From positions 1,470,001 to 1,502,000 of the forward strand of contig NZ_AP014945.1 in NCBI RefSeq assembly GCF_001548275.1: 32,000 nt of DNA, given 5' to 3'. The position numbers were made by a program, and so were the translations under genes. The first letter of the stretch is position 1. Each line of letters begins with the position of its first letter. This document shows positions 1 through 32,000 of this stretch, one piece after another. The notes below the pieces were generated by a model. The model worked only from the letters and a program-made list of their open reading frames with translations, did not search any database and was not told where the DNA came from. The stretch comes from Caldimicrobium thiodismutans (GTDB lineage: Bacteria; Desulfobacterota; Thermodesulfobacteria; Thermodesulfobacteriales; Thermodesulfobacteriaceae).

Positions 1-1230
1 CTTAAGGAGATTTCTTTTAGCTCGAGCACTCAAGGTCTTATTTTCCCACTCTTTAAGAAGATGGCACGGTCTCATGTGGTTTTTAATGAGGCTAAAAACC
101 CAATCCGCAATCTCATTTTTAAAACGAAGGGCCTTAGCCCTTGCTATCCAGAGCTCGGCACCTTTTGATTCATGGCCATAAAAAGTTATTCTTTCCTCAG
201 ATTCACCATAGGTATAGCCTTTGCCAAGGTCATGCAAAAAACTTCCTAATTTCACTGCGATAACAAAGTCTTCCTCATTAAATATTTCGGGAATTTCATT
301 CAGCCCAAGATATTTTTTCGGTTCTTTAAGAATGATTTCTGCCCACTTTAGGGCCTCTAAGCTATGAGCAAAGACATCTAAGTGGTGAAAACTGGGTTGA
401 GGAAGGCCTTTCGCTGGAATTATCTCTGGAAAGAGTATCTCAAGAACTCTATCCTCATCCATGGCCTTAAAGGCTAAATAGGCCTTGTCAGAAATTAAAA
501 TATATTTTAGTTCCATGGAAAGTCTCTCAGGGGCTATGAGTAAAAGCTTCTGAGCCTGATTCTGAAAGTATACGCGCGTTTTTTCTTCAAGATAACCATA
601 ATTTAAAGCATAAAAGCGATATCCCCTGAGGATTCGTAGGGGATCTTTTTTTATATTCTCTTCTCCTAAGGCCCGAATAATTCCTTTCTGGAGGTCAGAA
701 TAACCATAAAAGGGGTCATAAAGATAGAAAGGGCCCTCAAAAAGCCCCTCCAGAGGAATAGCCATGGCATTAAAGGTAAAATCTCTTTCTCTAAGATCCT
801 CTTCAATGGTTTCCCCACGATAAAGGGTAAGATCAAGGGTGTAGCCTCCTTTAGCCAAACGATAAATACCAAATTCTTCTGAAAGGGGAACAGGGCTGAA
901 GGATAACACCTCAGCTAAGTATTGGTAAAGAGCGTAGATGTCATATTTTACTGCGATATCAAGGTCTGTAATTCTTTTACCCAAAAGAAAATCCCTTACC
1001 GCACCCCCAACAATAAAGAGATCTTCTCGATGGGAAAACTTTCTCAATTGAGATAATAGCCTATCCTTTTCAGGAAAGGTAAGTAATTCAATAAAAAGGG
1101 CTTTATCCTTTTCTGAAAGTTCAACCATTAAAGAATTTGGAATTTTTTTATCTAAAATATAAAACATTTTGGCTAATTTTAATAGGATTAGTCCAATTAT
1201 CTCAAAAATATTTTCCCCCTCTTTTGGCAT
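1..1230 (-). CDS. cca: CCA-adding enzyme / poly(A) polymerase-family tRNA nucleotidyltransferase with HD domain; 3' end runs off the window
   Basis: Absent from the ORF track because no stop lies inside the window. My own minus-strand translation from ATG 1230 (AGGAGAG 3 nt upstream) is open down to position 1. Motifs: DLFIVGGAVRDFLLGKRITDLDIAV, RDFTFNAMAI, KDPLRILRGYRFYA, FLHDLGKG (HD). Alternative in-frame starts at 1167 and 1128. Confidence 0.8.
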   Translation of the reverse strand, partial: MPKEGENIFEIIGLILLKLAKMFYILDKKIPNSLMVELSEKDKALFIELLTFPEKDRLLSQLRKFSHREDLFIVGGAVRDFLLGKRITDLDIAVKYDIYALYQYLAEVLSFSPVPLSEEFGIYRLAKGGYTLDLTLYRGETIEEDLRERDFTFNAMAIPLEGLFEGPFYLYDPFYGYSDLQKGIIRALGEENIKKDPLRILRGYRFYALNYGYLEEKTRVYFQNQAQKLLLIAPERLSMELKYILISDKAYLAFKAMDEDRVLEILFPEIIPAKGLPQPSFHHLDVFAHSLEALKWAEIILKEPKKYLGLNEIPEIFNEEDFVIAVKLGSFLHDLGKGYTYGESEERITFYGHESKGAELWIARAKALRFKNEIADWVFSLIKNHMRPCHLLKEWENKTLSARAKRNLLK

Positions 1231-1270
1231 AGGCTCTCCTCTTTTTTTTGCCAAAAAGGCAGATACACCC

Positions 1271-1557
1271 CCTGTATAAGCTCAGATCCTTACAAGAAAA
1301 AAGGAAGGGTGATAAAAGGGGAATTAGATATCTAAACAAGGGAGGCTTTACAAGTCTATGAAAGTAACACAGGCAATCTTGCCTGTGAAAGTAAAATACA
1401 CTCCAATCTGTGAAAGAAACACAGACAAGAATGTCTGTACTACAACAGACCCACAAAAAAAATTCAAGGGGTATAAAATTTTAAACCCCTACTATTTAAG
1501 TCTCAAAAGACCTGGACGCATACACCCCCTTTGCTTTTTTTAAAAAGATATTAAAAT
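1271..1557 (+). repeat. Copy A (long form) of a dispersed modular intergenic element ending in a promoter module
   Basis: Left box cctgtataagctcagatccttacaagaaaaaaggaagggtgataaaagg. Internal perfect hairpins at 1368-1387 (cacaggcaa/ttgcctgtg) and 1421-1438 (acagaca/tgtctgt). Right box 1498-1529, then TTTGCT (1530-1535), 16 nt, TAAAAT (1552-1557), 7 nt, ATG 1565. Homologous to copies at 6261, 9636, 15290, 29067 and 30321. Confidence 0.75.
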
Positions 1558-1564
1558 TTTAGTT

Positions 1565-2479
1565 ATGGGTATTTTAGCTTTGGATTTAATTAAGACATTG
1601 GAAGAGCTTGATCCTCCTGTCAGAAAAGCCATTATTAAAGTTCTGGAAAGAATTGAGCAGATAATTGAGGATACTGTTAAGCGAGAGGATTTTTTTGAGT
1701 TAAAAAATATTGTAAAAGAACTTGCTATAGCCCAGAAGAGAACTGAAGAGAGAGTTGAGGAACTTGCTATAGCCCAGAAGAGAACTGAGGAGAGAGTTGA
1801 GGAACTTGCTATAGCCCAGAAGAGAACCGAAGAGAGAGTTGAGGAACTTGCTATAGCCCAGAAGAGCCTTGCAGAAGAGGTAAAGAGGCTTGCTGAGGAG
1901 CAGATAAAACTTGCTGAGGCCCAGAAGAGAACTGAAGAGAGAGTTGAGGAACTTGCTATAGCCCAGAAGAGAACTGAGGAGAGAGTTGAAGAACTTGCTT
2001 TAGCACAGAAGAAGACCGAAGAAGAATTAAGAAAGCTTACCGAGGAGCACAGGAAAACCCGTGAAGATTTAAAGCAATTAAGACAAGAATTTGGCGGTTT
2101 TACAAGAAGTTATTCTTATGCCTTTGAAAATGAGGCTTATAGGAATCTTCCCAGGGTATTAAAAGAAAAATATGGTATAGAAATTGTGGAAAAATTTGTG
2201 CGGACAGAGATTGAAGATGAGGAAATTAACTTTTTTGCCAGAGGTAAGTTAAATGACAGAGAAATTTTAGTAGTTGGGGAGGCAAAACTTAGATTTGATG
2301 AGAAAAAAAAGGATTTTGAGAGAACTTTAAAAGAATTAGAAAGAAAAATAAGTGCTGTTAAAAAAATTTATGGAGATAAAGAGATAGTGAAACTTTTGGT
2401 TACGCACTTTGCAAAGCAAGGCGCATTAAAGATGGCAGAAGAGCGTGGAATTTTAGTTATTCAAAGCTTTGAATGGTAA
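1565..2479 (+). CDS. Coiled-coil tandem-repeat protein with C-terminal PD-(D/E)XK-like nuclease-fold domain (DUF3782-like architecture); function unknown
   Basis: 304-aa ORF. The N-terminal half is built from [14 protein letters not shown] 14-aa repeats. The C-terminal part has EINFFARG...[12 protein letters not shown], consistent with a (D/E)...E-x-K nuclease core. No SD; the -10-like hexamer lies 7 nt upstream of the ATG. Confidence 0.6.
1718..2010 (+). repeat. In-frame 42-bp tandem repeat inside the 1565-2479 CDS
   Basis: Units start at 1718, 1760, 1802 and 1844 (gaacttgctatagcccagaagagaactgaagagagagttgag). The first three differ only by single synonymous changes (GAA/GAG, ACT/ACC). Further diverged units run to about 2010. 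Confidence 0.95.
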
Positions 2480-2575
2480 AGCGAGATAGTTCCTTTTTTA
2501 ATGAAATATTATAAGGGCTTGTTTAGGATGCAAAAGAATTTATTATTTAAAACATCTTTTAGATAGATAAAAATT

Positions 2576-3076
2576 ATGAAAATAATTACTCTTGGGAATC
2601 CCATTTTAAGAGAGAAGGCAAGGCCTGTGAGTGAAATTAATGGGGAGCTGAAGACCCTTATTGAGAAAATGGCTGATCTTATGTATAGGGTAAAAGGTTT
2701 AGGGCTTGCTGCCAATCAAGTGGGAATACCAGAGAGATTTTTTATTATGGATATTGCTCAGAAGGAAGGTAAACCCCTCCTTGAGGTTTACATCAATCCA
2801 GAGATTATTTCAGCAGAGGGGGAAACCGAGTATGATGAAGGATGTTTAAGTATTCCAGGCTATTATGCCAAAGTTGATAGATTTTCCAGGCTTTTTATCA
2901 GGGCCTATGACCTTGAGGGAAAAGAATTTGAAAGGGAACTCACAGGGCTTCACGCCATAGCCTTTCAACACGAATATGACCATTTAGAAGGGATACTTTT
3001 CATTGATCGGCTCTCTCCCCTTAAAAGAGAGCTCTTTAAAAAGTGGTGGAAAAAGAACGCCCCCTCTTCTAAGTAA
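2576..3076 (+). CDS. def: Peptide deformylase
   Basis: Three canonical motifs: GLGLAANQVG, EGCLSIPG, QHEYDHLEG. Confidence 0.95.
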   Translation: MKIITLGNPILREKARPVSEINGELKTLIEKMADLMYRVKGLGLAANQVGIPERFFIMDIAQKEGKPLLEVYINPEIISAEGETEYDEGCLSIPGYYAKVDRFSRLFIRAYDLEGKEFERELTGLHAIAFQHEYDHLEGILFIDRLSPLKRELFKKWWKKNAPSSK

Positions 3077-3842
3077 TAAGCCTAAATCTTTCTATGTTTT
3101 TAGCCCTTCCTTCGGAATTTAACTCTAAAAAGACCCCCTCCAATTTGTAGGGAGGAGAACTCTCAACCTCAAGTTTTCTTCCCACCATGGTGACATAAAG
3201 TTCAAAGGCCTGATGAATCTTCATTCCAATAATACTTTCTAAGCTTCCGCACATACCCACATCTGTTATATAGGCCGTTCCCTGGGAGAGTATCCTTTCA
3301 TCAGATGTCTGGACATGAGTATGTGTGCCAAGGACAGCTGAAACAAGGCCATTTAAGAAGTATCCAAGGGCAAGTTTTTCAGAGGTAGCTTCTGCATGAA
3401 AGTCAACCAAAATAAAAGGTGTCTCCTTAGCAATATCTTGAGCAAGGGCTCTACCCACAAGGAAGGGATTTTCCAGGGGCCGCATAAAAATACGGCCCTC
3501 AAGGTTTAGGACACCAAGCTTGAGCTCTCCTCTGGTAAGAAGACTCCAGCCCTTACCAGGAGCTCCAGGACCATAGTTGGCAGGTCTAACCACTTTTTCA
3601 GTTTTCTGTAAATAGGGAATAAATTCTTTTTTCCAGACATGGTTCCCTGTAGTAAGAAGATCTATCCCGTAGGAAAAAAGTTCCTCTGCCACTTTTTCTG
3701 TTAATCCATATCCACCCGCTGCATTTTCACCATTAGCAATGACAAAATGAGGTCTGTATTTTTTAATAAGTTCAGGTAAAAAATCTTTTACAGCCCTTCT
3801 GCCTGGCGAGCCAACAATATCCCCTAAGAAGAGTATCTTCAT
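3069..3842 (-). CDS. ymdB: YmdB-family metallophosphoesterase (2',3'-cyclic nucleotide phosphodiesterase type)
   Basis: MKILFLGDIVG, ANGENAAGGYGLT, GNHVW, DFHAEATSEK, GTHTHVQT. Lies directly downstream of rny, as in Firmicutes. SD TAGGAG. Confidence 0.9.
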   Translation of the reverse strand: MKILFLGDIVGSPGRRAVKDFLPELIKKYRPHFVIANGENAAGGYGLTEKVAEELFSYGIDLLTTGNHVWKKEFIPYLQKTEKVVRPANYGPGAPGKGWSLLTRGELKLGVLNLEGRIFMRPLENPFLVGRALAQDIAKETPFILVDFHAEATSEKLALGYFLNGLVSAVLGTHTHVQTSDERILSQGTAYITDVGMCGSLESIIGMKIHQAFELYVTMVGRKLEVESSPPYKLEGVFLELNSEGRAKNIERFRLIT

Positions 3843-3851
3843 GCTTTACTC

Positions 3852-5480
3852 CTATTTAGCATACTCAATGGCCCTGGTTTCTCTCATAACAGTTACCTTA
3901 ATGATACCTGGATAGGTAAGTTCTTTTTCAATCTTCTGAGCTATTTCCTTGGCAAGAAGATAGGCCCTTTCATCGGATACAACTCTACTATCAACAATAA
4001 TTCTTACTTCCCTTCCAGCCTGAATGGCATAGGCCTTTTCCACACCTTCAAAAGAGGATGCTAAGTTCTCCAGTTCTCGAATACGCTTCAAATAGGCCTC
4101 AAGGAGCTCCCTTCTGGCACCAGGTCTTGCCCCAGAAAGGGCGTCAGAAACCTGAAGAAGTATTCCCAAAATAGTTGTAATAGGAATATCTTCGTGATGA
4201 GAGGCAATGGCATTGACTATATCTTCATCTTCTCCATATTTTCTGGCAAGCTCAGCTCCTATCAGGGCATGAGGACCTTCCTGTTCATAGCTTGCTGCCT
4301 TTCCAATATCATGTAAGAGAGCCGCTCTTTTTGCCCTTTTGGGATCAAGACCAAGTTCTCCAGCTAAGGCTGCACACATAATGGCAGTCTCAATAGAATG
4401 CTGCAGGACATTCTGGCTATAGCTTGTTCTGAATTTAAGTTTGCCCAAGAGTTTGATTAATTCTTGATGAATGCCATAGATTCCCAATTCAAAACAGGTC
4501 TTTTCCCCTACCTCAAGGAGATGCTGTTCCATCTCTTCTTCTACCTGTTTGACCACCTCTTCAATACGGGTAGGATGAATTCTTCCATCCGCTATAAGTC
4601 TTTCAAGGGAGATTCTGGCAATTTCTCTTCTATAAGGATCATGCGAGGAGAGGACAACCACCTCTGGTGTATCATCAATCAAAAGGTCAACTCCGGTTAA
4701 GGCCTCAAAGGTGCGAATGTTTCTGCCTTCTCTACCAATTATCCTTCCTTTCATCTCCTCACTCGGAAGTTGAACAACAGAGACGGTTTTTTCAGTAACA
4801 AAGGGGATAGCTGCTTTAGCAGTTGCATAGGCAATGATTTCCTGCGCCTTCTTTTTGGATTCTTCTCGGATTTCATTTTCAATCTTCATAATAACCCTGG
4901 CTTTTTCCTCTACCATCTCCTCCTCAATCTTTTTAAGGATGATTTCTCGGGCCTCCTTTTCTGAAAGACCGGAGATTCGCTCCAGTTCCTCTTTAGCTCT
5001 GTTTAAGGCCTCTTTAAGTTCTATTCTCTGGTTTTCGAGTTGATTTTTAAGATTTTCAATTTCAGATAGTTTCTTTTCTAAAAGCTCTTCCCTTTTAGTG
5101 AATTCTGTTTCCTTTCTGGCAAGATGTTCTTCCTTTTGTAGGAGCCTTTCCTCTTTTTGATTGAGGTCCTTTAATTTTTGTTGAAAGTTTTTTTCAAGTT
5201 CATTTTTGTGCTTTTGGAGTTCACTTTTGATTTCCTCGTCTGCTTTTTTGAGGCGATCAAGGGCCTCTTTTTCTCCTCGTAGAATTATCTCTTTAGATTT
5301 TTCTTCTGCTGAAAGGAGAATTACCTCAGCCTTTTCTTTGGCATGTTTCAGGATTTCTTCAGCTTCTTTTTCAGCTGATACACGAAGTTCTCTTTCTCTT
5401 CTTTTTTGTAAATAAAGATATAGACCTGCTAAGGCAAGGCCAAAAAGTAAACCAAGGATTAAAGCGAGAATGTAATACAT
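3852..5480 (-). CDS. rny: Ribonuclease Y
   Basis: N-terminal TM helix, long K/E coiled coil, KH domain (GRIIGREGRNIR), HD domain (LLHDIGKA...HH). SD GAGGAGGGG. Confidence 0.95.
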   Translation of the reverse strand: MYYILALILGLLFGLALAGLYLYLQKRRERELRVSAEKEAEEILKHAKEKAEVILLSAEEKSKEIILRGEKEALDRLKKADEEIKSELQKHKNELEKNFQQKLKDLNQKEERLLQKEEHLARKETEFTKREELLEKKLSEIENLKNQLENQRIELKEALNRAKEELERISGLSEKEAREIILKKIEEEMVEEKARVIMKIENEIREESKKKAQEIIAYATAKAAIPFVTEKTVSVVQLPSEEMKGRIIGREGRNIRTFEALTGVDLLIDDTPEVVVLSSHDPYRREIARISLERLIADGRIHPTRIEEVVKQVEEEMEQHLLEVGEKTCFELGIYGIHQELIKLLGKLKFRTSYSQNVLQHSIETAIMCAALAGELGLDPKRAKRAALLHDIGKAASYEQEGPHALIGAELARKYGEDEDIVNAIASHHEDIPITTILGILLQVSDALSGARPGARRELLEAYLKRIRELENLASSFEGVEKAYAIQAGREVRIIVDSRVVSDERAYLLAKEIAQKIEKELTYPGIIKVTVMRETRAIEYAK

Positions 5481-5693
5481 AGACCCCTCCTCATTTTTAT
5501 TTTAAAGGAGGGAGGGGTAAGAGGATTTAAAAAGAGAACCCCGGAGTACCGTGGCAGAGGTCCTGCTCAAAGCTCTGTGTTTTATAATCTTTGAGGAGGG
5601 GGTTGGTTAGCCCTATTTCCTCCAGACTCAAGAGCCCCAACACCACCTTACCTCTCATTTTTTTTGTGTTAGCTTGACAGGTCAATACTCTGC

Positions 5694-5990
5694 TCACGCG
5701 CACCCCAGGCCAAGGTCTTCCTTTTCTAAAAATTCTTCAAGCTTAGCAAGTTGGCCTTTAAGGAGGTTTTCAAGGGCATCTTTTTCCTTCTTCACTTTTA
5801 TATAATCATAAGCCACCTGCATAAGTAACCAGATGGCAAGTTTGTAAGTAGGGACTTTTTTAAAAGTCTCTACCTCCTGCTTTTTGCCCTCTAAATAAGC
5901 TAAAACCTCCTTTATTTCTTCTTCCGGAAGGGAGCTCCGGAAGGTAAAAGATTGACCCAAAAATTCAAAGGTTACTTCATGGCTCATCAT
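5694..5990 (-). CDS. zapA: ZapA-like cell division protein
   Basis: 98 aa. VTFEFLGQSFTFRSS...EEEIKEVLAYLEGK pattern followed by a C-terminal coiled coil, typical of ZapA. Lies directly downstream of a small coiled-coil gene. Confidence 0.65.
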   Translation of the reverse strand: MMSHEVTFEFLGQSFTFRSSLPEEEIKEVLAYLEGKKQEVETFKKVPTYKLAIWLLMQVAYDYIKVKKEKDALENLLKGQLAKLEEFLEKEDLGLGCA

Positions 5991-5992
5991 TT

Positions 5993-6211
5993 TTAAACTT
6001 GCGAAAGTTTTTCTATAAGGCCACCAATTTTCTCCTTTAAAACCCTCTTTTCCTCCTCCCTCCTATCTATTTCTTCTTTTAGCCTTCTATTTTCCTCTTC
6101 TTTGTCCTCTAATTTATTTAGTAGCTCTTCTCTCTCTTTTCTGAGTTGAATTACCGTAGAAATAAGACTATCTATTTTTGCTTCAAGTTCACTTACCTCT
6201 TGAAAAGCCAT
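5993..6211 (-). CDS. Small coiled-coil protein (ZapB-like)
   Basis: Start trimmed to ATG 6211 (MAFQEVSELEAKIDS...), which has GGAGG upstream. The longer track ORF (to 6280) would run through the promoter module of repeat copy F. Confidence 0.55.
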   Translation of the reverse strand: MAFQEVSELEAKIDSLISTVIQLRKEREELLNKLEDKEEENRRLKEEIDRREEEKRVLKEKIGGLIEKLSQV

Positions 6212-6260
6212 CCTAAAGCCTCCTGCAATTTTTATTTTAATAAAATCCCATTTTAAAATT

Positions 6261-6562
6261 TTGCAAGACCCTCTATGCATCCAAATCTTTTAAGCCTTAA
6301 ATCTACCTCTTTTGGCAGATCAATCTGCCCTTTCCTTTATCATTAATTACAAAACCTTCCCTGTATAAATATTGTAAATCCTCTGGTAGGGGGTAAATAA
6401 TTATTTGCACCTACATTGTTGTCCCCAAATCAATCCCATTTTTGAATAAAATTTATCTAATCCCCATATCCAAGTAGGGGCAAAACTATGTGTATGCCTG
6501 TTATGTGTTCCTTGGCATTACAGGGGTAGATACTCTAAAGGGCTTTTCTTTTTGATCTAAGG
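6261..6562 (-). repeat. Copy F (long form, inverted orientation) of the dispersed intergenic element
   Basis: Read on the minus strand. Shortened left box ccttagatcaaaaagaaaagccc. Core ggaacacataacaggcatacacatagttttgcccct matches aaaacacataacaggcaaacacatagagtttcc of copy B. Right box aaggcttaaaagatttggatgcatagagggtc (6298 to 6267) abuts TTGCAA (6266-6261) upstream of the zapB-like gene. Confidence 0.7.
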
Positions 6563-6579
6563 CTTTTATAATAAAAGCA

Positions 6580-7155
6580 ATGTCTTTTAAAGAAGACTTT
6601 TTGAAGATTCCTAATTTAATCACCTTTTACCGATTTATAGTTTCATTTCTTATACCCTTTCTCTGGATTAAAGGGGTAGATTCGGCATGGATATATTTTT
6701 TTCTGATAACCGGGGCCTTAAGTGATGCCCTTGATGGTAATCTTGCCAGGCTCCTTAAGCAAAAAACCCCCTTAGGAAAAATCCTTGATCCATTAGCTGA
6801 TAAGCTTTTTATTAATATGCTCTTTTTTCTTCTCTACTGGATGGATAGAATAGATTTATCCCTTTTTAGCTTGATTTTTGGCCGGGACCTCTTTATACTT
6901 CTTGGAGCTTTTTATCTTTTTAAAAGAGGACATCCTCTTACAGGCCTTAATCCCACTCTTTTAGGAAAGGCTTCCACTGTCTTTCAGCTTTTAAGTTTAC
7001 TTGTTCTTTATATAGACCTTTATTTAAAAAATTTACCAGGCGAGTTTATTAAACAGATTCTTAATCTTACAATTTTTTTTACCGCAGCCTCAGGTTTTCA
7101 TTATCTCCTTATCTTCAAGCGGCTCTGCCTCAAGAAGGTTATCCCGCACTCTTAA
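6580..7155 (+). CDS. pgsA: CDP-alcohol phosphatidyltransferase (PgsA-like)
   Basis: Signature DALDGNLARLLKQKTPLGKILDPLADK (D-x2-DG-x2-AR...G-x3-D-x3-D); multi-TM. TATAAT (6567-6572) lies 7 nt before the ATG and there is no SD. Confidence 0.85.
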   Translation: MSFKEDFLKIPNLITFYRFIVSFLIPFLWIKGVDSAWIYFFLITGALSDALDGNLARLLKQKTPLGKILDPLADKLFINMLFFLLYWMDRIDLSLFSLIFGRDLFILLGAFYLFKRGHPLTGLNPTLLGKASTVFQLLSLLVLYIDLYLKNLPGEFIKQILNLTIFFTAASGFHYLLIFKRLCLKKVIPHS

Positions 7156-8436
7156 GATTTTCACCTTTATAAGTTTCCCTCTGGATGCTTCAGAAACCTT
7201 TCTATTTGGAATAAGCACCTGGAGGTAATTATCTGTAAGTGCCTTGATTGAACCTTTCTTTTCCTCTTCAAGAATGGCCTTTCTTACAGTTCCGAGATTC
7301 TTTTTAAGAAAGGAAAGCCTCTTTTCTCTGGAGAGTTTTTGTAAGATTTCAAGCCTCTTCTTTTTCTCCTCAGTAGAAACCTTGGAAGACATATTTTTAG
7401 CAGGAGTCCCGGGTCTTTCAGAAAAGGGAAAAATATGGAGCCAATTAAGTGGAGATTTCTCAATTAATGCATAGGTCTCAAAAAATTCCCTTTCACCCTC
7501 ACCGGGAAAACCAATCAAGATATCTGCTCCAAAGGTTGCATAGGGAAAAAGACTGTAAAGGGCCCAAACCTTTTCTAAATATTCTTCAGCTGAATATTTG
7601 CGATTCATCTTTTGGAGAATTACATTAGAACCACTCTGTAAAGGTATGTGAAAGTGAGGACAGAGGAACTGGCTTTGACGAGCAAAAATTAAAAAATCCT
7701 CATTAATTTCATTTACTTCAAGGGATGAGAGCCTGAGATTCAGAGGCTTTTGAAAGGATTTAAGAAGTTCTTCAATTTTAAAGAGTAGCTCAGGAAGTTT
7801 CTTTTTAGGATTTAAGTCTTCTCCCCACATGCCAAGGTGGATTCCGGTTAAGACTATTTCTTCATAACCCTGTTCCAAAAAAATCCTTATCTGTTTCAAA
7901 ATATGCTCTTCCCCTATGCTTCTTGAGGGCCCCCGACTATAAGGAACTATACAATAACTGCAAAAATTTGAACAGCCGTCCTGAATTTTTACAAAGGCCC
8001 GGGAGTGTCCATAAAATTCCTCAAGAATGAGGGGATAACAGGTCTCAAAGGTGGGATCAACTTGAATCATCAGGGATAGATTTTCCCTAAGTGTAGATTC
8101 TAAAAATTTTTCTGGCTCATATTTTTTGTCCTGCCCAAGGATGATAAAATGGGGAAACTCAAGATTTTTAGCCATCTCTTTAAACTCTTCAGCCAGAACC
8201 TGAGCAGAACAGCCTGTGAAAATTACAATCTTAGGTTGAAATTTTTTCCATTGTTTCAAAATTTTTTTAGCCTCAAGGCAGGCCCTTTCTGTTACTGCAC
8301 AGCTATTGAGAATAAAAAGCTCTGCCCCTTCTTCTGATCGGGCAGGGTAAAAGCCTGTTTTTCTTAATCTCTCATGGATATAGGCACTTTCTACCTGATT
8401 GACCTTACACCCTAAGGTTTTAATCCAGAACTTCAT
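7090..8436 (-). CDS. mtaB: MiaB/MtaB-family radical SAM tRNA methylthiotransferase
   Basis: N-terminal TLGCKVNQVES (UPF0004 domain), radical SAM CSNFCSYCIVP, C-terminal TRAM-like segment. The 3' end overlaps the convergent pgsA by 66 nt. Confidence 0.8.
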   Translation of the reverse strand: MKFWIKTLGCKVNQVESAYIHERLRKTGFYPARSEEGAELFILNSCAVTERACLEAKKILKQWKKFQPKIVIFTGCSAQVLAEEFKEMAKNLEFPHFIILGQDKKYEPEKFLESTLRENLSLMIQVDPTFETCYPLILEEFYGHSRAFVKIQDGCSNFCSYCIVPYSRGPSRSIGEEHILKQIRIFLEQGYEEIVLTGIHLGMWGEDLNPKKKLPELLFKIEELLKSFQKPLNLRLSSLEVNEINEDFLIFARQSQFLCPHFHIPLQSGSNVILQKMNRKYSAEEYLEKVWALYSLFPYATFGADILIGFPGEGEREFFETYALIEKSPLNWLHIFPFSERPGTPAKNMSSKVSTEEKKKRLEILQKLSREKRLSFLKKNLGTVRKAILEEEKKGSIKALTDNYLQVLIPNRKVSEASRGKLIKVKILRVRDNLLEAEPLEDKEIMKT

Positions 8437-8457
8437 GGGATAATAGACCTGAAATAC

Positions 8458-9453
8458 TCAAATTAAAACAGGTTCTCCACCAATTTCCCTGATAAGGTGT
8501 TCAATCTCTTCAGGGGGGAGTTTGGTAACAGGCTCACCTTTCATGGCCTCACTAATTTTTTCTTCAATAACTGTGCCGTGGATGTGGTCTGCCCCAAAGA
8601 GGAGAGCAACCTGGGCAAGTCCAATACCCATAAAAACCCAGTAGGCCTTTATATGGGGAAAATTGTCAAGAATGAGGCGTGAAAGGGCAACAGTTTTAAG
8701 TATTTTTTGTGCAGAAGGTCCTTTTAAGTGAGAAAGTTTAGTGTGTTCTGGTAAAAAAGGGAGGGGAACAAAGGCAGAAAACCCTTTAGTTTCCTCTTGA
8801 ATCTCTCTAAGTTTAAGGAGATGGTCAATTATTTCTTCTTCAGTCTCAATATGGCCAAAAAGCAAGGTAGCATTACTTTGGAGACCAAGACGATGAGCAA
8901 TTTTTGTAATTTCTATCCAGCGCTCTGGGGAAATCTTAGCTGGATAAAGAGCTTTTCTCACTCTCTCAGAAAAAACCTCTGCCCCTCCTCCAGGAAGGGC
9001 ATTTAAACCAGCCTCTTTAAGTTCTAAAAGAACCTCTTCAACAGGTTTTTTACTAATTTTACTAAGAAAATCTATTTCTACACAGGTAAAGGCTCTAATT
9101 CTGATTCCGGGATTTGCTTTTTTAACCTCTTTTATGAGATTTACATAATAATCATAGGGAAAAGCTGGATTTAATCCCCCAACAATGTGAACCTCTCGAA
9201 GGGAGTATTCTTGTGAAAGTGTGGTAAGGATTTCCTCTATGCTAAGGGTATAGGCTCCTTTTTCTTTGAGCTTTTTGTGATAACCACAAAACTTACAATC
9301 AAGAACACATATATTCGTGTAATTAATGTGGCGATTTATAGTGTAATAATATTTATTGCCGTGAATTTTTTCTTTGGCTTCCTGGGCAAGATGTCCAAGC
9401 TCAAAGAGATCTCCTTTTGTGTAGAGTTCTAAGAATTCTTTGCGGGAGAACAT
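8458..9453 (-). CDS. MqnE/MqnC-type radical SAM enzyme (futalosine-route menaquinone biosynthesis family)
   Basis: CVLDCKFCGY CxxxCxxC motif near the N-terminus and overall CofH/Mqn-like layout (GGLNP..., GGGAE...). The exact family member cannot be assigned by eye. Confidence 0.7.
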   Translation of the reverse strand: MFSRKEFLELYTKGDLFELGHLAQEAKEKIHGNKYYYTINRHINYTNICVLDCKFCGYHKKLKEKGAYTLSIEEILTTLSQEYSLREVHIVGGLNPAFPYDYYVNLIKEVKKANPGIRIRAFTCVEIDFLSKISKKPVEEVLLELKEAGLNALPGGGAEVFSERVRKALYPAKISPERWIEITKIAHRLGLQSNATLLFGHIETEEEIIDHLLKLREIQEETKGFSAFVPLPFLPEHTKLSHLKGPSAQKILKTVALSRLILDNFPHIKAYWVFMGIGLAQVALLFGADHIHGTVIEEKISEAMKGEPVTKLPPEEIEHLIREIGGEPVLI

Positions 9454-9635
9454 TGTAAAAGACCTAACTATTTAAATAGGACAATTTTCTGGACTCCGGA
9501 AGATTTCGTATGTTCCCTTTCTCAAGCATGGATATTTATCCCTTCTTTCGTTAAGCTTTTTTCTTCCCCTGGGTAAATTTTTAATAAGAGATTACATTAT
9601 AAATGTAAACAAGTTTTTCGGAAAATCAACTTTGA

Positions 9636-9971
9636 CCTTGCATAGGTTCTGATCATTTTAAGAAAAAAGAAGGGTGAAAAGAAGTGAGGAGTGAGGAGTG
9701 AGGAGTGAGAGGGGAGAGGGGAGAGGGGAGAGGGGAGAGGGGAGAGGTGAAAGGTGAGAGTAGGGGAAGCCCTTTGCGTGTCTGCCCAATAATGTAAAAA
9801 ACACATAACAGGCAAACACATAGAGTTTCCAAAAAAGGGCAAATACATAGGTTTGCCCCTCCAAAATACAGGTTCATTTTCCTACAACCAAGTAGTATAA
9901 AAATTCTATAGAGTCTCAAAAGATATGGACGCATACACCCTCTTGACTTTTAATTCTTAACCAGAGATAAT
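9636..9971 (+). repeat. Copy B (longest form) of the dispersed intergenic element, with promoter module for the aldolase gene
   Basis: Left box ccttgcataggttctgatcattttaagaaaaaagaagggtgaaaag, heptamer array, hairpin gggcaaa/tttgccc. Right box 9911-9942, TTGACT (9943-9948), 17 nt, GATAAT (9966-9971), AGGAGG, ATG 9999. Confidence 0.8.
9683..9766 (+). repeat. 12-unit purine-strand heptamer array (AGTGAGG x3, AGTGAGA, GGGGAGA x5, GGTGAAA, GGTGAGA, GTAGGGG)
   Basis: Strict 7-nt register read directly from the sequence. GGGG runs at 9711, 9718, 9725, 9732 and 9739 give a G4-N3 x5 motif. Confidence 0.95.
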
Positions 9972-9998
9972 AGAAAAAGTAAGCCTCAGGAGGTAGGT

Positions 9999-11252
9999 AT
10001 GGAAAACCTTGATCAAATAGTTTATCAGGCTGTTTTTGAGGAAACTCCAGAAGAAAAAAGTCAAAAATTGAAGAATTTAATTCTTACTCTCAATGAAAAA
10101 GGCTATAGAGGATATTCAATTTATCCCCTTTATCAGAAATTTTCTGAAAAATTTCTTGGCTTTACTGTGCCTGCTTTTAATATCAGGGGAATGACCTATG
10201 ATGTAGCTAAGAGGGTCTTCAGAGTGGCCAAAAGGTTAAGGGTTGGGGCCTTTATCTTTGAGATTGCCAAATCAGAAATGGGCTATACTCGGCAAGATCC
10301 CCTTGAATATGCAACAGTAATACTTTCTGCTGCTTTAAAAGAGGAATATAGGGGCCCGGTTTTTATTCAAGGAGACCACTTTCAACTTAACCGCAAATCT
10401 TTTTTTACCAATCCCGAAAGGGAGAAGGGAAACCTGAAAAAGCTCATTCAAGAGGCCCTCTCAGCCCAATTTTATAATATTGATATTGATGCCTCAACCC
10501 TGGTAGAGCTTGAAAGGGAGACCCTTGATGAACAGCAAAGATTTAATTATGAGGTTACAGCTGAACTTGCAGAATATATAAGAACCTATGAACCAGAAGG
10601 AATAACTGTAAATCTGGGTGGCGAGATAGGGGAGATAGGTGGACATAATAGCACTCCGGAAGAACTGAGGGCCTTTATGGAGGGCTTTAAGAGGGTTTTT
10701 AAAGGAAAAGTGGGTATATCCAAAATTAGTGTGCAGACTGGAACTGCCCATGGTGGGGTGGTTCTTCCTGACGGAAGTGTGGCAGAGGTAGCTCTGGATT
10801 TTAATGTTTTAAAAACCCTTTCTCGTCTTGCAAGAGATGAATTTGGCTTGGCAGGAGCTGTTCAGCATGGGGCTTCAACTCTTCCTGAAGAGGCCTTTTA
10901 CAAATTTCCAGAGTGTGAATGCGTGGAGGTACATCTTGCTACCGGTTTTCAAAACTTCCTTTACGATCATCCTGCTCTTCCTCAAGACTTTAGAGAAAAA
11001 ATCTATAACTATTTAAAGACCAATCTGAAACAGGAATGGAAAGAAGGACAATCAGAGGCCCAGTTTCTTTATAAAACCCGTAAAAAGGGTTTTGGAATCT
11101 TTAAAAGGGAGTGGTGGGATCTCCCCTCAGAGACCAAAGAGGCTATCCTTTCAGATATGGAGGGGCTCTTTGAAAAAATTTTCAGGGCTCTACAAGTCAC
11201 AGGGACACAAGAGATTATCCAAGGGCTTTATAAAACTTGCCAGGCAAGCTGA
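9999..11252 (+). CDS. Class II (metal-dependent) ketose-bisphosphate aldolase family protein, probably fructose-1,6-bisphosphate aldolase
   Basis: VPAFNIRG, FIQGDHFQ, TGTAHGG and QHGASTLP resemble the PF01116-type active-site segments. Strong SD AGGAGG. Confidence 0.75.
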   Translation: MENLDQIVYQAVFEETPEEKSQKLKNLILTLNEKGYRGYSIYPLYQKFSEKFLGFTVPAFNIRGMTYDVAKRVFRVAKRLRVGAFIFEIAKSEMGYTRQDPLEYATVILSAALKEEYRGPVFIQGDHFQLNRKSFFTNPEREKGNLKKLIQEALSAQFYNIDIDASTLVELERETLDEQQRFNYEVTAELAEYIRTYEPEGITVNLGGEIGEIGGHNSTPEELRAFMEGFKRVFKGKVGISKISVQTGTAHGGVVLPDGSVAEVALDFNVLKTLSRLARDEFGLAGAVQHGASTLPEEAFYKFPECECVEVHLATGFQNFLYDHPALPQDFREKIYNYLKTNLKQEWKEGQSEAQFLYKTRKKGFGIFKREWWDLPSETKEAILSDMEGLFEKIFRALQVTGTQEIIQGLYKTCQAS

Positions 11253-12240
11253 GGATAAGATTTTTTAATTCAAGTTCAGTTAGAATCTGGAGAAGAAGAG
11301 GTGGCGAGTAGCCTGTTTGTGAGACAATTTCTTCAAAGTGAATAGGATAAGAAGACATTAAGGAGAGCACCTTTTCTTCTTCAGCACTTAAAGGGATTTT
11401 AACTTTTTCTTTAAATGTAGAACTTTCCAGTCCAAAGAACTCAAGGATCTCTTTGGGGCTTGTTACAGGGATAGCTCCCTCTTTGATTAAATAGTGAGTG
11501 CCCTGACTTTGTTCAGAAAAGATACTACCTGGGACTGCAAAGACCTCTTTACCTTGTTCTTGGGCCCATCTTGCGGTAATCAGGGTTCCGCTTTTTTCTC
11601 CAGCCTCTATTACAAGAACTCCCTTTGAGAGACCAGAGATCAATCTATTCCTTCGGGGAAAGTTTTCCCTTTTTGGTTTAGTGCCCAGTGGAAATTCTGA
11701 GAGAATTGCCCCTCCAGATGCACATATTCTCTCGTAAAGAGACCTGTTTTCCGCTGGATAGATTACATCTAAAGCAGACCCAAGAATAGCTATAGTTTTG
11801 CCACCCCTTTCCACACATACTCTATGGACGATAGTATCAACTCCTCTGGCAAGGCCAGAGACAAGGCAAATTCCTGCGCATGTAAGTTCCTCAGCAAATC
11901 TTTCTGTAACTTCTTTCCCATAGGGAGTAGGCTTTCTTGAACCAACTATAGCAAGCTTAGGGGCAGAAGGAATCTCTCCCTTGATATAGAGAAAAAGAGG
12001 AGGATAGGGAATTGCCTTAAGTTCCTGAGGAAAGGCCTGGTCTCCAAGGAAAAGGATCTGAATCCCTTCTTTCTCAGCCCTTTCTATCTCCCTTTGGGCA
12101 AGCTTTTTTAAATTTAAAAGGTCTTCTTTATTCTCTTTGAGCAGACTATCCGTAAAATTTAAATCCTCTGCCCATTTTACGCATCTAAAGGCCCCTTTTT
12201 CTTTAAGATAGAGTCCGAGAAAGAGGAGTTTCTCTTCCAT
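11215..12240 (-). CDS. dprA: DNA processing protein DprA (Smf)
   Basis: IVGSRKPTPYG, SGLARGVDTIVH, GTLITARWAQEQGKEVFAVPG. The ATG overlaps the stop of the upstream ORF (TAATG). Confidence 0.9.
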   Translation of the reverse strand: MEEKLLFLGLYLKEKGAFRCVKWAEDLNFTDSLLKENKEDLLNLKKLAQREIERAEKEGIQILFLGDQAFPQELKAIPYPPLFLYIKGEIPSAPKLAIVGSRKPTPYGKEVTERFAEELTCAGICLVSGLARGVDTIVHRVCVERGGKTIAILGSALDVIYPAENRSLYERICASGGAILSEFPLGTKPKRENFPRRNRLISGLSKGVLVIEAGEKSGTLITARWAQEQGKEVFAVPGSIFSEQSQGTHYLIKEGAIPVTSPKEILEFFGLESSTFKEKVKIPLSAEEEKVLSLMSSYPIHFEEIVSQTGYSPPLLLQILTELELKNLILSLPGKFYKALG

Positions 12241-12833
12241 TATTTTTTAAAAATAAGAGCTACCCGATTAGGACTAAGGGAAATTTCCGCATAAGGTGTG
12301 AAATAGGAGCTAAGATTTGAGATCTCTCCAAGGGAATTTTCATCCAGAGGAAGGTCTGTTTCAAAGGTTAACCCCCCTTCTATTTCTCCAATAAGGATCT
12401 TCACATAAGCTCCCTCGCAGAAGGCAGGATAGAGTTTCTCTCCGAGAAGACAAAGGATCCCCTTTAATTCATTTAAAGGGATAGAAAGGATCACCTTTTG
12501 TAGTTCCTGAAGTTCCTTTTTTACTTTATGTTTAAAAAAGAGATTGGCTTCCCAGAAGAGAAGCTCCTTTTCCATAATCTCCCGTAGATCCCAGGGTCCT
12601 CTGTCTTCATTATTAATATCTCCGAGGGCAACTTCAAGTTGATCCTGAAGCCTCTGCAAAAAAGCCAGGGCCTTTTCCACATGGGTTTGGGCTTGAGAGG
12701 ATAAAAATTGCTCTCTTTTCATAGAAAGTAACTGTAATTGTAAGGAGAGATTTTGAAGAGTTCCCTTTAAATTATGGAAATAACCTCTTACTAAGGAGCC
12801 CAAAGCAAGAGTTCTACAGAGTCTTTCATCCAT
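12240..12833 (-). CDS. Hypothetical protein with degenerate histidine-kinase-like core (H-box-like helix, no recognisable N/G boxes)
   Basis: LVRGYFHNLKGTLQNLSLQLQLL resembles a HisKA H-box helix. The C-terminal half has the alpha/beta pattern of an HATPase domain but lacks the Asn, DxGxG and GxGLG motifs. SD AGGAGG. Confidence 0.45.
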   Translation of the reverse strand: MDERLCRTLALGSLVRGYFHNLKGTLQNLSLQLQLLSMKREQFLSSQAQTHVEKALAFLQRLQDQLEVALGDINNEDRGPWDLREIMEKELLFWEANLFFKHKVKKELQELQKVILSIPLNELKGILCLLGEKLYPAFCEGAYVKILIGEIEGGLTFETDLPLDENSLGEISNLSSYFTPYAEISLSPNRVALIFKK

Positions 12834-12839
12834 GAAATA

Positions 12840-13448
12840 TTATCCTCCTTTCAGATGTTCTCTACCCTGAAAGGCCTTTTTAAGGGTTAAAGGATCAGCA
12901 AATTGAATCTCCATACCCATGGGAATTCCACAGGCAAGCTTGGTAATAGTCAAGGGAAAGGGTTTTAAGATCTCTGCGATATAGGCAGAGGTTGCCTCAC
13001 CTGAGAGAGTTGGAGAGAGAGCTAAGATAACTTCTTTTACCCCGCGCTCCTGAATAAGGTGCAGAAGGCTATCTAAACCAAGCTCCTTTGGTCCAAAGCC
13101 TTCCTTAGGGGAAAGGAGATAGTGTAAGACATAATAATATCCCTTATAAATTCCAATACTTTCAAGATGAAGAAGATTGACAGGATTTTCCACAATACAA
13201 AGTAGCTCCCTTTCTCGGGTTTTATCTTTGCAAATCCCACAGACCTCTTCCTCTGAAAGATTACGGCAGAATTTACAGAGCCTCACTCTAAAGGGAAGTT
13301 CTTTAATTAGATCCCCCAGAAATTCGCAAAGCCCTGGTTTGGAGAGTAAGAAAAGGGAAAGCCTGCTTGCGCTTTTTTCACCAATTCCAGGGAGACTACT
13401 AAGAGCAGAAATAAGTTTTTTTAGAGTGGGTGGATAGTGGTTTTGCAT
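12840..13448 (-). CDS. recR: Recombination protein RecR
   Basis: Helix-hairpin-helix N-terminus (LPGIGEKSA), zinc finger CKFCRNLSEEEVCGIC, Toprim segment. Confidence 0.95.
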   Translation of the reverse strand: MQNHYPPTLKKLISALSSLPGIGEKSASRLSLFLLSKPGLCEFLGDLIKELPFRVRLCKFCRNLSEEEVCGICKDKTRERELLCIVENPVNLLHLESIGIYKGYYYVLHYLLSPKEGFGPKELGLDSLLHLIQERGVKEVILALSPTLSGEATSAYIAEILKPFPLTITKLACGIPMGMEIQFADPLTLKKAFQGREHLKGG

Positions 13449-13449
13449 T

Positions 13450-13785
13450 TTAAAAGCCAGGTAGTTTAAAACCCGGAGGCAGGGCCAGGCCTCCTGTTAT
13501 TTTAGCCATTTCCTCTTCCATCATGACCTTTACCTTCTTTAAGGCCTCATTCACTCCTGCCACAATTAAATCTTGAAGCATCTCCCGCTCTTCAGGTTTT
13601 AAAAGCTCCTCTTCCACCTCAATCGCAAGGATTTCCTGCCGACCATTGGCAGTAACCTTTACCATTCCACCCCCTACCTGGACTGTAACTGTTTTCTCTT
13701 CAAGGGCTTTGGTAGTTTCCTCCATTTTCTTTTGCATCCGCTGGACTTCTTTAAAAAGTTTTTGAAGCTCCTTGGGTAATTGCAT
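13450..13785 (-). CDS. ybaB: YbaB/EbfC nucleoid-associated protein
   Basis: 111 aa with GGGMVKVTANGRQEILAIEV. Classic dnaX-ybaB-recR order. Confidence 0.9.
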   Translation of the reverse strand: MQLPKELQKLFKEVQRMQKKMEETTKALEEKTVTVQVGGGMVKVTANGRQEILAIEVEEELLKPEEREMLQDLIVAGVNEALKKVKVMMEEEMAKITGGLALPPGFKLPGF

Positions 13786-13789
13786 AGCT

Positions 13790-15280
13790 CTACTCCTTTA
13801 GGGGTTGTATGTTTATAATTTTAGCTGAAAAGCTCTGGGCAATAAGCTTAACCTCAGGTCTATCCTTAACCTCCTCTATGGTTGCCCTTTTAGGGGTTTC
13901 AAAGATTAGATTGAGCTTTTTTCCAAAATAACTTTCAACCTTTTCTTTGAGAAGAGGCATATAGGTTGACTTAAGAAAGTCTTTATTAGCCTTAAGAGAA
14001 AGGTTAATTTCCTTTGCCTTTATTTCGGGTTCAGGTAACCCTGAAAGGAGACTATAAGGAGGGGGAGACTCTATTTTTAAGGTCTCTAAGAAGGAAGCCC
14101 AGCTTTTCTCAGATTCTATAGGGCTTAAGTTTTGAGGTATAAGAAGTCCTTCAGCGTTTTTGGAAAGATCTTCAAGTTTTTTAAGAATTTCCTGTAGAGG
14201 GATGAGTTTACCATGTTCACAAATCTTCGCTAAGGTGAGCTCAAATTGTAGTTGAGGATAGGGAGTGCCCTTGAGAATTTCAAGGTCTCTGAGTAAGGTA
14301 TGGAGGATAAGTAAGAGGTCTTCCTGGGAAGTAATAACAAGAAGTTCCCTTAATCTGGGATTTTGAAGATTTAAAGAGCTTTCTTCAGGTAGGGCTTTGG
14401 CTAAGAAGAGGGCTCTGAAAAATTCAGTAAGCTTTTCAGTGAGATAAATAAGATCAAGTCCCCGTTCAAAAAGGTTTTGACTGAGAGTTAAGGCCTTCCG
14501 GAGATCTTTTTCTAAAAGAATCTGAGCTATTTCCTCAACTAAGGCCTCTTCATGCCAGCCAAGGGCTGTAATAAGTTCTTCCTTGGTTGCAACCCCGTAA
14601 GCCATAGCTTGATCAAGAAGAGAAAGGGCATCCCTCATACTTCCTTGAGCCTCTTTGGCAATAAGTTCTAAAGCAGAGGACTCTATGGCATAGGACTCCC
14701 GCTCAGATATACTCTTTAGAAACTGAACCATGGTCCTTAAATCAAGTCTTCTAAAGTCATATCTTTGACACCTTGAGAGAATAGTTGGAGGAAGTCTGTT
14801 TGGTTCTGTGGTTGCAAGTATAAAATAAACATGGGAAGGGGGTTCTTCTAAAGATTTAAGAAGGGCATTGGCTGCCTCTTTAGTTAACATGTGGGCTTCA
14901 TCTATGATGTAAACCTTAGCCCTTCCTCTGGCTGGAGCATACTTTAGAGTTTCAATAAGCTCCCTTACTTGATCAATACCACGATTTGAGGCCGCATCTA
15001 TCTCAAGGACATCTACAAAGATACCTTTGTTTATTTCCTGACAATTCAGACACTCATTACAGGGTTCAAACCCATCTTGAAGATTGAGACAATTTAAGGC
15101 TTTAGCTACAATTCTTGCAATGGTTGTTTTACCAGTTCCTTTAATTCCTGAAAAGAGAAGGGCATGAGTAAGTTTCCCAAGCCTTAGGGCATTCCTTAAG
15201 GTTTTTACTACATGGGATTGCCCCACAACCTCTGAAAATCTTCTGGGACGATATTTTCTTGCTAAAACCAGATAACTCAT
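13790..15280 (-). CDS. dnaX: DNA polymerase III subunit gamma/tau
   Basis: GIKGTGKTT (P-loop), zinc module CLNLQDGFEPCNECLNC, IIDEAHML, SRCQRYDF. No SD; TAAAAT lies 9 nt before the ATG. Confidence 0.95.
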   Translation of the reverse strand: MSYLVLARKYRPRRFSEVVGQSHVVKTLRNALRLGKLTHALLFSGIKGTGKTTIARIVAKALNCLNLQDGFEPCNECLNCQEINKGIFVDVLEIDAASNRGIDQVRELIETLKYAPARGRAKVYIIDEAHMLTKEAANALLKSLEEPPSHVYFILATTEPNRLPPTILSRCQRYDFRRLDLRTMVQFLKSISERESYAIESSALELIAKEAQGSMRDALSLLDQAMAYGVATKEELITALGWHEEALVEEIAQILLEKDLRKALTLSQNLFERGLDLIYLTEKLTEFFRALFLAKALPEESSLNLQNPRLRELLVITSQEDLLLILHTLLRDLEILKGTPYPQLQFELTLAKICEHGKLIPLQEILKKLEDLSKNAEGLLIPQNLSPIESEKSWASFLETLKIESPPPYSLLSGLPEPEIKAKEINLSLKANKDFLKSTYMPLLKEKVESYFGKKLNLIFETPKRATIEEVKDRPEVKLIAQSFSAKIINIQPLKE

Positions 15281-15289
15281 TAAGATTTT

Positions 15290-15349
15290 ATTTTAATGTG
15301 CCTTCAGGAAAAGACAAGGTGATTTATGCGTCCATATCTCTTGAGACTC
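15290..15349 (-). repeat. Copy C (promoter module only) of the dispersed element, facing dnaX
   Basis: Minus strand: gagtctcaagagatatggacgcataaatcacc (15349 to 15318), TTGTCT (15317-15312), 16 nt, TAAAAT (15295-15290), 9 nt, ATG 15280. Confidence 0.75.
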
Positions 15350-15476
15350 AAGAGGATTTTAAGGGGAAAGATTTAAAGCTTAAAAATATGGAGGCTTACA
15401 TTTATATAGACAGCAAGCCTCTATGTTGGTAAAATAAAAAAAGAGATTTACTATTTTTTCATTTAAAGGGTGATAA

Positions 15477-15638
15477 AGGGGATTAAGGTATGTAGAGTCT
15501 GTTTATGGTGATGCTCTCAGACTGCCCTGTATAAGATTTTTGATTGCAGATAATCCGGGTGCAGGAAAAACCATAATGGCAGGACTGATTTTGAAGGAAT
15601 TGAGGCTAAGACAATTGGCAAAAAGGATCTTACTGTAA
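15477..15638 (+). pseudogene. Stump of an SNF2/DEAD-like superfamily 2 helicase gene (motif I region only)
   Basis: A 53-codon open frame, bounded by TAA at 15474 and TAA at 15636, reads RGLRYVESVYGDALRLPCIRFLIADNPGAGKTIMAGLILKELRLRQLAKRILL*. ADxPGxGKT followed by a hydrophobic helix is the helicase Walker A region. Nothing upstream or downstream continues it. Confidence 0.6.
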
Positions 15639-15647
15639 GGTGGGGCA

Positions 15648-16925
15648 ATGATGAACTGGGCTAAAATTATAATTGGCGACAGCAGAAAAATGATAGAAGT
15701 CAAAGAGAGCAGTGTAGATTTAATTATCACATCTCCACCTTACTGGCATATAAAAGATTATGGAGTTAAAGGTCAGATAGGATACGGGCAAAGCCTTCAT
15801 GAGTATTTGAAAGATTTATACAGGATTTGGAAAGAGTGTTATCGGGTTCTTAAACCAGGAAGAAGATTATGTATAAATATAGGTGATCAATTTGCAAGGT
15901 CTATAATTTATGGTCAATATAAAATTATTCCACTTCATGCTGAAGTTATATCTCAATGCGAAGATATAGGGTTTGACTATATGGGTTCAATAATATGGCA
16001 GAAAAAAACCACTATGAATACAACGGGAGGAGCAAATGTAATGGGTTCATATCCATATCCACCTAATGGAATGATTGAAATTGATTATGAATTCATCCTA
16101 ATCTTTAGAAAAGCTGGAAAGACTGAAAAAGTATCACAAGAAATTAAAGAAAAATCAAGATTAACAAAGGAAGAATGGAAAGAATACTTCTATGGACACT
16201 GGAACTTTGGAGGAGCAAAACAAATTCAGCACGAAGCCATGTTTCCAGAAGAATTACCAAAAAGACTAATAAGAATGTATTCATTTGTTGGTGATGTTGT
16301 TCTTGATCCTTTCTTAGGAAGCGGAACTACTATAAAATCTGCTTTGAATTTAAACAGAAACGCAATAGGATATGAAATTAATGAAAAATTTTTAGACATT
16401 ATAAAAGAGAAACTCGGAATAAAACAAAGCATGTTAAAGTTTAGTGAAAACATTCAAATAATAAAACGGGAAATTCCAGTAGAAGTTGAAGAGATTTCTT
16501 ATATTCCGAGAATTAAACCTGCAGAGCCAAAATTAGACCAAAAGAAGTTTAACTTTAATGGCGATAAACTCTACAAAGTGGTTGATGTTATAGATACTTA
16601 TACTATTAAATTAAATACAGGTTTAATTATTAAGCTTTTAGGAGTAGAAGTCATCAAAAAGCAACAGGTGCTGGAATATCTAAATGATAGAGTTAAAGGA
16701 AAAGATGTTTATTTAAAATTTGATAAAGATTCTGTTTTAAATGAAAATACAGTTTGGGCTTATGTTTATTTAAAAAATAAAATTTTCGTGAACGCTTATC
16801 TGATTAAATCTGGACTTGCTGTTGCTGATAAGACAAAAGAGTATAGATATAAAACAAAGTTTATTGAGTTAGAAAAGGAGGTAAAAGATGGCAAAGGAAT
16901 GGATTTTGAATATGGCAACAAATAG
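15648..16925 (+). CDS. Beta-class N4-cytosine/N6-adenine DNA methyltransferase (SPPY type, N4C favoured) fused to a C-terminal degenerate SNase-like OB-fold domain
   Basis: Motif IV DLIITSPPY at the N-terminus and motif I VLDPFLGSGTT at about aa 220 (beta permutation). The C-terminal 130 aa (LYKVVDVIDTYTIKLNTGLIIKLLGVEV...VWAYVYLKNKIFVNAYLIKSGLAV) follows the thermonuclease fold pattern, but the GIDAPE-type catalytic residues are replaced. Confidence 0.85.
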   Translation: MMNWAKIIIGDSRKMIEVKESSVDLIITSPPYWHIKDYGVKGQIGYGQSLHEYLKDLYRIWKECYRVLKPGRRLCINIGDQFARSIIYGQYKIIPLHAEVISQCEDIGFDYMGSIIWQKKTTMNTTGGANVMGSYPYPPNGMIEIDYEFILIFRKAGKTEKVSQEIKEKSRLTKEEWKEYFYGHWNFGGAKQIQHEAMFPEELPKRLIRMYSFVGDVVLDPFLGSGTTIKSALNLNRNAIGYEINEKFLDIIKEKLGIKQSMLKFSENIQIIKREIPVEVEEISYIPRIKPAEPKLDQKKFNFNGDKLYKVVDVIDTYTIKLNTGLIIKLLGVEVIKKQQVLEYLNDRVKGKDVYLKFDKDSVLNENTVWAYVYLKNKIFVNAYLIKSGLAVADKTKEYRYKTKFIELEKEVKDGKGMDFEYGNK

Positions 16926-17568
16926 ATGGGGGCTGAACAAAAAAGATAGTGTAGGACCGGTTTCTAAATGGATTCGTGAGTGTAGTCCTAAGAAAATTGA
17001 AGACTGGGAAAAATATTATTTTAATAAGCTCGCTGATTTTCTTAAAAGTAAGGGTATTTCTTTATCTCCGAAGGAATATATTGACCATTTAGGGAAGAAA
17101 CTGTATATAAAAATCACGGAAGTTATTCAAGCGGAAATCGAAGAAGTGACAGAAGAAGATTGTATTGAATATATCTATAACCTTGTAATTGACAGGACTT
17201 ATGATGGATATCAAACAGAAATAAAAACAATATATGGGAAATTACAAAAAGATTTAGGTATAGAGATAAAACCAGCTCCAGACGAGTGGGATAGACTTTA
17301 TAATGTTGATTTTTACATTCAGGTAGGGGAAAAATATATAGGCTTACAAATAAAACCTATAACTTATGAACAAACACCAGAAATTTACAAATGGAAAGAG
17401 TGGTTGAGCAAAAGTCACAAAAAATTTGAGGGAAAATTTGGAGGTAAAGTATTTGTTATTTTCTCTATAAAGGAAGGTAAAAATAAAAAGATTTTTAATA
17501 AGGATATTGTAAATGAAATGAAAAAAGAAGTTCAAAGATTAGAAAAATTATATGAATTAACCGCATAA
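16888..17568 (+). CDS. Candidate type II restriction endonuclease (PD-(D/E)XK-like), partner of the upstream methyltransferase
   Basis: Overlaps the MTase 3' end by 38 nt, with AAGGAGG 6 nt upstream of the ATG. Possible catalytic core is YNVDFYIQVGEKYIGLQIKP. Family identity (for example MjaI-like) is only a recollection-level guess. Confidence 0.5.
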   Translation: MAKEWILNMATNRWGLNKKDSVGPVSKWIRECSPKKIEDWEKYYFNKLADFLKSKGISLSPKEYIDHLGKKLYIKITEVIQAEIEEVTEEDCIEYIYNLVIDRTYDGYQTEIKTIYGKLQKDLGIEIKPAPDEWDRLYNVDFYIQVGEKYIGLQIKPITYEQTPEIYKWKEWLSKSHKKFEGKFGGKVFVIFSIKEGKNKKIFNKDIVNEMKKEVQRLEKLYELTA

Positions 17569-17819
17569 ATTCCATAAAGAAGCTATTTTTTCAACATAAT
17601 CAAAGTTATAAATAACAAGGTCAATTCGTGTAACTGATCAAAAAAACAAGCGGAAAAGTTAAATGAGATGTAAATAATGTTGCCTTTGTAATTTTTAATT
17701 ATGGTAGTAACTGAGTGTAATAGAAGAAAATAGAGGATAAGGATAGAAATATTTTATATCTTGATTAGAATTTAATCTCCTTTTAGTTTTATTTTATTCC
17801 TTGTAAGGATGTGAGATGA

Positions 17820-17855
17820 AGCCCTGTCTCCCGGAGGGGGGCAGGAGACAGGGCT
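17820..17855 (-). terminator. GC-rich perfect hairpin downstream of the transporter operon
   Basis: agccctgtctcc (17820-17831) and ggagacagggct (17844-17855) form a 12-bp perfect stem with a 12-nt loop, 10 nt after the stop of the small ORF. The U-tract is poor, so intrinsic-terminator status is tentative. Confidence 0.5.
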
Positions 17856-17864
17856 AAGAAAAGA

Positions 17865-17990
17865 TTAGCCGTGAGAGGAAGGGAAGAAGGTGTAACTTAT
17901 CCAGACAAGGACTAATAATAAAATTATGCCAAGACCAATACAACCCCAAACTAATTTGCTTTCAAAAGGTAGCCAGGGATCATACTGCAT
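17865..17990 (-). CDS. Small single-TM peptide (41 aa from ATG 17990), possibly the 3' part of a frameshifted 57-aa ORF starting at 18037
   Basis: My translation: MQYDPWLPFESKLVWGCIGLGIILLLVLVWISYTFFPSSHG*. It is below the ORF-track size cutoff. A perfect AGGAGGTG SD serves a different ATG (18037) in another frame (see findings). Confidence 0.35.
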   Translation of the reverse strand: MQYDPWLPFESKLVWGCIGLGIILLLVLVWISYTFFPSSHG

Positions 17991-18056
17991 CTTTTCAAGT
18001 TCCTCTGCAATTTGTTCAGTTCTTACCTCTTCAGCCATGTTTCACCTCCTACTTAC

Positions 18057-19805
18057 TTATTGACCTACCATGGGTGGCTTTACACCGTGGAAGAAAATCC
18101 AGGAAATCAAAAGTCCAATCCAGATGATAAAACCAAAGAGACAGACCACATAGACCACTGCAAGTTTGCCGAGACCTTCTGCCCAGAGTTTTCTAAAGTC
18201 TGAAATGACCCCGATGGTGAAGAAGGTGATTAAGAAGAAGAGAACCCTTAAGGCATTTGTGCCAGCAGTAGCAGTTTTAGTCTGATCAACTACCTTTTTA
18301 GAATCTTTAATTTCTTCTTTTTTAGCCTTAATCTGAGCTTTTAACTCATTTAATTTGGCTTTAAGTTGCTCTTGAATGGCTGCATCCTGAGTAGTAGCAA
18401 GCTGAGCCTCAATTTTTTTGGCATCCTTTTCTATTAATTTTATTTGATCTTCAACAGATTTAACCTTGGGGGCATGGGGAGCAGAAATTATCAGCACCAC
18501 AAGAAATCCAACAAAATAGGCAAGAACAAACTTAGGAAATCTTTTCCAGATTTCACCAAGGCTAACTCTTTCTCCAGGTTTGCATTCAACAAAAGCACAC
18601 CAGATATAAGCTAATAAAAAGGCCCAGATACTAATAAAGATATCAATAAAAAGTTTTGTAGTTGCAGCAGCCATAAGAATCCAGCCTTCTTCATATTTGA
18701 TACCAGCCACAGCCTCAGCCTTAGCCCTTATAAGGGCATCAGTTATAGCTCCAGAAGCAAAGGCAGCTCCATCAGTTTTTACTGCAAGCCCCATCCAGGC
18801 ACCAGCAACCATAGGCTCTTTCCAGAGGAATATCTGAGCCAGAAAAGGCAAAATAACAAGCTCCATGACCGCAAAGATTACCACAAGAGAGGCAACCATA
18901 ATGGGAACCACAGGTCTTGCTCTTATAGCGCCTCCTGCAGCAATTGCCGCTGAAACTCCACAAATGGAAATACCTGCTGCTAAAGGAGCAGCCCACTCTT
19001 TACTGAATTTGAAATAGCGTCTGGCAATGAAATAGACAAGAGCCCAGTAGATTAGATAGGCTTCAACTATAGCACAAAGTCCTCTAAAAAATATTGCTGA
19101 AGCAAGTCCAAAGGCCTCTGCAGACTTTAAGCCAAGAAGAGCACCCATAAGACCAATAGCTGTCTTGATATAAAATTCAGGCCTGCAGGCTTCTTCCAAA
19201 AATTGGGCAAAGGGTCTGAAGAAGTTTCCAATTATAAGCCCAAGGGCAAGAGCAAAAATAAAACCTCCCTCTCCTGTCAATTTTAAAGCCCAGGGAATGT
19301 TAAATTTCTTAGGATCAGTGGCTGCAAAATAGGCATAATGACCAATCAACCAGCAGATATAGCTCAACCAGAAAATAAAGAAAAATCCAACCACAAATTT
19401 TCCTACATTAGCCCCGAGGAGATAGGCTCCAATAGCAAGAATTATCGTTAAAAAGATATAAGTAAGAACTAAAGAGGCAAAACCAGAAAGTCCCTTTTTC
19501 TCATAGGTCTGACCCACTTGATACTTAGTTGGATCATCAACGGTTACAGTCTGTTCCTTTCCATCCTTGGTTTTAATGGTAAGTTTGTTACCTTCAATTT
19601 TGGTGATTTCACCTTTGATTCCCTGATATTTTTTCCCTACAGGGCCTAAAGCCTTTTCAATCTGAATCCACTCGTTAGTGCTTATCACCCATCCGAAGGG
19701 GTCAATTCCTTTATAAGCAAGTAAAGAAACTAAAAATAAAATAATAGCTAACCAAAAAGCTAACCAGTCTTCATTTAAAACTCCCTTTTTGGCCTCTTCA
19801 GCCAT
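18057..19805 (-). CDS. YeiH/UPF0324-family (putative sulfate-exporter family) membrane transporter, atypically long
   Basis: Multi-TM with the family-typical AAGISICGVSAAIAAGGAI segment. It carries an extra N-terminal soluble segment (aa 32-105) and a K/E/Q coiled-coil insert (aa 445-515). SD AGGAGGTGAGG. Confidence 0.7.
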   Translation of the reverse strand: MAEEAKKGVLNEDWLAFWLAIILFLVSLLAYKGIDPFGWVISTNEWIQIEKALGPVGKKYQGIKGEITKIEGNKLTIKTKDGKEQTVTVDDPTKYQVGQTYEKKGLSGFASLVLTYIFLTIILAIGAYLLGANVGKFVVGFFFIFWLSYICWLIGHYAYFAATDPKKFNIPWALKLTGEGGFIFALALGLIIGNFFRPFAQFLEEACRPEFYIKTAIGLMGALLGLKSAEAFGLASAIFFRGLCAIVEAYLIYWALVYFIARRYFKFSKEWAAPLAAGISICGVSAAIAAGGAIRARPVVPIMVASLVVIFAVMELVILPFLAQIFLWKEPMVAGAWMGLAVKTDGAAFASGAITDALIRAKAEAVAGIKYEEGWILMAAATTKLFIDIFISIWAFLLAYIWCAFVECKPGERVSLGEIWKRFPKFVLAYFVGFLVVLIISAPHAPKVKSVEDQIKLIEKDAKKIEAQLATTQDAAIQEQLKAKLNELKAQIKAKKEEIKDSKKVVDQTKTATAGTNALRVLFFLITFFTIGVISDFRKLWAEGLGKLAVVYVVCLFGFIIWIGLLISWIFFHGVKPPMVGQ

Positions 19806-19920
19806 ATCCTCACCTCCTGCAATAAAGAATTTTTATGGCATAAACCCTCTGGAAAAAACTACTTCAACCCTTTCCACGCATAGCTCTCACCTCCTTTGAG
19901 AGGATTTATTAAAGTTTAAT

Positions 19921-19936
19921 CTCAAGAACTATGCCA
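19921..19936 (-). promoter_or_regulatory. Possible sigma54 (-24/-12) promoter for the transporter gene
   Basis: The minus strand reads TGGCATAGTTCTTGAG, compared with consensus TGGCAC-N5-TTGC. The GG is correct and the spacing is correct, but -12 is GA instead of GC. A sigma54 activator is encoded 1.8 kb away. Confidence 0.25.
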
Positions 19937-20009
19937 AAATAAAACTTAAATAAAATCAAAGATTCCATGTCATTTATGTAACCGATCAGAAATAAATTAG
20001 AATTGAGAT

Positions 20010-20025
20010 GTTACCTAAAGGTAAC
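20010..20025. promoter_or_regulatory. Perfect palindrome GTTACC-TAAA-GGTAAC in the divergent control region
   Basis: Read directly from the sequence. It lies 8 nt upstream of TTGACA (20034-20039; TAAAAT at 20056-20061) of the FeS operon and about 75 nt upstream of the putative -24 element on the other strand. A related half-site, GTAACC, is at 19978. Confidence 0.35.
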
Positions 20026-20090
20026 AAAAATTCTTGACAAATTTACTAAATGATTTAAAATTTTATATAGAATTTTGGGAGGTGCTATCT

Positions 20091-21056
20091 ATGGACTTAA
20101 ATAGAAGGCAGTTTTTTAAAGTTCTTGCAGGGATTACCGCTCTTACCATTGCTCCTAAAAAAAGTTTGGCCTATCAGGGTAAATTTGCAACCCTTATTGA
20201 TCTTACCAGATGTGATGGCTGTAAGGATGAGCCCATTCCAAGGTGTGTTAAGGCCTGTAGGGAGGAAAATAAGCATCGTTTCCCTGAACCACAAAAGCCC
20301 ATAATGCCTTACTGGCCAAGAAAGACCTATGAGGACTGGTCTGACAAAAGGGAAAAGATTGATACCCTTACTCCCTATAACTGGCTCTTTATTCAAAAAG
20401 TTGAGGTTGATGGAAAGACCCTTTATATTCCAAGAAGGTGTATGCATTGTGATACTCCTCCCTGTGTTAAAGGATGTCCCTTTGGGGCTTTATCAAAACA
20501 GCCAGAGGGGAATACTATTATAGATCACTCCATATGTTTTGGGGGAGCAAAGTGCAGAGATATTTGTCCTTGGCACATTCCACAGAGACAAGCAGGGGTT
20601 GGGATTTATCTTAAGCTTATGCCTAAATTTGCAGGTGGAGGAGTGATGTATAAATGTGATCTTTGTGATAGTAGAATTAAAAGAGGGGAGGAACCTGCCT
20701 GTGTGGTAGCCTGCAGAGAGAGGCTTAAGGACAGAGCTGTTTATAAATTTGGGCCAAGAGATGTAATTTATGCTGAGGTCAAAAATAGAGCGGAAAAGGA
20801 GGATTTATATATTTATGGCGATATTCAAAATGGTGGGACCTCAACTTTTTATCTCTCAGCTATTCCTTTTGAAAAGATAGAGGCAAAATTAAAGGAAATG
20901 AAAGCGAGATTTCAGATGCCGGTAACAGTTAAGAATCTTTACAAAGAGGATATTAATCCCTGGGGTAAAGTGGTTCTTGCTGCTTCTGTTTTAGGGGCAT
21001 TAACAGGCATTGCTGGTGCCTACATCTCTAAGAAAAAGGATGAGGAGGTGGTTTAA
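20091..21056 (+). CDS. Tat-exported four-cluster 4Fe-4S ferredoxin-type subunit with C-terminal membrane anchor (HybA/DmsB/FdnH-like)
   Basis: Start trimmed to ATG 20091 (GGGAGGTG upstream): MDLNRRQFFKVLAGITALTIAPKKSLA twin-arginine signal. Four Cys groups (CDGC...C...C, CMHCDTPPCVKGCP, CFGGAKCRDICP, CDLC...CVVAC). Terminal TM is VVLAASVLGALTGIAGAYI. Confidence 0.85.
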   Translation: MDLNRRQFFKVLAGITALTIAPKKSLAYQGKFATLIDLTRCDGCKDEPIPRCVKACREENKHRFPEPQKPIMPYWPRKTYEDWSDKREKIDTLTPYNWLFIQKVEVDGKTLYIPRRCMHCDTPPCVKGCPFGALSKQPEGNTIIDHSICFGGAKCRDICPWHIPQRQAGVGIYLKLMPKFAGGGVMYKCDLCDSRIKRGEEPACVVACRERLKDRAVYKFGPRDVIYAEVKNRAEKEDLYIYGDIQNGGTSTFYLSAIPFEKIEAKLKEMKARFQMPVTVKNLYKEDINPWGKVVLAASVLGALTGIAGAYISKKKDEEVV

Positions 21057-21057
21057 G

Positions 21058-21720
21058 ATGGGTAAAAAAATAAAGCGCTATGGTGCTATTATTCGCTTAG
21101 AACATTGGGTGGTTGCACTTTCAGGAATTATGCTCATTTTTACAGGGCTTGGGTGCTTACCTCTCTTTAAAAGATATTACATAACAGAGATTCCAGGTTT
21201 TGCATGGACCGCAAATTTTTACACCATTACCAAATTGCATTACATCTTTGCAATTTTTTTTGTCTTTGCTGTAGTTTTTCACCTCTTTTATCATGCTCTA
21301 AGAAAAGATTTTGGGCTTTTACCAAAAAAAGGAGACCTTGTGGCCTCTTTTAAGATGATCCTTGCTTCCTTTGGACTTAGCAAGGAACCTCCTTCAGATA
21401 AGTGGCTTCCTGAACAGAGATGGGCTTATGTGGGTATAGGTATCATTACTCTTGTAGTTCTCATAACTGGAATAATAAAAGTTTTGAAAAATCTGGAGTG
21501 GATTTATTTAGGTCCAAAGCTTGAGTCAACCATGAATCTTCTTCATACAATTTCAGGAGGATTATTTATATTGCTCTTTTTCATCCATATCTTTTTTGTT
21601 TTTGCAGTAAAATCTAACTGGCCCCTTTTCAAAGCCATGCTTACAGGCTATGTAGATGAAGAGTATGTTAAGCACAGACATTCTCTTTGGTATGAAAGGA
21701 TTAGAAGAAAACTTCAGTGA
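21058..21720 (+). CDS. Membrane di-heme cytochrome b (FdnI/HyaC, PF01292-like)
   Basis: Start trimmed to ATG 21058 (GAGGAGGTGG upstream, 1 nt after the FeS gene stop). RLEHWVVALSGIMLIFTGL and further His-containing TM helices. Confidence 0.8.
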   Translation: MGKKIKRYGAIIRLEHWVVALSGIMLIFTGLGCLPLFKRYYITEIPGFAWTANFYTITKLHYIFAIFFVFAVVFHLFYHALRKDFGLLPKKGDLVASFKMILASFGLSKEPPSDKWLPEQRWAYVGIGIITLVVLITGIIKVLKNLEWIYLGPKLESTMNLLHTISGGLFILLFFIHIFFVFAVKSNWPLFKAMLTGYVDEEYVKHRHSLWYERIRRKLQ

Positions 21721-23063
21721 GATTCAAAATTTTTGAGTTTCTGCCAGAGGGTCTTTCTGGAGATACCAAGCCTTCTGGCAGCTTCGCTCTTTTTTCCTTT
21801 ACATTCTTTTAAGGTTTGGAGTATGATTTCTCTTTCAAGTAGGGCCCTACACCTTTTGTAATCATGTGCAGGGTGGATCTCTCTATTTTTTGGTAAAAGC
21901 TCTTCAGGTAGATCATGCAGGGTAATAAGATTGTTTTGGGAGAGAAGGATTGCTCGTTCTATCAAATGCTTTAGTTCTCGCACATTACCTGGATAATCAT
22001 AACTTAAAAAAAACATATAAGCCTCTTGTGAAATCTGAGGTATGGGTCTACCATGTTTTTGAGCAAAATAATTGAGAAAGTATCTGATAAGGGATGGAAT
22101 ATCTTCCTTTCTTTCCCGCAATGGAGGGATTTTGAGGGGTATAACATTTAGGCGATAATAAAGATCATCTCTGAATTTCCCTTCTTCTACTAATTTTTTA
22201 AGGTCTCTATTGGTGGTAAAAAGATATCGGGTATTTACTTTGACCTCCCTTTTTGAGCCAAGGGGATAAAAGGAATTGGTTTCAAGGACTCTCAGGAGTT
22301 TGGGCTGGATATTTAAGGGTAGGTCCCCTATTTCGTCTAAAAGTATGGTTCCTCCGTTGGCTAATTCCAGTTTTCCTTTTTTAGATTCTGTTGCTCCAGT
22401 AAAGGCTCCTTTATCAAAACCAAAGAGCTCTGCCTCAAAAAGGGTATCAGGAATGGCGGTGCAGTTAATTTTAATATATGGCCCATCTCTGCGGGAAGAG
22501 AGTTTATGAATGAGATCAGCCACAAGTTCTTTACCTGTGCCTGATTCTCCATAAATTAAGGCAGGAACATCAGATCTGGCAATTATTTCAATTTTTTGTT
22601 TCAATTCCTTTATAATTTTACTTTCTCCAATTAGTTCCACTGTCAATTTTTCAGCGGGGATTCTTTCTTTAAGGAGTTCTAATTCTCTTTCCAGGCGTTT
22701 AAATTTAAAAAACTTTTCTAAGGCAATAAGGAGCTCTTCTTCTTGAAAGGGTTTGGCTAAATAATCAAAGGCTCCATCCTTAATAGCCTGGACCGCTGAT
22801 TTTACTTCTGCATAGGCAGTAATAATGATTACACCAGTATCAGGAGTGAGGGCTTTTATTTCTTTAAGCAGTTCAAGACCATCATAATCCGGAAGTTTTA
22901 AATCTAAAAGGACAACATCAAAAAACTCTTTAGCCAAAAGTGTTAAGGCCTTGAGGCCTGTCTCGCATACTCTAACCTCAAAACCATGAGATGTTAGAAT
23001 ACCCTGTAGAGCGGTTCTTATAAGAATCTCATCATCAATAACCAGTATGCGGATTTTGTCCAT
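21714..23063 (-). CDS. Sigma54-dependent response regulator (NtrC family)
   Basis: Receiver domain (DDE...LLDLKLPD), AAA+ domain (GESGTGKE, GAFTGA, EAELFGF), C-terminal Fis-type HTH (AARRLGISRKTLWQKLK). Confidence 0.95.
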   Translation of the reverse strand: MDKIRILVIDDEILIRTALQGILTSHGFEVRVCETGLKALTLLAKEFFDVVLLDLKLPDYDGLELLKEIKALTPDTGVIIITAYAEVKSAVQAIKDGAFDYLAKPFQEEELLIALEKFFKFKRLERELELLKERIPAEKLTVELIGESKIIKELKQKIEIIARSDVPALIYGESGTGKELVADLIHKLSSRRDGPYIKINCTAIPDTLFEAELFGFDKGAFTGATESKKGKLELANGGTILLDEIGDLPLNIQPKLLRVLETNSFYPLGSKREVKVNTRYLFTTNRDLKKLVEEGKFRDDLYYRLNVIPLKIPPLRERKEDIPSLIRYFLNYFAQKHGRPIPQISQEAYMFFLSYDYPGNVRELKHLIERAILLSQNNLITLHDLPEELLPKNREIHPAHDYKRCRALLEREIILQTLKECKGKKSEAARRLGISRKTLWQKLKNFESH

Positions 23064-23072
23064 AAAAGAACT

Positions 23073-24953
23073 CTAATTTACTATTGGAAGTTCAATTATA
23101 AAATTAGCACCTTTAGCTCTTTCCTCAAGATATATTTTTCCTCCATGTTTTTCTACAATAGCAAGGCTTACTGCCAGGCCAAGGCCTGTGCCTTTGCCAG
23201 GAGGTTTAGTTGTAAAAAATGGTTCAAAGATTCTGGAGGCAATTTCCTTAGGAATTCCAGGCCCGGTATCCTCAAAGGAGATTAATATGTGGTTATCCTG
23301 CTTGAAGGTCCTGATTGTTAAAACCCTTTCCTGGGAATTTTCCATAGCTTGAAGGGCATTTAAAAGTATATTGAGAAAAACCTGTTCCATTTTTTCTTTG
23401 TCAATAATAATCTCAGGAAGCTCTGGGTCAAGAGATTTGATTACCTTGATTTGATACTTTTCCAGAAGGTATGAGCTTAATTCTAATAGATTTTCAAGTA
23501 AAGTGTTAATAGAGGACTTTTCGGGATTTAGTTCGGTAACTCTCGAAAAATTTAGGAGATCTCTGAGAAGCCTCTGAATTTTAAGGAGACCTTGCTCTAT
23601 GAGATTTAAATAGAGATTCCTGTCTTCTACTCTTAAATTCCCCTTTTTTAACTGGTTAAGCATCAAAAGTATTCCAGATAAAGGATTATTGATTTCATGG
23701 GCAAGTCCAGCCGAGAGCTGGCCTATAGCTGCCATTTTCTCTGTAAGAATAAATCTTTCTTCCATTTTCTTTTTTTCTGTTATATCTGCAAGCGTCTGGA
23801 CAACTTTTATGACCTCTCTTTCCTGATTAAATACAGGGTAGAAGGAGATCTCAAAGATTCTACCTTCTCCGTCCTCTATAATCTCTTTAAATTCTTTTTT
23901 TTCACTAAAGACCCGATTGAGGAGCTCCCGCTGACACTTTTTATAAGGACTTTCCAGAAAGGCCTGATTGAAGATTTCTGGTTGACAATCTTTATTAAGT
24001 AAGACAATGGGGTAGGTTATACTTTCAAAAAGGGTCTCTAAGGTTTTTAAATTTTCCTGTAAGGCCCTTTGAGAAAAATAAAGGTGATGCGAAAGCTCGT
24101 TAAAGGACTCAATTAATTCACCTATTTCATCAGTCCTTTGAAGGCTAAGCTTAGTATTAAGTTGAATCTGGCGACCCTTTATAGCTTTAAAGTGCTCATT
24201 CATTCTTTTTAAGGGTTTTAAAATTAGGGTATAAAAAACCCCCTCCAGGGTTAAAAGAAAAAAAACTGCTGAAATAAGACTCAGTATGAAAAGAGAGAAG
24301 ACCAAATTTTTGACCTCTAAGGTAGCCTCCCTTATGGGGTATTTAATTAGTTCTATACCCATAAGATCGCCTTCTTTCCATGGAAAGTCTTTCTTTAGGT
24401 TATAGAGTTTTACAAGACTTTGAGGTGCAGAATTAATTGCTCCGTGGCATAAAAGACAGGTTTTTTCTGCATAAATTGGCTTAACAATAACAACATATTC
24501 CTCTTTTTGCCATTTAAAAAGCCCCTGCCATTTCTCTTTAGGGAGATCCTTAGTAATCTTACTAAGAAGGTTATTATGAAACTCCTGAAAGGCATTTTCA
24601 GGATTGATAGGATTAAAAGAGACCCTTTCAAATTCAACCTCTGGAAAAGTTTCCCTAAAATAACTAATTACTCGCTTGCGGACATGTGTTGTTGACATGG
24701 CCTCAAGGATGAAGGCATCTTTATAGCCATGGGCTTTTAGAGTTTTTAACATAACTGGTCTTAAATCGTCTTTTACATATCTTCCCAGAGCATCTATTTG
24801 GGTTAAAACCATTTGCATCTTTTCAAAGGAAGATTTAATTAGACTGTCTTTGAGGTAAAAGTAAAGCAAAAAGGTCAAAGAGCCAATAAAGAGAAAAATT
24901 ATGAAGAGAAGGATTAAGAGGAACCTTGTGGAAAGGGATAGTTTTTTAAACAT
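23073..24953 (-). CDS. Sensor histidine kinase with periplasmic CxxCH (heme c, Tll0287/DUF3365-like) domain, HAMP, PAS
   Basis: Start trimmed to ATG 24953 (AAGAGGA SD). Two TM helices flank a roughly 200-aa periplasmic domain containing [10 protein letters not shown] (24444-24458). HEINNPL H-box, DTGPGIP and GTGLGLA ATPase boxes. Confidence 0.85.
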
Positions 24954-25023
24954 AATGGTCCTCTTTACATCTGAAAAAGATTGTTTATATTTAATTTCAA
25001 TATATGAGTTTAGGAGGTTTGTG

Positions 25024-25515
25024 ATGAAAATCAAGGGAAAAATTGGTCTTTTCTTTCTGTTAACTTTTATAATTATAGCCTTAGCCCTTCCTCTTTCAGC
25101 AGGATCAGTAAATTTTTCTTTTAATACTTACGATGGAAAGAGATACAAGCTCTCTGATTTTAATGGAAAATATATTTTATTAAATCTTTTTGCCAGTTAT
25201 TGCCCGCCCTGTATGGTTGAATTGAAGGTCTTTCAAAAGCTTAATGAGACCTGTGGTCAAAGAGGGCTTCAGATTATTTCATTAATGATTGATCAGGAGG
25301 GAGCCTCTCTTCTTCCCAAAATTGTCTCCTCAAGAAACCTGACCTATCCTGTAGGTTTGGCTAATTCAGAGATTCTTAAAATCTTCAGTGATTTTTCTAT
25401 TACCCCCACTACCTATCTTCTTGACCCTAAGGGGCAGAGGATTGAAAAGTTTGTAGGCTATCATAGTTATAAAGAATGGGTAGAAAGTCTTACTAAATAT
25501 GTGAAGTGTAACTAA
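25024..25515 (+). CDS. TlpA/ResA-like membrane-anchored thiol:disulfide oxidoreductase
   Basis: Start trimmed to ATG 25024 (AGGAGG 5 nt upstream). Signal-anchor helix, then thioredoxin fold with ASYCPPCMVE (CPPC). Confidence 0.85.
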   Translation: MKIKGKIGLFFLLTFIIIALALPLSAGSVNFSFNTYDGKRYKLSDFNGKYILLNLFASYCPPCMVELKVFQKLNETCGQRGLQIISLMIDQEGASLLPKIVSSRNLTYPVGLANSEILKIFSDFSITPTTYLLDPKGQRIEKFVGYHSYKEWVESLTKYVKCN

Positions 25516-26564
25516 GGGAGGATCTCAAGAGAAGGAGGTCCTTCTGTAACCTCCCCCACAAGATATAAGCTATAAAAACCTTTTTCTATGGCCCTTTTTT
25601 CAAAAAATTCTTTTTTCTCCCTTGGGCAGGCAAGAAGTATTCCTCCTGAGGTCTGGGCATCAGCCAGAATAAATTTTTCTGCCGCTCCTATCTGAGGGTG
25701 AAATTTGACAAGAGTTTCACAATAATTAAGATTATCATAATCTCCCTCAGGGATTATCCCCTGTTTAACAAAATGGAGGGCCTCCTTGAGGTATGGAATT
25801 CTTTTGAAGTAAAAGATGAGTTTTTTTTCACTTGCGCTTGCCATCTCAAGGGCATGTCCAATAAGGCCAAAGCCGGTTATGTCTGTGGCAGTAGTTAGCC
25901 CTACCTCAAGCATTAATTCAGAGGGAACTTTATTTAGTTCTGTCATAAGCTCAATTATTTTTTGATAAATTGGGGATTCTTCATTAAAAAACCCTCCCTT
26001 AAAGGCTGTGGCAAGAATACCTGTTCCAAGAGGTTTAGTAAGATAGAGGAGGTCTCCAGCCCTGGCTCCTTTGGTAGTAATAATCTTTTCTGGATGGGCA
26101 ATCCCTACTACAGCAAGGCCATATTTTGGTTCAGGATCATCTACACTATGCCCCCCTACGAGAAGGGCTCCTGCTTCTTTAATTTTAGAAAGGCCCCCTT
26201 CAAGAATCCTTTTAAGTATTTCCCGGGGAAGACCTTTCTTTGGAAAGGAGATAAGATTTAAGGCAAGTAAAGGCCTTCCCCCTGTTACATAGATATCTGA
26301 AAGAGAATTAGTGGCAGCAATCTGGCCGAAAACATAGGGGTCATTCACAAGGGGAGTAAAAAAATCAGCGCTAAAGACTAAAGCGATATCAGGTGAGAGT
26401 CTGAAGATGGCTGCATCTGCTCCGTGTTCAAAACTTTGAAGAAGATCAGGATGCTCTGGAAGGGGGAGCTCCTTTAAGATCTCCGCAAGAAACTCCTGCG
26501 GAAGTTTAGCTGCTCAACCAGAGGCCTTAACCATTTGAGTAAGTTTAATCTCTTGCACATTCAC
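25512..26564 (-). CDS. selD: Selenophosphate synthetase, selenocysteine-containing (in-frame UGA at 26514-26516)
   Basis: The track ORF (25512-26348) is only the part after an internal Met. Extending the same frame upstream gives VNVQEIKLTQMVKASG-U-AAKLPQEFLAEILKEL...HGADAAIF...DFFTPLVNDPY, which aligns with E. coli SelD IRLTQYSHGAGCGCKI (Cys17-x-x-Lys20). Start is GTG 26564 (GGTGA SD) or ATG 26594. Confidence 0.85.
26483..26516 (-). other. UGA plus SECIS-like hairpin
   Basis: UGA, a 12-nt spacer (GCAGCUAAACUU), then CCGCAGG-AGUUU-CUUGCGG (7 bp including one G-U, 5-nt loop containing GU). This is the position expected for a bacterial SECIS. Confidence 0.65.
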
Positions 26565-27033
26565 TTGGATCACCTTTGATTTTGGAGACTCCATGCTCTA
26601 TAATCCCTATAAGGCTGGGCATAATTTCTTTTAAGGCTCTGGGGCTTCCCGGGAGATTAATAATAAGGGTCTTCTTTCTTAGGCCTGAGAGACCTCTACT
26701 TAAAGCAGCTCGGGGAGTTTTGGAAAAACTTATGTATCTTATATATTCAGCTATCCCTGGGATTTCTTTATCTAAAATATCCTTAGTTGCCTCCGGGGTT
26801 ACATCCCTGGGATGAACTCCTGTTCCCCCGGTAGTGAGGATAAGATCAAGCTCAAAATCATCACACCAGCTCTTAAGTAAGGCTATAATTTTATCTTTTT
26901 CATCAGGAAGAATCTGATAAAAGCAAACCTCCCAGCCCCTTTCTTCAAGAAATTTTTTTAAATATTCTCCGGAGAGATCTTCTCTTTCTCTCTTTGCGCC
27001 TTTATCACTTAAGGTAAGGATCCCACATCTCAT
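26545..27033 (-). CDS. mogA: MogA/MoaB-family molybdopterin adenylyltransferase
   Basis: 162 aa with LILTTGGTGVHPRDVTPEAT and INLPGSP. The ATG overlaps the upstream stop (ATGA). Confidence 0.85.
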   Translation of the reverse strand: MRCGILTLSDKGAKREREDLSGEYLKKFLEERGWEVCFYQILPDEKDKIIALLKSWCDDFELDLILTTGGTGVHPRDVTPEATKDILDKEIPGIAEYIRYISFSKTPRAALSRGLSGLRKKTLIINLPGSPRALKEIMPSLIGIIEHGVSKIKGDPSECARD

Positions 27034-28988
27034 TCTTCTTGAGATTTTGCTCCTGCCGAGGCAATCACCTTTTCAGCAACAAAGGGAGGTGCCTCCTCAT
27101 AATGGGAAAATCTGCTAATAAAATAACCCCTTCCACCTGTTAATCCATTGAGAGTTACAACATATTCAAGCATTTCGGCAAGAGGGGCCTGAGCTCTAAT
27201 TTTAGTCCTTTTACCTTCTTTTTCAAGGTTGAGAACTCTTCCTCTTCTTGAATTCAGGTCTCCGATGACATCACCTACAGTTTCATCAGGCACAAAGATC
27301 TCAAGTTCAATAATGGGTTCAAGGAGAGTGGGACTGGCTTGCTCTAAGGCCTTTTTAAAGCACTGTATAGCAGCAAGTTTAAAGGCAAGGTCTGAGGAAT
27401 CAACCTCATGAGATTTTCCATCATAAAACTGAACCTTTACATCCACCACAGGAAATCCTGCAAGCACTCCTTTTTCCATGGCCTCTCTGACCCCTTTTTC
27501 CACAGCAGGCACATAATTACGGGGAACATTCATTCCTGTAAGGGTCTCCAGGAACTCAAAACCTCTCCCCCTTTCCAGGGGGAAGACATTGAAGTGCACC
27601 TCTGCAAACTGGCCTCTTCCACCGCTTTGTTTTTTGTGGCGATAGATTACCCCTTGAACAGGTTTTTTAATGGTTTCTCTGTAAGGAACTCGGGGAAGGC
27701 TGGTTTTGACCTTTACTCCGTATTTTTCTCTCAATTTTTCAATGGTTTTTTCTATATGGATACTTCCAAGCCCGGAGATAAGAAGCTCCCGTGTTTCTTC
27801 GTCCCGATAAAAGTTTAGAGAAGGGTCCTCCTCTTTAATTTTACTGATGGCGGAGCTTATTTTATCTTCGTCTGCCCGGGTTTCAGGATGAAGGGCAAGG
27901 GTAAACATGGGTGTTGGCATCTCCGGGACCGGTAAAGCCTCTTTTAGAGGCTCTGTTGAAAAGGTATCCCCGGTTTTAAGGGCATCAACCTTTGCAAATA
28001 CTATTATATCTCCTTCCTTAGCCTCTTTCACTGCCTCAAGGCTATCTCCACGGGGTAGAAAGATTTGGGTGTATTTTTCTTCTTTGCCCTGAGAGGTAAT
28101 CAATTTGCTATCAGCCTTAAAGGATCCTTTAAAGATGCGCCCGAAGGAGAGCTTGCCAGCATAAGGGTCATAAATGGTTTTAAAGGTTAAACCGAATCCT
28201 GCATTGGTGTTTATTAAGGGGAAGGACCTCTCTGGATAGAATTCAAGAATTTTATTAAAAAAAACACCTACCCCCAACCCACTATATGCCGAGCCAATAA
28301 AAATTGGTATCATTTTTTGATTTTGAAGATTTATCTTTATTCCTTCAATCAGCTCATCCTTTGTTAAAAGGCCTTCTTCAAGATATTTTTCAATAAATTC
28401 GTCTTTGGCCTCAGCAGATACCTCAAGAAGCTGGTCTGATAAAGTTTGAGTCTTGTGGTCAAACATTTCTGGAATTTTTTCATAATTAATCTTCAGATTC
28501 TCTTCTATTATTTTCTTTTTCTCCACAAGGTCAACGAGAAAAAGGGGCTGTGTGGTATTAAAACCATATACCACAGGTATTTGTAATATCTCAAGCATAT
28601 CCTGAAGATCACAGATGGTTTGAGCCCACTGGGTCTTTTCTGCATCAATTTTGTTTATAAAGTTTATTAGAGGAAGCTTTATCTCCTTAGCCATTTCAAA
28701 GATGCGATAGATGTAATACTTAACTGGAACAGTTGAATCCACAACCAGCACTCCGAGGTCAGAAACGCTCATGGCCCATTTTAATTCTGCAATAAAGTTT
28801 TCTTCCCCTGGGGTGTCAATAAAATAAAAGGGGATGTCTTTAAAAAAGGCGCCATAAACCTTAATTGAGGAGGTAGGGCCTGGAGAAGAATTTTTAATTT
28901 TTCCCCCCATTTTAGTGATAAGCCCTTCAATTAAAAGGGTCTTTCCGCTTTCTGAGGCTCCTAAAAAGGTTATAACTTTACCCTTCAT
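27030..28988 (-). CDS. Divergent EF-G paralog (EF-G-2 / EF-G II-like translational GTPase)
   Basis: G1 GASESGKT, G3 DTPG, G4 NKID. Domain IV/V segments HKKQSGGRGQFAEVH, FYDGKSHEVDSS, GDLNSRRGRV. 652 aa. SD AAGGAGG. Confidence 0.8.
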   Translation of the reverse strand: MKGKVITFLGASESGKTLLIEGLITKMGGKIKNSSPGPTSSIKVYGAFFKDIPFYFIDTPGEENFIAELKWAMSVSDLGVLVVDSTVPVKYYIYRIFEMAKEIKLPLINFINKIDAEKTQWAQTICDLQDMLEILQIPVVYGFNTTQPLFLVDLVEKKKIIEENLKINYEKIPEMFDHKTQTLSDQLLEVSAEAKDEFIEKYLEEGLLTKDELIEGIKINLQNQKMIPIFIGSAYSGLGVGVFFNKILEFYPERSFPLINTNAGFGLTFKTIYDPYAGKLSFGRIFKGSFKADSKLITSQGKEEKYTQIFLPRGDSLEAVKEAKEGDIIVFAKVDALKTGDTFSTEPLKEALPVPEMPTPMFTLALHPETRADEDKISSAISKIKEEDPSLNFYRDEETRELLISGLGSIHIEKTIEKLREKYGVKVKTSLPRVPYRETIKKPVQGVIYRHKKQSGGRGQFAEVHFNVFPLERGRGFEFLETLTGMNVPRNYVPAVEKGVREAMEKGVLAGFPVVDVKVQFYDGKSHEVDSSDLAFKLAAIQCFKKALEQASPTLLEPIIELEIFVPDETVGDVIGDLNSRRGRVLNLEKEGKRTKIRAQAPLAEMLEYVVTLNGLTGGRGYFISRFSHYEEAPPFVAEKVIASAGAKSQEE

Positions 28989-29066
28989 TTTGACCTCCTT
29001 CTGCTAAATTTTAAATTAATATTATTTATAAAAATCCCTAAAAAAGCAAGAGAAAATTTCAAGGCC

Positions 29067-29167
29067 CCTTACATAGGTTCTGATCCTTAGTAGTAAAAAA
29101 ATTTCTTAAATCTCAAAAAATATGGGCTCATAAGCTATCTTGAAAACCATTTAAATTCTGGCAAAAT
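29067..29167 (+). repeat. Copy E (short form) of the dispersed element, facing the Rpn-type gene
   Basis: Left box ccttacataggttctgatcctta. Right box aaatctcaaaaaatatgggctcataagctatc (29108-29139), TTGAAA (29140-29145), 16 nt, CAAAAT (29162-29167), 6 nt, ATG 29174. Confidence 0.7.
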
Positions 29168-29173
29168 ACCTCT

Positions 29174-30172
29174 ATGTCAAAGAAGAAACCTCCTGTTCCC
29201 TATGACCTTTTTGCCAAGGCCTTCCTCAAAGACCCTGAAAACTTAAAAGGCTTCCTCTCAACCTTCCTCCCTGATCACATTAAAACTCATCTTGACCTTG
29301 ACTCCCTTAAAATCATCCCTGAAGAACAAGTTTCTCTCTCAAGAAAAAAGCGAGAAATCCCGGACCTTGTTGCTGAGGTTAATCTCCTTAGTGAAGGGCA
29401 ACCTTCAACCAAAGCCCATCTCTACATCCTTATTGAGCACAAAAGTGCACCTGATAAAAGGATTTACCTTCAGATTTTAAATTACATAACGGCATTAAAT
29501 GAAAAGTCTTTCAAGGAGGGGAAGGGGTATGTGCCTGTTTTACCTCTTGTATTCTATGAAGGGGATAAGCCCTGGGGGTATCCTGAAAGGATAGAGGAGA
29601 TATTTTCAGTGCCAGAGGGGTTAAAGGGAGAACTTTTTAAGGTTCATGTGGTAGATTTAAAGAGGGTAGAGGATGAGAAGATATTGGAGGTATTTGATAT
29701 TTTAGCAGGGCTTGGGTGTTATCTTTATTTAATAAAGGCGGAAGCAGGTAATTTTGAAGAGATGATAGATATGGTGGTAAGAGCGGTAAATAGGTTAATT
29801 GCGATAGGGGAGAAGGGGAGGTGGGAGATAGGGTTTTTAATTACGATATCTGAAATAAAGTTTAGGGTTGACGGGGAGGTAATCTGGTTTAATATATTAG
29901 ATAGGTGTGGAGAAGAGGGGGTAAAGATGGAATTAAAGAGCTTTTGGGATAGAGTGGGAGAGAAATTTTATCAGAAGGGGAAATATCAGGGGTTAATTGA
30001 GGAGGCAAGGGAGCTTGTGCTTGAGGCCATAGAGGTGAAGCTTGGGTATGTGCCTGAGGAAGTGAGGGAGAGGGTGGTAAGAGAGGAGGATAGAGGAGTT
30101 CTCAAGGAGTGGCTGAGGAAAATAATTCTTGCGAAGAATTCTGAAGATATCTTTCAACTTTTTGAAAATTGA
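29174..30172 (+). CDS. Rpn/YhgA-family recombination-promoting nuclease (PD-(D/E)XK, so-called transposase_31) with DUF4351-like C-terminal domain
   Basis: N-terminal YDLFAKAFLKDPENLKGFL, core PDLVAEV...HLYILIEHKS, C-terminal helical domain. No SD (leaderless-like). Confidence 0.8.
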   Translation: MSKKKPPVPYDLFAKAFLKDPENLKGFLSTFLPDHIKTHLDLDSLKIIPEEQVSLSRKKREIPDLVAEVNLLSEGQPSTKAHLYILIEHKSAPDKRIYLQILNYITALNEKSFKEGKGYVPVLPLVFYEGDKPWGYPERIEEIFSVPEGLKGELFKVHVVDLKRVEDEKILEVFDILAGLGCYLYLIKAEAGNFEEMIDMVVRAVNRLIAIGEKGRWEIGFLITISEIKFRVDGEVIWFNILDRCGEEGVKMELKSFWDRVGEKFYQKGKYQGLIEEARELVLEAIEVKLGYVPEEVRERVVREEDRGVLKEWLRKIILAKNSEDIFQLFEN

Positions 30173-30320
30173 TAATTTCATTATTTATTTAACCTATCTA
30201 ACTTTATCAACTGTTATGGCTTTATTAGAAATTTATTAAAATTTTAAACTCCTTCAACAAAATCATTTATTCAATTAAAATTAAAAGACGCTATTGAATA
30301 TTTCAAAAATAAGGATAGGG

Positions 30321-30456
30321 GTGCATAAGTTGAGATCTTTACATAAAAATAGGTGGAAATAGGTTAGAGGTGAGAAGTAGCAGAAAAAATCATCTTGAGT
30401 CACAAAAGATATGGACGCTAACAAGGCCTTGTCTTTTATGCTCAGGGCTATATAAT
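30321..30456 (+). repeat. Copy D (short form) of the dispersed element, facing the cytochrome c gene
   Basis: Left box gtgcataagttgagatctttacataaaaataggtgg. Right box gagtcacaaaagatatggacgctaacaaggcc (30397-30428), TTGTCT (30429-30434), 16 nt, TATAAT (30451-30456), AGGAGG, ATG 30482. Confidence 0.75.
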
Positions 30457-30481
30457 TAAAATACATAAAAAGGAGGAAACT

Positions 30482-30796
30482 ATGAAAAAGTCAGTATTAT
30501 TAATGGCTCTTATCTTTTTACCAACCTTAGGGTTTGCCTCAAATGGAGAAGAGATTTTTAAAACTAAGGGGTGTGGTGGTTGCCACTCTAAAGAATATGA
30601 CTCTTTTGCCCCATCCTTAAAGACTATTTCTAAAAGTTATTACAAGAAAAATCAGGAGTTGAAAGATTATTTACAGGGAAAAAAGCCTGGCCTTATCAAA
30701 GGTGAGCCTAAGACCATGAAAGGTTTTATTAATATTACTAAAAAACTTAGTGAAAAAGATCTCTCCGCCCTTATAGAGTATTTACTTTCCTTTTAG
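30482..30796 (+). CDS. Small secreted mono-heme c-type cytochrome
   Basis: Signal peptide MKKSVLLMALIFLPTLGFA, heme-binding CGGCH, 104 aa. Confidence 0.85.
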   Translation: MKKSVLLMALIFLPTLGFASNGEEIFKTKGCGGCHSKEYDSFAPSLKTISKSYYKKNQELKDYLQGKKPGLIKGEPKTMKGFINITKKLSEKDLSALIEYLLSF

Positions 30797-30802
30797 TATC
30801 TC

Positions 30803-32000
30803 GTGATTTATGAAGATCTTCTCTCTTTTTGGATAGCCTTCTTCCTGTGGGAACTCATTCCCTCTTCTTTTTCATGGGAGTTCTCTCCTTATTTAAAAAT
30901 TTTGCTCTTTATAAGTAAAGAGCTTTTCTTTTGCCTAAGTTTAATTTTTATTGCCCGAAGGGCAGGTTCAGGTAACGAGAGGAGTTATTTTTATGTAGAA
31001 AAAATTTTTCTCCTTTTTTCATTTATTTTCTATAGTTTTGATCTTGCCTTTTTTGGACTTAAAAAATTCCTGAGTCCCTATTATTTTTCTGTATTTCCAG
31101 CTCTTTTCTGGTTTTTTCATTATTATATCCTGATAAAAATTGCATTTTATCGGTTTCGTATAGGGTATTTTAGGATTCTTCTTGGACTAATTTTACCCTT
31201 TTTGATTTTAATTTTCATGGAGGAGGTCCTTGATTTTTTTAAGATTTCCTTCCCTGGGCAATTTTTTCTGCTCTTACTGGGTGTAATCTCTCTTTCTCCC
31301 TATCTTGTTATCAAAATTTGGCCAGTTAAAAGGCTTCCTGATGGGCCTTTGAGAGAAGTTATAGATAAATTTTTAAGGCAAGAGAGATTAAATCTCAGAG
31401 ATTATTATATATTACCCCCTTTGGGACCCAGATTTTATACCGCAGGTGTCCTTGGATTTATACCACCTTTCAGGTATCTCTTTTTTTCATCAGGAATCCT
31501 TGAGATTATGGATTTAAAGGAGATTTTAGGAATTTTAGCCCATGAAGCTGGGCACTTAAGAAAAAGACATGGCCTGTATCTTCTTTTAGTGCTTTTGACC
31601 TTTCCCATTTTTATTTTAAATGCCTTCTATCTTTTTTTATTTACTTTTCTTATTTTATTTGATGATTTAAACGGGCTGGATAAGTTTTTGCAGGGGCCCT
31701 ATGCTATTTTTTTTGATATTGCGCTTATTATTTTTTTTCTGAGTTTGGCTATATCCTTTTTTAGGATAATATTTGCCTATTTTCTTCGTTCTCTGGAACG
31801 GGAGGCAGATTTATATGCCCTTTCAAGACTTAAAGATCCCGAACCTATGACCTCTGCTTTTTATAAACTTGGAGAAATTACAGGGCAACTTTTCAGAAAA
31901 TCATGGCATCATTATGGTCTCATGGAGCGAATCCTCTATTTAAATTATGCCTTTCAGAGGCCTGATCTTATTAAGGCCCATTCGGTAAAATTAAGGAGAA
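30803..32000 (+). CDS. Membrane M48-family zinc metallopeptidase (partial, runs off window)
   Basis: Not in the ORF track (GTG start, no stop in window). My translation from GTG 30803 is open to 32000. Several TM helices, then ILAHEAGHLRKRH (HExxH) and later LEREADLYAL. The start codon is uncertain. Confidence 0.7.
   Translation, partial: MIYEDLLSFWIAFFLWELIPSSFSWEFSPYLKILLFISKELFFCLSLIFIARRAGSGNERSYFYVEKIFLLFSFIFYSFDLAFFGLKKFLSPYYFSVFPALFWFFHYYILIKIAFYRFRIGYFRILLGLILPFLILIFMEEVLDFFKISFPGQFFLLLLGVISLSPYLVIKIWPVKRLPDGPLREVIDKFLRQERLNLRDYYILPPLGPRFYTAGVLGFIPPFRYLFFSSGILEIMDLKEILGILAHEAGHLRKRHGLYLLLVLLTFPIFILNAFYLFLFTFLILFDDLNGLDKFLQGPYAIFFDIALIIFFLSLAISFFRIIFAYFLRSLEREADLYALSRLKDPEPMTSAFYKLGEITGQLFRKSWHHYGLMERILYLNYAFQRPDLIKAHSVKLRR

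Follow-up and report, generated by a model that had tools for sequence, protein, structure and literature searches.

Several described systems resemble, in part, the sequence family considered here. UP elements and class I activator sites are known from directly upstream of core promoters, as exemplified by the UP element of Escherichia coli rrnB P1 and by CRP at -61.5. Transposons that select their targets and have TG...CA ends and 5-bp duplications include the Tn7-like elements, Tn5053/Tn402 and Mu, and promoters are targeted by the eukaryotic retrotransposons Ty3 and Dictyostelium TRE5; no bacterial element with -35 hexamers as its target is known to us. The promoter-associated MITEs of bacteria (the Correia elements of Neisseria, MITEAba12, BrickBuilt, QMITE1, SonMITE_1) carry sigma-70-like promoters or IHF sites and are "normally intergenic" (PMC10969869), and putative mobile promoters have been defined by an identity of 80% or more across 50 nt or more in front of non-homologous genes (Matus-Garcia, Nijveen and van Passel 2012; PMC3575422).

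In this study, we analysed a 32-kb stretch of the Caldimicrobium thiodismutans genome (hereafter the window, 32,000 nt) in which an initial annotation had described a conserved 32-nt box in constant register to the -35 hexamers of six unrelated promoters. Our analyses suggest that the box is rather likely to be the right terminus of a species-restricted, MITE-like family whose members are inserted in front of -35 hexamers, at a distance of 5 bp and always the same way round. The six boxes, A to F, were recovered at the same positions and on the same strands as first described, and in all six TTG starts exactly 32 nt after the start of the box. They score 30.7-42.0 bits with a 26-nt weight matrix (box positions 1-26, the -35 being left out), while the next-best site on the two window strands together (64 kb) scores 16.9 bits with the same matrix and the best of 20 shuffles 17.5 bits. 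A search of the window with the consensus, allowing up to three mismatches, returned four sites where 0.00 were expected. With that count, and with matrix scores far above the shuffle maximum, the claim that the copies are too many for chance was fully borne out. A profile search added a seventh, degenerate copy, C', at 15375-15400 on the plus strand, back-to-back with copy C and followed by TAGACA-17-TAAAAT. The initial annotation did not recognise the box as a described element, and we found nothing relevant in the literature on the sequence itself or on repeats or promoters of Caldimicrobium.

The dnaX product of the window is 100% identical to that of C. thiodismutans. Conspecific DNA, reached through identical or paralogous proteins and 99% identical to the window, covers both the same region (L021-L023) and other regions (L026, L027, L031); the window and the latter three loci constitute a non-redundant C. 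thiodismutans-type sample of ~76 kb of the 1.8-Mb genome, ~44 kb of which lies beyond the window. Eight more copies were identified in L026, L027 and L031 with the matrix without the -35, and the sample as a whole contains 14 full or near-full copies. TTG follows the start of the box by 32 nt in these, or by 33 nt in one copy that has a 1-nt insertion inside the box, so that the preference in orientation and distance evident from the window extends to the further copies, all 14 of which stand in one register. A -10-like hexamer is present 16-18 nt past the -35 in the 11 copies tabulated. Four of the copies precede tRNA genes (Met/Cys, Ser, Leu and Ala) and one precedes rimP-nusA. In the three tRNA cases measured (Met/Cys, Ser and Leu) the mature 5' end of the tRNA lies 8-15 nt past the -10, which argues that the box-linked promoters are real. 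In the ~76 kb, all strong copies seen are beside promoter-like sites and none is inside a gene. Departures from the register are a 15-nt partial copy before a sigma-70 gene (L026, position 3590), which lies 8 nt rather than 5 from TTGAAA, and C', which lies 6 nt from TAGACA. The tRNA-Phe promoter in L031 has no element. The density is approximately one copy per 5.4 kb, and simple extrapolation gives ~300 copies per genome, or about one third of its promoters.

The box had been taken for a free-standing sequence of 32 nt. This does not hold, as it consists of the 27-nt end of an element plus 5 nt of resident spacer and is part of a repeat of 65-300 nt. Similarity among the copies continues for ~14 nt beyond the upstream edge of the box, and some of them remain alike as far as a second module, M1, 40-275 nt upstream, with which the element begins (5' start TGCATAAGTTCAGATCC, 3' end GGACGCATACA). 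In consensus form the element starts with 5'-TG(C/T)ATAAGYTCAGATCC in M1 and its right terminus, the 27 nt that are the conserved part of the box, reads ...CTCAAAAGATATGGACGCATACA-3'. M1 (TGCATAAGTTCAGATCCTTACAAGAAAAAAGGAAGGG) was found upstream of nine boxes, at distances of 38-272 nt, and is always co-oriented with the box. The box had also been placed at about -36 to -67; its position directly upstream of the promoter stands, and the conserved part is narrower, spanning about -41 to -67.

Element A, which is A-type and 252 nt long (1273-1524, plus strand), has its left end, M1, at 1273-1309 (TGTATAAGCTCAGATCC...) and its right end, the box, at 1498-1524 (...GGACGCATACA), and is flanked by CCCCC at 1268-1272 and again at 1525-1529. 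Next to it stands the resident promoter of a repeat-protein ORF (1565-2479), TTTGCT-16-TAAAAT at 1530-1557 (plus strand); the ATG of that ORF is only 7 nt past the -10, hence its mRNA is probably leaderless. The B-type element B (299 nt, 9639-9937, plus strand) has M1 at 9639-9674, a heptad minisatellite at 9684-9747 and an M2 repeat at 9838-9862 in its interior, and the box at 9911-9937, after which the spacer CCCTC (9938-9942) leads to the resident aldolase promoter, TTGACT-17-GATAAT (9943-9971, plus strand). Element C/C' (78 nt, 15323-15400, minus strand) has box-like termini at both ends, each facing a promoter. Box C (15349 to 15323, minus strand) faces dnaX, whose resident promoter TTGTCT-16-TAAAAT (15290-15317, minus strand) is followed by the ATG at 15280, 9 nt past the -10. 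The degenerate box C' (15375-15400, plus strand) faces an island of restriction-modification (RM) genes, and the divergent promoter 6 nt past it (TAGACA-17-TAAAAT with a TG, 15407-15435, plus strand) serves these strain-variable RM genes.

Element D (102 nt, 30322-30423, plus strand), with M1 at 30322-30353 and the box at 30397-30423, has AGGGG as its left flank and AGGCC (30424-30428) as its spacer, and precedes the promoter of a small cytochrome c-like ORF (30482-30796), TTGTCT-16-TATAAT at 30429-30456 (plus strand). Element E (65 nt, 29070-29134, plus strand) is the shortest and most diverged, with M1 at 29070-29090, the box at 29108-29134 and the spacer CTATC at 29135-29139; the resident Rpn promoter, TTGAAA-16-CAAAAT (29140-29167, plus strand), has its ATG at 29174, 6 nt past the -10. 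Element F (~80 nt, 6272-6351, minus strand) has a tentative left end, formed by a degenerate M1-like sequence (6351 to 6328), the box at 6298 to 6272 and the spacer GGGTC at 6271 to 6267. It precedes the -35 TTGCAA (6261-6266, minus strand) of the zapB-like/zapA operon, whose -10 is ambiguous and whose likely start codon, after AGGAGG, is at 6211. In the window copies the -10-like hexamer is found, as had been reported, 16-17 nt past the -35, copy F being the ambiguous case already recognised as such. We also agree with the initial annotation that the genes served are unrelated, and the promoters are genuine sigma-70-type promoters.

The clearest evidence of copying to unrelated genes comes from element A and its twin in L031. 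Element A is 90-93% identical over ~265 nt to L031 12786-13045; the window at 1269-1540 and L031 at 12786-13054 are 90-93% identical (90.4% over 272 nt), and the genes behind them, for the repeat protein and for ribBA, are non-paralogous, as is the case for putative mobile promoters under their definition. The similarity starts abruptly at TG(T/C)ATAAG in M1 and stops at the -35. Element B is likewise homologous, with indels, to L031 18041-18260. Between subfamilies the likeness is confined to M1, to the box and the ~14 nt before it, and in certain cases to a third repeat, M2; the interiors differ, and may contain hairpins, M2 or a purine heptad minisatellite. The elements are non-coding, with no conserved ORFs, and a 2-nt indel between A and its ribBA twin destroys the sole candidate ORF.

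The two ends of the element are related to each other. Comparison of the left consensus with the reverse complement of the right consensus gave 13 of 20 identical positions at offset 0 (shuffle p=0.0003), and an end-to-end alignment of the two termini starts at position 0 in four of nine elements. The tips are TG...CA and the inverted repeats are imperfect, being ~65% alike. Perfect 5-bp flanking repeats occur in A (CCCCC) and in an element of a sister lineage (AATCT); the flanks agree at four of five positions in one further element, at three in two, and at two or fewer in the remaining five. Over these ten elements, with left boundaries set from the M1 alignment, cognate flanks match at a mean of 2.7 of 5 positions and non-cognate flanks at 1.57 (permutation p=0.005). 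The final 5 nt of the 32-nt box belong to the resident DNA and probably represent one half of a 5-bp target-site duplication. The target of Correia elements is TA, whereas the flanking repeats here are of 5 bp. As in MITEs, the repeat is short (less than ~500 nt), non-coding, dispersed in multiple copies and bounded by terminal inverted repeats.

Comparison with box-less relatives and paralogs showed that the core promoters were in place before the box arrived. The initial annotation had suggested comparing orthologous regions of relatives that lack the box, and in these the core promoters of dnaX, aldolase and rimP are kept. For dnaX, L010, L011 and L014 all retain the sequence between the -35 and the ATG, both included (L010 TTGTCTTTTCATAAAGTCAATTTAAAATAAAAACTTAATG versus window TTGTCTTTTCCTGAAGGCACATTAAAATAAAATCTTAATG, with TTGTCTTTTC...TAAAATAAA..TTAATG shared), and in L010 the TTG is preceded by a terminator-like hairpin and not by a box. 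An apparent 22-nt core deletion upstream of dnaX in the 85% relative L014 was discarded, the alignment there being unreliable. The aldolase -10, GATAATAG, is conserved in L010 and L011, and the rimP core promoter, TTGACAGAA...AAGAAGTTAAAATT, in L028 and L030, both of which are box-less at that place. Three Rpn paralogs share ~1.05 kb at 92-93%, and the shared stretch begins exactly at 29135, where the spacer starts; of the copies compared, that in the window alone is preceded by a box. The spacers themselves resemble those of the box-less versions (Rpn CTATC versus CTCTC in a paralog; rimP TTTTC versus TTTCC in L028). Because spacer, -35 and -10 are all matched in box-less orthologs or paralogs, they constitute resident DNA. 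Every full copy seen stands in one orientation with its right end 5 bp upstream of the -35 of a pre-existing sigma-70-type promoter, which is unusually precise placement for an element of this kind.

These comparisons bear directly on the suggestion that the repeat is a mobile promoter cassette, which was right in that the sequence has spread by copying and wrong in that the element has no promoter of its own, the core promoters being conserved in box-less relatives and paralogs. A cassette that brings its own -35 and -10 and has replaced native promoters would explain why TTGACA follows six of the 14 copies, and in its favour the family comes under the operational definition of putative mobile promoters (PMC3575422). 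A cassette would also fit the tRNA-Ser and rimP copies, whose likeness, exceptionally, runs on past the box to take in the -35, the spacer and the -10 (38 nt, 92%). We nevertheless judge it very improbable, as the similarity between element A and its ribBA twin ends at the -35, box-less relatives have matching core promoters for dnaX, rimP and aldolase, as do box-less paralogs for Rpn, and the 4-5 nt between box and -35 are devoid of information.

The family appears to be restricted to this species, apart from one copy in a sister lineage. In ~105 kb of other Caldimicrobium-like species (L010-L014 and L028-L030, whose dnaX proteins are 77-85% and NusA 86-90% identical to those of C. thiodismutans), boxes and M1 modules are absent except for one element in L028, of a sister lineage (270 nt, 2501-2770), whose right end is 5 bp from TTGACA-17-TATAAT. 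At corresponding places the relatives carry a different hairpin repeat, GCAGGCTGAAGCCTGCGGCTACC. Exact-pattern scans of species-representative genomes (a set that does not include that of C. thiodismutans), JGI metagenomes and viral contigs returned only chance matches inside genes of unrelated taxa. Within the species, copies B, C, F and that at tRNA-Ser are common to conspecific strains, and no filled-versus-empty polymorphic site was seen at the conspecific loci examined. The element is absent from the orthologous promoters of other species, where the upstream DNA is otherwise unalignable and from which no exact empty site was recovered. Neither an autonomous parent element nor a transposase with the same ends was found in the 76 kb examined.

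The information content of the box provides a further line of evidence. With a correction for small sample size, 35.4 bits reside in positions 1-27 and ~0 bits in positions 28-31; C predominates at position 32, and the -35 hexamer contributes 6.8 bits; CTTG follows every copy, with four variable nt between it and the conserved end. Since ~13.4 bits suffice to locate 14 sites in 76 kb, the excess points to common descent of the copies rather than to independent convergence on one binding site, and the likeness of the box between promoters would thus be a consequence of that descent. This argues against the box being the operator of a global transcription factor, or a UP-like site for alpha-CTD, that is selected at about one third of promoters, with the longer similarities arising by segmental duplication and with no transposition. 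Such a site would account for the strict -35 register in 14 of 14 copies, for the box being the only part conserved between subfamilies, for the partial copies, which retain the promoter-proximal 15-17 nt of the box, and for the presence of the box at highly expressed genes (tRNAs, rimP-nusA). The short palindrome TTGAG-T-CTCAA centred near -64, a typical class I activator position, and its compensating changes in two copies (TTAAG/CTTAA) also favour it, as does the A-tract CAAAAG near -57 (box positions 8-11 being the A-tract). Two of these features count against the MITE-like reading as well: the palindrome looks like an operator half-pair, and in distant copies the box alone is conserved, a pattern that selection on a protein-binding site would also give. 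Further points against that reading are the weakness of the inverted repeats, flanking repeats that convince in 2-5 of ten elements, with left boundaries taken from the M1 alignment, the exceptions to the register, the tRNA-Phe promoter that has no element, and the failure to find an autonomous element or a polymorphic site in the DNA examined.

Despite these points, we consider an operator or UP-like site an unlikely origin for the box. Apart from its 35 bits where ~13 are needed, an excess typical of common descent, the orthologous promoters of relatives are box-less although their core promoters are conserved (dnaX 77-85%, NusA 86-90%). A second conserved end that is inverted, TG...CA tips and 5-bp flanking repeats would not be expected of a binding site, and the A+T content appears too low for a classical UP element, the GGACGC at -51 to -46 in particular not being A+T-rich. 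The box does not behave as the operator of a regulon would, its information being far above need and the orthologous dnaX, aldolase and rimP promoters lacking it. The terminus may serve as a site for a regulator or for alpha-CTD, as originally proposed.

Returning to the MITE-like family, a mechanism is required that would place its members in one register. Under random insertion followed by selection, copies would be expected elsewhere, and there are none in ~8 kb of non-coding DNA, which suggests that the register stems from target choice. We infer that the elements may have spread by transposition that selects a position beside the -35, through either C/TTGAC or promoter-bound RNA polymerase. 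Tentatively, this idea can be extended to a transposable element family that reads promoters, integrating, always the same way round, into the 5 bp that adjoin the -35 on its upstream side and thereby installing a 27-nt module (a portable UP or activator site, or a transposase-binding site) at about one third of promoters, those of tRNAs and essential genes included. What such an element recognises may be C/TTGAC, or the distortion of DNA by sigma region 4 and alpha-CTD of the bound polymerase.

Spread could instead have been passive, by recombination, gene conversion or template switching, with the shared -35 or core promoter as one homology arm and with neither transposase nor target selection. 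The right boundary always falls at the sole sequence common to the promoters (C/TTGAC), similarity on the promoter side varies in extent, and the interiors are mosaics of modules with variable spacing, all of which would be in keeping with such a process. We regard it as improbable, however, because a homology of 4-7 nt is too short for RecA-type exchange and because the sharp left boundary at M1, the inverted-repeat ends and the element-specific 5-bp flanks would be left unexplained.

Sequence features suggest that the elements may affect transcription. The terminus replaces the native -41 to -67 of tRNA, dnaX and rimP promoters, and hence must at least be tolerated there. The A-tract near -57, the palindrome near -64 and the persistence of those box fragments that lie nearest the promoter would be compatible with a function as an upstream element or in protein binding; the terminus may serve as an upstream promoter element, or may be bound by a protein of the element itself, and may in this way influence the promoters beside it.

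A number of other candidates were tried and rejected. For a structured RNA, riboswitch or sRNA, the folding z-scores were +1.3 to -0.7, no Rfam family reached its gathering score and the box is upstream of the predicted transcription start. A sigma-54 promoter was dismissed by eye, as the TGG-N-TTG spacing is wrong and the conserved GC at -12 is absent, and so was an IHF site, whose best alignment to WATCAANNNNTTR has two to three mismatches. A divergent promoter using TTGAGA on the opposite strand fits copy A only, its spacing being inconsistent elsewhere, and a GANTC methylation site is unsuitable since GAGTC occurs in some copies only. An IS200/IS605- or IS91-type element does not agree with the four variable nt between the conserved end and CTTG, nor with ends that have no hairpins.

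The significance of the family depends on how its position arose. If the position is chosen by the element, it would represent the first bacterial counterpart of the promoter-targeting integration of Ty3 and TRE5, and a natural means of marking sigma-70 promoters with single-nucleotide precision. If it is selection that maintains the position, a single mobile module would have rewired the upstream regions of hundreds of promoters in one species, a direct example, in a small thermophile genome, of mobile DNA driving regulatory evolution. Either way, the copies provide a testable promoter map for C. thiodismutans, in which several transcripts are predicted to be leaderless (starts at 1565, 15280 and 29174 in the window).

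Among known systems, the Tn7-like elements, Tn5053/Tn402 and Mu appear similar in their TG...CA tips, 5-bp flanks and oriented insertion at a fixed distance. Tn7-like elements use one or few attachment sites, whereas here a whole class of promoters would be used, and no gene for a transposase or target selector was seen here. The likeness to Ty3 would lie in insertion beside a binding site of the transcription machinery, tRNA genes included. With UP elements and class I activator sites the box shares its place adjoining the -35 on the upstream side (about -41 to -67), its occurrence at tRNA promoters and its A-tract near -57; it differs from them in being 27 nt long, near-invariant, G+C-containing, information-rich, lineage-specific and part of a longer repeat. 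The family resembles bacterial MITEs in its small size, lack of coding capacity, multiple intergenic copies, often just upstream of genes, and terminal inverted repeats; MITEs also have target-site duplications, of which a minority of the elements here show clear signs, and BrickBuilt has an internal minisatellite (PMC4596501), as does element B. In contrast to those MITEs, the core promoter here is resident, the end of the element is 5 bp from the -35 and the full copies have one orientation; a fixed distance to a resident promoter element is reported for none of the MITEs listed above in PMC10969869. Finally, putative mobile promoters are defined by similarity alone, their mechanism and boundaries not being known (PMC3575422), whereas for the family described here we could define the boundaries, the termini and how these relate to the -35, the core promoter lying outside the mobile part.

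M2 (GGCAAACACATAGGTTTGCCCCTAC) is the third repeat, after M1, the left-end module of the MITE-like elements, and the 27-nt box that forms their right end. Its sequence makes an imperfect hairpin, which in some cases is reiterated in tandem. Copies of M2 lie at 9838–9862 (+) and 6474–6498 (−) of the window and, in other regions of conspecific genomes, in L026 (10756, −), L027 (9826, −) and L031 (18159, +). Each of these copies has the orientation of the box and is always located upstream of it, and the M2 core, CATAGGTT, was found in M1 too.

Within element B of the window lies a purine-rich heptad minisatellite (9684–9747; GTGAGGA three times, GAGAGGG five times), whose GAGAGG(G/T) units number 5, 4 and 1 in strains with 99% identity to one another. 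Inside element A (1330–1495), five hairpins, each short and perfect, follow one another in a chain, such as CACAGGCAATCTTGCCTGTG and GGGGTATAAAATTTTAAACCCC. A conserved RNA structure is unlikely here, because substitutions in a conspecific copy of the element located upstream of ribBA disrupt the hairpin stems and do not compensate.

Three genes downstream of boxes, those encoding the repeat protein (1565), dnaX (15280) and Rpn (29174), have start codons only 5–9 nt past the predicted -10 hexamer and no Shine-Dalgarno sequence before these starts in the window, and their mRNAs are probably leaderless. AGGAGG leaders are present in the window for the aldolase, cytochrome c and zapB-like genes.

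The Rpn gene (PF04754, YhgA-like) together with its promoter constitutes a repeated unit of ~1.05 kb, with 92–93% identity among its copies (window 29135–30208; L026 2328–3441; L027 9962–11005; L031 9962–11048) and a first base 5 nt upstream of the -35. Synteny between L027 and L031 is lost 18 nt past the Rpn stop codon, and the unit therefore marks a rearrangement breakpoint.

A restriction-modification island, whose content varies among conspecific strains, adjoins dnaX downstream of the promoter of C', the degenerate box back-to-back with that of dnaX (window 15648–17568; L022 5800–8135; L023 47–3533). Homology of the window ends at 15713 with L022 and at 16903 with L023, and this one slot holds three distinct methyltransferase/nuclease sets.

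The repeat-protein ORF (1565–2479) includes seven tandem 42-nt (14 aa) repeats (1677–2096) and has no more than weak matches, which are coiled-coil/SMC-like; its MAG ortholog is shorter (217 aa, DUF8196). In the MAG contig that is the source of L021 and L022 (GCA_017880035.1, JAEDZT010002866.1, 263–297 kb), the dnaX-to-ymdB block is tandemly duplicated (13.8 kb), with the join falling within that ortholog; the duplication is probably an assembly artefact from strain mixtures.

Related species have a REP-like hairpin repeat, GCAGGCTGAAGCCTGCGGCTACC, that differs from the box-ended repeat and is located in DNA upstream of promoters (L014 1–120 and 5400–5605; L028 2540–2740). The sole box-bearing element of L028 contains three copies of this hairpin.
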